The notes beneath the pieces were generated by a model that was not told the DNA's origin, did not search any database, and saw only the letters and a list, made by a program, of their open reading frames with translations. The position numbers and the translations under genes are program-made. Below, piece by piece: positions 1 through 64,000 of a stretch of 64,000 bases of DNA. Numbering within the stretch: position 1 is the first letter of the stretch; every line of letters begins with the position of its first letter. Source of the stretch: an uncultured Planctomycetaceae bacterium (GTDB lineage: Bacteria > Planctomycetota > Planctomycetia > Pirellulales > PALSA-1355); contig CAWAUV010000004.1 of assembly GCA_963785305.1 (NCBI GenBank), positions 483,022-547,021 of the forward strand, read 5' to 3'.

Positions 1-1207
1 ACTCTACCGCCGCCACCCGGCCAATGTGATTCGCCTCGAGCTCAACCGCGAGGAGCCCGGCGACGATGGCGGCACAAGCCGCTACGAGCGCGCGGCCCGG
101 TTCCTCAAGAACTGGCGCAGCGAAGGGGTGCTGTTCACCGAGCCGCAAGCGGCGCTCTATGTGTATCACCAGGTGTTCGAGACCGGCGGAAGCACATTTA
201 CCCGCCGCGGATTCATGGCCCGCTGCCAACTCGAGCGCTTCGGCCAGGGCAAGATTTATCCGCATGAAGAAACGATGTCGGGCCCCAAGCAAGATCGCCT
301 CTTGCTCACGCGGGCCTGCAAAACGAACCTCAGCCAGATATTCGGACTATTTCCCGACCCAAGCAACGAAATCCAAAACAAGCTCGAGGAAGCGGTTCGG
401 CAGCAGACTCCGCTCGAGGCAACCGACCACCTGGGCGTTTTGCATCGGCTCTGGCCGGTGACCGATCCGGCGCTGATTTCCGCCGTGTCGGGGCTCATGG
501 ACGCCAAGCCCACGTTCATTGCCGATGGCCACCATCGCTATGAGACGGCCTGCAACTATCGCGACGAGCTCGCCGCGGCCCACGGCGGCTCGCTGCCGGC
601 GAACCATCCGGCGAACTTCGTGCTGATGATGTTCATTGGCATGAACGACCCCGGGCTACTGGTCTTGCCGACGCATCGGCTCTTCCGCGGCCTGCCGAAA
701 ATGACGTCCGAACAGCTCGTGGCCAAACTGGGCGACTGCTTCACGACGCGCATCGTGGGCGAGGGCAGCGATTTGGCGGCGAGCGTGTGGGAAGAAATCG
801 AGACCGAAGACCAACAGGGCACGCTCGGCCTTTACACGCCGGCCGACGAACGTTGGGTTCTGGCCAAGATCACTCCGGCCGGCGAGGCCCGCATGGCGGA
901 AGTGGCGCCCGAGCACAGCGGCGATTGGCGGGGGCTTGGAGTGGCGATCTTGCATCGCCTGGTGATCGACACGCTGCTCGGCGCCAAAGACCTGCCGAAG
1001 CCGCGCTATGTTCACTTGGTGCAAGAAGTGGTCGACGGGCTCGATGGCGAGGGTGCCTCCGACGAATTTCAATTGGCGGCCCTAGTGATGCCAGCCACGG
1101 TCGACCATATCCGCGCGATCAGCGAACATGGCGAGCGGATGCCGGCCAAGAGCACCTATTTCTATCCCAAGCTGCTCAGCGGCCTGGTCTTTAACCCGCT
1201 CGAATAA
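1..1207 (+). CDS. DUF1015 family protein (5' end outside the window)
   Basis: Frame is open from the window start (LYRRHPANVIRLEL). Motifs IYPHEET, FIADGHHRYETA and C-terminal MPAKSTYFYPKLLSGL are typical of DUF1015. Confidence 0.85.
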   Translation, partial: LYRRHPANVIRLELNREEPGDDGGTSRYERAARFLKNWRSEGVLFTEPQAALYVYHQVFETGGSTFTRRGFMARCQLERFGQGKIYPHEETMSGPKQDRLLLTRACKTNLSQIFGLFPDPSNEIQNKLEEAVRQQTPLEATDHLGVLHRLWPVTDPALISAVSGLMDAKPTFIADGHHRYETACNYRDELAAAHGGSLPANHPANFVLMMFIGMNDPGLLVLPTHRLFRGLPKMTSEQLVAKLGDCFTTRIVGEGSDLAASVWEEIETEDQQGTLGLYTPADERWVLAKITPAGEARMAEVAPEHSGDWRGLGVAILHRLVIDTLLGAKDLPKPRYVHLVQEVVDGLDGEGASDEFQLAALVMPATVDHIRAISEHGERMPAKSTYFYPKLLSGLVFNPLE

Positions 1208-1230
1208 TCACCGCGGCTCGCGCTGGGGGC

Positions 1231-1246
1231 CGTTTCACGTGAAACG
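1231..1246. promoter_or_regulatory. parS: parS site 1
   Basis: Perfect palindrome CGTTTCACGTGAAACG matching the core of the canonical parS consensus TGTTTCACGTGAAACA, just upstream of parAB. Confidence 0.9.
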
Positions 1247-1298
1247 TGGACCAGTGAAATGCAGCTAGCGTGCTAGCGCATTCATATTGGACGACGAT

Positions 1299-1314
1299 CG
1301 TTTCACGTGAAACG
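1299..1314. promoter_or_regulatory. parS: parS site 2
   Basis: Second identical CGTTTCACGTGAAACG palindrome; extends to 18 bp at 1298-1315. Confidence 0.9.
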
Positions 1315-1460
1315 AGCAAGGTGGCCCTTGCAACGACCCGCGCGATCGTCGCGCGCTTGATCGCTTTCCCGGCTGGCTCGAAATTGCCATTCCTGCCGCT
1401 CGCGCCTCGCGGCTACAATCCGGCCCGATTTTTTGTCCCTGGCGATCGGGCATTTCGGAC

Positions 1461-2198
1461 ATGGGCCGAATTTTGTGCGTGGCGAATCAGAAGGGCGGGG
1501 TCGGCAAGACCACGACGGCGGTCAACTGCGCCGTGGGACTTGCCAAGGCCGGCGCTCGCACCTTGCTCGTGGACCTCGATCCACAGTGCAACGCCACCAG
1601 CGGCCTTGGCCAGCGGCCGACCAACTCACATCCGCTCGTTTCCCGGCAGCCGCTCGCTGAGTCGCTTTGCTCGCTGGCCACGCCGGGACTCGAACTGTTG
1701 CCCGGCAGCCGCAGCTTCAAGGATGTCGAGGTCCTGGCCGGCGGGGCTCAATCGGCCACGCTAAGTCAACACTTGGCGAGCGGACTCTCGGCCTATGACT
1801 TCGTGCTGATCGACTGTCCGCCCTCGCTCGGCCCGCTCACGCAAACGGTGCTCGCCAGCGCGACCGAGGTGCTGATGCCGATCCAGTGCGAATACTTCGC
1901 CATGGAGGGGCTCACGCAAATGATCGAGGTGATTCGCGAGGTGATGGAGCGGCCCGACGCGCGGCTCCAGTTCGGCGGAATCCTGCTCACGATGCACGAC
2001 CCGCTCCTGGAGCTCACGCGCGAAGTCGAGCGCGAGGTGCGGGACTTCTTCGGCGAGATCGTATTCAAAACCGTGGCCCCGCGCGATGTGAATGTTTCCG
2101 AAGCGCCGAGCCATGGGCTATCGGTGCTCGACTATGCGCCGCGTTCGCGCGGAGCGCGGGCTTACATGGAACTTTGCATGGAAGTATTAGAACGATAA
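1461..2198 (+). CDS. parA: ParA/Soj chromosome partitioning ATPase
   Basis: Deviant Walker A NQKGGVGKTT, DLDPQCNAT, IDCPPSLG, PIQCEYFAMEGL. Confidence 0.95.
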   Translation: MGRILCVANQKGGVGKTTTAVNCAVGLAKAGARTLLVDLDPQCNATSGLGQRPTNSHPLVSRQPLAESLCSLATPGLELLPGSRSFKDVEVLAGGAQSATLSQHLASGLSAYDFVLIDCPPSLGPLTQTVLASATEVLMPIQCEYFAMEGLTQMIEVIREVMERPDARLQFGGILLTMHDPLLELTREVEREVRDFFGEIVFKTVAPRDVNVSEAPSHGLSVLDYAPRSRGARAYMELCMEVLER

Positions 2199-2287
2199 AG
2201 GGACCAGGCCGGTTTTTTTTGCATGATGCAAGCCCGGACCGAGGCGATCCCCGATCTTCTCGATTTGGAACCAAGGAGGTTTGAGCG

Positions 2288-3318
2288 ATGACCAATCAAC
2301 CACGGCGCCTGGGCCGCGGACTCGAAGCGCTTTTGAGCCGACCCATGACCGCGCCCGATTCCGAGGCCAAGCCGGCGCCGGCCCGGCCGGAGCTGCGTGT
2401 GGCCGAAGTCGCCGAGAGCGGCGAACCGGTGGGGCTTCAAACCGCGCCCTCGGCCGACGCGCCCACGCAGGTGCCGGTCGCGCTGATCGACGCCAACCCG
2501 TTTCAGCCCCGGCAGGATTTCGACGAAGCCGCGATCGACGAGCTCGCCGAAAGCCTGCGCGAACACGGCCTCTTGCAGCCGCTGGTCGTGCGGCGATTGG
2601 GCGAGCGGTATCAACTCGTGGCCGGCGAGCGCCGCCTCCGGGCCGCGATCAAAGCCGGCTGGACCGAGGCGCCGGTGCATCTGCGCGAGGCCGACGACCG
2701 GCAGATGGCCGAGTTGGCGATCGTCGAAAATCTTCAGCGCCGCGATCTGAACCCGCTGGAAAAGGCGGCGTCTTTCCAACAGTATCTCGATCGCTACCGG
2801 GTCACTCAGGCCGAGCTGGCCGCGCGACTGAAAGTCGACCGCTCGACGATCGCCAATCTCGTGCGGTTGCTCGAGCTGCCCGACGCCGTCCAGAAAGCGG
2901 TGCGCTGGGCGCCATTACGCAGGGCCACGCGCGGGCGCTTTTGCCGCTCGGCGATGAGAGAGATCAACTGGCGATGTGCGAGCGAATCGAGCGGGAACAG
3001 TTGAGCGTGCGTTCGGTGGAGCTACTGGTGCAGGATAGGATCCACCGCGGCGACGATGAGCCGCTTGGCGCCGGGGCGCCGAGCGCGGGCAGCACGAACA
3101 CCGCGGCGACGGCGCCTTCGCCCAAACCACGCAAGGCCCCGCGACGCTCGGAGCAAATCGCACTGCTTGAGCGGGAATTTAGGGAAGCGCTCGGCACGCG
3201 AGTTTCGATCCGGCAGACGACTGAGGGACGCGGCAAGATCGCAATCGTGTTTGGAAGCAGCGAAGAGTTCGAGCGGCTACGCGACTTGATTTGCGGCCCG
3301 GAAGTCGATGTGCTGTAA
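2288..3318 (+). CDS. parB: ParB/Spo0J partition protein (frameshift near 2906, probably a sequencing error)
   Basis: LGRGLEALL, NPFQPR, VAGERRLRA, ENLQRRDLNPLE and HTH RSTIANLVRLL in one frame; continues as ITQGHARALL...LSVRSVE in the 2281..3318 frame. Confidence 0.92.
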
Positions 3319-3414
3319 AAGCGCCGACCGGCCGCCGCATGGCGCTGAAGCCAACCACCTCGAGGGAACTGGCTTCGGGGGATCGATCCTGTTACGATGA
3401 GGGAGTACGGTGCA

Positions 3415-3489
3415 CGGGGTGTAGCGCAGTCTGGCTAGCGCATTTGCTTTGGGAGCAGAGGGTCGGAGGTTCGAATCCTCTCACCCCGA
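3415..3489 (+). tRNA. tRNA-Pro (TGG)
   Basis: Acceptor CGGGGTG/CACCCCG, anticodon arm TTTGC-TT TGG GA-GCAGA, T-arm GGTTCGAATCC; CCA not encoded. Confidence 0.95.
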
Positions 3490-3497
3490 TTTTTATC

Positions 3498-3542
3498 GAG
3501 AGCAGGCCCTTCGGCGAGAACGTCGATGGGCTTGCTTTCTTG
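3498..3542 (+). terminator. Hairpin downstream of tRNA-Pro (terminator-like)
   Basis: GAGAGCAGGCCC...GGGCTTGCTTTC stem with inner TCGGCG-AGAA-CGTCGA hairpin and a short T-rich tail. Confidence 0.5.
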
Positions 3543-4004
3543 GAACTTTGAATTCGGGCTCTCATGCCGAATGAGCGTCCGAGGGTCGCGCGAGCGCGGT
3601 TTCGGGCGCCAGGCGGTCGGCCGCCAAGTACTCGGCCTCCGTCAGCAGCCTCCGCGGCGCCTTTTACAGAACCTGCCGATTTCAGCAGGTGGCAATTCAA
3701 GTCGGCGCTCATTAAACTTTGGCAAGGGAACTTGCGGTGTTCGGATTCGTCCGATAATGTCGAATAAGTGATGGCGCCGGGAACCGACGATTCGGATTCT
3801 CGAAGCTATCCTGCCCGCCACCGCTCGCGAATCAACCGGCGCCGTGGGGGCCATGCGAGCCTCTCGGACCTCCGCGGCATGCCGCGAATTTTCGTTGGTC
3901 GCGGAGCCTTGTGTCGAAATCTCGGGTTGCACTCGGTTCGATTGCTTCAATTTTGCCCTGCGTTCGACCGTTTGTTCCGCAACGCCCCTTGGGAGCCGTT
4001 CGAC

Positions 4005-5072
4005 ATGGTTGGATTCTCCTTTCGTTGGCGCCTATTGTTCGCCAGCGTCGCCTGCGTGGTGGCTTGCTCGACGAAGCCGACCTGGTCGCAAGAAGTCAGT
4101 TCGAATTCGATCGGCATGAAGCTCGTGCGGATTCCGGCCGGCGAATTCATGATGGGCGCCGAGGAAGATCGCAGCCACACGCTCTCCGACTTCCCGTATT
4201 GCGACCCGAAATGGCTCGACGGCGAAGCGCCGCGCCATCCGGTGCGAATCACGAAGTCATTTCTCATGGGGCAATATGAGGTGACCCTCGGGCAGTTTCT
4301 CACCTTTTATCACGACGTTCACTACAAAACCGACATCGAACGCGATCCGAATCCGAGTTGGGGCTACGATCCATCCGGGAAGAAGCTCGTCGAATCGATG
4401 AACTTCCGCCCTTGGGCGCCCGGCTGGAAGATCGAAATGGATCACCCGGTGATTTACGTGTCTTGGAACGATGCGATGGCGTTTTGTGAGTGGTTGAGCA
4501 AAAAGGAGGGTAAGTCGTATCGGCTGCCCACCGAGGCCGAATGGGAATACGCCGCCCGGGCCGGATCGAATCATCGCTTTTTCTTTGGCAACGATCCGGA
4601 AATGCTCGTGCAATTCGCCAACGTGGCCGACGCCGACCGCAAACAGATATCGGGCAAAGCCACGCTCGCGGCATTCGACGACACCGGCGCCAAGACGGAA
4701 GAGAAGCTGCCCTTTCCCTTTCTCCCTCGGCACGACGGCTATGCTTGGACGGCGCCGGTCGGAAAATATCAGCCCAATGCTTTTGGTCTCCACGATATGC
4801 TCGGTAATGCCTGGGAATGGTGCGCCGACTGGTATGACACCCAGTATTACGAGCGATCGCCGATCGACGATCCGCAAGGCCCCTCGTCTGGCACGGTGCG
4901 AGTCATTCGGGGCGGCGGATTTTACTGCTCGGCGGTCGACTTGCGTTGCGCCCTCCGGGTAAACGATGGCCCGTCGCGCCGGTATTTCTACGCCGGCTTT
5001 CGCGTGGTGTGTGAAGAAGATCAGCCACAACAGCCACGGCTTTCGGCCGGCCGCGGCGCGAAGCGGCAGTGA
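4005..5072 (+). CDS. Formylglycine-generating enzyme (FGE-sulfatase/SUMF1) domain protein, secreted
   Basis: Signal-like N-terminus; NSIGMKLVRIPAGEFMMG, YRLPTEAEWEYAARAG, PNAFGLHDMLGNAWEWC, RGG...GFRVV. Confidence 0.9.
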   Translation: MVGFSFRWRLLFASVACVVACSTKPTWSQEVSSNSIGMKLVRIPAGEFMMGAEEDRSHTLSDFPYCDPKWLDGEAPRHPVRITKSFLMGQYEVTLGQFLTFYHDVHYKTDIERDPNPSWGYDPSGKKLVESMNFRPWAPGWKIEMDHPVIYVSWNDAMAFCEWLSKKEGKSYRLPTEAEWEYAARAGSNHRFFFGNDPEMLVQFANVADADRKQISGKATLAAFDDTGAKTEEKLPFPFLPRHDGYAWTAPVGKYQPNAFGLHDMLGNAWEWCADWYDTQYYERSPIDDPQGPSSGTVRVIRGGGFYCSAVDLRCALRVNDGPSRRYFYAGFRVVCEEDQPQQPRLSAGRGAKRQ

Positions 5073-5346
5073 TCGCCGCGAAACGCCGGTGTCCCTCGGC
5101 CGCGGCAATTGTCCGATCAGGCCGCTGGCTCGCGAAAAAACTCTTCGAGGCTAGGCTAAAGCCGGGCAGCCGTTCGCCACCGTCGAGCGTTTGCGCGGCG
5201 GCGAGCTCGACGCTCGGACCTGGACCAGAGTTGATGCGCGCTATCTTTGCATCGGGATACACATTCCAAACCGCCCGCGCCCCGGTCGCGAAATTGTCTT
5301 CCGCAAGAACCGCGCGGGCGCGGCTGCGCCGCGGGAGGAAGAAAAG

Positions 5347-5417
5347 CTACCCGGCTAGGACTCGAACCTAGAATGAGAGAGCCAAAATCTCTAGTGTTAC
5401 CATTACACCACCGGGTA
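5347..5417 (-). tRNA. tRNA-Gln (TTG)
   Basis: Reverse complement TACCCGGTGGTGTAATGGTAACACTAGAGATTTTGGCTCTCTCATTCTAGGTTCGAGTCCTAGCCGGGTAG folds as a cloverleaf with anticodon TTG. Confidence 0.95.
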
Positions 5418-5576
5418 GTGGCTTTTTCCGCTTGCTCTTGCGGCGACCGTTCGGTCGCGGCGCCGCCGGCCGCTCTATTTTAGAGTCGGCCCGAGAACTA
5501 AAGGAGTCGGCGGAGGCGATTTTGGTTCGCCGCCGCGCGGATTCTCCGTGGACGCGCGATTTCTCCAGGCCGCAAT

Positions 5577-6248
5577 TTAGTCCGATTGGCGGCGATGCAC
5601 AACCGCGAAGCTCAATTGTTCGAGCTCCATCGCCAGATCGACCCCCACCTGGCTCACGCCGGGCGGCAGGTTGAGCGTCACCGGCGCGAAGTTCAATATC
5701 CCATTCACGCCGGCGGCCACCAGGGTGTCGGCCACCTGCTGGGCCACGCCGGCCGGCGCCGCGATGAGGCCCAACTTGATGCCTTGCTCCCGAACCGCCT
5801 CCGCCAGCGCGTCGAGCGAGCGAATCTCCACGCCATGCACGATGGCCCCGATCTTTTCGGGGTCGTTGTCGAAAGCCGCCACGATCCGGTAACCCTGTCG
5901 GCCAAACCCGCGGTAGCCCAACAGGGCTTGGCCCAGGTTGCCTGCGCCGACGATCGCCACCGGCCAGTCGCGATCGGCCCCCAGGATTGCACGGATCGCG
6001 AGGATCAGGTCATCGCAGCGGTAGCCCACGCCCGGATGCCCGAAATGTCCGAAATAGGCGAGGTCCTTGCGAACTTGGGAATCGTTGAGCCCTAGAAACC
6101 CGCCAAGTTGACCAGAATTGGTGGTCTCCGTGCCCTCGCGGACCAGCCGCTGGAGCTCGCGCAAGTAGAGGCTCAGCCGGCTCACGACCGCTTTCGGCGG
6201 AACGGCTTCCGTTTGACCGTTGGCCGGCTTTGGTTTTGGCGCTGTCAT
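5577..6248 (-). CDS. rex: Redox-sensing transcriptional repressor Rex
   Basis: RLSLYLR...SQVRKDLAYFGHFGHPGVGY wHTH, Rossmann IVGAGNLGQAL, GILNFAP. Confidence 0.95.
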   Translation of the reverse strand: MTAPKPKPANGQTEAVPPKAVVSRLSLYLRELQRLVREGTETTNSGQLGGFLGLNDSQVRKDLAYFGHFGHPGVGYRCDDLILAIRAILGADRDWPVAIVGAGNLGQALLGYRGFGRQGYRIVAAFDNDPEKIGAIVHGVEIRSLDALAEAVREQGIKLGLIAAPAGVAQQVADTLVAAGVNGILNFAPVTLNLPPGVSQVGVDLAMELEQLSFAVVHRRQSD

Positions 6249-6759
6249 GAGGGGTCGGTAGGTGTCGAAATTGGGCGCCGCGGAATCGAAGGGCGTTTCG
6301 TCCCACTCTAAGGCATGCCCCGCCGGCCGGGCAAGGGCCGAAATTCCGCGAAAGCCAGCCTCGCTCGGCATGCGCGCCTTCCATCGCGGGGCGATCGATC
6401 GGCACAACCCGCAGGATCGGCGCCGTGTGTCTCGCGGAACCGAATCGCGACTATAGGACCCAACGGAATCCCAGGACTTGTTGGTGAAAAGCCACCTAGT
6501 TCTCCCGCCGCTTGTATTCCGATCAATTCTTTCATTTCAGCCGAATTACCCATTTGTTCGATGGAATCATGGATGAAACAGAAAACACAAGACGCCTGCG
6601 AAGCATGCGTGGCATGTAGTGGATCGCGTTAATGCGATACATGGGATGTCTGGCTAATGTGCGTAGTCCAGACAACCGAATAACCGTAAAGGCGAGTTCG
6701 CGCTCGCTCGACTGACCGGATTCCCCAATTCAGAAGCCGTTGACGAAGGAGGCAAGACC

Positions 6760-9093
6760 ATGAGTAATCGTTGGGCAGTGCCGCTGCTCGCCCTAGTGCT
6801 CGCAGCCATGTCGGTCGACATGGCCAGCGCTCGCTATTGTGGCGTGGCCCGGTACCGCTGCTGCGCCACTTGTTGCGACACGCCGGCATACGCCTGCTGC
6901 AAGCAACAGTGCTACACCGTGATGAAGACGTGTCAGGAGACCGTCTACGAGAAGCAGAACTATACCTGCTACAAGACGTGCTACGAGAAAGTCTGCGAGC
7001 CCAAGACGATCGACTGCTTGAGCTACGTCAAAGAGACCTGCTATCGCAACTGCGAATACACCGTCTGCAAGCCGGTGTATGAGACCAAGACTCGCGATAT
7101 CTGCTACACCGTCTGCAAGCCGGTGTATGAGACCAAGACTCGCGATATCTGCTATACCGTGTGCAAACCGGTCTACGAAACCAAGACCCGGGATATTTGC
7201 TACACGGTCTGCAAGCCGGTCTACGAGACGCACAACCGGGACATCTGCTACACGGTCTGCAAGCCGGTGTGGGAGACCAAGACTCGGGACATTTGCTACA
7301 CGGTGTGCAAGCCGGTCTATGAGACCAAGACGCGTCAAATCTGCTACACGGTGTGCAAGCCGGTGTGGGAGACCAAGACGCGCGATATTTGCTACACGGT
7401 CTGCAAGCCGGTCTACGAGACGCACAACCGGGACATCTGCTACACGGTCTGCAAGCCGGTGTGGGAGACCAAGACTCGGGACATTTGCTACACGGTGTGC
7501 AAGCCGGTCTACGAGACCAAGACCCGCGAAATCTGCTACACGGTGTGCAAGCCGGTGTGGGAGACCAAGACTCGCGACATTTGCTACACGGTGTGCAAGC
7601 CGGTCTATGAGACCAAGACTCGGGATATCTGCTACACGGTCTGCAAGCCGGTGTACGAGACCAAGACCCGGGATATTTGCTACACGGTGTGCAAGCCGGT
7701 CTACGAGACCAAGACTCGCCAAATCTGCTACACGGTGTGCAAGCCGGTGTATGAGACCAAGACGCGAGACATCTGCTACACGACCTGCAAGCAAGTCCAA
7801 GAGACCTGCGAGCGCGAAGTGTGCTACGAGGTCTGCAAGCCGGTTCACTACACCAAGACGGTCCAGGTGTGCTGCGGACATTGGGAAACCCAAGTCTCGG
7901 AATGCCCGGGCCCGACCGTTTGCAAGTGCGTTCAAGAACCCGGCTGCTGGAGCTGGGATCCCTGCTGCTGCCGTTGCGTGTACAAGCCCGGCTGCTGCCA
8001 CACGGTGCAGGTCCAATGCCCGCCGATCAAGGTGTGCAAGAAGGTCTGGGTCCCGACCGTGCAAGAGAAGACCATCAACTGCGTGAAGTATGTGCGGGAA
8101 TCCTGCGTCAAGAAGGTTCCCTACACGGTGTGCCGCACGGTGTCGGAAAACCATGTCAAGACCTGCTCGTATCAGGTCTGCCGCATGGTGCCCGAACAAC
8201 ACGTGAAGCAGTGCAACTACACGGTGTGCCACATGGTCGCCGAGCAGCACGTGAAACAGTGCTGCTATAAGGTGTGCCACATGGTCTCCGAGCAACACGT
8301 GAAGCATTGCAACTACACGGTGTGCCACATAGTCGCCGAGCAGCACGTGAAACAGTGCTGCTACAAGGTGTGCCACATGGTCTCCGAGCAACACGTGAAG
8401 CAGTGCAACTACACGGTGTGCCACATGGTGCCCGAGCAACACGTGAAGCATTGCAGCTACACGGTGTGCCACATGGTGCCCGAGCAACACGTGAAGCATT
8501 GCAGCTACACGGTGTGCCACATGGTGCCCGAGCAGCACGTGAAGCAGTGCTGCTACAAGGTGTGCCACATGGTCGCCGAGCAACACGTGAAGCAGTGCAA
8601 CTACACGGTGTGCCACATGGTCGCCGAGCAGCATGTGAAGCAGTGCTGCTACAAGGTGTGCCACATGGTCGCCGAGCAACACGTGAAGCATTGCACCTAC
8701 ACCACCTGCCGCATGGTGCCCGAGCAACACGTGAAGCATTGCAACTACACGGTGTGCCACATGGTCGCCGAGCAGCACGTGAAGCAGTGCTGCTACAAGG
8801 TGTGCCACATGGTCTCCGAGCAACACGTGAAGCAGTGCAGCTACCAGGTGTGCCACATGGTCGCCGAGAAGTGCTCGAAGCAAGTGCCCTACACGGTCTG
8901 CAAGCCGGTGCACACGACCAAGACCATCATGGTCGAACGTTGCGTGCCCAAGCAGGTTGCCTACACGGTGACCCGCTGCGTGCCGAAAGTGGTCTGCAAG
9001 CAAGTTCCGGTGCAGGTCTGCTGCCCGGCCCCGGCTTGTGAACCCTCGTGTGCGGCGCCGGCCGCGGCGCCAAGCTGCGGTTGCGGTGGCTAA
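6760..9093 (+). CDS. Secreted Cys-rich YTV-repeat protein (planctomycete YTV family), 777 aa
   Basis: RBS AAGGAGG, signal peptide, two arrays of 16-aa repeats with a YTV core (ICYTVCKPVYETKTRD; CNYTVCHMVAEQHVKQ), strongly biased codon usage. Confidence 0.9.
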   Translation: MSNRWAVPLLALVLAAMSVDMASARYCGVARYRCCATCCDTPAYACCKQQCYTVMKTCQETVYEKQNYTCYKTCYEKVCEPKTIDCLSYVKETCYRNCEYTVCKPVYETKTRDICYTVCKPVYETKTRDICYTVCKPVYETKTRDICYTVCKPVYETHNRDICYTVCKPVWETKTRDICYTVCKPVYETKTRQICYTVCKPVWETKTRDICYTVCKPVYETHNRDICYTVCKPVWETKTRDICYTVCKPVYETKTREICYTVCKPVWETKTRDICYTVCKPVYETKTRDICYTVCKPVYETKTRDICYTVCKPVYETKTRQICYTVCKPVYETKTRDICYTTCKQVQETCEREVCYEVCKPVHYTKTVQVCCGHWETQVSECPGPTVCKCVQEPGCWSWDPCCCRCVYKPGCCHTVQVQCPPIKVCKKVWVPTVQEKTINCVKYVRESCVKKVPYTVCRTVSENHVKTCSYQVCRMVPEQHVKQCNYTVCHMVAEQHVKQCCYKVCHMVSEQHVKHCNYTVCHIVAEQHVKQCCYKVCHMVSEQHVKQCNYTVCHMVPEQHVKHCSYTVCHMVPEQHVKHCSYTVCHMVPEQHVKQCCYKVCHMVAEQHVKQCNYTVCHMVAEQHVKQCCYKVCHMVAEQHVKHCTYTTCRMVPEQHVKHCNYTVCHMVAEQHVKQCCYKVCHMVSEQHVKQCSYQVCHMVAEKCSKQVPYTVCKPVHTTKTIMVERCVPKQVAYTVTRCVPKVVCKQVPVQVCCPAPACEPSCAAPAAAPSCGCGG
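7051..7866 (+). repeat. Coding tandem repeat, 17 x 48 bp (N-arm of YTV protein)
   Basis: 15 near-identical plus 2 degenerate units of ICYTVCKPV(Y/W)ET(KT/HN)R(D/Q/E). Confidence 0.95.
8116..8931 (+). repeat. Coding tandem repeat, 17 x 48 bp (C-arm of YTV protein)
   Basis: 17 units from VPYTVCRTVSENHVKT to VPYTVCKPVHTTKTIM; consensus C(N/C/S)Y(T/K)VCHMV(A/P/S)EQHVK(Q/H). Confidence 0.95.
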
Positions 9094-9152
9094 GCTCGAT
9101 ATCCGCTAGGTCTTTCTTCTGTCGCCTCGGAAGAAGGTCCGGTCAGTTCGGG

Positions 9153-9192
9153 GGCGGCCCGATCCTTGCAAAAGGGTCGGGCCGCCTTTTTT
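9153..9192 (+). terminator. Rho-independent terminator of the YTV gene
   Basis: GGCGGCCCGATCCTT-GCAA-AAGGGTCGGGCCGCC followed by TTTTTT. Confidence 0.85.
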
Positions 9193-9396
9193 CATGCGCC
9201 CGGCGGCAATCGTTCGCCCGCGCCGATCGCATACCCAACCATGCCGATCGTTCGGGCGCGATTCGCCCGCCGCGATCCCTTTCCGCGGAAAATGGACGCT
9301 CGCGGTCTGAAGCGCCCCGCGCGACATTCCGATACACATGCAAGCGTCGCCACGTCGCGAGGCAAGCGCGATGCAGCGCGGCGCTTACAAAAAGCG

Positions 9397-9870
9397 ATGA
9401 ATACCTTCAATCGCCCTCGGCCCTTCGCGGGAGGCTTGCTCGCCATGTTTCACCGAATGTTCCTCCAGGGTTGGATTCCCCTTGCCGCCGCGCTCTGCGC
9501 CTTGGCCTGTGCCGCGAGCTTCGCCACTCCGGCCGGCGCCCACGATCTCACGGGCCGCTGGGATGGAACCTGGTCGAGCCAAGTGACGCCGCACCATGGC
9601 CCGCTGCACGGCAAATTTCGCCGCGTCGACGCCGGCCACTATCGCGTGGTGTTCACGGGGCGCTTCTTCCGCGTCGTGCCGTTCCGCTATGCGGTGAACT
9701 TGAACATCGTGTGCGAGGGGCCGGGCGTGGTGCAATTGGCGGGCAGCTCCAAGTTGCTGGGCTTCGGCGAGTTTCGCTATCAGGCCACGGTCCAAGGCGA
9801 TTCGTTCGTGGCCAACTATCAAGCCAAACGCGACCACGGGCAATTCGTGCTCACGCGCCGCTGCCGCTAA
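9397..9870 (+). CDS. Small secreted beta-rich hypothetical protein
   Basis: Ala-rich signal peptide, then DLTGRWDGTWSS...HHGPLHGKF...YRVVFTGRF...DHGQFVLTR. Start codon uncertain (9397 or 9445). Confidence 0.65.
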   Translation: MNTFNRPRPFAGGLLAMFHRMFLQGWIPLAAALCALACAASFATPAGAHDLTGRWDGTWSSQVTPHHGPLHGKFRRVDAGHYRVVFTGRFFRVVPFRYAVNLNIVCEGPGVVQLAGSSKLLGFGEFRYQATVQGDSFVANYQAKRDHGQFVLTRRCR

Positions 9871-10056
9871 CACACGGCGGGTCGCGGCGCGAAAACGCGC
9901 TCCATTCCCCCCGAGCGATGGCGTTCGCCGTGTTTCGCGCTCTGGGCGGTCGGGGACCCAGGGCGTATAATCCCCAGTTCGGCCTCGGGACCCGGCATTT
10001 GCTCGCGGCGCGAATCCGAACTTTCTTCCCCCAACGGACTTATCCCCCGACACAGC

Positions 10057-13000
10057 ATGGCTGCTGCCGACATTGTCATCAAAGGCGCCCGCGAACACAA
10101 TCTGCGGGAAGTCGATCTTTCTCTACCGCGCAATCGATTAATCTGCCTGACCGGCGTGAGCGGTTCGGGCAAGAGCTCCCTGGCGTTCGACACGCTCTAC
10201 GCCGAAGGTCAGCGGCGCTATGTCGAAAGCCTGTCTAGTTTTGCGCCAGTTTCTCGGCCAGATGCCGAAGCCCGATGTGGATTTCATTGGCGGCCTGAGC
10301 CCTTCGATCTCGATTTCGCAGAAATCTTCGGGCCAAAACCCGCGCTCGACCGTCGGCACGATCACCGAAATCCACGACTACTTGCGAGTGCTCTACGCCC
10401 GCGCCGGTTTGGGCCATTGCCCCCGCTGCCAGCGCGAGATCACGGCCCAGACGCGCGAGCAAATTATCGACCGGATCGGCGAACTGCCCGCCGGCGCCCG
10501 CTATTCGATGCTCGCTCCGCTGGTGAAGGCTCAAAAGGGTGAATACCGCGATCTGTTCGAAGACTTGCTCAAGCAGGGATTCGTGCGGGCTCGCGTCGAT
10601 GGCGAGATTTACTTGCTCACCGACAACGTGATGCTCGATCGCCAAATGCGGCACACGATCGAAGTCGTGATCGATCGGCTCGTGGCGGGCGAAGGACGCG
10701 CTCGACTCGCCGAAGCGGTCGATCTCGCGCTCCGGCTCGGCGGCGGAAGTTTGATCGTGGCCCCCGAGGCGGGGCGCCCCTCCGAGAGCGCCGGGCCGGT
10801 TGAAGAAGTCGGTGGCGAGGCTGCCGCGGACGGGGGCGTTGCCGAACCCGAATTGGCTCGCGAGAAAACCGGCGTCCGCAAGAAGCGCTCGGCTCGCGGC
10901 GGAAAGGTCCCGGGCGATCTCCAACTCTCGGCCCACTATGCCTGCACCCATTGCGGCCTGAGTTTCGAGCCGCCCACGCCGCAGCTCTTCAGCTTCAACA
11001 GCCCGCAAGGCATGTGCGGCGCGTGTTCCGGCCTGGGGCATCAATACACGTTCGTTCCCGAGCGGCTCACGCCCGACCCGAGCCTGTCGTTCAAACAAGG
11101 CTGCATCGAGCTGATCGGCCCTTGGAAGGAACTGGGGCGTTGGAAGCGGCATATCTTCAGCGGCGTGGCCCATGCCGTCGAACGCAAACACGAGCTGCCC
11201 GAAGGCACGATGCTCGAAACGCCCTGGCAAGAGCTATCGCCCGAATTGCAAAACCTCTGGCTCCACGGCACGGGCGATCTGCACATCACCTTCACCTGGC
11301 GCTCCGGCGGCCATGGTCAAAAATATGGCGGCCACTTCGAGGGCATCATTCCGCAGTTGCTCTCGCGACATCGGAACTCGCAAAGCAAAATGCAGATTCG
11401 ACAACTCGAAAAGCACATGAGCGTGCTCGATTGTCCGGAATGCCACGGCGGCCGGCTCAATCCGCAAGCCGCGGCCGTGCGGCTTACGACCCGGCATCCC
11501 CAGTTCGCCGAACAGCCCGCGCGCTCGCTGCCCGAGGTTTGCCATCTGCCGATCGCCGACGCCACTCGCTTTTTCGAATCGCTCGCCCTCGAGGGCGCTC
11601 GAGCCCGCGTGGCCGACGAGATATTGAAAGAGATTCGCGGTCGGCTCGGCTTTCTCTCGAATGTGGGCCTCGATTATCTCACGCTCGACCGCACCGCGCC
11701 CACGCTTTCGGGCGGCGAGTCGCAGCGCATCCGACTGGCCGGGCAAATCGGCTGCGGGCTCGTGGGCGTGCTTTATATTCTCGACGAACCCTCGATCGGC
11801 CTCCATCCGCGCGACAACGACCGCTTGCTCGACACGCTCACGGCCCTGCGCGATCTGGGCAATACCGTGGTGGTGGTCGAGCACGACGAAGACACGATGC
11901 GGGCGGCCGACCACATCATCGACTTTGGCCCCGGCCCGGGAGTGCGCGGTGGATATGTCGTGGCGTCGGGCGGCGTGGCCGAGTTGTCCGCGGCGCCGAA
12001 GAGCGTCACCGGCAAATTTCTCTCCGGCGAAATGGCGATCGAAGAGCCCGCCGCGACTCGTCCGCGCACCGGCAAGTCGCTCAAGATCGTCAATGCCAGG
12101 CACAACAATCTGACCGGTGTCGATGTCGAGATTCCTTTGGGCGCCCTGGTATGCGTTACCGGAGTGTCGGGTTCGGGCAAGAGCTCGCTGGTCAATGATA
12201 TCTTGGCCGACACATTGCACCGCGACCTCAATGGCGGCGAATCGGAGCCGGGGGAACACGACCGGATCGAGGGGGTCGAGCATCTCGACAAGATGATCGC
12301 CATCGATCAATCGCCCATCGGCCGCACGCCGCGATCGAACCCCTCGACCTATATCAAGCTGTTCGACGAAATTCGCGATCTCTACACCCAGCTTCCCGAA
12401 TCGAAAGCCCGCGGCTACAAGGCCGGCCGCTTTAGTTTCAATGTCCCCGGCGGTCGTTGCGAAGCCTGCGAGGGCAATGGGTCGAACAAGCTCGACATGG
12501 ACTTCCTGGCCGATGTGTGGGTCACTTGCCCGGTGTGCGAGGGGCGACGATTCAACCGCGAAACCCTGCAAGTGCGTTTCAAGGGCAAGAGCATTTCCGA
12601 AGTGCTCGAAATGGATGTGCAAGAGGCCGTCGCTCATTTCGAGAATGTGCCCAAGATTCGCCACAAATTGCAGACCTTGCACGATGTCGGGCTCGACTAT
12701 CTGAAGCTCGGCCAACCTTCGCCCACGCTCTCGGGCGGCGAAGCCCAGCGGGTGAAACTGGCCCGGGAACTGGTCAAGCGCAGCACCGGCCGCACTCTGT
12801 ATCTGCTCGATGAACCGACGACCGGCCTGCACTTCGCCGATATCAAGCTGCTGCTCAAGGTGTTGCACGGCTTTGTCGACGCCGGCAACACGGTGCTGGT
12901 GGTCGAGCATAATCTCGATGTGATCAAGACCGCCGACTGGCTGATCGACATGGGGCCCGAGGGCGGTCGCGGCGGCGGACGGATCATCGCCTGCGGCCCT

Positions 13001-16000
13001 CCGCGGGCGGTGGCCGCGGTCGAAGCTTCCTACACCGGCCGCGCCTTGGCCGCGGTGTTCGATCCCGCGCTGCGTCCGGCGCCACGCGAATCGGGCCGGG
13101 CCGCGCCGGTGTCGCATCGCGCGATTCGCGTTCGCGGCGCTCGACAGCACAATTTGAAAGATATCGACGTCGAGATTCCCCGCGACCAAATGACCGTTTG
13201 CTGCGGCATGAGCGGTTCGGGCAAGAGCTCGCTGGCCATGGACACGATCTACGCCGAAGGCCAGCGCCGTTATGTCGAAAGTCTTAGTTCCTATGCGCGG
13301 CAGTTCGTCGGTCAAATGCAGAAGCCGGCCCTCGATCATATCGAGGGGCTCTCGCCGGCGATCGCCATCGAGCAAAAACATCTCGGCCACACGCCGCGCT
13401 CGACCGTGGGCACCGTGACCGAGATATACGACTACATTCGCATTCTCATGGCCCGGCTCGGAGAGCCCTATTGCCCCGACTGCGACCTGCCGATCGGGAC
13501 TCAAACCGCCGACGAGATCACGGACAAGATTCTCGCCGAACCGCCGGGCACGAAGCTGTTTATCATGGCCCCCATGGAAGTGGCCGTGGGCGAGCAGTAT
13601 GAAACGCTCTGGGACGATATGCGGTCTCGCGGTTTCGTGCGTGCCCGGGTCGATGGCCAAACCCACGCGCTCGACGCGATGCCCGCGATCGATCGCCGCC
13701 GCAAGCATGCGGTCGAAGTGGTGATCGATCGGATCGCGGTCCGGCCCGACGCTCGCGCTCGGCTCGCCGACACAGTCGAGCAAGCGCTCTCGCTCGGCAA
13801 GGGCGTGTTGCATGTGGCTTATGCCCATGATGAACAGCCGGAGCCGAAGTGGCGGGTCGAGATTCACAGCCAGCATTTTGCCTGCGACCGCTGCGGGCGG
13901 AGTTTCGACCGGCTCACGCCGCATAGCTTTTCGTTCAATAGCTCGCTGGGCTGGTGTCCCTCGTGCGAAGGTCTTGGCACGCAAACCGGCGCCGATCCGG
14001 CCGCCCTATTGCGCGACCCCAAGCTCACGCTGGCCGAAGGCGCCGTGGCGATTTGGCCGATGGCCGGCAATCCGCTTTTCGAGCGGATATTGAAAGCGCT
14101 TTCCACCCATACCGGGGTTCCGATCGACACGCCGTTCGATCAGCTCAGCGCCCGGCAGCGGCGCGTGCTGTTTTATGGCCTGGGCGATGAATGGATCGAT
14201 GTTTCGGCGCCGGGCAAGCGCGCCAAGACCGATCGGCCGCTGTTTCGCTTTCAGTTCAAGGGCTTCTATCCGGCGGTCGAGGAAGCGGCCCGGCTTTCGC
14301 CCGCCCTGCGAGCGCGCTGGGATAGCCTGGTGGGCGAAGTCGAATGTTCGACCTGCGGCGGTAGCCGCCTGCGCGACGACGCCGGCGCGGTGCGTTTGCG
14401 TGGGCAGACGGTCGATGGCTTGTGCCGCATGCCGCTCGGGCAGCTCACCGCCTGGTTCGCGGACTGGAACCTCGACAAGCGCGAGCAAAAAATCGCCGGC
14501 GAATTGGTGCGCGAAGTCCGCAATCGCTTGAATTTCCTGCTCGAAGTGGGCCTCGAATATCTTTCGCTCGGCCGGCCGGCGCCCACGCTCTCGGGCGGCG
14601 AAGCCCAGCGGATTCGGCTGGCCAGTCAGGTGGGCAGCGGCCTGTGCGGGGTGTTGTATGTGCTCGACGAACCGACGATTGGCCTGCACCCGCGCGACAA
14701 TCGCCGCTTGATCGGCGCGCTCGAGAAGCTTCGCGATCTCGGCAACACGCTCCTCGTGGTCGAACACGACCGCGAGGTGCTCGCCGCCGCCGACATGCTG
14801 CTCGACTTTGGCCCGGCCGCCGGCGATGGCGGGGGACGGATCGTGGCTCGCGGCGCACCGGCGCAGGTGGCCAAGCAAAAAGACTCGATCACGGGCCCCT
14901 TCCTTTCGGGCAAGAAGGCGATCGCCGTGCCGACGAATCGGCGCTGCGCCGGCCCGACGCCGATGGGGACGACGCCCGCGCGGACAAAACTCCGTCGAGC
15001 AAAGGCGCGACGCGAAAGCCGAGCTCGAAGACCGCGAAGTCCGGCGGCAAACAGGTCGCGCTGCCCGCTCCCGCGGCGGCCAAGCGTGGCGTTCGCCCGG
15101 GCGATGATCTCGAAGCGCCCGGCGGTTGGCTCGAAGTGGTCGGCGCTCGGCATCACAATCTTCGCAATGTCACGGCCCGCTTCCCGCTCGGCTGCTTCAC
15201 CGTGGTCTGCGGGGTGAGCGGTAGCGGCAAGAGCTCGTTGGTCGAGGATGTGATGTGCAATGCTTTGGCGAAGGCCTTGCACCGCGCCAGCGCCGCCCCC
15301 GGCGCCCACGACGCGATTCGCGGGCTCGAACTCATCAACAAAGTGATTCGCGTCGATCAGCAGCCGCTCGGCAACACGCCGACGTCGAACCCCGCCACCT
15401 ACACGGGCGTGTTCGACCTGATTCGCAATCTGTTTGCCCAACTGCCCGAGTCGCGGCTCCGCGGCTACACGGCCCGGCGGTTTAGTTTCAATGTGCCCGG
15501 CGGGCGCTGCGAGGCCTGCGAGGGCAATGGGCAATTGCGGATCGAAATGCACTTCCTGCCCGATGTGTGGGTCGAGTGCGAAACGTGCGGCGGCAAGCGC
15601 TACAATCCCGAAACGCTCGCGGTGCGATACCATGGCCAGAGCATTGCCGATGTGCTGGCGATGTCGTGCGCCAAGGCCGCCAAGCTGTTCGAAAACATTC
15701 CCCAGGTGCGGCGCATCTTGCAGACGCTCTGCGATGTGGGGCTCGACTATGTGCGGCTTGGCCAGCCGGCCCCCACGCTCTCGGGCGGCGAGGCCCAGCG
15801 GGTGAAGTTGGCCGCCGAACTGGCCCGGCCCGACACCGGTCGCACTCTGTATCTGCTCGACGAACCGACCACGGGCCTGCATTTCGAGGACATCGCCAAG
15901 CTGCTCGATGTGCTCAATCGGCTGGTCGACCTGGGCAATAGCGTGGTGGTGATCGAACATAATCTCGATGTGATCAAGACGGCCGACTGGATTATCGAAA

Positions 16001-17317
16001 TGGGCCCCGAGGCCGGGCACGGCGGCGGCTCGATTGTCGTGGCCGGCACGCCCGAAGAGGTCGCCGCGCATGCGGCCCGGTGGCAGGAAGCCGCGGGCGC
16101 CGCGTTGGAAAACGGCGCGATATCGGGAAGCGTCGCGGGGCCGAGCGAGCCCCCGGCGCGGGCGGCGAAGAAGTCGCGTGGCTCGCGCTCGAGCCCCGCG
16201 CGAGCGATCGTGCCCGCCGACGCCGGGTTGCTCCGCTCGCACACCGGCGAGGCGCTCGCAAGAAGTGCTCGCCGCGGGGCCGCGCCGCGAGCGCGGCGTC
16301 CATGACTTTGCCGCCTCCACCGAGCGCCGCGAGGGCGACGTGGATATCGCCGACTTCGGGCGCGACGCTCCGATGCCCTGGGAAGCCGATGGCCGCCGCT
16401 GGCACACCGTGGATCGCGTCGGCCGCGATGGCTCGTCATGTAAATGGGAAGGCCGCGCACTCGCGGCCGTGGTCGACCGGGTGCGCGAACTCGGCGACTT
16501 CAGCGACACGAACTGGAACAGCCGCACGATTGTCGAGATCGCGTCGAGCAAGAAAAGCGAAGGCTGGTTTTTTCACGCCTCGACCGGCGACCTGTGGCTC
16601 TTGAAGCTGAAGTTTCGCGCGGCGAAAAACACCTTCCAGCGCGATTCGCTCATCGCCGATCTGGCCCTCAAGCCGCTCGATGATCTGCCCGACCTGCCGG
16701 TCTATGGTCGCGAACAACGGGTCAAAGTGAAAAACGCGCCGGGCCCCTGGCAAGAGATTCAGATCGCGGTGCATAGTTTCGCAGAGATCGATCGCCCGGC
16801 GTTTTGGAAGTTTCTCGAGCGCGCCGCGGCGGGATTCGCCAAGGTAATGGATCGCACTCGGCAGAATCCCGAGGATGTGATGCCCTGGAAGGCGCTGGGC
16901 CAAAAATGGCACTTTGCCCGCAAGGGATTCCCGCCTGGCCGTCCGCCCCAGTGGGAAACCGAAACGCTCGAGGAGCTGTGCGAAATCCTGCAACAAGCCG
17001 CGCCCCATGGCCAAATGCTGTGGAACAACCAGCAGGTGGTGCATATGTTCGTCGCCGAGCAACGCGAACCCTGGGCCAGCTTGTGGACCAAACGTTCCGC
17101 CGCCTTGGAGCTCGCTCTCGCCGGTCCCGCGGGCCACTTCACCCTGGGTCGCATCGCCCAGCTTGGCGGTGATCGCGAACTTGTCGCCGGGCCAGGGCTC
17201 GATGTCGTGAAGCTTCGCTTTCAATCGGTCGAGGACCTCGAGCGCGGCGACCTGGGCGCCTTTATTCGGGAACATCTCGCGACGTTGGCCGCCGCCAAGC
17301 GCCAAGCCGTGGGCTGA
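10057..17317 (+). CDS. uvrA: Tandem (double) excinuclease ABC subunit A with C-terminal extension, ~2400 aa; frameshifts near 10245, 14945 and 16258
   Basis: Two complete UvrA units: four G(V/M)SGSGKSS Walker A motifs, four LSGGE(S/A)QR signatures, Zn fingers. Pieces are ORFs 10057, 10220, 14422 and 16034. Confidence 0.92.
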
Positions 17318-17355
17318 AACATCCGTGGATCGTGGCTTGTAGATTGGTGATTTGA

Positions 17356-18009
17356 ATGAGCGCTCCCTTGTTGCCCGCGCGGTTTGCCTTTCGCTTCGCG
17401 GCCGTTTGCCGCCGCGCCGAAAAAATCTGGAGCGCCGATGGCATTGTGCTTGGCGAGGAACATCGCTTGCCAGCGCTCGGCGAGCTCGATGGCCGAGGAA
17501 CCTTTGCCGATGTGCGCACCGCCTGGAATGAGCTCGGCCTCGCGTTTACCGTGAGTGTCTCGGGCAAGCGCCATCCGCTCTGGTGTCGCGAATCGAAGCC
17601 CGACGATAGCGACGCGCTGCAACTCTGGATCAGCACGCGCGACACGCAAAACATTCACCGCGCGAGCCGTTTTTGCCATCGGTTCGTATTCATGCCCGCG
17701 GGCGGCGGGCGGCAAAACACGGCGCCGCTCGCCGACCAACTGCTGGTCGATCGCGCGCGGGAAAACGCCGCTCCGGTGCGGCCGGGAATGCTGGGAGTAC
17801 AAGCCAAGGTTCGGGCCGATGGCTACCAAATGTCGTGCTTTATTCCCTCGGGAGCACTCACCGGCTACCAGCCCGACGAACATACCCGAATTGGCTTTAC
17901 GTATTTTCTGTTCGACCGCGAGTTCGGCGAGCAGTCGTTTAGCCTGGGCAGTGAACTGCCGTTTGCCTCCGACCCCGGCCTTTGGGCCACGCTGGAACTG
18001 GCGCCGTGA
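17356..18009 (+). CDS. Conserved hypothetical protein (possibly CBM9/DOMON-like fold)
   Basis: Codon-consistent ORF directly after uvrA: FADVRTAWNELGL, IHRASRFCHRF, DPGLWATLEL. Confidence 0.65.
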   Translation: MSAPLLPARFAFRFAAVCRRAEKIWSADGIVLGEEHRLPALGELDGRGTFADVRTAWNELGLAFTVSVSGKRHPLWCRESKPDDSDALQLWISTRDTQNIHRASRFCHRFVFMPAGGGRQNTAPLADQLLVDRARENAAPVRPGMLGVQAKVRADGYQMSCFIPSGALTGYQPDEHTRIGFTYFLFDREFGEQSFSLGSELPFASDPGLWATLELAP

Positions 18010-18099
18010 AGCGCGGCGAGCGGGATCGGCGGCAATTTCCCCTGCCGGGCGTTCGCCCCCAATGCGCGGGATTTTTCCCCAATTCGTGACGCGCAATCG

Positions 18100-18127
18100 T
18101 TGACATGGGCCTCCCGCCGATTACCAT
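18100..18127 (+). promoter_or_regulatory. Putative sigma70 promoter
   Basis: TTGACA-16 bp-TACCAT upstream of the PEP-CTERM gene. Confidence 0.45.
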
Positions 18128-18193
18128 CACAGGTATATCTCCACGCATCCCGCACAAGATGCGTGATCGTCAGTTCGTTTAAGGAGCCGCCCC

Positions 18194-19063
18194 ATGCCTT
18201 CCGGTCCGTCGGGTTTCGCCAATATTGATCGAGATCGAGGCGGTCTTTGGCTCCGAGCGCCGGTTGCGCATTCTTTCCTTGTCGTGACTTTATTTTGCGG
18301 CGCATTGGCGAATGTCGCCCGCGGCGACATGATCGGCGTGCAATTTCCCAACGGCAGCGCACTTACCGCGACTCAAGTGGCTGGGGTCGTGCCGCAAGAC
18401 AATTTCAATACGCTCACGCTCGGCGTTTCTGGTTTTTCTCCAGCGACGCTCAACGACAACAACGGAAGCCTGACCACCGCGACTTTGACAACGACCGCGA
18501 CTCCAAGCACCTATCCCACCAGCGCTGGAAACGCGACGCCCGACAACATCCTCAACTCCAATGTTCTCAACAGTGGTCCGGGAATTAGCGGGGGCAATCC
18601 CGCTCCGGCGGGCACGGATGTCACCGGGGGCCAAAACGCGAGTTTCACGATCAGTGGCGTGCCGTATTCCAGTTACGATTTGATCGTCTACGAACTGGAC
18701 AACGCCGCCCGAACCGAAGGCACGACCGTCGGCTCGACCACTTATTGGCTCGGTTCGCCGAACGCCACGAGCGCTTCGCCCTATGTGTATACGCAAGGCG
18801 TTGGCGCAACCTATACAACCCCCACCATTACTGCGAACTATGTCGAGTTCACGAACCTCTCCGGTTCCACGCTCACATTTACGTTGACCGTGCCCACGGC
18901 CGGAAGCCTGGGAGCAGTTTCTTACGGCTCGAATGCGAACATTTTCATCAACGGCTTCCAGATCGTTTCGGTTCCGGAACCGTCTTCAATCGTCCTGCTT
19001 GGAATCGGCGTTGGCGGCCTGCTCGCCGCTCGCCTGCTGAGGCGAAATCGCGGCGTTCGCTAA
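18194..19063 (+). CDS. PEP-CTERM sorting domain surface protein
   Basis: RBS AAGGAG, signal peptide, T/S/N/G-rich body, C-terminal VPEPSSIVLLGIGVGGLLAARLLRR. Confidence 0.9.
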   Translation: MPSGPSGFANIDRDRGGLWLRAPVAHSFLVVTLFCGALANVARGDMIGVQFPNGSALTATQVAGVVPQDNFNTLTLGVSGFSPATLNDNNGSLTTATLTTTATPSTYPTSAGNATPDNILNSNVLNSGPGISGGNPAPAGTDVTGGQNASFTISGVPYSSYDLIVYELDNAARTEGTTVGSTTYWLGSPNATSASPYVYTQGVGATYTTPTITANYVEFTNLSGSTLTFTLTVPTAGSLGAVSYGSNANIFINGFQIVSVPEPSSIVLLGIGVGGLLAARLLRRNRGVR

Positions 19064-19120
19064 TCGCCTGTTGAAATATTCAGCAAGCTGCTAAGCTCGC
19101 CGGACTCCGTTAGCCGCGAA

Positions 19121-21182
19121 TCATTCCGTCGCTTTGGGCCGCGGCGTCGAGCGGCGGTCGTTTTCGTAGCGCGTTGCAATCTGTTCGAGTGTTGCCCCCA
19201 AGGTCTTATCGATCGGGCGGCGGCGCTGGGCTCGCGAGAGCCAATCGTGGGCCAGGAGCAAATCAGGCGTCGAACGGCCGCCGCTTAGTAGTAGATAGGT
19301 CTCACCGATGCGCCGGGCATATTCCGCGTTCCAGGCGCCGGCCCCGCGCCGCGAGTTCGGCCGCGGGCAGCAACGATCGCGACTGGGCCTCGAGCTCCGC
19401 GGGGTCGTCGCCCGGAAGCACGGGCCGCTCGAAGTTCTCGCGAAGTGGATCGATTGCCCGGTCGGCGGCCCATTCTCGCGCCGCGCTCCAAGCCCCGGCA
19501 ATCAGCAATGCGCCGGTGATCGCCTGAGCCGCCCGGCGGCGAAATGTCGGCGCGAGCTCATGAAAAGTTTCCCAAGATTGCGGCCCGCGGCCCCGCGAAC
19601 GCCGTGCGGCGGATTCGAGAACGCTCGCGGCCTGGGCATCGGGCCGGATGGGGCGCGCCCCATGGCGGGCCGCCATCGCCACTCCGAGCGCGAGCGCCGC
19701 TAAAAGCGCATTGGCCGGCACATGCAAATTCCAGTCGACCAGCGAGTGGAGCGCGATCGCGGCCAGCGCCACCGCCGCGCCGCTCGCCGCCGCGATCTGA
19801 CCCCACGAACGCTCGACGGCCGGGGGAGGGTCGCCGGGCCGGCACATGGTTCGCCACGACCAAATTGCCCAGCCAACGAAGGCGAGCATCGTCAAGCCGA
19901 GGAAACCGGTTTCGGCGAGCAGTTGGGCGTAGTCGTTGTGCGCAAAATACCAAAAGGTGGGATTCGGCGCGACAGCGGCCGGCGCCATCGTTCCAAAGCC
20001 GCCCAGTCCGACGCCCGAGAGCAGGTTGGCGCGAAAGATCCGCCAGCAGACCGTCCACCAAAACATGCGACCTTGCAGCGAGAGCGAGGCGTATTGGAGC
20101 GTGCCTTCATCGATCGGGGTCGCCAAGCGATGCAGCGTCGCGGCGTCGGTCCTTTCCGCCGCGGCGACGAAAAATCCGACGACGGCGAACACGAACACGA
20201 CCGCCGCCGCGAGCCACAAATATCGCCACGCCGAGCGACGCTGGTTCGCGTCGGCCCACAGGGTCGTAATTGCCGCGAGCACGAGTCCCGCCGCGCCGGC
20301 TCGGCTTTGGGCGTCGAACAACACCGTCGCCACGGCGCCGGTCGCGAGCGCCACGACTCCGATCGGCCCGAACACTCGCAGCACGCGAAACTTCAACCCG
20401 CCCCAGGCGGCCAACCACAACCCAAATGCGAATGGCAAGCACAGTTCCAGGCATCCGGCGAAATGATTGCTCACGACAAACGAGCCGAACACGTCGCCCA
20501 ACTCCATGCGCGGGGCACAATAGCGGATCGGGCCGAAATCGAAGATCGTCGCCACGCTCACGCTCGACGTATGCAGCACCGGCCACCGTCCGCTGATCCG
20601 CCAGAAGGTATAGGGCGCGAGCATATCGTGCCAAGTCCCGTAGATCGACCTGTAGCGGCCCGGATAGAAGGCGAGCCCGATCGCCCATTCGGAGAGCCCG
20701 AGCGCCCCGATGCCGACCGAAAACACGGCGGCGCCGCGTGGCCCGGCGGCGAGCGACGCGACCGCCACGGCGGCCAGAAGAAACGGCGCCGCTTGCGCGC
20801 CAGTTCGCCAAGTTGCTTCGGGATAGACCGACAAACAGCTCCGCGGGGCTTCGCCGAGCTCCTTGCGGCACTCTTGCTGGGCCGACCAAGCCGTGGGCGC
20901 GGCCCACTCGACCACGCGCTCCGGCAGCGGCGCAACTTGAATCAGCGCGACCGCCAACGGCGCGAACGCCGCGAAGAGCAGCCGCGCCGGCGGGCGATCG
21001 TCGCGAGTCCAGGTGATCGTCCACAAGAGCCCCGCGCCGGCGACGAGCATTTCGAGCGCGGCATAGCCCCAGGTGAGCGTCGCCCCGTAGGCCAGCACCG
21101 CAAACACCGCGGCGCCGATCAGCAGCGCCGCGGCCAGGCCCCGGGCCCATGATCTCCAGCTCGCGCGGCCGAATCGCGACAT
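19121..21182 (-). CDS. O-antigen ligase-like (Wzy_C) membrane protein; frameshift near 19335
   Basis: Many TM segments; GSFVVSNHFAG, SRAG, GVGLGGF, AHNDYAQLLAETG, HSLVDWNLHVPAN. C-terminus continues in ORF 19121..19501. Confidence 0.85.
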
Positions 21183-21209
21183 TGCCAAACCTTTAAATCC
21201 GCCGCGCGA

Positions 21210-22010
21210 TTATTTGAACGCTTGATCCGGACTCGGAAAAACACCGCCCCGCACATCGCGACGAAAGCGGGTCACGGCGTCGTGAATCGTGCCTTTGAGG
21301 TCGGCATAGGGTTTGACGAACCGCGGCACATAGCCGCTCGTGATACCCAAGAGATCGTTGACCACTAGAATTTGCCCGTCGCACTCGGCGCCGGCGCCGA
21401 TGCCGATCGTGGGAATCGCGACCATCGCCGTGATTTCCGCCGCGAGATCGGCCGGAATGCATTCGAGCACCATCGCGAATGCGCCCGCCTCTTCGGCTGC
21501 CCGGGCGTCGAGCTTGAGTTGCTCGGCGTCGCGCTGCACTTTGTAGCCGCCGAGCACATTGACGCTCTGGGGCCGAAGACCGACATGGGCCATCACCGGA
21601 ATACCGGCCGCGACCAGCGCCGCGATCACACCGGCCTGGGCGGCGCCGCCCTCGAGTTTGACGGCCGTGGCCCGAGTTTCCTTTAGAATACGGCCCGCCG
21701 CGGCCACGGCTTTGTATTGCCCCAAATGATGGCTGGGAAACGGCATGTCGACCACAAGCAGCGCTCGCCGCACGGCGCGTCCGACCATTTCCGCGTGGTA
21801 GATCATCTCGTCGAGCGTGACCGGCAACGTGGTGGCATGGCCTTGCACGACCATCGAGAGGCTGTCGCCCACCAAAATGCCCTCGACGCCCGCCGCGTCC
21901 AACAGGCCGGCCATCGCGTGGTCGTAGGCCGTGAGCATGGTGATCTTGTGGCCCTCGGCCTTCATCGCCGTGAATTTCGGAACGGTGATCGGGGAGGAAT
22001 CCGGAGCCAT
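21210..22010 (-). CDS. panB: 3-methyl-2-oxobutanoate hydroxymethyltransferase
   Basis: ITMLTAYD, ILVGDSL, DMPF, AVKLEGG, PTIGIGAG, DGQILV. Confidence 0.97.
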   Translation of the reverse strand: MAPDSSPITVPKFTAMKAEGHKITMLTAYDHAMAGLLDAAGVEGILVGDSLSMVVQGHATTLPVTLDEMIYHAEMVGRAVRRALLVVDMPFPSHHLGQYKAVAAAGRILKETRATAVKLEGGAAQAGVIAALVAAGIPVMAHVGLRPQSVNVLGGYKVQRDAEQLKLDARAAEEAGAFAMVLECIPADLAAEITAMVAIPTIGIGAGAECDGQILVVNDLLGITSGYVPRFVKPYADLKGTIHDAVTRFRRDVRGGVFPSPDQAFK

Positions 22011-22150
22011 GCGAACCGATGCCTGGAGGTGCTAAACACTTGCGATTCTCGCGCGAACGATCATTGTCGCTCGGCGCAAGCCCGGGGGCAACCTCGCTCG
22101 CCGCGGGCCGCCGAATACTCCAGCTAGTCCCGCGGGCAGCGGGCGTTGCT

Positions 22151-22235
22151 TACAGCCTATCCGACAAACTCCTCCCGCTCCCCGCATGGGAGCGGGTAGG
22201 CCGGAGGCTCGCGGAAGTTCTCGGATAGACTCTTA
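22151..22235. repeat. Short dispersed intergenic repeat with imperfect terminal inverted repeats (copy A)
   Basis: Ends AGCCTATCCGA...TCGGATAGACT; internal hairpin CCCGCTCCC-cgcat-GGGAGCGGG; 26/28 nt identical to 29388-29415. Confidence 0.5.
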
Positions 22236-22844
22236 TGACTCCATCTCGGAGAATCCCCTTGCATCGCATGGAAAGCAACGGCGGCAAAGGTACCAGAGGG
22301 CGAAAAAATCGTAGGCCGCGTGGGCGACGATCGCGGCGATCAGATTGCCCGTGGCCAGTGTCAGGATTCCGAAATAAGCGCCGATTGCCGCGGCAAGGGC
22401 GGCGTAAGTCAGCGACAGCGCATGCAACAATCCGAACACAAGGCTTGCGATCGCGACCCCCAGCCACGGGCTCGCGTGTTCGACGATCGCCTGCTGGATG
22501 AGCCCGCGAAAAAACATTTCCTCGCCCAGGCCGGCCATGAGCGATACGAGGGCGAATTCGGCAATCGAAAATCCAGCGAAGAGCGGCGACACATCGCGGC
22601 GGATGATCTCATATAATCCCCTCAGCGGCCCGACCGGATAGCGAACCGCGCCGACCAGGGCGAGGGCGAGCGGCGCCGTGGCGGCCATTCCCCAAAAAAA
22701 GTCGCGTGGCGGCCCGAGAAGCTGCTCGAACACGGTTTGCCGCAAGGCAAGACTGGCGAGGAGCGAGACCGCGACCAAGCCGCCTTCAAACGCGATTGCC
22801 CAGCGGAACCAGCGTCGCTTCACGGAGATCGCGGTGACGGGCAT
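22233..22844 (-). CDS. CPBP family intramembrane glutamic endopeptidase (CAAX/Abi)
   Basis: GEEMFFRG, FGLLH and HAAYD motifs in a hydrophobic protein. Confidence 0.9.
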   Translation of the reverse strand: MPVTAISVKRRWFRWAIAFEGGLVAVSLLASLALRQTVFEQLLGPPRDFFWGMAATAPLALALVGAVRYPVGPLRGLYEIIRRDVSPLFAGFSIAEFALVSLMAGLGEEMFFRGLIQQAIVEHASPWLGVAIASLVFGLLHALSLTYAALAAAIGAYFGILTLATGNLIAAIVAHAAYDFFALWYLCRRCFPCDARGFSEMES

Positions 22845-22993
22845 TTGGGAAAAACCACGACGTTCGAAACATCGCGTCCATGCGGTCTTGCGCGGGTGGC
22901 CGCGGGATTCGACGAGCGACACGGTAAAAACAGGCGTTTAATTTTACAAGATCGTTAGAAAGTAACGCTAGTGGGCAAAAACCCCGCAAATAG

Positions 22994-23022
22994 TTGACTT
23001 TTCGGCGATCTTTACAAATAAT
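22994..23022 (+). promoter_or_regulatory. Putative sigma70 promoter
   Basis: TTGACT-17 bp-AATAAT in an AT-rich intergenic stretch. Confidence 0.45.
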
Positions 23023-23291
23023 ACCGCATCGGAAATTTCAGGAACCCGAGACGTTGCCCAAGCGGCGGTAGGTGATATAGCCCGCGAGAGCGCCGGTCGG
23101 GGGCCGGAGTTTTTAGGAGTTCGTCTTGCCGCGACCCACGAATGCTGGTCGGCGTGTCGTCCCGCGAGGGCGGCGTTGGAATTCCCCTCGGTGGGGTGAT
23201 TGGCATCAGTACGGCCGAATCGCGATTGCGTGCCGAAAAATTTCGTCGAGCGATTGCGAAGTCGGTCCTTTCGAGTCAGACAGAGAAGACC

Positions 23292-23332
23292 GCCGGTCGG
23301 GCGTCGGCGCCTGACCGGCTTGCGTTATTTTT
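23292..23332 (+). terminator. Terminator-like hairpin
   Basis: GCCGGTCGGGCG-TCGG-CGCCTGACCGGC followed by TTGCGTTATTTTT. Confidence 0.5.
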
Positions 23333-23478
23333 CGCGCTTGGGACATTGAATGCACCCGGTTTTGTGACTCGAAGCGCGTGGCTCGCGTTGTTTTCACTGC
23401 CCTGCAACTTGCTTTTTTACCGGCAACGGCAGGACGACAATCGGATGATGGGCAAGGTTTTGATTGGGAGGAATTGAG

Positions 23479-23712
23479 TTGAAGCGTACGACCCAAACCA
23501 GGAACGTTTTCGAGGCCATCTTGAAGTACGGCCACGACGAGGATTTCGCGCCCGAGGAGTGCGAGGACTACGGCCCGACCGAAGCTCCGGCCGGCTCGAG
23601 GGAGAAGCTCGACGTGCTCGCCGAACGGATTATGCGCGGAGTTCCGCTGTGGCATCCCGATGATCGCCATGACTACAGCGGATTGACCGGCGCGGTGCGT
23701 CCGCGCGAGTAG
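23479..23712 (+). CDS. Small conserved hypothetical protein
   Basis: RBS GGAGG before TTG; PTEAPAGSREKLDVLAERIMRGVPLWHPDD resembles a small planctomycete protein family. Confidence 0.7.
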   Translation: MKRTTQTRNVFEAILKYGHDEDFAPEECEDYGPTEAPAGSREKLDVLAERIMRGVPLWHPDDRHDYSGLTGAVRPRE

Positions 23713-23929
23713 TCGCCTCGGAATCCCGCGAGGGAGACCTTGGCCTGGAAGCGCGCCCGGGCATATCCTGCCTTGAGCCCGCGCGAAAGTACTCCTGTTT
23801 TTTTGAAACCTGATTGTCTTGCTTCCATCACGGCGCCGCGCATCGTTCTCCGATGTGCGGCGCCGTGACGTTTCTCGCGGCAATCGTCCCTCGGCTCGCC
23901 TATTGCGCCGTCGTTCGCCGCGCCGTCGC

Positions 23930-24307
23930 TCACTGGCCGAGGATTGGCAGTCCGACGCACAGTTCGATCGATTCGATCGAAACGCCCAGCGTCGGGATCG
24001 CGATCCCGGGGGCTGACGTCGGAAACTGCCCGGCGGATGCCGCCTGGGGCCCGCCGTCGCTGGCGACCGCGGGCACGCTGCTGGAGTCGCTAGGCGCGAG
24101 GAGATTCGCCGCGGCGGGCGCCGTGGCGCCGATGATCGCTCCGAGCCGCGGCGCGGGCAACACTTCGAGCTCGCCGCGGAGCACCACCATGTCGGCTGGC
24201 GCCTCAATGCCCAGGCGAACCTTATCGCCCGCCACGCGCACGACCGTCACCACGATCGAATCGCCCAAACATATCCGTTCTCGTTCACGGCGAGAAAGCA
24301 CCAACAT
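23930..24307 (-). CDS. csrA: Carbon storage regulator CsrA with low-complexity C-terminal tail
   Basis: MLVLSRRERERICLGDSIVVTVVRVAGDKVRLGIEAP..V.R.E; RBS GGAGG. Confidence 0.9.
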   Translation of the reverse strand: MLVLSRRERERICLGDSIVVTVVRVAGDKVRLGIEAPADMVVLRGELEVLPAPRLGAIIGATAPAAANLLAPSDSSSVPAVASDGGPQAASAGQFPTSAPGIAIPTLGVSIESIELCVGLPILGQ

Positions 24308-24493
24308 CACGACCTCCATGTCGAATCCGCGTCGGTAACGGGCCCCAGCGAGCCCGGCGCGCGGTGGTTGATTGTTTTTGAGGGTTTTGGGTCTTGGGGG
24401 CAACGGGCGTCTATCGCCGCCGGTAGGCCCCGAGCAATCGACGTCGAGGGAATAATCGCATGTAAAAGCGCTTTTGAGACGACGCGTCGCGGC

Positions 24494-24806
24494 TCAGGCC
24501 ACGGCGGTTGCGAGCTCCGCCGGCGCCATTCGCGGGGCTTCCACCAACTGGGCGCGGTGAAATCGTTCGCCGGTCGAACTGTAAAACAGCAGCGAGTTGC
24601 GCTGATTGTCCCAAATGGCCGAAAGCCGCACGGCCCGAGGACCATGCAGGCAGAAATAAATTCCGCAGGGCGTGCCGCTGCGCAGTCAGCACCCGCTCGG
24701 TCAGGGGAAAAGCGTCTAGCTCAAGTTCCGCATGCTCGCAAAGCACGTCGTTTACAAAGGCACGTAGGTCGCTCAAACTGCGCAACGAAGGCAGAGTAGC
24801 CGCCAT
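24494..24806 (-). CDS. Small hypothetical protein upstream of csrA; frameshift near 24684
   Basis: MAATLPSLRSL...FPLTERVL continues in another frame as RSGTPCGIYFCLHGPRAVRLSAIWDNQRNSLLFYSSTGERF...VA*; RBS AAGGAAGG. Confidence 0.65.
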
Positions 24807-24965
24807 TAAACCTTCCTTGGCAAAGAGAATAGCGCGTCGAGAGAGACAGCGCTTTGGGTGGGTGGGCTTGGCTGGCGAAGATGCCAACAATGGGTGATAT
24901 CGGCAGCGGGCGACGTTTACTTCTCGTTAAAATGGCGCAACGTGGTAAAACGAGACGGCTGATCC

Positions 24966-25550
24966 TTACGGTAACTGCATGCCAAGCACCTGCAAAAACG
25001 CCCGCATCCAAGCCGGATGCGCCGGCCACGCCGCGGCCGTGACCAAGTTGCCCTCGACATGGGCGTCGTCGAGTCCGGCGCTCGGACTGATCCACCGCCC
25101 CCCGGCGGCAAGTATTTCGGGCCGCACGGCGGGATAGGCCATGCATTCCCGATCGCGGAGCACGCCGGCCGCCGCCAAGATTTGCGCACCATGGCAAATA
25201 GCCGCGATCGGTTTGCGCGTTTCGGCGAAATGCCGCGCGATCTGAAGAACGCGCTCATTGAGCCGGAGATACTCCGGCGCACGGCCGCCGGGAATCACGA
25301 GCGCGTCGTATTCCTCGAGCACGATTTCGGCAAACGTGGCGCCGAGCCGAAAGTTGTGGCCACGCTTCTCGCTATAGGTTTGATCGCCCTCGAAATCGTG
25401 AATGGCCGTGGCCACGGTTTGGCCCGCGGTTTTCTCGGGACACACGGCATCGACCCGATGGCCCATCATGAGCAGCATCTGGTAGGGAACCATGATCTCG
25501 TAGTCTTCCACGAAGTCTCCGGCGAGGAGCAAAATCTTTTTTGGGTTCAT
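24966..25550 (-). CDS. DJ-1/PfpI family protein
   Basis: [28 protein letters not shown] nucleophile motif, NLVTAAAWP. Confidence 0.93.
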
Positions 25551-25912
25551 GGCAAGCGTTGACGAAATGATGGGTAATAATTTTTGAGGAAACCGTGCCC
25601 GCGACGACCATCGCGACCGGTTGGGCAAGGCCGCCGGTTGCGGGTCGTGCCGCAAATGCCCGTCATCCGATGCCCGCGGCGGGAAATGGAGAATATAGGT
25701 CATGGCGGACGATAAGCCAAACGTTTCCGCCGCCGAGGAACAATAAACGCGGACCCGCGCGGAGAAATGCCCCGCGGTTCGCATGGGCCAGCGGGAGCTT
25801 GCCGCGAAACGCGATGATTCGCGCGAGAGTCGACCGTCGCCGATAGCAAGGAGAGCGCAGCTTCCATGATGGATTCCATTCACCTCAAACCTCCGAGGGA
25901 ACCCGACTCGCC

Positions 25913-26678
25913 ATGAGCGTGCCTGCCCCCCATTTTTTGTTGTTTTCCGAAGGAAGTCGGAAACAGCGGCAGGGACAATGGAAGTTCTTGTTAAAAGCCG
26001 TCGATGGAACGGAACAAATCGAAGTCGCCGATGCCGAGCCGGAGGCTCTGGGCGAGCGGCTTGAACTGCTGGCGGTCGTGCGCAGGACTCGAAGCGCTCG
26101 ATCAGCCTTCGCGCGTCACCTTGGTCACTTCGAGCAAGTATGTACACCGCGGCCTCTTGTATGGGCTGCAAGAGTGGCGCTCGAACGACTGGATGTGGGA
26201 ACACTTCGGCGAGATGGCCCCGGTCAAGAACCGCGACCTCTGGCAGCGGCTTGACCACGCGCTAGCGTTTCACGAGCTGGATTTTCGGCCGTGGCGTTTC
26301 GATGTCGCCGCGCCCGAAACCGCGTTTAGCGGCGCCGCGGCCGATCCCACGCCATCGGAAAGTCTCGCGGAAAGCGCCGACGAAACCGCGGCGCCCGCAC
26401 ACGCTCGGCTAGCTCCGCCACGATCCGCGAATGCGCGCCGCGCCGTGGCGGCCATCGCGGCGGAAAGCGTGGATTCGCGATCGCGAGGTTCGGCTTCGAC
26501 CGTGGCCCCGCGCCCGGAAGCCGCCCGAGATGAACATCGTTCGCGCGCGTCAAACCAGCCAAGCGGTTCGGGCGGCGATATTCGGCTCCGGCCGCGGCGA
26601 GAGAGCGGCTGGCGGCGCTGGGGACACGCGCTCGCCGAGGCTGCCCGCGGCGTCAATCCGCTGCGGCGGCTGGCATGA
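25913..26678 (+). CDS. RNase HI-like protein, catalytic residues degenerate; frameshift near 26084
   Basis: [35 protein letters not shown] and [12 protein letters not shown] follow the RNase HI pattern; Ala/Arg-rich tail. Confidence 0.8.
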
Positions 26679-26916
26679 CCGATCGGATTCTTGGAAGCGT
26701 TTTTGGCGAAAAACCGGACCGGATTTCGTGGCGGAACGTGATATCGAGGGATTTCGAGGGATAAACGCGGTAGGTTGGCGAGGAATTTGCCGTGGCGTCG
26801 CATGAAGCGTCGCCTCGGGGCCTGGGCAGTTTGTCGATAGGGAAAATTGGCGAACATGGATAGCTTGGTCCTAGACGGGACCCCCATGCACAACAACAAT
26901 CAAAGGGATTCGAAAA

Positions 26917-29137
26917 ATGAGCGTGCGGACGAGCGTCGAACTGGAAAAAGTCACCCCGCTGTTGGAAGGGCGTCACGAAAACCCTTTCGAGCTGTTGGGC
27001 CCTCATCCGATCGTGGCCGACGGTCGGCAGGCGATGGCGGTGCGGGCTTATTTGCCCCATTCGCGGCAAGCCTGGGTTGTCGAGCCGGGACATCGGCAGA
27101 TTCGTCCCATGCGGCGTATTCATCCGGCCGGTCTTTACGAGGCGATTTGTCCGATGCCGACTTCCGAAGAAAAACAAAACCATTATCTCCTTCGCGTCGC
27201 CGATGAACGCGGCGCTCAATCCATGGCCCACGACCCCTACTCCTTCCCGCCGTTGTTGACCGAATACGACCTTTATCTCCTGGGCGAGGGCCGCCACTGG
27301 CATTCCTACAACCGACTCGGCGCTCAATTGCGCGAGATCGACGGCGTGGCCGGCGTGAACTTCGCCGTGTGGGCGCCCAACGCCACCGGGCTGAGCGTGG
27401 TCGGCGACTTCAACGATTGGGATGCCCGCCGCCACCCGATGCGCAAGCATGTTCCCTCGGGCATTTGGGAACTGTTCGTGCCCGGCATCGCCGCCGGCGC
27501 GATCTACAAATATCAAGTTCGCAACAACGATCTGGTTTTCGAGAAGTCCGATCCCTACGGTTTCGCGGCCGAACTGCCTCCGCGCACCGCGTCGAAAGTG
27601 GCCGATCTCGACCGCTACGCCTGGCACGACGAGCGCTGGATGCGCGAGCGCACCAAGTTCAACGGCCTCGACGCCCCGATCTCGATCTATGAAGTTCACC
27701 TCGGCAGTTGGAAGCGGCCGGGCGAGGATCCCTCGCGCTGGCTCACCTATCGCGACCTGGCGCATGCCTTGGTCGACTACTGCAAGGAGATGAGCTACAC
27801 GCATCTGGAGTTGATGCCGATCAGCGAACATCCCTTCACCGGAAGCTGGGGCTACCAGACGGTCGGCTACTTCGCCGCCACCAGCCGCTATGGCTCGCCC
27901 GAGGACTTCATGTACTTCGTCGACCATTGCCATCAACACGGCATTGGCGTGCTCATCGACTGGGTGCCGGCCCATTTCCCGCGCGATGCCCACGGCCTGC
28001 GGCAGTTCGACGGCTCGGCGCTCTACGAACACGCCGACCCGCGCCAAGGCGAGCATCCCGACTGGGGCACGATGATCTTCAACTACGGGCGCAACGAAGT
28101 CCGCAATTTCCTGGTCTCCAACGCCCTGTTCTGGCTCGACAAGTACCATATCGACGGGCTCCGGGTCGACGCCGTGGCCTCGATGCTCTATCTCGACTAC
28201 AGCCGCAAGGAGGGCGAATGGGTGCCCAACGAGTTCGGCGGTCGCGAGAATCTGGCCGCGATCACGATGCTCAAGGAGTTCAATGAGCAAACGCATGTGC
28301 AATATCCCGGCGTCTTGACCGTGGCCGAGGAGTCGACGGCCTTTGGCGGCGTGTCGCGCCCGACCTATCTGGGCGGGCTCGGATTCAGCCTCAAATGGAA
28401 CATGGGCTGGATGAACGACACGCTCCGCTACATGCGGCATGATCCGATCCACCGCAAGTACCATCACAACGAGCTCACGTTCAGCTTGATCTATGCCTTT
28501 AGCGAGAACTTCGCGCTGCCGTTTTCGCACGATGAAGTGGTCCACGGCAAGGGATCGCTGCTCGACCAAATGCCCGGCGACTTGTGGCAGAAGTTCGCCA
28601 ATTTGCGGCTGCTCTACACCTATATGTGGGCGCATCCGGGCAAGAAGTTGCTGTTCATGGGTTGCGACTTCGGCCAATGGAACGAATGGAACCACGACGC
28701 CAGCCTCCAGTGGCACCTGATGCAGTGGGAGTCGCACCAGGGGTTGCACCGCATGGTGGGCGATCTGAATCGCGTGTATAAGCGCGAAGCGGCGCTGCAT
28801 CAGGTGGACTTCGATCACCACGGCTTCGAGTGGATCGACTGCAACAACTGGGAAGAAAGCGCCCTGAGCTTCCTGCGCACGCGGCAAGGATCCCAACGAC
28901 ATGATCGCCGTGTGCCTGAATTTCACCCCGGCGCCGAGAGTCGGTTATCGGCTCGGAGTGCCGAAGCTCGGCTGGTACGAAGAAGTGTTCAACAGCGATT
29001 CGACGTACTACGCCGGCAGTAACATGGGCAACGGCGCGGGCCGCATGGCCGAGGAAATTCCCTGGCACGGCCGCCCCTACTCGATCGAGCTCACGCTCCC
29101 GCCCCTGGCCGGCGTGATGCTCAAGCCGCGTCTGTAG
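26917..29137 (+). CDS. glgB: 1,4-alpha-glucan branching enzyme; frameshift near 28879
   Basis: [53 protein letters not shown]-terminus in ORF 28901..29137. Confidence 0.97.
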
Positions 29138-29334
29138 GGCTTTGGAACCAACCGCCTCGAGAGTCGCCCTGGTCGAGCCGCATGGCGGAACTGGCGACTC
29201 CGGATCACAATAAACGTACGACGCCCGCCGAGGACTCGCGTCCTTGGTCGGGCGTCGTTGCGTTTTGTTTCACACTCGCGACCGATCCCAGGCGATTCTT
29301 CCGAGCCGCGCCCCATTCCGGCGGTCGCAAGGTT

Positions 29335-29417
29335 TAAGAACGTGTGCGACAACCCCTCTCGCCGTTGGGGAAAAAGGGTCGGGCAAGGGCTCGCGGAAGT
29401 TCCCGGATAGGCTCTAA
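29335..29417. repeat. Short dispersed intergenic repeat (copy B, more degenerate)
   Basis: GGCTCGCGGAAGTTCCCGGATAGGCTCT is nearly identical to 22206-22233, preceded by a similar CCCCTCTC...GGG hairpin. Confidence 0.45.
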
Positions 29418-29513
29418 CACAAAAGGAAAATGCTCGGACGAACCGCCCCCGGGACATTCGGTTCTTCCGTTTCCATGAGCATTGCTCGACGAGAATTCGC
29501 GTTTGGGCAGCAG

Positions 29514-29581
29514 GCCCTCGCTGACCCGTCGGGTTGTGATTCAGTGGCGTTTCCGTCATAACCCGACGCGTCAGCGAGGGC
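29514..29581. repeat. REP-like inverted doublet (REPIN-like)
   Basis: GCCCTCGCTGACCCGTCGGGTTGTGA and TCATAACCCGACGCGTCAGCGAGGGC form a 26-bp near-perfect inverted pair with a 16-nt spacer. Confidence 0.7.
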
Positions 29582-29800
29582 TTCCGCGATCCGCCCAGTG
29601 CAATCCGTCTGGGCGGCGCTTGTATTTAAAAACGGAAGAGCCGGATATTCTCGTCCAAAAACGCTTCCAGCCTCGGCCCCATGCTCCCGCCCCGCGGCCG
29701 CGCTCTCCTCGCATTGCCCGGTCGCGCTCTCGATCCTCGCCGCCAGCGCGTCGCGCAGCCGCATCGGGCAGCACGCGTCAGGCAAACCGGTTCGCACCGT

Positions 29801-30934
29801 TTACGTGGCCTTGGTAGCGGCCAATGCGCCAACATCGCCCGAACTCCACGTAAATCTCGACTCGTGTCCGCTTTCGCACGCCGTGTCGTCGAGCACCGCT
29901 GACGCAATCGCGTGCATCTCGGGAAGCTGGGACATGAAGGCGTCGAGGAGTTCCGGGTCGAAATGAGTTCCCCGCCCGGCCCACATAATTCGCGAAATCT
30001 CCGGCTCGGTCATGGCCGGGCGATAGACGCGGTCATGGCTGATCGCGTCGTAGACATCGACGATCGCCACGATGCGCGCGGCCTGAGGCGTTTCGGCCCC
30101 GACCAAGCGAGAGGGGTAGCCGGTTCCGTCCCATCGTTCGTGGTGGCCGAGCGCAATTTGCTCGGCCATCCGCAGGACAGCCGAACTGGAGCCGGCGAGC
30201 ATCGAGGCGCCGAGCGTGGTGTGCGTGTGCATCACCCGCATTTCGTCCGACGTGAGCTTCCCTGGCTTGCAAAGAATGCAATCCGGAATGCCGAGCTTGC
30301 CAATGTCGTGCATGGGCGCCGCGAGTCGAATGCGGTCGCATAGTTCGTTACTCCAGCCGATGGTCGACGCGAGGAGCTCGCTATACCAACCGGTGCGTTG
30401 GATATGTGCGCCTGTTTCCTCGTCGCGACATAGGGATGCTCGGACGAGGCGATAGATGGTCTCCTCATGAGCCGCGCGGATGATCCTCGTTTGCTCCCCG
30501 ACCGTCTCTTCCAATCGCCGGGTATAGCTTCGGTTTTCGATCACCAATCGGCGTTTTTCGAGAGCTTTCTCGACCTGGATCAGTAGCTCCGCCCTCGCGA
30601 ACGGCTTAAGCAAATAGCCATAGGCTCCTTGAGTCAACGCCTGGATGGCCATGCTCGTTTCGCCCGAGCCGGTCAACATCAAAATCGCCACGTCAGGGAA
30701 GCCATGCCGGATACGATTCAATAGTTCGAGCCCCGTGGCGCCCGGCATTCTTATGTCCAGCGTCATCAAATCGACATCGGACTGTTGCAGTCGTTGCCAA
30801 GCAGCGGCTGAATCGCCGACGTCGTCGCAATGGTAGCCGGCGCCGGAGAGAGTGCTGGATACCAATTTACGGACCGACGAGTCGTCGTCGACAATCAGCA
30901 GCCGGCTCGAAAATTTATTGCTGTCCGCTCGCAT
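29801..30934 (-). CDS. REC + HD-GYP response regulator (RpfG-like c-di-GMP phosphodiesterase)
   Basis: N-terminal receiver (VDDD, LDIRMP, KPF); ETGAHIQR, HDIGK, HHERWDGTGYP, DVYDA. Confidence 0.93.
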   Translation of the reverse strand: MRADSNKFSSRLLIVDDDSSVRKLVSSTLSGAGYHCDDVGDSAAAWQRLQQSDVDLMTLDIRMPGATGLELLNRIRHGFPDVAILMLTGSGETSMAIQALTQGAYGYLLKPFARAELLIQVEKALEKRRLVIENRSYTRRLEETVGEQTRIIRAAHEETIYRLVRASLCRDEETGAHIQRTGWYSELLASTIGWSNELCDRIRLAAPMHDIGKLGIPDCILCKPGKLTSDEMRVMHTHTTLGASMLAGSSSAVLRMAEQIALGHHERWDGTGYPSRLVGAETPQAARIVAIVDVYDAISHDRVYRPAMTEPEISRIMWAGRGTHFDPELLDAFMSQLPEMHAIASAVLDDTACESGHESRFTWSSGDVGALAATKAT

Positions 30935-31008
30935 GGGCGCCTCCTTTCGAGCAACGTTTGTCGAATACTATCTCCATCGCGCCCCGCAACACTTCGGGAC
31001 CGCGAAAG

Positions 31009-32796
31009 CTATGCGATTTCTCGCGGGCTGGTCGCGCCGGGGTATTCCGCCAAATCCGGCATGGGAGCGCGCGCCGCCTTGCTTGTCGGATCGATGACGA
31101 CCGCGGCTTCCCGGCAATTTGCTTTCAGATTTCCGTAGCTTTCGGGCAAGATGATCACTCGCCCATAAGCGCCGTAGAACTCGGGTCGCTCCGCGTCGGC
31201 AACGAGCAGGATATTCTTGGCGCCTGGCTTAGCGCGCGCCGCCAGCCGGTGCGGCGCGATGCCGACGCAGTTGACCAGCACCTTTTCCGGCATGTCGCCC
31301 AACTCGTTTTCGGCGCAGACCACGGGCTCAATGCCCATGGAGAACAGCAATCGTGGTATCGTGTCGAACGGGTCGTTGGCGAGGTCGCAATAGGCAAGCT
31401 CGCGATTGCAGGCCGGCCCGCTTGTCGGCTTGCCTGCCGGCTCCGCCGCGGAAAGCCGATCGGTGCGTAGCTTGGCGAGGACTTCGACATTGGCCTTGAT
31501 CCGTTCGACGACCTGCGAAATCGACCGAATGTCCAATTTGTCGAGCAATCGGGAAGGAGGAATATCGATCGAGTCCCACGATTCCCATGATCCGATGGCA
31601 AGCTCACCGGCGAATATCGCCAGCTTCAACAGCTCCGCTCTCGTCCGCCGCGGCTCCGGAACTTTGGCGATCGACGCATATTCGGCCAGCAAAAACTTCA
31701 GCGGCAGATGCACATTGGGAGGAACATTCCAGGTCGCTAGAAGTTGAGCGACAACCTCCGTGTGGCTCATCGGAAACACGTGCCGCTCCTGGTCATTTAG
31801 CGACTCGCCGCGAGTCTTGCATTGCTCGATCATCATCTCGTATTGCTTGGGAAAGAGAGAGCCGAGAACAACTCTCCCAAGCGGGTGCATGATGGCGCTG
31901 AGCAGCAATCCTTCTTCGATTTTGTCGTGACGTCCTCGTTCGATCAGCATCTCGATCGCCACGCCCGCCGCCAGGCTCCGTCGCCAAGCCAGTCCGACAT
32001 CCATCCAAGGCAGCAGGCCCGAAGTCAACGCGGTGAGCGCGTTCGTCGCCAGGGCCAGCTCCCCGATTCTCTTTTGACCGATCTGCAAGACGGCGCGTTC
32101 CAGTTCCGTGACGAGTTGAGTCGACGGATTGTAGAAAGCGCTGTTCGCCAGACGCATGATCTCGGCGGCCAACGTGGCGTCGCGTTGAATCGTCGCCGCG
32201 ATCTTTCCGGTATCCACTTGCTCGGCGCTCGCCATGTTGTAGACATCCATCGCGGCCTTCGAAATGGGCAGTATCCGCGACAGGCCCGACAATTTGTTCT
32301 CCAGGACCGATAGGGTCACGTAAGCATCGCCTCGCGAGTCCTCGACTATCGACTTCCGCTCTTCGTCGGCTGGGCTTTCGTGGGAACGCGCCGGGCCTTG
32401 ATTCGACGCCGGGGAGGATTGCCGCCGTTCCACCAGCGCGATCGCCTTGGCGGCCAGGAGATTGAAGTCGATCGGCTTGAACAGAATATCGTCCACGCCT
32501 CGGTTCAGCAGGTCCCTCGCGAGCCGTGGCTCGATCACGCCGGTATGAACGATGATCACGGGCCGTTCATCCAGAGCCAGTAGTTGCGTCGCGAGGGCAT
32601 GGCCATGTTTATTCGGCATTTTAAGATCGGTGATCACCAGATCATATTGGGCGCCGGCCAAACGCTCTTCCGCTTCGAGTCCATCGGCGGCCGAATCGCA
32701 CTGAAATCCTCGTTGCCGCAAGGAGAGCACAAGAAGTTTCTGTACGGCCAATTCATCGTCCACCACAAGCGCCCGGTGCGTGCTTCGTCGAGTCAT
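31009..32796 (-). CDS. REC + HDOD domain signalling protein
   Basis: Receiver ALVVDDE...TDLKMP...KPID; HDOD DATLAAEIMRLANSAFY, LERAVLQIG, AIMHPLGRVVL. Confidence 0.88.
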   Translation of the reverse strand: MTRRSTHRALVVDDELAVQKLLVLSLRQRGFQCDSAADGLEAEERLAGAQYDLVITDLKMPNKHGHALATQLLALDERPVIIVHTGVIEPRLARDLLNRGVDDILFKPIDFNLLAAKAIALVERRQSSPASNQGPARSHESPADEERKSIVEDSRGDAYVTLSVLENKLSGLSRILPISKAAMDVYNMASAEQVDTGKIAATIQRDATLAAEIMRLANSAFYNPSTQLVTELERAVLQIGQKRIGELALATNALTALTSGLLPWMDVGLAWRRSLAAGVAIEMLIERGRHDKIEEGLLLSAIMHPLGRVVLGSLFPKQYEMMIEQCKTRGESLNDQERHVFPMSHTEVVAQLLATWNVPPNVHLPLKFLLAEYASIAKVPEPRRTRAELLKLAIFAGELAIGSWESWDSIDIPPSRLLDKLDIRSISQVVERIKANVEVLAKLRTDRLSAAEPAGKPTSGPACNRELAYCDLANDPFDTIPRLLFSMGIEPVVCAENELGDMPEKVLVNCVGIAPHRLAARAKPGAKNILLVADAERPEFYGAYGRVIILPESYGNLKANCREAAVVIDPTSKAARAPMPDLAEYPGATSPREIA

Positions 32797-33254
32797 GCGA
32801 TTCCGTCCTGGTTCCCGAGGAGTTCTTCGTGAGAAACCGTTCGCCGCCGACGAAGTATAGCCCGCTAATTCGGGTGGTTGCTTGCACGTTGGGGGCATGC
32901 AACCAAGCGGCCAAACGGCGCGATTCACAAATGTTGAAACCCGTGACGGCGCAATCGCCCAAAGGCGGAAGCCAGTGGCCTGGAAATCATCGACGTGGTC
33001 TTTCTCGGGCAATAGCGGCGACCGGGAAATTCCCATGCGTGCAATGGCTTTTCAGGGGAGCATGCCCGTAGCTCGCGAGGCCCTAGCTAATTACCCTCGG
33101 AAGTGCTACAAGCGAGTGTGGTTAGTGTTATCGGTTGGTTGCGGATTTTCGCATGACGCGGCGGCAAGGTAGGAAAATCCTCCTATCTTGCCGGGCGCCC
33201 AAAAAGGGAACTCCCTGGAAAATGTGATGTTTGGTTACTTCAACAGGTAGGGAC

Positions 33255-34425
33255 ATGGTGCTGGCCTTTGCCAGAAGTATCGCCGAGACGACGCGTCATC
33301 CGTTGCTCGTGCTCGATACTCGGCAAGTTGTTGTCGCGGCAAATACCGCCTATTACTTCGCCTTCGACGCCAAACCGGCCGATACGCTCGGGCGCTGTTT
33401 GTTTGAATTGGCCGGCGGAATCTGGGATACGGTCAAGCTGCGAACGTTGCTGCACGAGATCGTGCCTAACGACGGCAAATTCGACGGATTGGAGCTTGAG
33501 CAAGAATTTCCAAAACTTGGTCGGCGGATCATGGTGCTGCAGCGCCCGCCGCGTAAAACGCGATGACGACGGGGAACCGATGGTCTTGCTGGCCATCGAA
33601 GACGACACCGAGCGGCGGCGAGCTCGGCAAGCTTTGCAGCAGTTAAATGCCGATCTGGAAATAATTGTCGCCGAGCGGACCGCCGAATTGGAGACGGCCA
33701 ACCGAGAACTGCGCCATTCGGTCCGGGAACTGGCCGCCGTCAATCATGAGCTGGAGGCATTTTGCTATTCGGTCAGCCATGATCTTCGCACTCCCCTTCG
33801 GGCCGTCGATGGCTTTAGCCTGGAACTGCTCCAGTCGCACTCCAACCAATTAAATGAGCAGGGACAGCACTATCTCCAGCGGATTCGCTCGGGAACGCAG
33901 CGAATGGGCCAGCTCATCGACGATCTACTCACGCTTTCTCGAGTGACCTGCGCCGAACTGAAGCGGGAGAACGTTGACCTGTCCGCTCTGGCGGAGACCG
34001 TGGCCGCCGAATTGCGACAACTCGAACCGATGCGAAACGTGATTTTCCAGTGCCAACCGGCGCTGATTGCGAACTGCGATGCCCGGCTGGCGCGAATCGT
34101 CCTGGAAAATCTGCTCGGCAATGCGTGGAAATTTACGGCGAAGAAGTCGCGGGCATTGATCGAATTCGGCGCAAGCGAGATCAATGGCGGCCGGGCGTTC
34201 GTGGTGCGCGACAATGGGGCCGGCTTTGACCCCGCCTTCAAGAGCAAGCTGTTTGGGGCATTTCAGCGGCTGCATTCGGAGCGCGAGTTTCCGGGCACGG
34301 GCATCGGACTGGCGACCGTGCAGCGGATCGTGCGGAGGCACGGCGGAGAACCCTGGGCCGAGGGCGCCGTGGGCCAAGGCGCTGCTTTGTACTTCACGCT
34401 TCCAGAAAAGAGCCCCGTTGCTTGA
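33255..34425 (+). CDS. PAS sensor histidine kinase (Cph1-like kinase core); frameshift near 33540
   Basis: PAS PLLVLD...VVAAN; H-box FCYSVSHDLRTPLR, N-box NLLGNAWKF, DNGAGF, GTGIGLA. Confidence 0.9.
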
Positions 34426-34764
34426 CGTAAAATCGTATCCTTTTGGCACAACACGACAAACACGACGGGGATATGTTCTTACTGATTGCCGACTATGTGA
34501 ACATATGCGCCAAGGCATTTGTCGCCCGCGCGGGAGTCTAGGCCGGTCGAAGTGTCTCGGACCCGATTTGCAATTGTCGACTTTTGACGGCTGGGAGGTG
34601 TGCTCCACCAACCGCGAGTCGACGGGTTCGTCCGCGAACCGGTTGACTTCGATCATACCGTCGATTGTCGCGCGAGCCGGCTCTGGATTGGAAACAGCGC
34701 CTTTGTCTTTTCGGCACAAGGCGCCGATGATTCGCCTAAACGATCCCGAAAGGAAGGGCGCGGC

Positions 34765-35208
34765 ATGAGCGCGAAGATTATCCTCTTGGTGGAAGACAAT
34801 CAGGACGACGAGGAATTGGCCATGCTTGCCCTCAAGAAGGGCAACGTCGCCAACGAAGTCGTGGTCGCTCGCGACGGCGCCGAAGCGCTCGACTACCTGT
34901 TTGCCACCGGCGATTATGTGGGACGCGCGGTTTCCGACCTGCCGCAATTGGTGCTGCTTGATCTGAAGCTGCCGAAGATCGACGGCCTCGAGGTGCTCCG
35001 CCGGTTGCGAGCGGATCCGCGCACCCGTCGGCTGCCGATCGTGATTCTGACCTCCTCGAAGGAGGAAGAAGATATTCTGCGGGGATACGACTTCGGCGCG
35101 AACAGCTACGTCCGCAAGCCCGTCGATTTCAATCATTTCGTCGAGGCTGTCCATCAACTGCAACTGTATTGGCTGGTGTTGAATGAGTCGCCGTTCGCTC
35201 CAGGTTGA
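34765..35208 (+). CDS. Single-domain response regulator (Rcp1-like)
   Basis: ILLVEDNQDD, LVLLDLKLPKIDG, ILTSS, GANSYVRKPVDF, YWL. Confidence 0.92.
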   Translation: MSAKIILLVEDNQDDEELAMLALKKGNVANEVVVARDGAEALDYLFATGDYVGRAVSDLPQLVLLDLKLPKIDGLEVLRRLRADPRTRRLPIVILTSSKEEEDILRGYDFGANSYVRKPVDFNHFVEAVHQLQLYWLVLNESPFAPG

Positions 35209-35214
35209 TTTACC

Positions 35215-38200
35215 ATGCCAAATCACCTCCGTGTTCTCATCGTCGAAGACAACGAAGACGACGCCGAATTCCTGATCATCGCCCTGCGAAACAACGGTTA
35301 CGAGGTTTCCAGCCAGCGAGTGGAAACCGAGGTCGAATTACGGGCGGCGCTGGAACGTCGGGAGTGGGATCTCATTCTCTCGGATTATTCGCTGCCGCAC
35401 TTCAGCGCGCCGGCGGCGTTGTCGCTCGTGAAGCAGAGATGTCTTGACATTCCCTTTATCGTGGTGACAGGCACGATGGGCGAGGACGTGGCCGTGGCCA
35501 CGATGCGATCGGGCGTCAGCGACTACCTGACCAAGGACAACCTAGCGCGTCTCGGGCCGGCCATCGAAAGAGAATTGCGCGATACCCAAAGTCGCCGATC
35601 GCTTCGCGACGCCGAACAGTCCGTCCGGCACTTGGCGGCCGTCGTCCAAGCCTCCGGCGACGCAATAGTCTCCACGACGCCCGATGAAGTCATCTCGAGT
35701 TGGAACCCGGCCGCGGAACGACTCTTCGGCTGGACCGCGGCGGAAGCGATTGGTCGCTCGATGTCGTTCATCGTGCCGCCGGAACTCCGCCGGGAATTAG
35801 CCGGAATCGTCGCGCGGCTCAACGTGGACGAACATGTCGATCAGTTCGAAACACTTCGTCTCCATAAGGACGGACATCGTATCGATGTGTCGGTCACGCT
35901 TTCGCTAATCCGAGACCGAGATGGCCGGATGATTGGAATTTCGAGAGTCACGCGAGACATTACCGAGCGCAAACGAACGGAGGCGTCGCTCCGCGCCAGC
36001 GAGGAGCGGTTCCGGGCCGTGGTGGATTCCGACATGGTCGGGATCGCGTTCTGGAACAAGACCGGTGATTTTATCGACGGCAACGCGTCGCTCCTGCGAA
36101 TCATCGGGCGTGGTCGCGAGGAGATGCGGGCCGGAAAAGTGCGGTGGAGAGATATTACTCCCCTCGAATACCATGCGCTCGACAATCAGGCCTTGGAGCA
36201 AATCGAGCGCACGGGACGTTGCGCCCCTACGACAAAGAGTTTGTTCGGAAGGACGGAACCCGGGTGCCGGTGCTGCTGGGCGCCGCCTGGCTTTCCGAGC
36301 AAAACGTGGGAGTGGCTTACTTCCTCGACATCACGGACCGCAAGCGGCAAGAGGAGGCCATACGGCGGCAGACCCGAATTCTCCGCTCGATTCTGGACAG
36401 TATCGGCGATGGTGTCGTCGTGGCTGATGAAGATGGTAATTTCGTGTTGTTCAATCCGGCCGCCGAGCAAATCCTGCGGCTCGGCATGACCGACACGCGG
36501 CCCGAAAACTGGTCCGAGCGGTACAGCATCTATCAACAGGACGGCGAAACTCTATTTCCGGTCGGGAAGTTGCCGCTCGTCCGGGCGGCGCTGCACGGCG
36601 AAAAAATCGACCAAGTCGAGATGTACATCAATCACGACCGGATTCCCGAGGGACTCTGGATCAGTGTGACCGGCCGGCCGATGTACGATGAAAAACAAAA
36701 CTTGAAAGGCGGCGTCGCGGTTTTCCGCGACATTACCGGCCACAAGCAGGTCGAGCAGCGTCTGGCTCAGGACGCCCTAATGCTTGCGAATGTGCGCGAC
36801 GCCATTATTTTCACCGACACGGAAGGAATCGTTACCTACTGGAACGAAGGGGCGACCCGGTTATTCGGCTTGAATCCCGCGGAGATTCTCGGGCGACCCT
36901 ACTCCGACCGCTATTCCGAGCCCGAACGATCAGCCGTGATCGAGATGATGCGAACAATTACCGCCCAGGGGGAATGGTCGGGTGAGTGGCAAGACCGCCG
37001 CAAGGACGGCGCGGAGATTTGGATCGAGCTTCGCGCGACATGCATCCGCGACTTGCAGGGCCGGTTTTCAGGGATAATGGGTGTCTCTCACGACATCACC
37101 GCCCGGAAGAAAGCGGAGATCGAACGGGATCGCGCATTGCGGCGGCTCCAAGTTCAGATTGATCGGATGCCGCTGGGTTACTTGCTGTTGGACGACGAAT
37201 TTAGCCCACTCGATTGGAACTCGACCGCGGAGCGTATCTTTGGCTTCAGCACGGTGGAGGTTCTGCGGATGCGACCGCCTTTTCTGGAAATCGTGCCGCC
37301 CGAAGCATGGCCCAAGGTGCGGGAATTATTCACCCGCATTCGGGCCGGCGACATGTCGGCGAACGCCACGGTCGAGAACCTGACCAAGGACGGCCGCACG
37401 ATCACCTGCGAGTGGCACAACACGCCACTTTACGATGACAACGGCGATTTTCAGGGCGCGCTCGCTCTTTTTCAGGACATCACCCTTCGGAAGGAATCCG
37501 AGGAAGCGCTGCGCATGCGAGATCGGGCAATTCAAGCCGTCGGGCAGGGGATTTTAATCTCCGACGCCCGGCTGCCCGACCATCCGACGATTTACGTCAG
37601 CCAAGGATTCGAGCAGTTGACGGGGTATACCCAGCCCGAAGCGATCGGAAAAAACTGTCGATTCTTGCAGGGCAAGGACACCGACCCATGCGCAATCGCC
37701 CGGATTCGCGACGCGTTGCGCGACCGGCGGCCATGCACGGTCGAGCTGCTTAACTATCGCAAGAACGGCACGCCGTTTTGGAATGAACTATCGATCTCGC
37801 CCGTAACCAACGGTGATGGGCAATTGACTCATTTCGTGGGTGTGCAAACGGACGTGACCGAGCGGCGAACGCTGGAAGAACAATTCCGCCAGTCCCAGAA
37901 AATGGAAGCGGTGGGTCAACTGGCGGGGGGCGTCGCCCATGACTTCAACAATATGCTGGCGGTCATCTTGGGATACTGCGAGAATCTGTCCGAGTCCACG
38001 AATTTCGACGACCGCGAGCGCGACGCTCTCGATGAAATACGCGACGCGGCACGGCGCGCCGCGGCGCTGACACGCAAGCTGCTGGCGTTTAGCCGCAAGG
38101 AAGTGTTGGAACCGATGGTTCTGAACCTGAACAATATTGTCATGGAAATGGATAAGATGTTGCGGCGGTTGATTGGAGAAGACGTCGAATTGCGGGCGGA

Positions 38201-39038
38201 CATGTCGTCGACCCTTTGGCGGGTAAAGGTCGATCCGGGGCAAATGGAACAGGTTGTCATGAACCTGTCCGTCAACGCCCGCGACGCGATGCCGGACGGC
38301 GGCACGCTGACGCTTGAGACGAGGAATGTCGAATTGCCGGAAGGCGACGCCCAGGCGCCGCCGGACCTCAAACCGGGAAGATATGTGCGGCTCTCGGCAA
38401 GCGATACCGGACACGGCATGGATGCCCGCGTGAAATCGCGCGTCTTCGAACCGTTCTTCACGACAAAAGAACCCGGCAAGGGAACCGGTTTGGGACTTGC
38501 CTCCGTCTATGGGATCATTAAGCAAAGCGACGGACGTATCGCCGTCGTGAGCGAACCTGGACAGGGCGCGAAATTCACGATTTATCTGCCCAGCTCCGGC
38601 GAGGACGAAATCGAGAACGTCGAAGAGCAACCGCCCCCAGTCACTACTCGCGGCGGCGAAACCTTGTTGCTGGTCGAAGACGAAGACAACGTGCGCAAAA
38701 TGCTCGGCCTGATGCTACGGGCCAAGGGCTACCGCGTGATCGAAGCAGAAAACGGCGCCGAGGCGATCGACCTGTTCGAGCAAGCCGAGCACGCGATTCA
38801 ACTGGTGGTCACGGATGTGGTGATGCCCCGGATAAGCGGTCGGAAGCTCGTCGAAAATCTGCGAACCGTTCAGCCCGATATCCATGTGCTCTATATGTCC
38901 GGGTATACCGACGACGCGATCGTTCGCCAAGGGATTCTGGAGCCGAACTTTCACTTTTTGCAAAAACCATTTTTGCCGGCGCAGTTAGCGGCCAAAGTGC
39001 GCGAGGTGCTGGATTCGCGCAACGGATCCGACCACTAA
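35215..39038 (+). CDS. Hybrid sensor kinase REC-(PAS)n-LOV-HisKA-HATPase-REC; frameshift near 36225
   Basis: N-terminal REC, about five PAS domains, LOV motif GKNCRFLQG (37647-37673), QSQKMEAVGQLAGGVAHDFNN, FEPFFTTK, GTGLGL, C-terminal REC. Confidence 0.92.
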
Positions 39039-39073
39039 CAAAATGCCTTGGGTGGGTGGCGTGTCGGGAGATT

Positions 39074-39229
39074 CGTGTGCTCACGCAGCCAAGCCCGGCG
39101 ATGCTCGAAGTCTTGCCCGGAGCGCGGATCGTGGCCACGGAGCATGGCCCGGCCCGCGCAACGGGCGATACAATGATAAACGCCGACTTCCCTGCCGGCG
39201 ACGATCTGCCGCCGAGCATATGCAGGCAT
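39074..39229 (-). mobile_element. Truncated REP-associated/Y1 tyrosine transposase (RAYT-like) remnant
   Basis: MPAYARRQIVAGREVGVYHCIARCAGRAMLRGHDPRSGQDFEHRRAWL matches the N-terminal YHCxxRCVRRAFLCG...FEHRR pattern of that family; it breaks off before the HUH motif. Confidence 0.7.
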
Positions 39230-39466
39230 GCGCGGGCCCTCCGCCGACAGGATGGCGAGCGACGCCAGCAAGTATCCTCGCGACCACATTCCCGTTAAGA
39301 GCAGCTCAAAAAAAATTGCGGCGAACCAACCAGGGACCCCTCCTCGCAATTGTCTGGAAATTGCCCCAGGAAATTGCGTGCTGCTTAAATCCGTGCGTTT
39401 CAGGAAGTTTGCTATCCGCTTCCCCAGTCTGAATCCCTGTCTTTCAATTCCGCGACCAACCCTAAG

Positions 39467-39651
39467 TTCGACTTTCGCGGTTTTCAAAAGTTCCGATAGC
39501 CCGATTCGTCGTGGTTTCTCCGATTTCGGCGCGTTTCCGGCAACCTTCGGCCTCTCGGTAACATGCAAAAATTGGCAGTTCGGCCGTCAAACTGTGCAAA
39601 ACCCACGAGAAATCGGCGATTCGAGTGCTAGCAAAAAACGCGAAACTTGAA
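39467..39651 (-). mobile_element. 185-bp MITE, copy 1
   Basis: Flanked by direct repeat CTAAG (39462-39466, 39652-39656); imperfect TIRs TTCGACTTTCGCG / CGCGAAACTTGAA; reverse complement of 41471-41655. Confidence 0.9.
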
Positions 39652-39824
39652 CTAAGCCGAAGTAGCCGACGGCATGAGGCGGACGAAATCCGTGACTGAC
39701 CGCGTACAGCCCGATGAAATAAGCCCTCGTGGCTTATTTCAACCTCGCCAAGCACGCGGCAAAGCTGCGTGCGGCTCGAGAAATAACGACCTACGTCGCT
39801 ATTTTGCGATCGCATCCATGCGAT

Positions 39825-39992
39825 CTAGTGCTTTGTCACGGCTGAAATGACGGGTAACCCCGTGTGCCATGCCCACGCCCAGCGCGGGCATGTTTTCAAG
39901 CGCCACGCGGAGTCCTCATGCCCACGCAATGCCGTGGGCATGGCGCCACCGAACCAATCCAACCCGTCATTTCAATTGTGACAAGGCACTAG
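39825..39992. mobile_element. 168-bp MITE-like element with CTAG ends containing a REP-like doublet
   Basis: 31-bp TIRs, 27/31 matching (CTAGTGCTTTGTCACGGCTGAAATGACGGGT / ACCCGTCATTTCAATTGTGACAAGGCACTAG); internal hairpins CATGCCCACG...GGGCATG at 39868-39892 and 39917-39942. Confidence 0.8.
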
Positions 39993-40032
39993 CGGCCCGC
40001 TGAATAAATCGACGGGCTGCTAAGTCTGCTCG

Positions 40033-40629
40033 GTGTTTGGGAATAGATATTACGCGGTCGCTTCGCATTCGTCGCAGACTCCGTTGGAGATCGTTATCTC
40101 AGATCCACATACCATTGCCGTGCAGCAGCTATTTGTAAAGCACCAGCAGCAGTTGCGGGTGTTCGTCGCGGCGTTGGCGCCTGATTTTTCGTCAGCTGAC
40201 GAAGTAATGCAGGAGACGTTCCTGGAAGTGTCACGCAAGGCGTCCGCATTTCGGCTGGATTCGAATTTCGCCGCGTGGGCACGAACGATCGCCAAATTCA
40301 AGGTGCTGGCGTTGGCTCGCGACAAACAACGCGCCGCGTCACGCTTAGCAAAGGACGTCGTCGACGCGTTGGCGGCGGCAGCGCCTCTGGAAGACGACGA
40401 CGCCCGACATCGCGACATCATTGACCAGTTGCGAAAATGCCTTGAGCGACTGGCGCCGACGGCCCGCGAGTTGGTGCGCCTGCGATACTTTGGCGAACAC
40501 CTCCCAGCGGAAATGGCCCGACTCCGGTCACAGTCGGTAAACGCGATCAACGTGACCCTCTCGCGGGCTCGTCTGGCGCTCCGGCAATGCATGGAAAGCG
40601 GCCTGAAAGAGATCGAGGCGTCGCCGTGA
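40033..40629 (+). CDS. ECF RNA polymerase sigma-70 factor (planctomycete type)
   Basis: ADEVMQETFL, NFAAWARTIAKF, LRKCLERL, LSRARLALRQC. Start uncertain. Confidence 0.88.
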   Translation: MFGNRYYAVASHSSQTPLEIVISDPHTIAVQQLFVKHQQQLRVFVAALAPDFSSADEVMQETFLEVSRKASAFRLDSNFAAWARTIAKFKVLALARDKQRAASRLAKDVVDALAAAAPLEDDDARHRDIIDQLRKCLERLAPTARELVRLRYFGEHLPAEMARLRSQSVNAINVTLSRARLALRQCMESGLKEIEASP

Positions 40630-42404
40630 ATGACGATCGCCTTTCGTATTTGGTTGACCGCTACCTTGATGTCCAACTCACGGTGGCCGAGCGAGGAGAA
40701 CTCGAGGATCTTCCGCGGCGGTCCGCTACATCACGCGCTCAGTTTTGGCGGGAGGCCCGACTTCACGCTCAGGTACACGAGGCTGAGAGCGGCGCGGAAA
40801 TGGGGATGCCCAAAGGGCAGCGCGTCGTGCCCACGCAATGGAAAAAAAAGTCGCGGCGTTTGCCGTGTTCGTCGCATGCCTTGTGGTCATTGCGAGTGTC
40901 GTGAGTCGACGCCCCCCGAAGCAACCTCAAATGATCGAGACGAAGGCGCATGAGAGCGAATCGACCACCGCGGCGATCGCCGTGCTAAGTCGGACGCTGA
41001 ACGTGGAATGGGACTATCCGGCCGGCGAGCAACTGCCCGGCGCGGCGTTGGAAGCGGGCTGGTTGCGCCTAAAAGGCGGATTTGCCTATGTTCAATTTTT
41101 CAATGGTGTGGGAATCGTGCTCGAAGGTCCGACGGAAGTGCAGCTTGTTTCCGGCGTCGAGGCATTTTGTCGCTCCGGCCGTTTGAGGGCTCAGGTGCCC
41201 CGAGCCGCGAACGGATTCACTGTTCGGACACCCCGACTTCGAGTCGTGGATATTGGCACGGCGTTTGGCGTGTATGTAAGCAGCCAGCGCGACGAAGTCC
41301 ACACGTTCAAGGGCGAGGTAGAGCTACATCCGGCATCGGCCGGGGCACGACAGCTGAAGGTAGGAGAGGCGATCGTCGCGGTCGGAGACGGCAAAATCCA
41401 AGCAATCCCGTGCAATCCAGCGGCATTCATGTCCCCGGCCGACATGGAGCACGAATCAGATGAGTCTCAGTTCAAGTTTCGCGTTTTTTGCTAGCACTCG
41501 AATCGCCGATTTCTCGTGGGTTTTGCACAGTTTGACGGCCGAACTGCCAATTTTTGCATGTTACCGAGAGGCCGAAGGTTGCCGGAAACGCGCCGAAATC
41601 GGAGAAACCACGACGAATCGGGCTATCGGAACTTTTGAAAACCGCGAAAGTCGAACTCAGGGGCGCCGATTAAAGGCGTGGCGCGATTCGTCGGCGCGAT
41701 TCAGGAGAGATCCGTCACTCGTCGTGCTCTTTGATTTTGAGCAAGTTTCATGGGTCGATCGCGTGCTACGGAATCTGGCGCCGGGAGCAATCGCTGATGA
41801 CGCCGCGGTCGTTGGTTGCGGCAAGGCCGAGGGGCGATGGCTCGGCAAAGGCGCGATAGAGTTTCGGAATCTGAGCGATCGTGTCCGCGTGCGTGTTCCG
41901 GGCACGCATGAGTCGTTAACCTTGGCGACTTGGGTTCGCGTCGATCGACTGGAGGGCCGCTTCAATTCACTGTTCATGACGGACGCATTCGAGCTCGGGG
42001 CCGTGCATTGGCAGATCCGCGGCAACGGCAGCCTGCATCTTGCCGTGTCGGGGCCCGCGAACGAGCCCGCCACGAATTACAACTACGATTCGCCCGGAAT
42101 ATTTACCACCGAAAGACTAGGCCAGTGGACTCATCTGGCGATGGTGCTCGACGGATCTCGAGGCCAGATGATACATTATGTGGACGGCCAGCCTGTCGGC
42201 CGATTTGCGCTGTCCAAGGAGGTTGCACTTCACATCGAGCACGGAGAGCTGGGAAACTGGAATCCGGGCAATTCATCGGACCGTGCGCCAATTCGCTACC
42301 TCAGTGGCCGTATGGACGAGTTTGCAATGTTTGGGCGGGCGTTGAGTGACCAGGAGATTATCGACGTCTACAAGGCCGGATCGCCCGAGCCACGAACGCC
42401 GTAG
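40626..42404 (+). pseudogene. FecR-like anti-sigma/sensor with C-terminal LamG domain, interrupted by a MITE (also a poly-A frameshift at 40842-40849)
   Basis: LVDRYLD N-terminus, TM segment, FecR GFTVRTP..RVVDIGTAFGV..GEVE. Removing 41471-41660 rejoins HESDESQ|GRRLKAW into LamG (GQWTHLAMV, GRMDEFAMFGRALS). Confidence 0.85.
41471..41655 (+). mobile_element. 185-bp MITE, copy 2 (inserted in the FecR-LamG gene)
   Basis: Flanked by direct repeat CTCAG (41466-41470, 41656-41660); appears identical to copy 1 in inverted orientation. Confidence 0.92.
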
Positions 42405-42445
42405 ACCGGCCAGCTGGGCGGTGATTGCTTAACCAGGAGACCCGA

Positions 42446-43690
42446 ATGACATCATCTCGATTCATCGATAGACGGACTGTCATCAAGGGATTTGGCGTCG
42501 CCATGGCCCTGCCGTGGCTGGAATCAATCGCCCGCGCGGCCGAGCCGACGCGTCCCGGAAGGATGATTATTCTGACGCAGAAGTTCGGCATGTACGCGCC
42601 GTCATTTCATCCCGACATCGAAGGCATCGATTACGAGATCACGGAGGGACTAAAACCCCTGGAGCGGCACCGGCGCCGGATTACAGTATTTAAGAACCTG
42701 GGTCTCGCGGTAAGCGGCGGGCACGCCGCGGCGCCATGCATCCTTTCCGACATGAAACGAACGGACGCAAGCTCGCATCCCGACGGTGGACTGACCGTGG
42801 ACGCGAGGGCCGCTGAGCATTATGCCACGGCGACGCGGTTTCCGATGCTCAATCTTTGGGGCAATCCCGACAACGATCAACACACATCGTTCTCGCGGAA
42901 CGGAGCGAAAATCCCCTACGTCAGGAGCCCTGTCGAGCTGTTTCGGCTGCTGTTCGCCGATCTGTCCGCCGAAGAGAAAGCCAAGCGACAATTCGAGCTC
43001 CTGGGTGATCACAGCGTGCTCGATACAGTCAACGAAAGCGCTCGGCAGTTGTCAAGGAAACTGTCGTCGAGCGACAAGCAGCGCCTGGGCGAATACTTCG
43101 CCAGCATTCGCGACTCGGAAAAGAAGCTCAAGTCGTACAAGGATTGGCTGGCGATTCCGAAACCCCAGGCTGATCCGGTTCTTCAAAAGGAAATCGAGGC
43201 CGCCCGGAAGGAAAGTCAGGTCAAGACATACGACGCTTTTCTGACCCTCGTCCCGCTCATCCTGCAAACCGATTCCTCAAGGATCGTCAGTATCGACGTG
43301 TGGACTAATCCCCAGTGGGACATTCCGGGCATCTCCGACAATTATCACAGCCTCACGCATCACGGCCAGTTGCCGGAGAAGATCAAGCAACTAATGACGA
43401 TCGACCGCTGTCATCTTAACCACTTCGCCGGGTTGATCGACGCTATTGAAGGAATGGGCCTTCTCGATACAACGCAATTGCTCTACTGCTCCGGAATGAG
43501 CGATGGTAACTCGCACAGCAATCAGAACCTCCCCATCATCCTGGCCGGTGGCGGGTACAACCACGGGAGAATGATCGACGTCAAGGCGGAGCAACCCCTC
43601 GGCAATCTTTACAATAGCATGCTTCAGAAACTGGGCGTCGAAACCGATCACTTCAATCGAAGCACCGGGACAATGAGAGGGCTCGCATGA
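42446..43690 (+). CDS. DUF1552 domain protein (Tat-like signal)
   Basis: DRRTVIKGFGVAMALPWLES, SVLDTV, DKQRLGEYFASIR, YHSLTHHG, GMSDGNSH.NLPIILAGG. Confidence 0.9.
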   Translation: MTSSRFIDRRTVIKGFGVAMALPWLESIARAAEPTRPGRMIILTQKFGMYAPSFHPDIEGIDYEITEGLKPLERHRRRITVFKNLGLAVSGGHAAAPCILSDMKRTDASSHPDGGLTVDARAAEHYATATRFPMLNLWGNPDNDQHTSFSRNGAKIPYVRSPVELFRLLFADLSAEEKAKRQFELLGDHSVLDTVNESARQLSRKLSSSDKQRLGEYFASIRDSEKKLKSYKDWLAIPKPQADPVLQKEIEAARKESQVKTYDAFLTLVPLILQTDSSRIVSIDVWTNPQWDIPGISDNYHSLTHHGQLPEKIKQLMTIDRCHLNHFAGLIDAIEGMGLLDTTQLLYCSGMSDGNSHSNQNLPIILAGGGYNHGRMIDVKAEQPLGNLYNSMLQKLGVETDHFNRSTGTMRGLA

Positions 43691-46206
43691 GGTGGATTGT
43701 AGCCGTGGTTTTCCGCGCCGCGGCATTTATCGCGATGGCCCTTCCCGAACTGCGGACGGCGAATGGCGCGGATTTTGGCGTTACCTCCGATGCGGGCGCG
43801 AACGTCACTTCCAACGACCCGTGGTTCCAGTTTGCCCAGGCTTACTGCGTCAAGTGCCACGGCCCCGAAAAGCAGGAAGCGAAGCTCCGTCTCGACTGCC
43901 TGACGCTGGCCGATACCAACAACGAGAACTACCCGACCTGGAAGCGCGTCATCACCGCGTTGCGGAAAGGAGAGATGCCACCCGAGGAAAGCCCGCGCCA
44001 ACCCACAAGACCAGAGGTTTTGGGCATTGCCGCCGCGTTCACCGATTCAGTTCATTTGGCGGAAAAGGCGGGGCGACTAAACCGGGAACCCGTGCCACTC
44101 AAACGACTGACACGAACCCAGTACCGCAACACCTTGCGAGACCTGTTAAAAGTCGATATCGGTCTCAATGACCCCACCCGCGGGCTTCCGGATGACCGGG
44201 GAGGTTCCGACTTCGACGTTGTCGGCGACGACCTAAAAATGTCCGATGTCTTAATGGAAGCCTACCTCCGCGCGGGTTCGCGAATGATTGATGAAGTAAC
44301 GTGCGATGGGCCGCGACCACAATCCATCCACAGACAATACATTGACACGACAGACCGTTACCGTCTCGAAGGTGGCATCGATGGAGACATCATCGGGCAC
44401 GAGATTTACAATCACTACGACATCGACCGTGGCTACTGGGTCACGCCACAGGAATGCGGGCATGTGAAGATCATTGGTCCGACTCCGTTCACTGTCGGAG
44501 GGTATTACAGGTTGACTTTCGAGGTCGAATCTCTCTGGCGGGGACGATCCGACGTAACGAAAGTCCTCAGGGAATACAGCCCGCGGAGGCCCCACCAGTT
44601 CGCGGTCCGGCTCTTGTCGCCCGAGGGAACCTTCCCGGAAGTGGAGCATCTCGTCTCCATTAACGAGCTTCCGGATGAGAAGGTTGTGAAGATCGAACAC
44701 GAGGTCTGGGTTCCGAGGAACTGGCGATTGCAGCTCTACTTTGAGAATGGCCCGGCGTGTCCGATGTGGGTGTTGTATCAGGAGCTGGTGGACTGGCACG
44801 AAATCCCGACCCCTCCCAATGCCAGTGCAAGTGAAAAAGAAGCCATCAAGAAAAAGAACGCGGAAACGTTGGGCGGCACGTATACCACTCCCCAGATCAA
44901 GGAGTTCATGCGGACGGCCGTGTCGCCAAGGATCAGAATCCACAAAATGGCGATCAATGGTCCATCTTATAAGTCCTGGCCACCTGAATTCCATGCCGCG
45001 CTATATGGCAGCAAGGACTCCCGGGAAGCCATTCGCAACTTCTCACGGCGGGCTTTCAGGAGATACGTGACGGAAGAGGAACTCCAACCGTTCTATAGCC
45101 TCGCTCAAAAACAGGGTTTTCAATTGGCGGCAAAGGCGATGCTTTGCTCGCCGGATTTCCTTTATCTGTATGAGAACGAAGGCAAACTAGATAATGAAGC
45201 TCTCGCCAATCGCTTATCGTATGCATTAACGAACTCCATGCCCGATGACGAGCTTTTTCAATTAGCGGCCGCGGGAATGTTAACCGATCCCGAGGTCTTC
45301 AATGATCAAATCGACAGGCTCTTGGCTTCTTCCCGATCAGAGGATTTTATTGAAAGCTTCGTAACCCAATGGTTGCGACTGCGCAATATCGACAAAATGC
45401 CTCCAGATGAAAAGAAGTTTCCCGCGTTCTACCGAATCTCACATGGTTATACGGGCACCAAGGAAGCGATCGTCAAGGAGCCGGTTATCTATTTCAGGCA
45501 TCTTGTCGCCGAAAATCTCCCGGTCTCTTTGCTAATCGACTCCGACTTCACGTTCATGAATGATTCACTCGCGGACTTTTATGGAGTTACCGGCGTTGAT
45601 ACGAGTGCCTTCCAAAAGGTGAAGCTGGAGCAAAGCCTCAATCGGGGCGGACTCCTTGGAATGTCCGCGGTCTTGACCGCCTCCGCGAACGGCGTGGATA
45701 CTTCGCCGGTCGTCCGGGGTATTTACATTCTGGATAACCTCATGGGCAAACCCCCGGCGCCACCGCCACCGGGAATCAAACTCCCCCAGCCCGACGTTCG
45801 TGGCGCCAGCACCATTCGGGATCTTCTGGAGAAGCATAGCGCCGAGGCATCATGCGGAAGTTGCCATAAAACGATCGATCCAATCGGATTTGCCTTGGAA
45901 AACTTCGATGCGGTCGGTCATTGGAGAACGGCGTATCCCAACCGCGCTATCAACGCATCGGGGGCGTTTCCGAACGGAACCGCGTTCACCGACATTTACG
46001 GTTTCAAGAAAGAGCTGAACGCGAAATGCGACATCGTGGCGGAAAATCTAGTCAGGGAACTGCTTGTCTATTTTACAGGTCGCAAGATGGGACCCTTGGA
46101 CGACGAAACGATCGAGCAAATCCGCACGACGGCGAAGGCCAAAGGTTATACGATGAAAGACTTGGTTAAAGCGACGCTGAATAGCGAGATATTCTTGCGA
46201 AAATAG
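43687..46206 (+). CDS. DUF1592-type protein (planctomycete cytochrome c + DUF1587/1595/1592/1588/1585)
   Basis: CVKCH heme motif, MPP, RLTRTQYRNTLRDLL, LANRLSYAL..SMPDDEL, TSPVVRG, CGSCH..IDPIGFALENFD. Confidence 0.92.
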   Translation: MRWIVAVVFRAAAFIAMALPELRTANGADFGVTSDAGANVTSNDPWFQFAQAYCVKCHGPEKQEAKLRLDCLTLADTNNENYPTWKRVITALRKGEMPPEESPRQPTRPEVLGIAAAFTDSVHLAEKAGRLNREPVPLKRLTRTQYRNTLRDLLKVDIGLNDPTRGLPDDRGGSDFDVVGDDLKMSDVLMEAYLRAGSRMIDEVTCDGPRPQSIHRQYIDTTDRYRLEGGIDGDIIGHEIYNHYDIDRGYWVTPQECGHVKIIGPTPFTVGGYYRLTFEVESLWRGRSDVTKVLREYSPRRPHQFAVRLLSPEGTFPEVEHLVSINELPDEKVVKIEHEVWVPRNWRLQLYFENGPACPMWVLYQELVDWHEIPTPPNASASEKEAIKKKNAETLGGTYTTPQIKEFMRTAVSPRIRIHKMAINGPSYKSWPPEFHAALYGSKDSREAIRNFSRRAFRRYVTEEELQPFYSLAQKQGFQLAAKAMLCSPDFLYLYENEGKLDNEALANRLSYALTNSMPDDELFQLAAAGMLTDPEVFNDQIDRLLASSRSEDFIESFVTQWLRLRNIDKMPPDEKKFPAFYRISHGYTGTKEAIVKEPVIYFRHLVAENLPVSLLIDSDFTFMNDSLADFYGVTGVDTSAFQKVKLEQSLNRGGLLGMSAVLTASANGVDTSPVVRGIYILDNLMGKPPAPPPPGIKLPQPDVRGASTIRDLLEKHSAEASCGSCHKTIDPIGFALENFDAVGHWRTAYPNRAINASGAFPNGTAFTDIYGFKKELNAKCDIVAENLVRELLVYFTGRKMGPLDDETIEQIRTTAKAKGYTMKDLVKATLNSEIFLRK

Positions 46207-46550
46207 TCCGGCGCCAAGCGAGATTGTCTTACGGAATGCCCGGATGGCGCGTTGCCCGCCAATCGCTGATGATTGAACAGGACGCATGGAAAGGCGCCAA
46301 GGCAATTAGTTTTCAGACCGTCACCTATTTTCGGCCTCACCGATTCGCGACGTGGGGTTGATTGTACACGATGGTTGTCGTCTAGCGGTACAGGCGGCGC
46401 CGGGGGGAGTCGCAGCGGCGTGATGCCTGGCGAATGTGGCCGCGGGCCGAGGAATTGGGCGGCGGCGGGGACCGGCCGCGAGCCTGGAACGGGCCGCGAG
46501 CGCGGGAACAGAACCGCGCGGCGGCAATGCCTCCAATTGGTGAGTGTCGC

Positions 46551-46586
46551 GTAACACGCTTGGTAACACGCTTGGTAACAGGCTTG
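46551..46586. repeat. Tandem repeat 3 x 12 bp
   Basis: GTAACACGCTTG GTAACACGCTTG GTAACAGGCTTG. Confidence 0.85.
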
Positions 46587-46627
46587 GCCGTTTGATCGGT
46601 CGGGGCTTGCGATGTTTGCGGGCGTCG

Positions 46628-47026
46628 CTAGCGCTTCACGGAGCAAGTTTTAGCTGAACAGCGGCCGGTCAGTCGCAATCGGTTTTTGGCGAAGATGCGA
46701 TAACCGATGTCCATCATCCGCGAGATGATCGGAAGACGGGTCAGCGCCACCAAGGGGCCAAGCCCAATCGCTGAATACAGGCGCCGGAATACCTCCACGC
46801 CGGTAATCCAGGTTCCATCGGGCAGTCGTCCGTGCATTTTCGCCATCAATTCGTCGTATGTCTTACCGAGGGTTTCGGGGCGAAAATCAGCGGCGTCAAT
46901 ATCCGTGAAGGTGATTTTGCCCTGGCGATCCCGCCGTTTCAGAAAATGGACCTCCCGAAGACAAAGCGGACAGCCGCCGTCGAAGAAGACTTCCATTTCC
47001 GCGGATTTCGTCGCTTCCATTGCCAT
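46628..47026 (-). CDS. DCC1-like thiol-disulfide oxidoreductase (DUF393)
   Basis: [10 protein letters not shown] (DxxCxxC), [24 protein letters not shown]. Confidence 0.9.
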
Positions 47027-47102
47027 GTTTCGCCCCAAAATGCGTCAGCCGAGCCCTTGATTCTAACCGACATGGGAGCGCGGGATTAACCGCGGCGGGA
47101 GA

Positions 47103-48044
47103 TCATGTTTTCGTGCTGACCAGGGCTTTCCGGATCGCCTCTCGAATCCCCATGGGCCTGATCGAAAACAGGTCCAGGGCCGTCGTGTCCTGAACCACGG
47201 TGGGATTCTTCAAGCCTTCGATCAAGTGCCGACCGACCTCGAAGGCGGCGGGCGTCACCAGGGCGAGCCACAGGCTTGACAGATAAGGCGTCAGCACCGG
47301 GACCGAGATCAACCATCGTCGCAGGCCCCGCTGCCGGGCGTATTCCCGGATCATGCCGCCGTAGGTCGTGACATCGGGACAACCGATCTCGAAGATGCGG
47401 CTTTCGCCTGGAGGCAAATCCCTGGCCGCCAAGAGATAGGCCAACACGTCGTCCACGGCGATAGGTTGCGTGGGTGTCGTAAGCCAACGAGGGCAAAGCA
47501 TGACGGGCAGCCGGTCGGTCAACGACTTGACCAGATCGAAGGACAGACTGCCCGTGCCAATGACCAGCGACGCCCGGAATTCGATGGTCTCGATGCCGGA
47601 ATCCCGAAGGATTTGGCCGACCTCGTGACGGCTGCGCAAATGCGGGGAGAGTTTCGGGTCGGCGTCATCGCCCAGGCCACCGAGGTAGATGATCCGCCGC
47701 GCCCCGGCTTTCTTCGCGGCGAGGGCAAAGTTCGTCGCCGCCTGGCGGTCTTCCTTTTCGAATTCCTTCGACCCGGACATCAGGTGGACGAGGTAGTAGG
47801 CCGTTTGGACGCCCTTCAGCGCGTCGTCAAGCGAACCAGGGTCAAGAACATCGCCCCCGACGATCCGCGTGCATTCCTTGACGAGCGGCCGCAATTTGTC
47901 CGGATTTCGGGCTAGACACCGCAAGACGATGGGCTGGTGTTCGAGCAGCGGAATGAGCCGACCGCCGACATAGCCGGATGCGCCCGTCAACAGCACAACG
48001 GGAGCATTCGGCGCTTCAGGATTTTCTAACTCCGGTGGTGGCAT
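47103..48044 (-). CDS. NAD(P)-binding SDR/epimerase (YbjT-like N-terminal domain)
   Basis: LLTGASGYVGG, AYYLVH, IIYLGGLG, SPHLRSRHEVG, TQPIAVDDV. Confidence 0.88.
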   Translation of the reverse strand: MPPPELENPEAPNAPVVLLTGASGYVGGRLIPLLEHQPIVLRCLARNPDKLRPLVKECTRIVGGDVLDPGSLDDALKGVQTAYYLVHLMSGSKEFEKEDRQAATNFALAAKKAGARRIIYLGGLGDDADPKLSPHLRSRHEVGQILRDSGIETIEFRASLVIGTGSLSFDLVKSLTDRLPVMLCPRWLTTPTQPIAVDDVLAYLLAARDLPPGESRIFEIGCPDVTTYGGMIREYARQRGLRRWLISVPVLTPYLSSLWLALVTPAAFEVGRHLIEGLKNPTVVQDTTALDLFSIRPMGIREAIRKALVSTKT

Positions 48045-48233
48045 TGTCTTCGCTCGAACTCCCGGTTAGGAAACGTGTTGCTTTGCGGGTAGTAGCCTGT
48101 TGAAATATTCAACCGGCCGCGCCGCGACGAGCTTTGCTCGGCGCTTGGCGAGGCTGATAGCATTCCTCGAGGGCATTTTACTGTTTATCGAACCGCGGCA
48201 CATGCTGGGCCGCGGATGAAATCGAGGTTGGTG

Positions 48234-48844
48234 ATGTTGTCGTGGCGAAAACCGTCTGCTGAATCCATTCGCCCTTTTCTGGCGGCGCGGGCGACATTGC
48301 CCTTCACCTATTCGGCGGTGGGAGCAACCGCGACGACTCCGCCCGCTGGCCATGTCGTGGATCACACCCGCGTCGGGCTGGGGGAAGGCGAGTCGGTATT
48401 CCGGCTGGCGATAGCCGCCTTGCAACGATGGGAGCAGTTTCGATTGGGCTGGGTGGAAGCGTGGTCGCCGGACACTCCGATTCGCTCCGGCGAAGTGGTG
48501 GCGGTGATGGGGAAAGCCATCGGCTTGTGGTGGCTGAACTCGTGCCGAATCGTATATGTCGTCGACGAATCGGGACCGATCCGCAAGTTCGGCTTCGCTT
48601 ATGGAACATTGCCCGGCCACGTTGAGAGCGGTGAAGAACGATTCTTGATCGAGTGGAACCAGGGCGACGACCGGGTTTGCTACGACATTCTGGCCTTTTC
48701 GAAACCGAACCACATCTTGACCCGGCTCGGTTATCCGATGGTCCGCCGCGGCAGAAACGATTTGGGCGGGACTCGGCGGAGGCAATTTTCAGGGCGATCA
48801 ACGGGGCTAAACCGATTCCCGAAGTCCGCCAGAGCACACGATGA
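48234..48844 (+). CDS. DUF1990 family protein; frameshift near 48750
   Basis: FTYSAVGAT, LGEGESVF, NSCRIVYV, GFAYGTLPGHVESGEERF, ILAFSKP; ends QKRFGRDSAEAI in the 48653 frame. Confidence 0.85.
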
Positions 48845-48983
48845 ATCTCCGACCGGCAAGACGGTCGCGCTTTTACGGGTCGGCGTGGTGTTCAACGCAC
48901 GACGCCCGCCGAGGACTTGCGTCGCTCGGCGGGCGTTGTTGCTTTTATGTTGCGCGAGATTCGTTCCCGAGGGCGAGGGCCGC

Positions 48984-49475
48984 TTATTTCGCGGGGGCGG
49001 CGGCGGGTTGATTCGGGGCCGGAACCGCGGGCGGCGTGGCCATGTGTTCGCCGTCGGTCGATTCGGGAATCACCGGCATTTCGCCCGGCTTCGGGAAGGC
49101 CGACTCGGGAATGTCGTCGAGCTTCTCCTTGCGATCGGCCTGGGCGAGGAGCGAGTAACCCTTGGCGTCGAGATCGTAGCGGCCCCAGAACACGCGGCGG
49201 TACGGGTTGTAGTAGTAGACATACCGCGGGCGGCTCGGGTAGTACAAGCAGTAGTGGTACTGATACGTCGTCGCGGTGACGACCGGCTTGTAGTAGTAAT
49301 AGACATAGTAGTAGGTGTGTTGCGGGTAGTAGGTCCAGGTCGTGTAATAGGCCCGGTAATAGCCCGCTTGGGCCGACGACGTGGCGGCGGCCCCGACGCC
49401 GAGCAGCACGGCGGCCAGGCAAGCAAGTTTGAGCAAGGCGGCCCGGCGGCTCGGAGTGGTCGTGTTCGCGTTCAT
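48984..49475 (-). CDS. Secreted tyrosine-rich hypothetical protein
   Basis: RBS AAGGAG; signal peptide with SRR and AQA cleavage; 23 Tyr in the first 55 mature residues; Pro-rich tail. Confidence 0.8.
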   Translation of the reverse strand: MNANTTTPSRRAALLKLACLAAVLLGVGAAATSSAQAGYYRAYYTTWTYYPQHTYYYVYYYYKPVVTATTYQYHYCLYYPSRPRYVYYYNPYRRVFWGRYDLDAKGYSLLAQADRKEKLDDIPESAFPKPGEMPVIPESTDGEHMATPPAVPAPNQPAAAPAK

Positions 49476-49651
49476 GGGATTCTCCTTCGAGGTATGAGAG
49501 GAAGTTTTTGGCGACTCGTCCAAACTGGTTGTTTGCGTCTCGTGTTCGCCTTCACACCCGAGAAAACGAAGCTGGCGGGCTGATCTTCCGCCTTGGCGAT
49601 AAAAATTTTTCGCGAGTGTCGGAACCGTGTCGCGCAGGGGGAATCGGAGAG

Positions 49652-49748
49652 GCCACGGAAACGCACGGAAATCACGGAGTAAGAAGCGGAAGGGCATCAA
49701 TGCCTTCTCCGCGGGTTCTTTCGCATTCTTTCCGAGCGTTTCCGTGGC
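49652..49748. repeat. Intergenic long inverted repeat
   Basis: GCCACGGAAACGCACGGAAA ... TTTCCGAGCGTTTCCGTGGC with inner GAAGGGCAT-CA-ATGCCTTC hairpin. Confidence 0.65.
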
Positions 49749-49761
49749 AAAACTCCGGTCT

Positions 49762-52296
49762 TCAGCGCGGTCGTGGCGGCTCGACCGGCGGGATTTGGTT
49801 TGCCGCCGGCGCGGGAGGAATCGGCCCCGGGCCGCCCGGCAAATCGGCTGGATGGGCCGACACGACCAGCCGCTCTTGGGCCGGCATCAGGGCGTCGTAG
49901 GTGGCCTTCGAGATGATGTAATAGTTGCGGTCGGCCTGCGCTAGCCAACTGCCGAGCCGGTCGTTCGTGCGATTCAACAGCTCGTCGCGAGCTTTCTTGT
50001 CGGCGGCTTCGGCAAGCTCCGGCTGAATCGCGGCTCGGGCCAACATATAAATGCGCTCGCCCTCGGCGGCTGGGGCGGCGGCGGGTCGCCCTTTCTCTTG
50101 CGGCGGCCCCGGCAGGGTTTTGCCGAAATAGAAGTGATAGACGATTCCCTCGCTCGAGCCGAGGAGCAATTCCCCGTTGGCGGCGAACATCCGCAGGTTG
50201 CCGTCGTCGGCGCGAGCCAACACGAAGCCGCGCTCGTTCAGGTCCTTGAGCGCCGCTCGGCCATCGGCCTGTTTGAGCTGAGGATTGTTGATGTAAAACG
50301 CTTCGCCGGCAAGCAGGTCTTGCGCCTGATCGCCAATCACTTCGCGACCCAGCACCGGCAGCCGGCCGACTTCGTTGCGAACGGCGCGAGCCAGATCATC
50401 GTCGATCCGTTCGTTGGGGCCCAGCTTTCGCTCGGCGATCTTGCCGTTTTGGAATTGGCTGAGCTCGAGCAGCGCGACACTATCGGGCTCCGGCGCCCGG
50501 GAAGTAAAGCGGAACCCGATCTGGCCGCGGAGACTGAGCCCCGCGGCGCGATCATGGAGCGATATCTTATAATCGTTGATGTGAATCTCGCGCATCGTGT
50601 CGGGCGGCGAAAGAATCAACACCTCGGGGGCCACGGGGCCGGCGCCCGGCGCAACCAGTTCGGTCAGCAGCGCTCGCGCGATCGAGGGAAACACTTTCAC
50701 GAATGTCTGTCGCTGGACCGTTCCGCCCGAGACACGCAGCGCTCCCAACACTCGCGAGAGCTCGGGAAATCGCCCCAGCGCCGTGAGAAAGCTATCTGTT
50801 TGCAATCCGCATTCGGCCGCGGCGAGTCGGGCATCGAGTTCTTGATCGAACAAACTGGCCAAGGCCACGATCGGCTCGGTGTCGCTTAGCGGCGCGCGGC
50901 ACGCTTCGACGGCGCGTTGAAAACGAGCTTCGTCTTCCTTAAAAAGCGCGGTCAGCGCTTCAGCCTTGGCATAGAGCGCCAATATCTTGTCGGCTTCGTC
51001 GCCGGGATACGAAGCGCGGTTCTCGCTCACCGCCGCTCGAATTTGATCCTGCTTTTCGATCATGCCTTTCGAGTGACACGACATGCAGGAAAGTCCATTG
51101 CGCACCTCGGGCGGGCGGCCTTTCTTGACCGCTTCCTTGTCGACCACGATCGAGGTCGGCCCGTCGTCGATCCGTTCGCCGGCGCCATTGACGAGCATGT
51201 AACCTTGCAAGCCATTGGGCAGGCTGAAGATGATTTCACCGCCATCTTGAACAAAGCCCGTTTTGCCACCCGGCCCGAGCGGATGGGAAAACAGATTGCG
51301 TTCGTCGGTATTGCCGGCGAAATCGTAGCTTTTCCAGTAATATCCGGCGGCCGACGGATGTCGCTCGATCATGCGGTTGTTGTGCGACACACCCGAGCCG
51401 TTGAAGCCGGCCCGCGCGGCGATTTCGCGTTTGAGGTTGTCTTGCACATCGACTTCGAGCTGCTTCTCCAGTTCGGCGTCGGTGCGAGGAATTTGCAAAA
51501 TGTCGTGGTACAAAGGCGGATGCGAGGCCGTGGCCACGAACCAATCGGCGCACACCGCCGGCTGCGAACTGCTAGTGAGCTTATAGACCTCGGGCCAATC
51601 GCCATCGCTCAACGGAAGTCCATAGGGATTGGCGGCGGTGACTTTGTCCCAGATGCTCGCGTTCCAGCGATAATCGCGCAGATCGACTCGCAAGATCGTG
51701 CCTTGCGGATCGATCGGCGCCGGAATCACGATCTTGGCGCCGCGCGAAAGGCTGTTGACCAGTTTCGAGAGGCCATTGCGATAGGATTGAAGCTCGTCGG
51801 CCCCGCGGCCGGCATTATAAAGGTGCGTCAGCGTGAAGTAGCGCAGCTCGCCGCGCAAGCGCGGGTTGGCCTTTTCTAGATCGGCGCGAATCAATTGGGC
51901 CATGTCTTGGGGCGAAATGAATTCGCGCGGGCCTTGCGAGGATTCGAAGTCGCCGGCGCCCGCGGCGATCCACTTACGCAGCACGTCGATCTCCTCGGCC
52001 GTGGGACGGCGCTTCACGTCTTCCGGCGGCATCTCTCCCTCGATGATCCGCTTGAGCATCCGCGAATGCTCGGGATCGCGCGACGCGATCATCTTGCGGG
52101 CCACGAGCTGCGGAACCTGCATCACGAAGTTGAAGCCGCCTTCGACGGTTCCATCGCGACCGTGGCATTCATGGCAATGCGTGGCCAATACCTGCCGGGC
52201 TCGCTGGGCGAGCGATGGCTCGGCCTGGGCCGCGCCCGACGAAGCGGCGGAAACGACCAGACCAAGGAGTCCGAGATATTGCAGTAAGCGTCGCAT
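49762..52296 (-). CDS. Secreted c-type cytochrome domain protein (planctomycete cytochrome c N-domain, second CxxCH)
   Basis: Signal peptide, CHECH...EMPP...LRKWI, GVSHNNR, YYWKSYDF, DGGEIIFSLPNGLQGY, CMSCH; RBS GGAGG. Confidence 0.85.
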   Translation of the reverse strand: MRRLLQYLGLLGLVVSAASSGAAQAEPSLAQRARQVLATHCHECHGRDGTVEGGFNFVMQVPQLVARKMIASRDPEHSRMLKRIIEGEMPPEDVKRRPTAEEIDVLRKWIAAGAGDFESSQGPREFISPQDMAQLIRADLEKANPRLRGELRYFTLTHLYNAGRGADELQSYRNGLSKLVNSLSRGAKIVIPAPIDPQGTILRVDLRDYRWNASIWDKVTAANPYGLPLSDGDWPEVYKLTSSSQPAVCADWFVATASHPPLYHDILQIPRTDAELEKQLEVDVQDNLKREIAARAGFNGSGVSHNNRMIERHPSAAGYYWKSYDFAGNTDERNLFSHPLGPGGKTGFVQDGGEIIFSLPNGLQGYMLVNGAGERIDDGPTSIVVDKEAVKKGRPPEVRNGLSCMSCHSKGMIEKQDQIRAAVSENRASYPGDEADKILALYAKAEALTALFKEDEARFQRAVEACRAPLSDTEPIVALASLFDQELDARLAAAECGLQTDSFLTALGRFPELSRVLGALRVSGGTVQRQTFVKVFPSIARALLTELVAPGAGPVAPEVLILSPPDTMREIHINDYKISLHDRAAGLSLRGQIGFRFTSRAPEPDSVALLELSQFQNGKIAERKLGPNERIDDDLARAVRNEVGRLPVLGREVIGDQAQDLLAGEAFYINNPQLKQADGRAALKDLNERGFVLARADDGNLRMFAANGELLLGSSEGIVYHFYFGKTLPGPPQEKGRPAAAPAAEGERIYMLARAAIQPELAEAADKKARDELLNRTNDRLGSWLAQADRNYYIISKATYDALMPAQERLVVSAHPADLPGGPGPIPPAPAANQIPPVEPPRPR

Positions 52297-52610
52297 GGTG
52301 ATGCCTCCGTCGAACGCGTTTGGGGCCCCCTCTTTGGAGCCGAGAATTAGATGATTGCAAAAAGTCGTGGGTCCGGTCAAATAAATCTTGGAAAATCGCC
52401 CACCGCGCTAGGATTTTGGCGTCCGACTGTTCGTTCGCCGGCCCGAGACGATGTAAGCGCGAGCTCCAATCCCGCGATTCAACCTGGAAAACGTGCGACG
52501 AGCGCGAAAATTCCTGGGCGGTTCGGAAGATTTCGGCCGCTGGCCCGTTTTCCCTTGCACGCGACGCCGCATGCTTGACGGCGATTCGCCGCGTGCCGAA
52601 ACTTGGAGCC

Positions 52611-53189
52611 ATGGCCGATGTCACTCAAACTACTCCGACCGACGACGCGCTTTGCGAACTGCTCGCCGCGCGCGAGCATTCGCCCGCGGCCACCAGCCAA
52701 GCCCATTGGGCCTGCGGAGTGCTCTACGACCGCCATGCTCGCGGCGTGTTGGCGTTTCTGGCGTCGCGCAGCTCGCGAACCGAGGCCGACGATTTGCATC
52801 AGGCGGTTTGGCAACGTGTCTGGCAGTCGGCGGGAACCGGCTTTCGCGGCGGCAATTTTCGGGCATGGTTGTTTCAGATTGCCCGGAATCTGCTCATCGA
52901 CGAGCGGCGGAAGAAGCGGCCCCAATCGCTCCCGGAAGCGCACGACGACGCCGACCACGGGGCATCGCGGCCCGACGATATCCTGCTTGATCGCGAACGG
53001 ATGCAAACCCTGGCCGAGTGTCTGGAAAAATTGGAAAGCACGGCCGGCGCTCTCATCCGCTCGCGGTTACGCGGCGAAAGCTACGAAGGGATTTGCGAAC
53101 AGTTGAAGCTCACTGCGCATCGAGCCCATCGATTGCTGCACACCGCGAAACAGCAACTTCAAACCTGCGTGAATCGGTCCGAAGCATGA
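52611..53189 (+). CDS. ECF RNA polymerase sigma-70 factor
   Basis: LYDRHA, ADDLHQAVW, NFRAWLFQIARNLLID, LAECLEKL, AKQQLQTC. Confidence 0.88.
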   Translation: MADVTQTTPTDDALCELLAAREHSPAATSQAHWACGVLYDRHARGVLAFLASRSSRTEADDLHQAVWQRVWQSAGTGFRGGNFRAWLFQIARNLLIDERRKKRPQSLPEAHDDADHGASRPDDILLDRERMQTLAECLEKLESTAGALIRSRLRGESYEGICEQLKLTAHRAHRLLHTAKQQLQTCVNRSEA

Positions 53190-54131
53190 AACTCCATTTG
53201 GTCGACATGCCCGACGAGCCGGCGGCCCTCGCCCGCTGGCTCGACGAGCGGCTCGTGAGCGCCGAGCTGGGCGAATGGATCGCCGAGCTGATGGTTGCCC
53301 ATGATGCGCCGTCGGCCGCGCTCGGGCGCCGCCGGAAGCGCTTGCCTCGGATTGGCTCGGGCCGGATCGCGATTCGGTGCTCGCGCGCGGTTTGCGGGCG
53401 CTCGAGGCCGAGAGGCTTTCGCAATTGCTTGCCGAGCCGAAGCTATTCGCCGGACTTCAAGAACTTGCGCTGGTCGAAGGCGGCCCGTATTGGAATGATC
53501 TACTCGCCCAACGGCGCGAATTCGACGATCTCTTGGCCAGCGGAAGGCGATCGCTGGGCGAGGCAGGCAACCCGCGATTGCATCGCGATGCTTCGATGGC
53601 ATCGCCGATCGATACACGTCCAGCGCCGGCTGGTGGTGGCTCGCATTGGACGCGGACGATCGCCACCGTGCTCGCGACCGCGGCGGTCATGCTCGTGGCG
53701 TTTTCGGTCCGTGAGGCGAACCGCCCGCTTCCCGCTCCGGCCGCGGTGGCGTCGGGTTGGGGCTGGAATCGCCCCGACGCGCTCCAGGCCCCGGCATCGA
53801 CCACGCCGGGCCAATACCTCGAGCAGTTGGCGCTCGGGCGCAAGCATGGTTCAACAAGCGTCCCGACGACGCAGCGGCCGTCGCTCAACGGATTCTCGAA
53901 CTGCGCCAAGGCTGCTCGCGGATATTGCTGTCGGCCCACGCTCCCCTGGCGCCGGCCGATCGCGAGTGGCTCAAAGAGCGCTGCCGGGTCTGGGCCGCGA
54001 AGTTCGACGAGCAGGTGGCCGCGATCGAACGTGGCGACGACCCGCTTCAGGTGCGCGAGCAAACCGACGCGACGGTTCGCAAACTGATCGACGCCCTTAA
54101 GGCCCGCTCCCAAAAAACGGCGACCGGCTGA
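53186..54131 (+). CDS. Putative membrane-anchored anti-sigma factor; frameshifts near 53340 and 53837
   Basis: ATGA overlap with the sigma stop; LARWLDERL, LQELALVEGGPYW, TM IATVLATAAVMLVAF, WGWNRPDAL, WFNKRP, WLKERCRVWA across three frames. Confidence 0.7.
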
Positions 54132-54247
54132 CGGATTTGGCGCCGTTCTCCCAGCGGGCGGGGGCTGTTGCGGAGCGGATTGAACTGCCCCGGGGCGAGC
54201 AACACTGGCCGCCGCGCCGATCTTGCCCATTTTTTCTTCGCGGCCGC

Positions 54248-54276
54248 TTGCATCGCGATTTGCCGGGAATTATAAA
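54248..54276 (+). promoter_or_regulatory. Putative sigma70 promoter
   Basis: TTGCAT-17 bp-TATAAA upstream of the PEP-CTERM gene. Confidence 0.4.
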
Positions 54277-54394
54277 TCACACAATCGTTCAATCGTTTGA
54301 GCGTATATGTGTTTGAACGTTAGAGCGATCGCCCGGCCCGCTCGCCTCCCTCCGGATCGAACCCCCCGCCCGACTGAACCAACACGAGGTCGTC

Positions 54395-55521
54395 ATGCGC
54401 ATTCGTCGCTCGATCGCGCCAGGCATGTTGCTGGCGAGTTGCTTGTCACTATCCGCCGCCTTGGCCCGGGCCGATGTGTGGGTGTCATCGTATTTCCAAT
54501 ACGACCCCACGACCCAAGCCGTCGGCGCGCTGCTCGATTATTCGAACTCGGGAACGCTTCTCGGTTCCTACGACAACGCCAACTTGCTGCAATATGCCAC
54601 GGGCGTCGTCGCCGGGCCGAATAACATGCTTTATCTCACCAGTCCGGGAACCCTCTCGGTGGTGCAATTCAATCCGGCCACGGATGCGTTTTCGAATTTC
54701 GCCGTCGGCTCGCCGGCGACGGGTCCGCAATATCCAACGTCGCCGGTCGTGGGGCCCGATGGAAATCTCTATGTCGCCGACGCGGGAAGCAACAATGTTT
54801 ATGCCTACAGTTTTTCGAATCCCTCGACGCCGACCATCATTCCGGGCGTGCCCAGTGGCGACTATGTCGGATCGATCGCGTTTTCTCCCAGCGGCGCATT
54901 GACGGTCGGCGACAATTCGACCGGCGCGATCTACAACCTGCCGAGCACCGGCACATCCGCGACGCCGTCCTATGCGGCGCCTTCGCCAGCCACGCAACTG
55001 GGCGAAGCGGGAAACACCATCGTCTATCCGTCGGGCCTTTTGTGGCACGGCAACGACTTATATATCTCCCAGCTCGGCGGCAACGGCGTCAACCAGTCGC
55101 CGAACAGCGGTCCGGGACAAATTCTCGAGCTCAGCTATGGTTCGAGCTTGAGCAATGTGCCCACGGCCACGACGCTCGCGCTCGCGGTTCCGCCCCAGCA
55201 GGGCGCGGATAGTAGCTACGACGCCTCAGCCTCGCCGGCGGGCATGATTCCCGATGGCACGGGCAAGGGTTTCTATTTGGCCTTTTTCGGACCGTCGGAC
55301 TATTACCCGGAGGGCGGCGTCATGGACGTGACCTATGGTCTCACGTCGACGAGCTACTTTATCGCGCCTTATCCCAACGGCGCCGGCATCTTCGCGCCGG
55401 GCGGTCTGGCGATCACTCCGGTTCCCGAGCCTTCGTCATGGGCGCTGCTGTGCATGGGATTGATCGCGCTGGCGCTGTGCGCTGGAATCGATCGCGGCGG
55501 CGAGCGGTTGCCTTCGATTGA
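54395..55521 (+). CDS. PEP-CTERM surface protein with NHL/beta-propeller-like repeats (tail frameshift near 55480)
   Basis: Signal peptide, GPDGNLYVAD repeat type, VPEPSSWALL plus TM. The basic tail RWNRSRRR* lies in the adjacent frame ending 55521; the ORF track runs to 55651. Confidence 0.85.
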
Positions 55522-55563
55522 ATCCGCCGGAAAGCCGACGGAGTGTTTTCGCCGGCGCGAGCG

Positions 55564-56758
55564 ATGGAAACGGGTGCGCTATCGCTTTTTGGACAAGGCG
55601 CCATCGGCGGTCGCGTTTTCGAGCGTGGTTGCTTCCCTGGGGGATGCGTGAATGGGGCGCGGCCAACAACATCGTCCGCGATTTCGCCAGTATACGCGCC
55701 GGGCGCCGGTCGCCTGAGTCGTTTTCGCCATGTGAACCGCGGGCGGCTCGCATTCACGCTGGTCGAGCTACTGGTCGTGATTGCGATCATTGGCGTGCTG
55801 ATCGCGCTATTGTTGCCGGCGGTGCAGGCCGCCCGCGAAGCGGCCCGTCGCGCCAGTTGCGCCAACAATCTCAAGCAAATTGGCCTCGCCACTCAGAATT
55901 TCTATAGCGCGCATTGCAGCATGCCCCCGGGCGCCACGGCCAAAGCTTGGTCCGATGCGCCAGCCAATCCTTGGACCTTCTATCGCTGGTCGACGCTCGC
56001 GCATCTGACGCCGTTCATGGAAAACGCCAATGTTCAGAACGCGCTTGACATGACCCTGCCCATGTACGGCCCGAATCTGGCCATTACGCCGCAAAATGCC
56101 CCGGGCCTTGCGCTGGTCGTGAACGAGTTCCTGTGTCCCACGGATTTGGGCGGCGTGGTGGCGACGGGCTTTGGGCCGACGAACTATGCGGCCTGCGCCG
56201 GAAGCGGCAGCGGCGCTGGCCCGGGCGGCGCACCGCCAACCGGCTACGCCGGTAGTCCCTGGCAAACCGATGGTATTTTCTATGTCAACTCCGCCACCAC
56301 CTTCCGGCAGATTACCGACGGCACGAGCAAGACGGTTGCCTTTTCGGAAAGCGTGTTGGGCAATGCGACGCCCGGGTCCGCCACGGATCCGCTGACCGAT
56401 TACATCTACGCCGAGGGCGCCCCGATGCTCGCCAGCAACTGGCGCGATCTAGCCAATGGAATTACACCCTGCCCCGCGGCTTCTCTTGGGCCGATGGCGA
56501 ATTTCGCTGCGGGCTATTCAATCACTTTTATGGCCCCAACTCCACGCAAGCCGATTGCATTGGAGTGAACGTGGGCGGCGGAACCCAGGTCGAATTCACG
56601 GCCTTCGGCTGCGCGCTGCCCGCGGCCGGCACCCGGGCGGACTCAACACCGCGTTTGCCGACGGCTCGGTGGCCTACCTCGGCGAGGAGATATCCCTGCT
56701 GCTCTGGCAAGCCCATGCGACGCGGGCCGGGAACGAAGTCGTTGCCGTTCCCGATTGA
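55564..56758 (+). CDS. DUF1559 prepilin-type N-terminal cleavage domain protein; frameshifts near 56444 and 56611
   Basis: [70 protein letters not shown] (H-X9-DG). Confidence 0.92.
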
Positions 56759-56966
56759 GCGCCTGGCATTCGTGATCTCCCACGCGGTCACTGGAAGTCG
56801 GCATGGCATTTGCTTTCATGTCCGCCCTTCAATCGAACGGCGAATCGGTCGCTTGTCGACCAAGCCGTCGAACGGGCGCCCAGCGACGGCGGACGCTAGG
56901 CGACCAATTTGGCTCATAAACGACCGAGATATCTAGCGACGCATCGAACAAGGGACGAACGCCGCG

Positions 56967-58802
56967 ATGGATCCGCTTATAAGTTTGGTGGGAATTTTGG
57001 TGCTCGGCGTCGCGGCCCAGTGGGTGGCCTGGCGAATCGGTGCGCTGTCGATCTTGCTCCTGCTGGCGGTGGGGCTGCTTGCCGGGCCAGGACTAGGAAT
57101 TTTGCATCCCGACGCGCTGCTCGGTTCGCTGCTCCTGCCGGTGGTGTCACTGTCGGTGGCGGTGGTGCTGTTCGAGGGCGGACTCTCGCTCAAGGTCAAG
57201 GAGCTGCGGGCGGTCGGTGGCGTGTTGCTGGGGCTTTCGACCGTGGGAGTGCTCGTTTCCTGGGGCATCGCGGCCCTGGGGCGCATTATCTCTTGAAGTT
57301 CCAGTGGTGCTCGCGGCGGTGCTGGGGGCGATCCTCGTCGTCACCGGGCCCACGGTCATCGGGCCGCTGTTGCGACATATGCGCCTCGGTGGGCAGATCG
57401 GTTCGCTGCTCAAGTGGGAGGGCATTTTGATCGATCCCGTGGGCGCGGTCCTCGCGGTGCTCGTGTTCACCGCGGTGCGCTCCGGCGGACTGCGCCAAGC
57501 GGCCGGACCCGTGTTTCATGATTTTTTGATGACCGCGCTCGTCGGGGTCGGGCTGGGGGTGGCCGGAGCGGCGGCGCTCGTGGCGCTGCTCGGCCGATAC
57601 TGGATTCCCGACTCGCTGCAAAATCCGGCGGTGCTCGCCACCGTGTTTGGCGTGTTTGGGCTCGCGCACTTGGCGCCGGGCGATGGCGGCCTGATCGCGG
57701 TCACCGTGATGGGGATCGTGCTCGCGAATCAGGCGCTCGGTGAGCATTCGGCATTTGATCGAGTTCAAGGAGAATCTGACGGTGCTCCTGATCTCGTGCC
57801 TGTTTCTCGTGCTCTCGGCGCGGCTCGAGCGCCGCGATCTGGCGAGCCTTGATCTTGGAGTGGTCGCGTTTTTGGGAGTGCTGGTGTTCGTGGCCCGTCC
57901 GCTGGCGGCGCTCGCGTCGAACGATTCGGTTCGAAGCTTTCCTGGCGCGAGCGGTTGTTTCTTTGCGCGATGGCGCCGCGAGGGATCGTGGCCGCGGCCG
58001 TGACTTCGGTGTTCGCGATCGAGTTCACGCGCTCCGGCCTCGCCGACGCCGCGCGGCTGCCGCCGATCGTGTTCGCCGTCATCATTGGCACGGTGCTGCT
58101 CTATGGCCTGAGCGCCGCGCCCTCGGCGCGGCGCTTGGCCTGGCGCGGCCCAATCCGCAAGGAGTGTTGCTCGTGGGAGCGCATGCGTGGTCGCGGGCGA
58201 TCGCCCACGCGCTCAAGACCGAAGGCTGCCCGGCGACACTGGTCGATTCCGACTGGTCGAATGTGGCGCTGGCCCGGCAGGCGGGTCTAAAAACGTTTTT
58301 CGGCAGCATCCTCTCGGAACACACGCTCGACGAGATCGCGGTCGGCGAATTGGGCCGGCTGATGGCGATCACGCCCAACGACGAAGCCAACTCGCTCGCT
58401 TGCTTGCGGTTCATGCATATCTTCGGACGACGCGAAGTGTACCAAATACCCTTCACGGCCCCCGCGGCCGGACGACGCGAGGCGGTGTCGCTCGACCAGC
58501 GCGGCCGCATGCTTTTCGACCCCGCGATGACGCTCCCGAAACTGTGTGAACAATTCGGCGACGACCCAAGCCTCGGCGCCACTCGGCTCACCGAGGAGTT
58601 CGACTATCAAGCATTTCGCCGGTTGCATGGCGACAACAAACTACCGTTGTTCTTGCTCAAGCCCACGGGCGAGATGGCGCCCTTCGTGGCCGGCGAGGAA
58701 CTCGATCCGCGACCCGGGCACACGGTCATCAGCGCCACCCGGCTCGCGAGTGTCGAGGCGCCTCCCGTCGTCGCGGCGCCGGAACCGGCGGCTTGTACAT
58801 GA
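56967..58802 (+). CDS. NhaP-type (CPA1) cation:proton antiporter with C-terminal NAD-binding-like domain; about four frameshifts
   Basis: LFEGGLSL, VTGPTVIGPLL, WEGILIDPVGA, FKENL, APRGIVAAAV, GVLLVGA, TPNDEANSLA. Confidence 0.88.
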
Positions 58803-58889
58803 ATTTGTCGCTCGACCGGCGCGGCCGTCGGATGCGAGCAGCTTTCGAAGCAAGGTCCCGTATTAACTCAGGAAACGAAGGACGAACCC

Positions 58890-60005
58890 ATGCGATTCTA
58901 TCAATGTGCCTGCGAAAACACGCTGTTTTTCGATAATAGTCAATGCCTTTCTTGCGGGCGCGAAGTGGGGTATTGCTCCCAGTGCCGCGAGATCGCGGCG
59001 CTCGAGCCGATCGAAGCCGGCAAGTACCGCTGCACGAAGCCCGACTGCGGCGCCGAGCTCGTGAAGTGCAAAAATTACTCGCTGCACAATGTTTGCAATC
59101 GTTGCGTGGCGGTGGATAACAATCACGACGAGGGCCTGTGCGATTGCTGCCGGTTCAACGACACGATTCCCGATCTCACGGTCCAAGGCAACCTGGCCAA
59201 GTGGTATCGCCTCGAAGCGGCCAAGCGGCGGTTATTTTATGATCTCGGCCAATTGGGCCTGCCTTTTGGCACGGCGGCCGACGGCATCGATCCGCCGTTG
59301 AGCTTCGACTTCAAAGCCGATTTTTTGTCGCCCGAGGACCTCTGGCGCGGCGGCGACGAGGGCGAAAAAGTGTTCACCGGCCACGACCAAGGCCGCATTA
59401 CGATCAACGTTCGCGAGGCCGACTCGGCCTGGCGCGAAAAGCAGCGGGTCGACATGCGCGAATCCCATCGCTCGTTGATCGGACACTTTCGCCATGAGAT
59501 CGGCCATTACTACTGGGACCTGCTCGTCAAAGGCCGCCGCGAGGACGAATCGCGCGCCGTGTTCGGCGACCACGACAACCCCACGTATCCAGACGCTCTC
59601 GCGCAACACTATCAAAACGGCCCGCCAGTCGACTGGAAAGAGCGCTTCATCAGCTCGTACGCCACGATGCATCCTTGGGAAGACTTCGCCGAAACCTGGG
59701 CGGCGTATCTCGATATGTGCAGCATGCTCGACACGGCCCAAAGCGTGGGATTCGGCGGCGAGTCCGACCCGGTCAATGCCGATCTGGACTTCATGATCCG
59801 GCGCCATCAGCAGCTTGGCATTGCTTGCAATGAAATGAATCGCAACATGGGGCTGCTCGATGCCGTGCCGCAGATTTTCGTGCGGCCGGTCGTCGAGAAG
59901 ATGCGATTCGTGCATTCGCTGGTGCTCGATGCGCGAGCCCAAAACGGCGCGCTCGGCGGTCAAACCTCGGCCGCGACGGCGCCGCAACCGGTCGGCGCGG
60001 CGTGA
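58890..60005 (+). CDS. Zinc-ribbon + putative zinc-binding metallopeptidase
   Basis: N-terminal Cys clusters, TGHDQGRITIN, HFRHEIGHYYW (HExxH), YATMHPWEDFAETW. Confidence 0.9.
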   Translation: MRFYQCACENTLFFDNSQCLSCGREVGYCSQCREIAALEPIEAGKYRCTKPDCGAELVKCKNYSLHNVCNRCVAVDNNHDEGLCDCCRFNDTIPDLTVQGNLAKWYRLEAAKRRLFYDLGQLGLPFGTAADGIDPPLSFDFKADFLSPEDLWRGGDEGEKVFTGHDQGRITINVREADSAWREKQRVDMRESHRSLIGHFRHEIGHYYWDLLVKGRREDESRAVFGDHDNPTYPDALAQHYQNGPPVDWKERFISSYATMHPWEDFAETWAAYLDMCSMLDTAQSVGFGGESDPVNADLDFMIRRHQQLGIACNEMNRNMGLLDAVPQIFVRPVVEKMRFVHSLVLDARAQNGALGGQTSAATAPQPVGAA

Positions 60006-60212
60006 GTCGCTCCGCGGGATGCGCTTCGAGCACCGCGCTCGCGACCATGGTTTGTTCGCGCGAAATCAATTGCGCCGGCCGGTCCCGGTTCAAGCCTGAC
60101 GGTCGCCGACGCCGATAATGCTCAACGAATCGCGCTCCCGGCGCGCGATTGCATCGGCTTGTGGAGGCACGGACGCCTTGAAGGGCCCCAAGATGGGGCG
60201 GAGGCAAGCACT

Positions 60213-60848
60213 GTGAGCAAGTTTCAAAGACTTCGTTTGGCGACGATTGCAATGCTGGCTTGCGGCGCAAGCAGCGCCATGCTTCGGGCCGACGATCCCA
60301 ATGTCAGCTATGTTCAAGAAAACGGCGTGACCTATCGCGTCACCCGGCAGCCGACGCAGCACCCCGTTACCGAGACACATCTCGAGACGCGCGAGTCGAC
60401 GATCTATCAAACCCATGTCACCACGGAAATGCAGACCACGGCCCGCACCTTTCCGGTGGCGGTGACGGAGTATCACTGGCAGCCGGTGTATCGGCGTTCG
60501 TGGAATGTGTTCGCGCCTCCCACGCTGAGCTACGAACTCGTGCCCGAGACTCGCTGGGAAACCCGCAGCGACACGGTGCAAACGCCGGTTACGCGGAGCG
60601 TGGTGGCGCCGGTGAAGGTCAGCCAGACCGTGCCGGTCACTTCGCAACGGGTCTATTCGGGCGAGATCGTGAGCAAGGTGCCGGTGGGGCCCATTGCGGG
60701 GGGCGCGGCGAATGTCGCGGCGGCTCCTGGCTCGCCCGCGGCCACGGTGGCCGATCGCTCGGCGGTGGGCGGCATCTACAAGCTCGACAACGATCCTCCT
60801 CGTAGCGGCGCCTCGTGGCATCCGACGACCGATTCGCTGCGGCGGTGA
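60213..60848 (+). CDS. Secreted Thr/Val-rich hypothetical protein
   Basis: RBS GGAGG before GTG, signal peptide, long beta-type T/V/P pattern. Confidence 0.7.
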   Translation: MSKFQRLRLATIAMLACGASSAMLRADDPNVSYVQENGVTYRVTRQPTQHPVTETHLETRESTIYQTHVTTEMQTTARTFPVAVTEYHWQPVYRRSWNVFAPPTLSYELVPETRWETRSDTVQTPVTRSVVAPVKVSQTVPVTSQRVYSGEIVSKVPVGPIAGGAANVAAAPGSPAATVADRSAVGGIYKLDNDPPRSGASWHPTTDSLRR

Positions 60849-61171
60849 TCGGGCCAACCGGGATTTGCCGTGCTAGCGGTCGATGCTGGCAGGGCTTCGC
60901 GCGGGCTGCGGGGGCCACTCGCTCTCGGCATTGCGTCGAGTTTCGAGACACGGCGCGATTGTGTCTTGATCGTGCGCGCGAGGGCAAGCATTGCTGGCGT
61001 TTACATTGTGCGCGCCACCTTGCGATTTCTGGCTTTTACCGCAAGCGGCGCCGTGGATTACGTCGATTCCGGCATAGCTTGCGCGATCGGGGAGCGATAC
61101 AATTCCCGCCCGCGTTTCCCCCAGGGAGCGATCTCCCCCGATGATAAGGATTTAACATCGCTAGGCTTTCG

Positions 61172-64000
61172 ATGTTCCGACAGGGATGTCTGAGCAGTTC
61201 GTGCCCCGCGGCCAATGCATCGAGCAGTTTCCAGCGGGCATGGATTGCCCGCTGGGAAATCCTCATCTGCTTGTTGCTTGCCTGGGCTCAAGCGGCGCCA
61301 TCGCACGGCGCGGATCTGGCGATGCGCTTACGCGTCGCGTGGGGGGGCGGCGCGGACCGACAATGGCATGGCTCGTTGCACGCGGTCGATGGTCAGATCG
61401 CCGAGATCGCGGCCCTGGGCGTCGAAGCCGATGAACCCGGTTCGCTATGGCTCGAGGACGGGCGCCTGGTTTTCCATCAGCGGGCGCCGCGAGCCTACGA
61501 CGCCGTGGACCTCGCGGTCACGGCCGATATCCATTCGCGGCTCATGGTTAGGCTCTCTCCGGCCGGCGCCGCCGAGGAACCCAAACCGATCGAGATTCCG
61601 CTGGCCGACCTCGTGGCCGGCTCCTATGCGACTTCGCTCGATGTCGACGGCAACAGGCTCTTGATCACGCGCTCTCCGGGCGATCGCCTGCGAGTGAAAT
61701 TCGATCGCGAATCGTTGGTCTTTTCGCCCGGCGATACTTTCGAACTCGAAGCGCAGCCGCACTTGCTGGGACTCACTGGCGCCGCGGCCACCCGCGTGGT
61801 CGGGCAACTGCTGGGCCCGGGTGGAACGCGCGCGCTTGGTCCGACGAACAAGAGGCGACCTCCGGCGAAACTTCCACGCCCGGCAAGCCCGCCAAATTCA
61901 CGATCAAGATGCCCGAAGCCGAGGGCGTGTACGATCTACAACTCACGGCCAACACGGTTTGGACGCGGCAACTACCGTTTAAGAAGCAACTGGCCGAGCG
62001 CCGGGTGCAAGTGATCGTGATCGATCAGCGAGCTCCGCCGCGTTCGTCGTCGGCGACCGCTTTGAGTCCGATATCGGAAATCGATCCGGTGAATCCCAAC
62101 TGGTGGGAACGGCTAGCGAGCGTGCCCAACATTCCCGGATTGCATAAGGGCCCGCTCGGCAATGGGGCCGTCGGCCGTTGGGATCATCCGACGCTGGGAC
62201 CGTTCATGCGACTCGCGCCCGCCGCGCCCGGCGCCCAGCCCAATTGGGAAGCCTATCCGCTCGCCGCGCAACAGCCTGGCGCACCGCATGTGGTCGAGGT
62301 CGACTATCCGAGCGATGTGGCTCAAACGCTCGGTCTCAGCATTTTGGAGCCCAACGCGGCGGGCGCGGTGGTGCCGATCGGGCTCGATTCCGGAGTATAT
62401 GTCTCGAGCTCCGACGGCGAGGCGCCCCAGCGGCTCAAGCATCGGCTGGTGTTTTGGCCGCGCACGCGTTCGCCGCTCTTGCTGGTGACGAATCGACGAC
62501 CGGGAAGTGAAGCGGTGTATGGCACGATTCGTCTGCTTGGCCCGGCGGCCGGAAAATTCGGCTACTTGGCGGCGGCCAATGTCTCGGCCCGACAGCTTCC
62601 GCCGGCGTTTGCCCAGGAGCCGCGCGGCGGTCGTCTGCTCGCGGGGTATTTCGACCGACCCTTGGTGGCGGAGAATTTTTCGGCGAGCGAATTATTCGAT
62701 CCCGTGAGCCGCCGGAGTCTCGACGACTGGACCACGTTCTATCAAGCCGGATCGCGGCTCGTGGATTACCTGCGCCATGTCGGTTACAACGGCCTGATTC
62801 TGACCGTGGCGGCCGACTCGAGCGGCCTCGCGCCGAGCAAACTGCTCGAACCGACGCCGCGGCACGATACCGGCGTGTTCTTCTCCAACGGCCAAGACCC
62901 GGTGCGGAAAGATGTCGCCGAGTTGCTATTTCGGCTCTTCGACCGCGAGGGGCTGCGGCTGATTCCCGGAGTGCAGTTCACCGGACCGCTGCCCGCTCTC
63001 GAAGCGCTGCGCCGCGCGGAGCCCAACACCGTGGGCCTCGAATGGATCGGGCCCGATGGCGTGGCCTGGGTCGATCGACGCCGCGGCCGGGCAAGCGGCG
63101 CGCCGGTCTACAATCCGCTCGATCCCCGCGTGCAAGACGCGATGGTGGCGGTCGTGGCCGAGTTGGCCGAGCGCTATCGCGGCCACACATCATTCGCCGG
63201 AATCTCGATCGCGCTTTCCGACGAAGGCTACGCGCAACTTCCGAACTCCGATGGCGGCTACGACGACGAAACCATCGCCCGCTTCACCCGCGACACGCGC
63301 GTCGACGCTCCGGGTCAAGGCGAAAATCGTTTCGCCGCCCGGGCCAAGTTTCTCAACGGCGCCGCTCGCGGCTCGTGGTTCGCTTGGCGCACCAATCAGA
63401 TCGCGACGCTGCACAAACGCATGCGGCAAGCGCTCGGCCCTGAAACCTCGGGCGCGGTTGTACCTGGCGGCGGCCACCCTGCTCGATCATCCGCAGGCCC
63501 AGCGCAGCTTGCGACCGGCGCTGCCCCGCAGAATGAAGCTCGACGAAGTGTTGCTCGGCCTCGGCATTCGGCCCGAGGCCTATCGGACCGAAGACGGCAT
63601 CGTGCTGTTGCGCCCCCAGCGATTGAGCGCGCCGGGCGATCCACTCAATCAGGTCGAACACGAAGTCAACAGCGCGAGCGACCTGAATCGAGTGCTGGCG
63701 GCCACGGCGCATCCGGGCGCACTCTGTTATCACGAACCCGATCGCACACGGCTCGCTTCATTCGACGCGAAAAGCCCGTTCGGACAGTCGACAACCTTCA
63801 CGTCGCTCGTGTCGGAATTATCTCCCTCGGGAGGAGAAAATCGGCGGCGGTTCGTGCATGCCATCGCCGCGCTCGACGCCGAATCCATTTTCGACGGGGG
63901 GTGGCTGCTGCCGCTGGGGCAAGAAGCGTCGCTGGCCGAGGTGGTGAATGTGTACCGGCGCCTGCCCGCGGCTCGATTCGAGACGCTCGACGAACCAAGC
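61172..64000 (+). CDS. Large secreted protein with glycosyl hydrolase-like 10 type TIM barrel (3' truncated; frameshifts near 61836 and 63436)
   Basis: LRVAWGGG, ALGVEADEPGS; later LDDWTTFY, LRHVGYNGL, FDREGLRLIP, YNPLDPRVQ, RYRGHTSFAG, GYDDETIARF read by hand in successive frames. Confidence 0.7.

Follow-up and report, generated by a model that had tools for sequence, protein, structure and literature searches.

The 777-residue YTV-family protein encoded in the window (the whole stretch of 64,000 nucleotides of DNA that was analysed) is probably a secreted envelope protein whose chain folds back at a central cap into one two-stranded ribbon, with its two repeat arrays changing together. Antiparallel pairing of the arms in register, residue by residue, and co-variation of arm lengths are supported by predicted folds, covariation, unit order and arm lengths among relatives. 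The features of the locus, all on the forward (+) strand, are the following.

6748..6752, + strand: ribosome-binding site GGAGG, 7 nt 5′ of the ATG, read directly
6760..9093, + strand: whole YTV-family gene, 777 aa plus stop
6760..6831, + strand: signal peptide, residues 1–24, hydrophobic N-terminus with putative cleavage after ASA
6904..7905, + strand: predicted N strand of the hairpin, residues 49–382, made of the head (49–97), 17 units (98–369) and 13 centre-domain residues
7051..7866, + strand: N-arm tandem array, 17 × 48 bp with a 192-bp higher-order repeat (TRF, 16-aa register)
7906..8025, + strand: predicted hairpin cap or turn, residues 383–422, a Cys/Trp/Pro-rich knot of four short strands (pLDDT 86–89)
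8026..9027, + strand: predicted C strand of the hairpin, residues 423–756, made of the linker, 17 units (453–724) and the tail
8116..8931, + strand: C-arm tandem array, 17 × 48 bp (TRF, 16-aa register)
9028..9090, + strand: C-terminal Cys/Pro/Ala tail, residues 757–777, unstructured in the model
9150..9192, + strand: intrinsic terminator, an 18-pair hairpin followed by a U run, from folding energy

The open reading frame is a real gene and a member of the YTV family. The Pfam scan matches PF07639 with 606.9 bits (cut-off 21, E 3e-187) over 18 stretches, and 112 cysteines make up 14.4% of the translated product. Sub-threshold Pfam rows (e.g. Fibrinogen_BP with 32 bits, the cut-off being 50) were taken as repeat noise, the NCBIfam scan of the protein gave no match, and a sequence search of the PDB returned only a chance LysM row (E 0.12). 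A signal peptide, a strong ribosome-binding site and a terminator of its own had been claimed for the gene in a sequence-only reading, and all three stand. At the N-terminus, the sequence looks like a signal peptide that ends at ASA/RY, with a helix at residues 6–17 of the predicted model, and GGAGG lies at a 7-nt distance ahead of the start codon. The terminator hairpin reaches −37.9 kcal/mol (z −5.4), a stability equalled by 0 of 200 shuffles, and runs into a U run; a simple terminator scan gave no call at this hairpin.

Two tandem arrays dominate the protein. In the 16-aa register, the N arm (residues 98–369) consists of 15 near-identical units of the type ICYTVCKPV[YW]ETKTRD and two degenerate ones, at 338 and 354, and the C arm (residues 453–724) of 15 units of the type C.Y.VC[HR]MV.EQHVK. 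(469–708) with a degenerate unit at each end (453 and 709). A unit HMM at 4 bits counts 17 units in each. Thus, the equal count of 17 and 17 reported earlier is correct in the assembled sequence, but depends on where the arm boundaries are set. By TRF, the 48-bp DNA unit is present 15.3 and 14.5 times, with 84–86% match; the 192-bp higher-order repeat is confined to the N arm, and exact DNA repeats within the gene reach 128 bp at most. At the DNA level, neither arm is a copy of the other, the best identity between N-arm and C-arm DNA units being 36/48 and the mean 24/48. A search of sequencing runs found no run with >0.06 of the words, and the unit count rests on the assembly. The arm lengths are 308/311 residues by HMM coverage and 334/334 by DSSP. 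Comparison by hand placed W-type N units opposite CCYK-type C units in three of four cases, against two of the rest, numbers too few to count.

Between the arrays lies the 83-aa Cys/Trp/Pro centre (residues 370–452) described earlier, which contains PGCWSWDPCCCRCVYKPG and is present together with the two related linkers, IDCLSYVKETC (84–94) and INCVKYVRESC (439–449). The cap is the core of a conserved centre domain of ∼92 aa (residues 356–447). A centre HMM gives one full-length match in the protein (356–447) and matches 115 of 121 proteins. Two-arm YTV architecture is a class defined in the present analysis, with one centre of ∼92 aa and equal YTV arrays on either side, and the 777-aa protein has both. 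Head and tail HMMs drifted to generic YTV-repeat models and were used as such only.

In the predicted model of the protein, DSSP assigns strands to residues 49–96, 99–116 and 315–382 on the N side, with pLDDT 74–89 at the two ends of the N strand, and to 423–490, 497–514 and 709–756 on the C side. The modelled register, read from DSSP strings and position sums and not from coordinates or a contact map, sets the head (49–96) against the tail (709–756) and 315–382 against 423–490, so that 49+756, 315+490 and 382+423 all equal 805. Since all confident pairings lie on i+j = 805, both strands are equal, with 334 residues each. In the model, strand 99–116 is probably matched with strand 497–514, outside this register. 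Residues 117–314 and 515–708 carry no modelled ribbon (pLDDT ∼25–30; whole-model mean 49), and pairing across the mid-arms, residues 117–314 on the N side, is suggested by the equal strand length and by relatives. The very long ribbon of the sequence-only reading is retained, but its estimate of ∼90 nm is not: with 0.33 nm per residue, the 334 residues of each strand would span ∼110 nm, and the strands are longer than first assumed because head and tail also pair.

Homologue P0053 (461 aa), predicted with AlphaFold2 from an alignment of 54 relatives, gives a more complete picture. Strands 26–100 and 103–166 are set opposite 229–292 and 295–370, with pLDDT ∼80 in the arms and ∼89 in the centre. 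Strand breaks and ends all sum to 395–396, so that two continuous strands of ∼140 residues carry mirrored breaks. Covariation between the arms (mutual information with APC, 43 sequences) peaks at i+j = 395 with z 5.9, with 393 and 397 next; in the same scan, no parallel diagonal exceeds z 2.1. The single long anti-diagonal anticipated for a hairpin is therefore seen both in covariation and in the AlphaFold2 strand pattern, two results that share one alignment and are not mutually independent. Short stacked strands and parallel covariation, as in a beta-solenoid or independent domains, were not found.

Unit order points in the same direction. Where units of 14 and 16 residues are mixed, their order outward from the centre is identical in both arms. 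In relative L095, the mirror order matches at 32 of 33 anchors and the parallel order at 26, and none of 500 shuffles attains 32; in L093, the mirror match is 28 of 29. A 186-bp higher-order repeat occurs in both arms of these two relatives (∼7 copies in L095 and ∼6 in L093). Across 13 proteins, 83 of 83 paired 2-residue deletions fall at one constant offset.

Arm lengths were compared as HMM coverage and unit order as Y-anchor spacing, single-unit HMM counts being reliable only in the 777-aa protein and its close relatives. As had been predicted, N and C arms agree over a wide range of lengths, ∼90 to 548 residues, and the proposed co-expansion of both arrays is borne out. The two arms differ by at most 8 residues in 76 of 101 apparently complete metagenome homologues, which fall into classes of 6, 7, 8, 9, 11, 13 and 19 units, 8+8 being the commonest. 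Independent contrasts of N against C arm give r 0.51 for all 101 and 0.69–0.70 after curation (permutation p ∼1e-4), and joint arm-length changes recur on the centre-domain tree. Of the 63 closed genome orthologue ORFs, 38 have arms that differ by no more than 8 residues, whereas 10,000 shuffles average 6.7 such ORFs and never exceed 16; examples of equal arms are 244/244, 308/309, 372/373, 420/421, 486/487 and 548/549. Agreement depends on assembly type, with 19/22 for contig_N or chromosome-style (long-read-style) records versus 19/41 for the others (Fisher p 0.003). Three same-genome paralogues also have equal arms (132/133, ∼86/85 and ∼167/166, the last two by eye). The arms disagree in 25 proteins from the metagenome set of 101 and in as many of the 63 genome ORFs; judged by eye, most of these cases are ascribed to truncation, frameshifts, inserted modules, possible repeat collapse or HMM coverage that failed. 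Some in-frame asymmetries have no explanation: P0002 (182/66), P0005 (125/157), P0041 and P0077 (both two C units short), P0107 (two N units short), L028, L036, L041, L074, L075 and L082. The genome loci were found with a 10-sequence alignment as query. Record titles of the best 80 read Pirellulales, Planctomycetaceae, Thermoguttaceae, Planctomycetota and similar; four of them lie in metagenome-assembled genomes labelled Ca. Kuenenia (three) and Burkholderiales (one), which may be binning errors. Relatives occur in Gemmataceae records as well.

The likeliest reading is the following. The protein would be secreted from a Pirellulales-like planctomycete, its signal peptide would be removed, and the chain would fold back at the Cys/Trp/Pro-rich cap (residues 383–422). 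Residues 49–382 would then run antiparallel to 423–756 as one two-stranded beta-ribbon of ∼334 residues per strand, of the order of 110 nm if straight, with N-arm unit k opposite C-arm unit 17−k and the unique head opposite the unique tail. As every residue needs a partner, the two tandem arrays could change length only jointly, and this constraint would yield matched expansions and matched 2-residue deletions, like compensatory changes in RNA stems.

Equal arms, mirror order and anti-diagonal covariation fit equally well with antiparallel pairing between molecules, either as a swapped dimer or as an open-ended head-to-tail polymer in which the ribbon is a joint of a network. Such pairing would yield a continuous wall fabric, matching the walls reported to withstand boiling SDS (PMC5287468), and monomer prediction poorly separates intra- from intermolecular pairing. 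Against this arrangement, which we consider unlikely, pairing begins right at the cap in both models (382 with 423 in the 777-aa protein; 166 with 229 in P0053) and the cap is compact and confidently predicted. Closure within one chain is thus the simplest reading, and the ribbon is probably a free rod.

The same hairpin could also be covalently zipped by regular disulfides between N-arm and C-arm units, as the sequence-only reading had proposed. Each unit pair of the 777-aa protein does hold 4–5 cysteines, and by arithmetic a register of i+j = 808 would set C115+16k opposite C693−16k. However, both ends of the model have a register of 805, the paired deletions sum to ∼802–805, and pooled covariation is low at 808 (0.63) versus 1.06–1.88 at 803–807, registers in which no cysteine faces another save C51 with C754. 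Moreover, many relatives have Cys-poor arms, and such relatives, e.g. P0053, give the same ribbon. The zipper is therefore quite improbable, and the claim of a disulfide-zipped hairpin is not supported. Within the Cys-rich clade, the register can be placed only to within 2–3 residues; pooled per-unit covariation has a broad maximum at i+j 801–809, too broad for a residue-level register, and unit-shift covariation has a modest peak at shift 0 (1.06 versus 0.42–0.86). Under the modelled register, the repeat cysteines would form no bridges between the arms and would lie mostly on one face with a 4-residue spacing. Cysteines so placed might connect adjacent molecules, building up the SDS-resistant protein wall that has been reported in planctomycetes.

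Independent repeat domains (solenoids or meanders), with equality of counts as chance or assembly artefact, are disfavoured to the point of being hardly credible: tandem arrays usually fold unit on adjacent unit, and 22 of 41 closed ORFs from short-read assemblies have unequal arms, but arm equality recurs over ∼90–548 residues far above shuffled expectation, unit lengths follow mirror order, covariation runs along the anti-diagonal (z 5.9) rather than in parallel, and DSSP gives continuous strands of 60–75 residues, not short rungs.

The structural make-up of the planctomycete protein wall has been an open question since the 1980s, with YTV proteins as the best candidates. The intramolecular hairpin rod offers a concrete and testable picture of the protein part of this wall. 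Tentatively, and with rather less assurance than for the hairpin itself, YTV proteins may represent a new fibrous class of single-chain ribbons, tens to nearly 200 nm long, in which mirror arrays are under selection, indels are compensated, rod length is set by matched copy number and rods are cross-linked through a one-sided Cys ladder as the load-bearing wall fabric of Planctomycetia. Under the hairpin-rod model, a rod would measure ∼0.33 nm per arm residue, i.e. ∼47 nm for the conserved 8+8-unit paralogue, ∼110 nm for the 777-aa protein and, in the longest of the orthologues, ∼190 nm. The two termini would sit together at one rod end, cross-strand neighbours would be defined, and function would be lost when one arm alone is shortened. 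The ribbon would be the protein counterpart of an RNA stem, and protein nanorods of programmable length could naturally be modelled on it. Two arrays obliged to expand jointly, with compensatory indels, would constitute an apparently new rule of repeat-protein evolution; to our knowledge, no such rule has been formulated before.

YTV proteins are described, in the relevant passages of the literature, as major constituents of SDS-boiled walls. They are reported from wall fractions of Rhodopirellula baltica, Gemmata obscuriglobus and Tuwongella immobilis; in Planctopirus limnophila, a YTV protein is reported to be essential (PMC5287468, PMC8567305, PMC10632474). An envelope fibre, drawn from this literature, and a molecular ruler, as in the sequence-only reading, are putative roles of the 777-aa protein. 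Within the portions covered by our literature search, the family is characterised only by its motif, location and Cys content, with no mention of a hairpin, a central cap or two mirror arms, and no printed description of the two-arm hairpin architecture was found there. The excerpt of PMC8078820 bearing on PF07639 has it in a table of modelled repeat units, with no similar structure named. Like the rest of the family, the 777-aa protein is Cys-rich and predicted to be secreted, and has relatives in Planctomycetia; unlike most members, it has an unusually long array (17+17 versus the commonest 8+8).

Structure searches gave no significant match, and none of the solved structures they covered offers a precedent for a free two-stranded ribbon so long. 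Foldseek against the PDB returned nothing at E ≤ 0.001 and, at E ≥ 0.04, the phi29 knob, epsilon toxin and aerolysin pores; VIA-align against 48,161 chains gave pA104R as best (Z 2.6), followed by the iota toxin pore (Z 2.3), RpfB (Z 2.1) and IHF (Z 2.0). The arms of IHF/HU and the stems of beta-pore-forming toxins are also long antiparallel hairpins, but only weak structural neighbours, far shorter than the predicted 140–570 residues per strand, and those of pores belong to a barrel.

In the PVC group, chlamydial OmcA and OmcB are Cys-rich envelope proteins that stiffen the envelope via disulfide links. YTV proteins may be functional analogs of them as Cys-rich envelope stiffeners. The architecture of OmcA and OmcB is not known to be related to the two-arm YTV type, and in the Pfam scan of the 777-aa protein no chlamydial Cys-rich family is among the four rows at E ≤ 1.

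Periscope proteins (SasG/Aap) are variable-length rods of near-identical tandem repeats that run from N to C, pushing a distal domain outward, so that their one array can change freely. The YTV proteins resemble them in having DNA repeats 84–91% alike, recent block duplications and a copy number that varies among relatives, and their predicted shape would likewise be thin, extended and without a hydrophobic core. In contrast to a single array that separates the termini, the modelled YTV chain would return to its start, with two different arrays changing jointly and both termini at one end.

An uninterrupted ORF at 6760-9093 on the forward strand encodes a protein of 777 aa with 112 cysteines. 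Its assignment to the YTV family (PF07639) is firm (606.9 bits with Pfam), and searches of NCBIfam and of PDB sequences with this protein return nothing further. The sequence-only reading had described two arms of 17 units each around an 83-aa centre; this centre and the two linkers are all found in the protein, as are the other elements claimed for the gene: a GGAGG is seen as RBS, the signal peptide is readable and the terminator hairpin is strong. The count of 17 is right, though the choice of boundaries decides it (the unit HMM gives 17/17). TRF detects 15.3 and 14.5 copies of 48 bp in the two arms, which are not DNA copies of each other. Both follow a 16-residue register:

N arm, aa 98-369: 15 near-identical units of the ICYTVCKPV[YW]ETKTRD type and 2 degenerate units
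C arm, aa 453-724: 15 units of the C.Y.VC[HR]MV.EQHVK. type and 1 degenerate unit at each end

The gene stands alone between its neighbours:

5577-6407, reverse strand: Rex-type redox-sensing repressor gene (PF06971 + PF02629), upstream and divergent
9166-9870, forward strand: 234-aa ORF directly after the YTV terminator, with no Pfam match
10057-15217, forward strand: uvrA-like gene downstream, with an apparent frameshift split near 10220-10250

In the last, ORF 10057..10542 holds a canonical UvrA N-terminus with its Walker A motif, and ORF 10220..15217 (1665 aa) carries on in another frame; by its two sets of UvrA_inter and UvrA_DNA-bind domains, the latter is a double UvrA in tandem. Either the gene is a pseudogene or the assembly has an indel error here.

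Relatives are numerous: 153 from a search of 5.8 billion proteins (120 of them listed) and, at E <= 0.001, 1,147 from 1.84 billion representatives scanned in full with HMMER. An HMM of aa 354-452 settled on a centre domain of ~92 columns, which among the matches listed is recognized in 115 of 121 proteins, with exactly one full-length copy in 95. The family order is signal peptide, KPVYET-type array, centre domain, MVPE-type array and tail. A P/A-rich extension often follows, and sometimes it includes a TPR-like domain; in P0004, P0006, P0008, P0009, P0012, P0017 and P0076 a Pro/Ala-rich C-terminal linker precedes such a domain (PF14559/PF13432, calls taken from precomputed lists). The studied protein is without this domain, which in relatives would adjoin the N-terminus under the hairpin model. 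In P0045, P0082, P0090, P0088 and P0120 only the C arm is interrupted, by one or two inserted modules of ~30-50 aa with the motif R-G-x-Y-V-D-x-K-G ... G-R-x-F-x-E-G-A (Gemmataceae-type relatives). Once modules are subtracted, P0045 and P0082 have arms of about equal length, so that the modules may loop out of the ribbon; those of P0090 stay unequal (146 vs 172).

Co-expansion of the two arms, as the sequence-only reading had proposed, is supported in two samples. Arm length was taken as the extent of YTV-repeat HMM matches on each side of the centre. From 248 metagenome sequences, 130 have one full centre and 101 appear complete; in 76 of these 101 the arms differ by at most 8 residues, with equal-arm classes of 6/6, 7/7, 8/8 (47 proteins), 9/9, 11/11, 13/13 and 19/19 units. 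The 25 discordant proteins, sorted by eye, comprise 8 that are truncated or hold out-of-frame text, 9 whose head or tail is visibly there and was missed by HMM coverage, 3 with the inserted C-arm modules and 5 in-frame asymmetries (P0002, P0005, P0041, P0077 and P0107). On the centre-domain tree both arms change jointly many times; independent contrasts of N against C arm give r = 0.51 over all 101 proteins and 0.69-0.70 with the curated classes removed (permutation p about 1e-4).

In the second sample, 185,579 species genomes were scanned by pattern, with 508 relatives confirmed. The top 80 of these 508 loci yield 77 ORFs with one full centre, 63 of them closed at both ends. Arms agree within 8 residues in 38/63 and within 4 in 30/63; shuffling C lengths among the 63 ORFs 10,000 times gives a mean of 6.7 concordant and a maximum of 16. 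The concordant ORFs cover 27 distinct N values from 244 to 548, including 244/244, 258/258, 308/309, 324/325, 336/337, 356/357, 372/373, 388/389, 420/421, 486/487 and 548/549. Records with contig_N or chromosome-style names, taken to be long-read assemblies, are concordant in 19/22 cases (the other three being out-of-frame text or split ORFs) vs 19/41 for k141/NODE/scaffold-style assemblies (Fisher p 0.003), where tandem-repeat collapse could cause the excess discordance. In the contig_N-style MAGs, arrays of L084, L052, L068, L056, L060 and L089 are split into two or three reading frames, probably by indel errors of long-read assembly. L084, the closest relative among the best 80 of the 508 loci (83% identity), keeps 17 anchors in each arm if its frames are read one by one. 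Orthologues L062, L067, L090 and L069 come from MAGs assigned to Candidatus Kuenenia or Burkholderiales. Their contigs were probably misbinned, given that passages of the literature report the family as restricted to Planctomycetia.

The window's own genome holds three other YTV genes, all equal-armed (L008/L016/L019):

C9:194230-194478, reverse strand
C7:445601-445876, reverse strand
C4:10731-10841, forward strand

Their arms are 132/133 in one of a Cys-poor 8+8-unit class, about 86/85 (by eye) in one with a mini-centre and about 167/166 (by eye) in one with a ~100-aa Pro/Cys/Gly-rich centre. The centres of two are quite different, and the arms are still equal.

The order of units goes beyond equal length. 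Many orthologues mix units of 16 and 14 residues, and their series, taken from the spacing of consecutive 'Y' anchors (YTV motif) from the centre outward, is identical in both arms.

Agreement of unit series between arms (mirror matches; parallel matches; shuffles reaching the mirror score)
L095: 32/33; 26; 0/500
L093: 28/29; 22; 0/500
L032: 16/17; 10; 1/500
L059: 17/18; 11; 0/500
L061: 16/16; 12; 0/500

L031, L050, L053 and L055 have periodic patterns, hence mirror and parallel order are not separable there. The number of short units is equal between arms in 18 of the 19 concordant mixed-unit proteins listed, and all 83 of 83 paired 2-residue deletions share one constant offset (13 proteins with clean 14/16 spacings). 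Duplication of DNA cannot be the source, since the order is reversed on one coding strand and the arrays are unlike in sequence. Mirror order calls for residue-level antiparallel pairing to be under selection. A higher-order repeat of 186 bp (16+16+16+14 aa) occurs in both arms of L095 (3345-6495; 7.4 and 6.9 copies) and L093 (3295-6128; 6.3 and 6.2 copies), near-equal numbers which indicate that matched four-unit blocks were amplified in both arrays. In the studied gene, a 128-bp exact repeat in the N arm (7192-7319 and 7384-7511) marks a recent 192-bp, four-unit duplication, by which units 4-5 equal units 8-9. At the corresponding mirror positions of the C arm, units 13-12 vs 9-8 match at only 40-44/48; thus, the two arms were not expanded in a single event.

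The antiparallel hairpin of the sequence-only reading is supported by this mirror order, by predicted strands and by covariation. For P0053 (461 aa, 54-row alignment), AlphaFold2 gives a mean pLDDT of 71 (arms about 80, centre about 89) and continuous strands, 26-100 + 103-166 vs 229-292 + 295-370, whose ends and breaks sum to 395-396. At about 140 residues each, the two modelled strands have no possible hydrogen-bonding partner but each other. MI-APC on the 43 gap-free rows yields the expected single anti-diagonal peak, the mark of antiparallel pairing: its top is i+j = 395 (z 5.9), with 393 and 397 next, and no parallel diagonal exceeds z 2.1. The scan shares its alignment with the fold and is not independent of it, and the anti-diagonal signal shows real covariation, not repeat homology. 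The model of the studied protein (61-row alignment) has a mean pLDDT of only 49 and is confident at 49-100, 330-480 and 710-750. Its strands 49-96/709-756 and 315-382/423-490 all lie on i+j = 805, a common sum that serves as a check-sum for 334 residues in both strands. For the arm middles (117-314 and 515-708), outside the modelled part, arm lengths, mirror order and paired deletions argue for the same pairing. Against solved structures, the P0053 model has no Foldseek match at E <= 0.001 and a best Z of 2.6 with VIA, with no resembling structure; its few weak matches are long-hairpin proteins.

The sequence-only reading also joined the arms by a disulfide zipper. Facing cysteines of that kind, C115+16k opposite C693-16k, would need register 808. 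The zipper is not supported: the sums of paired deletions are about 802-805, register 808 scores low in pooled covariation and Cys-poor relatives have the same predicted ribbon. At i+j = 805, N-arm cysteines face Val and Pro/Ala/Ser, C-arm cysteines face Tyr/Trp and Lys/Arg, and C51/C754 is the sole facing Cys pair. By strand parity, one face would carry 3-4 cysteines from each unit pair, spaced 4 residues apart, an arrangement that would suggest links to neighbouring molecules.

Passages of earlier reports place YTV proteins in the wall. In Gemmata obscuriglobus they are major components of walls boiled in SDS (PMC5287468), and in wall preparations of Tuwongella immobilis they score highest (PMC8567305, which also gives them as confined to Planctomycetales). 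From these wall preparations we infer that they may be cross-linked envelope rods. YTV proteins are also mentioned for Rhodopirellula baltica (PMC3343278, PMC12673574), in Planctopirus limnophila one YTV gene is reported as essential (PMC10632474), and one paper tabulates PF07639 with other repeat units that were modelled (PMC8078820). A search of the main texts of papers brought up no account of a YTV architecture with two arms, mirror symmetry or a hairpin; an earlier remark is possible. The studied protein is an ordinary member of the known YTV family; what seems new is a structural rule for that whole family, of which the 17+17 protein is a clear example.

Follow-up and report, generated by a model that had tools for sequence, protein, structure and literature searches.

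A young family of 185-bp MITEs in a planctomycete genome, with an IS701-family element as likely parent and two inverted copies around an ECF sigma factor gene

The genome of an uncultured Planctomycetaceae bacterium contains 20 near-identical, full-length copies of a 185-bp noncoding MITE that very probably depends for its movement on the DDE transposase, supplied in trans, of an insertion sequence (IS) of the IS701 family in the same genome, the best candidate being an element designated here IS-A. Two of the copies, A and B, bracket in opposite orientation an ECF-type sigma factor gene in the window (the whole stretch of 64,000 nucleotides that was analysed), and copy B interrupts the cognate anti-sigma gene. 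The most likely origin of this inverted pair is short-range hopping, of which it would be an incidental result rather than a functional unit. The locus has the following features:

39462–39466, left 5-bp target duplication of copy A, CTAAG
39467–39651, + strand, MITE copy A, 185 bp, left end TTCGACTTTCGCGG
39652–39656, right 5-bp target duplication of copy A, CTAAG
39707–39822, R1, an older dispersed repeat, distinct from the MITE, with 22 near-full-length genomic loci 76–94% identical to this copy
39825–39992, R2, an older palindromic repeat of 168 bp with 31-nt inverted ends and CTAG termini, with 46 near-full-length loci 73–96% identical to this copy
40033–40629, + strand, ECF-type sigma factor gene (Sigma70_r2, Sigma70_r4_2)
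40626–40849, + strand, anti-sigma gene, N-terminal cytoplasmic part, the architecture having been compared with that of locus L095
40838–41470, + strand, anti-sigma gene, transmembrane helix and FecR domain, truncated by MITE copy B
41466–41470, left 5-bp target duplication of copy B, CTCAG
41471–41655, − strand, MITE copy B, inside the anti-sigma gene, separating its FecR and LamG domains
41656–41660, right 5-bp target duplication of copy B, CTCAG
41661–42404, + strand, anti-sigma gene, C-terminal part with Laminin_G_3 domain, severed by copy B

A script comparison found positions 39467–39651 to be the reverse complement of 41471–41655 with 0 mismatches over 185 nt, and an exact inverted repeat of this length cannot have arisen by chance. 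The encompassing inverted repeat, I1 (arms 39460–39656 and 41466–41662), is 197 nt long and 99% complementary, the sole mismatch being the middle base of the CTAAG and CTCAG duplications. The original prediction of two identical, oppositely oriented copies, each with its own direct repeat, is thus fully borne out, and so is the view that they are independent insertions, given that each has a separate matched duplication. Copy A is intergenic, 382 nt upstream of the start of the sigma ORF.

The search for all copies and the target logo that had been proposed as a check were carried out, and the 20 copies were found to be distributed over five contigs. Seventeen are 100% identical over 185 nt and the remaining three carry one substitution each; the 18 copies other than A and B lie in contexts that are all different, each with its own 5-bp repeat. 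To judge from this near-identity, the family is young, in agreement with the earlier description of the two insertions as recent. All 20 copies are flanked by exact 5-bp direct repeats with the consensus (C/G)TNAG (position 1, C in 12, G in six and T in two copies; position 2, T in 18; position 3, any base; position 4, A in all 20; position 5, G in 17 and C in three). Strict CTNAG accounts for 8 of the 20 targets, compared to approximately 0.016 expected by chance from the 5239 such positions in 6.4 Mb, and 6 of these 8 are CTWAG, as against 1202 of the 5239 genomic CTNAG sites. The target rule is a 5-bp duplication at (C/G)TNAG, with CTWAG preferred. The insertion boundaries had been read beforehand either as a 5-bp CTNAG duplication or as a 3-bp TNA duplication with G...C termini. 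Because the outer positions of the repeat vary and co-vary (position 1 is not C in 8 of the 20 copies and position 5 is not G in 3, with the same base recurring on the opposite side every time), the duplication is 5 bp long, and the 3-bp reading falls away. The terminal inverted repeats, TTCGACTTTCGCG and TTCAAGTTTCGCG, are imperfect and match at 11 of 13 positions, or at 15 of 18 when extended; of the end motif given earlier, GTTC(A/G)A(G/C)TTTCGCG, everything stands except the leading G.

The classification of the element as non-autonomous also holds, as it lacks a transposase and the ORFs that cross copy A (39228–39650 on the + strand and 39462–39815 on the − strand) contain no Pfam domains. 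The structural features of MITEs are present, namely 185 bp without a transposase gene, terminal inverted repeats, a duplication at every copy, and dispersed copies along with an autonomous partner that shares one end, the other end being only similar. Rfam gave no match to the MITE up to E = 1, and the element has no sigma-70-like promoter; each copy has a single weak terminator-like hairpin that does not rise above shuffled sequences, and the folding is no better than that of shuffles (z = −0.28). With the Rfam, promoter, terminator and folding analyses all null, the reading of the MITE as a structured RNA or a regulatory cassette was dropped.

Outside this genome, the MITE was not found in any of 40 relatives (24 members of the same family and 16 of the order, with no member of its genus among them), and a 36-nt internal stretch yielded 0 matches among metagenome contigs. 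A 21-nt stretch of the left end matched two loci, both by chance, inside an unrelated coding region without further similarity to the MITE or the ISs. A 17-nt degenerate end motif was run against five further genomes with related ISs; its 22 matches, in four of the five, comprised nine pairs approximately 1.43 kb apart (18 matches), as in a full IS, and four matches lacking a partner within this distance, with no MITE-sized pair of ends among them. The 25-nt IS end had 0 exact matches in a collection of genome contigs, and the IS-A DNA, searched in distant mode, had no match in a plasmid collection. A literature search turned up no description of this MITE or of a CTNAG-specific IS701 clade. 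The family is new relative to the literature and collections searched, although of a known bacterial kind.

The search of the genome for a transposase with MITE-type ends, another check that had been proposed, led to IS-A, which is present in four copies of 1463 or 1464 bp with perfect 25-bp inverted ends. The copies differ at six alignment columns; the 449-aa transposase ORF is open in three of them and disrupted by a 1-bp insertion in the fourth. The right-end 26 nt of the MITE are identical to the right end of IS-A. At its left end the MITE agrees with the IS-A terminus in 11 of the outermost 13 nt and 15 of the outermost 18, the differences including positions 4 and 6. Flanks match at two of the four IS-A copies, and one copy has CTTCC on both sides. 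IS-A is thus the likely parent, as far as shared sequence can identify one. Internal deletion alone would not turn IS-A into the MITE, as the identity is confined to the 26 nt of one end; the 130-odd bases of the interior have no counterpart elsewhere in the genome.

The IS-A transposase matches the NCBIfam model NF049999 (‘transpos_IS701_3’, IS701 family) with 361.7 bits over residues 17–429 of 449, the cut-off of this model being 170 bits, and Pfam DDE_5 with 89.4 bits; the other families matched, IS4, IS1634 and NF041680, each score below the cut-off of their own model. Homologs of this transposase are named ‘SRSO17 transposase’ in the sources. The IS5 family, with which the element had originally been compared, includes groups that use TNA or CTAG targets and produce a 3-bp TNA or a 4-bp duplication. 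The likeness extends to a palindromic target with a T-N-A core, but no IS5 model is among the profile matches of the IS-A transposase and the duplication, at 5 bp, is longer than either of these, so this comparison was not upheld. By contrast, IS-A has one ORF and its 1463 bp fall within the 1400–1550 bp given for the IS701 family in its 2008 description (De Palmenaer, Siguier and Mahillon 2008, PMC2266710). The MITE resembles IS701 elements in its strong choice of a palindromic target. The conserved positions of the IS701 end consensus, ---YACT-Y--YR, are matched at 5 of 7 in IS-A, 6 of 7 in the left end of the MITE and 6 of 7 in IS-B (a second IS of the genome, described below), the consensus itself being stated not to represent the whole family (PMC2266710, Table 1). 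A difference lies in the duplication, which is 5 bp at CTNAG here, whereas that description puts it at exactly 4 bp in nearly all of 27 family members (PMC2266710). IS-A is nevertheless filed as IS701 because of the transposase match, despite the departing length of the duplication. Within IS701, the small ISAba11 group, with elements of approximately 1.1 kb, is described as making 5-bp duplications. The classification of the family is affected by an IS701-type clade with 5-bp duplications, compared with the 4 bp of the 2008 description.

We infer from the shared ends that the IS-A transposase acts on the MITE. It would recognize the imperfect terminal inverted repeats, excise the element and re-insert it at (C/G)TNAG, preferably CTWAG, where a 5-nt staggered cut and its repair would produce the 5-bp duplication; the cut-and-paste chemistry is assumed by analogy with the IS4/IS701 group. 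Copy A entered the repeat-filled intergenic region upstream of the ECF sigma gene, and copy B the cognate FecR-LamG anti-sigma gene, severing its C-terminal domain.

Besides IS-A, the genome contains another IS of this clade, IS-B (63% identical; 1432 bp; ends TTCGACTTTTGCAC), represented by three full copies, in which the frames are open (at least 471 aa), and one partial copy. Relatives of the IS-A transposase occur in other genomes at 78 loci, with 46–83% identity in the best segment, mostly 55–70%. End pairs of the form TTC(A/G)A(C/G)TTT(C/T)GC were located at 24 of the 78 loci and both flanks were readable at 22. The 5-bp flanks are identical at 13 of these 22, always CTAAG, CTTAG or CTGAG, and unlike at the other 9; three of the latter share one long left flank and therefore lie inside another repeat. 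One related IS, at locus L021, has TTCAAC at one end and TTCGAC at the other. Related ISs thus admit either A or G at position 4, and either C or G at position 6, in one and the same element, so that a single transposase plausibly serves both ends of the MITE.

These comparisons also allow a bolder reading that goes beyond a single parent. The MITE would be a chimera with one end from IS-A and the other an IS-A/IS-B hybrid, served by two IS701-type transposases or by cross-recognition; the clade, widespread in Planctomycetota and beyond, would form an undescribed IS701 subgroup that is CTNAG-specific and makes a 5-bp instead of a 4-bp duplication; and the insertion in the anti-sigma gene would, as a side effect, leave the ECF sigma factor without a sensor-linked brake. 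Taken as a whole, we regard this proposal as tentative and rather doubtful.

That the MITE is not only young but, as the word ‘active’ in the original prediction implied, still mobile is suggested by the identity of the copies, the disrupted genes and the intact transposase genes. The family could, alternatively, be the frozen product of a past burst, immobile now, with copies A and B as inert scars. Two of the three variant copies have their substitution in a terminal repeat base (position 2 and position 185), as expected of decaying ends, but 17 of the 20 copies are identical and the genome retains three intact transposase genes with matching ends. When empty sites were reconstructed, 7 of the 20 fell inside open frames of at least 400 aa, two of these being genes for giant Ig-domain proteins with Pfam matches on either side of the insertion, and selection would be expected to purge such insertions in large genes over time. 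We consider a frozen family unlikely. For annotation, genes broken by the MITE, including the anti-sigma factor gene and two giant surface-protein genes, are liable to miscalling.

Mobilization mainly by IS-B, or a requirement for both transposases, one for each of the unlike ends, appears improbable as well. The first 9 nt of the left end of the MITE are those of the IS-B ends, where IS-A deviates at positions 4 and 6. The full copies of IS-B, three in number, are 99.4–99.7% identical with open frames, which suggests recent activity of IS-B too, and the MITE copy at C7:1161319 lies approximately 4 kb from an IS-B copy. However, the longest stretch in common is with IS-A, 26 identical nt compared with 15 of 18 positions for IS-B; flanks match at none of the three full IS-B copies, as against the two of four for IS-A; and on contig C6 a MITE copy is located 385 nt from an IS-A copy. 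The variation at positions 4 and 6 seen within the L021 element speaks against the need for a second enzyme.

The parentage from IS-A that we prefer places the family next to bacterial MITEs moved by a resident IS, of which MITEAba12, mobilized in trans, is an example (PMC6382973). The likeness comprises small size, noncoding sequence, terminal inverted repeats, a target duplication, near-identical copies, and copies that outnumber those of the parent (20 compared to 4). In the same comparison, the present family differs in that only one end is copied from a resident IS, the other appearing to combine end sequences of both ISs, IS-A and IS-B, and in that the core is without a detectable source; further differences are the 5-bp duplication and the restriction of the family to one genome among those searched. 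It is neither a new kind of mobile element nor a new regulatory device. Rather, it offers a clean, fully resolved case of a planctomycete genome in which a MITE has multiplied very recently, with 20 near-identical copies and candidate parent ISs that can be identified. A small element, a candidate transposase and a defined target might also be of use for tool building, given that genetic tools for planctomycetes are few.

At the locus itself, the GTG start of the anti-sigma gene overlaps the sigma stop, and the anti-sigma frame is lost at a run of eight A (40842–40849), which looks like a frameshift but may also be an assembly error in the homopolymer. The ORF of the FecR part continues for 24 nt into copy B and reaches a stop at 41494. 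DUF1552 and PSCyt/PSD genes lie downstream and may belong to the sigma regulon. When the 190 nt of copy B and one copy of its repeat are taken out, a single reading frame returns, and both halves of the anti-sigma gene are colinear with a single 549-aa ORF of a relative: residue 183 of the N piece corresponds to residue 257 of that ORF and residue 2 of the C piece to about residue 285, with a gap of 28 versus 27 residues. The restored frame and this colinearity argue for a real, clean insertion of copy B as opposed to an assembly artefact.

The original prediction suggested that the inverted pair might invert or co-mobilise the bracketed 1.8-kb segment. The pair would then act as a unit, either as a composite transposon carrying the sigma gene and the anti-sigma N-terminus or as a cassette invertible through the 185-bp arms. 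The inverted copies are only 1.8 kb apart, their outward-facing ends make up a perfect inverted repeat (TTCGAC type), and the two further close MITE pairs, 3.7 and 6.3 kb apart, are likewise inverted. Against this, because each copy has its own matched duplication and the outer flanks differ (CTAAG versus CTCAG), the segment was not inserted as a whole unit, nor did it undergo an odd number of inversions, and it has kept its initial orientation in the assembly. The bracketed cargo is single-copy, the anti-sigma pieces being found by tblastn only at this locus in the genome. Inversion of all three pairs has a chance probability of 0.125, and the clustering of pairs is accounted for by local hopping: three pairs lie less than 7 kb apart, compared with 0.41 expected (P = 0.009, 20000 simulations), and contig C6 has four copies, compared with 0.52 expected. 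Moreover, an inversion would merely part the sigma gene from gene pieces that are already broken. A functional unit is thus very improbable. Its composite-transposon form is at odds with the lack of a common duplication around the unit and of a second site for the cargo in the genome. Replicative inversion as the source of the pair was rejected, since each copy keeps its own matched duplication.

Although repeats are the commonest place of assembly errors, misplacement of one or both copies by the assembler is a next to negligible possibility, considering the unique flanks and exact 5-bp duplication of each copy, the frame restored colinear with the homolog upon excision of copy B, and the megabase-sized contigs in which the 1.4-kb ISs are resolved as well. 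Short-range hopping of a young element remains our preferred account of the pair. Finally, R1 and R2 share the repeat-filled intergenic region with copy A and, unlike the MITE copies, are only 73–96% identical.

A BLASTN search of the source assembly (6.4 Mb in 9 contigs, the window corresponding to G000:C4:483022-547021) with the 185-nt unit recovered 20 full-length copies of the MITE, distributed over contigs C4, C5, C6, C7 and C8. Seventeen of them are identical, and the three variants carry one change each, at base 2, at base 185 and at an internal base. The MITE family is real, well-defined and very young, with identifiable candidate parents. No copy was detected in 40 related genomes, of which 24 belong to the same family, 16 to the same order and none to the same genus; an exact scan of a metagenome contig collection with an internal 36-mer gave no match, and the only match to a 21-mer from the left end was an unrelated coding region. 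No match to an Rfam family and no promoter-like site was detected in the MITE, and its predicted folding does not exceed that of shuffled sequences.

All 20 copies are surrounded by an exact 5-nt direct repeat whose composition, in element orientation, is C12/G6/T2, T18/A1/G1, A9/T5/G3/C3, A20 and G17/C3. Eight repeats are strict CTNAG, six of these being CTWAG; 11 differ from it in a single base and one in two bases (for example, TTAAG, GTCAG, GATAG, CTTAC, CTGAC, CTAAC and CGAAG). The genome contains 5239 CTNAG positions, including 1202 CTWAG, and by chance only ~0.016 strict CTNAG targets would be expected among 20, against the 8 observed. The outer positions are not C in 8 copies and not G in 3, and each deviation recurs on the opposite side; therefore the duplication is 5 bp long. 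Of the two readings offered in the original prediction, the 5-bp duplication stands, whereas the 3-bp duplication with G...C termini fails, the outer bases being variable yet matched across sides.

In the same BLAST search, the right end of the MITE produced four pairs of 25-26-nt matches with partners ~1.46 kb apart, which are the ends of four copies of the 1463-bp insertion sequence IS-A, the likely parent of the MITE. IS-A has perfect inverted ends of 25 nt (TTCAAGTTTCGCGTTTTTTGCTAGC); the copies differ in six alignment columns, and three of the four retain an open 449-aa frame, the fourth being broken by a 1-nt insertion. The 5-nt flanks match in two copies (CTTAG; CTTCC) and show a single mismatch in a third and two in the fourth. 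The IS-A protein matches the NCBIfam model NF049999 'IS701 family transposase' with 361.7 bits (cut-off 170) over residues 17-429, and Pfam DDE_5 with 89.4 bits; the remaining profile matches, to further IS701, IS4, IS1634 and NF041680 models, are all under their cut-offs. A genomic transposase with MITE-like ends, for which the original prediction had proposed a search, is thus present. The comparison drawn there with the IS5 family was not borne out, since the protein fits an IS701 model and no IS5 model is among its profile matches. More than 3500 homologs of this transposase are on record at E <= 1e-20, some under the source name 'SRSO17 transposase'. IS-A had no match in the plasmid collection, and an exact scan of the genome contig collection with the IS end was likewise negative.

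A tblastn search of the genome with the transposase revealed a second species of this clade, IS-B, 1432 bp long with ends TTCGACTTTTGCAC; its identity to IS-A is about 63% for the protein and 65.8% for the DNA. Besides one partial copy of IS-B, the genome has three complete ones, which are 99.4-99.7% identical to each other and have open frames; in each of these three the two flanks do not match.

IS-B loci in the source genome
C7:1165375-1166694
C2:44053-45372
C5:455570-456877
C2:81758-82954

The right-end 26 nt of the MITE equal the IS-A right end. In the left end, TTCGACTTTCGCGGTTTT, 11 of the first 13 bases and 15 of the first 18 are the same as in the IS-A end; the first 9 nt are as in IS-B, followed by CGCG as in IS-A. 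The interior had no match elsewhere in the genome, so the MITE is not a plain deletion derivative of IS-A.

The related-locus search yielded 78 loci with transposase relatives (46-83% identity over the best segment, mostly 55-70%), hosted mostly by Planctomycetota (Blastopirellula marina DSM 3645 and Aeoliella straminimaris among them), with others in Myxococcota and further phyla. A scripted search for paired ends (at most 3 mismatches to the IS-A 13-mer, spacing 1300-1700 nt) found 25 pairs, of which one (L029; 1335 nt, unrelated ends) was excluded as spurious and two of the remaining 24 had no readable flank. Identical 5-nt flanks, all CTAAG, CTTAG or CTGAG, occur in 13 of the 22 readable loci; in six the two flanks are both CTNAG but have unlike central bases, and three have other flanks. 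Three of these nine discordant loci, all in one genome, have a common left flank of at least 65 nt, so they lie within another repeat. These are L024, L025 and L040 of a Thermoguttaceae assembly, with three related IS copies; at another locus, L043, a long inverted repeat of at least 55 nt flanks the IS. Both arrangements suggest that the ISs are nested in other repeats or form part of longer composite structures. The ends of these elements have the form TTC(A/G)A(C/G)TTT(C/T)GC(A/G). In locus L021, positions 4 and 6 differ between the two ends of one IS, so the unlike MITE ends are within the tolerance of one clade transposase. Among five of these other genomes, scanned with a 17-nt end motif, four contained matches (22 altogether); 18 of these form 9 pairs ~1.43 kb apart and four are unpaired, and there was no MITE-sized pair.

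Elements of the ISAba11 group generate 5-bp duplications. De Palmenaer et al. 2008 (PMC2266710) describe IS701 elements as 1400-1550 bp long with ends ---YACT-Y--YR; of the 27 elements, almost all have a duplication of exactly 4 bp, a highly conserved feature. IS-A conforms to this description in its length, number of ORFs and transposase profile and for the most part in its ends, but differs in its 5-bp duplication. No description of the MITE or of a CTNAG-specific IS701 clade was found in the literature searched; the MITE is probably a new family of an already known kind of mobile element, of modest interest.

Features around the two MITE copies in the window (protein assignments from Pfam)
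36144-39038, PAS/histidine-kinase/receiver protein
39467-39651, + strand, MITE copy A
39707-39822, R1, a dispersed 116-bp repeat (22 near-full-length loci, 76-94% identical to the window copy)
39825-39992, R2, a palindromic 168-bp repeat with 31-nt inverted ends and CTAG termini (46 near-full-length loci, 73-96% identical to the window copy)
40033-40629, ECF-type sigma factor
40838-41494, contains the FecR domain
41471-41655, - strand, MITE copy B
41661-42404, contains the Laminin_G_3 (LamG) domain
after the LamG part, DUF1552 and PSCyt/PSD proteins, typical of Planctomycetota

In a scripted comparison the two copies match as perfect reverse complements along all 185 nt, and each has its own flanking word, CTAAG for copy A and CTCAG for copy B, both as originally claimed; the claimed span, 39462-41660, runs exactly from the first to the last flanking word. 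In the repeat-finder output the arms reach 197 nt (99% complementarity), since each copy has a similar 5-nt word on either side. The outer flanks of the pair are unlike, which rules out its insertion as a single unit, and, because each copy keeps a matched duplication, both replicative inversion as the origin of the pair and an odd number of later inversions are excluded. The bracketed segment is single-copy in the genome. Recombination between the 185-nt arms is physically possible, with no sign of its occurrence or of a purpose, and the bracketing of the sigma factor is incidental.

The stretches encoding FecR and LamG belong to a single gene that has been split in two: once 190 nt are taken out, they form one 475-codon open frame. 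At locus L095, in a genome of the same order, a sigma gene precedes one uninterrupted ORF of 549 aa that has both domains, FecR and Laminin_G_3, and the two window pieces align to it colinearly, with no gap where the MITE is inserted; therefore copy B cuts the anti-sigma gene between FecR and LamG. The N-terminal cytoplasmic part of the anti-sigma factor begins with a GTG at 40626 that overlaps the sigma stop codon, and lies in a different frame until an A8 run (40842-40849), after which a transmembrane helix follows in the frame of the FecR part. This short part gave no significant alignment in the search; the pre-helix length is 72 aa, against about 74 aa in L095. The frame change at the A8 run may be either a genuine frameshift, which would be a second inactivating lesion of this gene, or an assembly homopolymer error. 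In copy B orientation, one MITE reading frame is open end to end (window 41460-42404; also L011 2-1729), and ORFs begun upstream pass through the MITE, with ATG 41460 reading across copy B into the LamG part; this open frame is probably due to chance in a genome of 62.6% G+C.

Recent spread is indicated by the near-identity of the copies and also by the reconstructed empty sites, 7 of 20 of which fall inside open frames of at least 400 aa. Two such frames extend 998 and 1001 codons to either side of the site, reaching the limit examined, and encode Ig-like domains (Big_3_5, He_PIG, Golvesin_C) before as well as after the insertion. The MITE copies are clustered, with 3 pairs within 7 kb (0.41 expected, P = 0.009) and 4 within 15 kb (0.88 expected, P = 0.016). 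This is the pattern of short-range hopping, the simplest reason for two window copies 1.8 kb apart. Contig C6 (166,723 bp), where 0.52 copies would be expected, contains 4 of the 20, together with an IS-A copy that lies 385 nt from a MITE; this contig, perhaps a plasmid or an island, may act as a hot spot for both elements.

Copy A shares a 600-nt gap (39432 to 40033) with R1 and R2, both of them older dispersed repeats. R1 includes a short hairpin, and the last bases of the repeat, ...AACAGGCTG, lead into a CTNAG-like word; three of the 20 MITE copies (C7:699841, C7:712019 and C8:812893) are inserted exactly at this word; the R1 end motif also flanks the related IS in L043, in another genome. 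No parent IS was identified for R2. Co-variation of the 4-nt words at the two ends of several R2 copies (GTAG/GTAG, TTAG/TTAG, CTAC/CTAC) suggests that this repeat is an older MITE with a 4-bp duplication.
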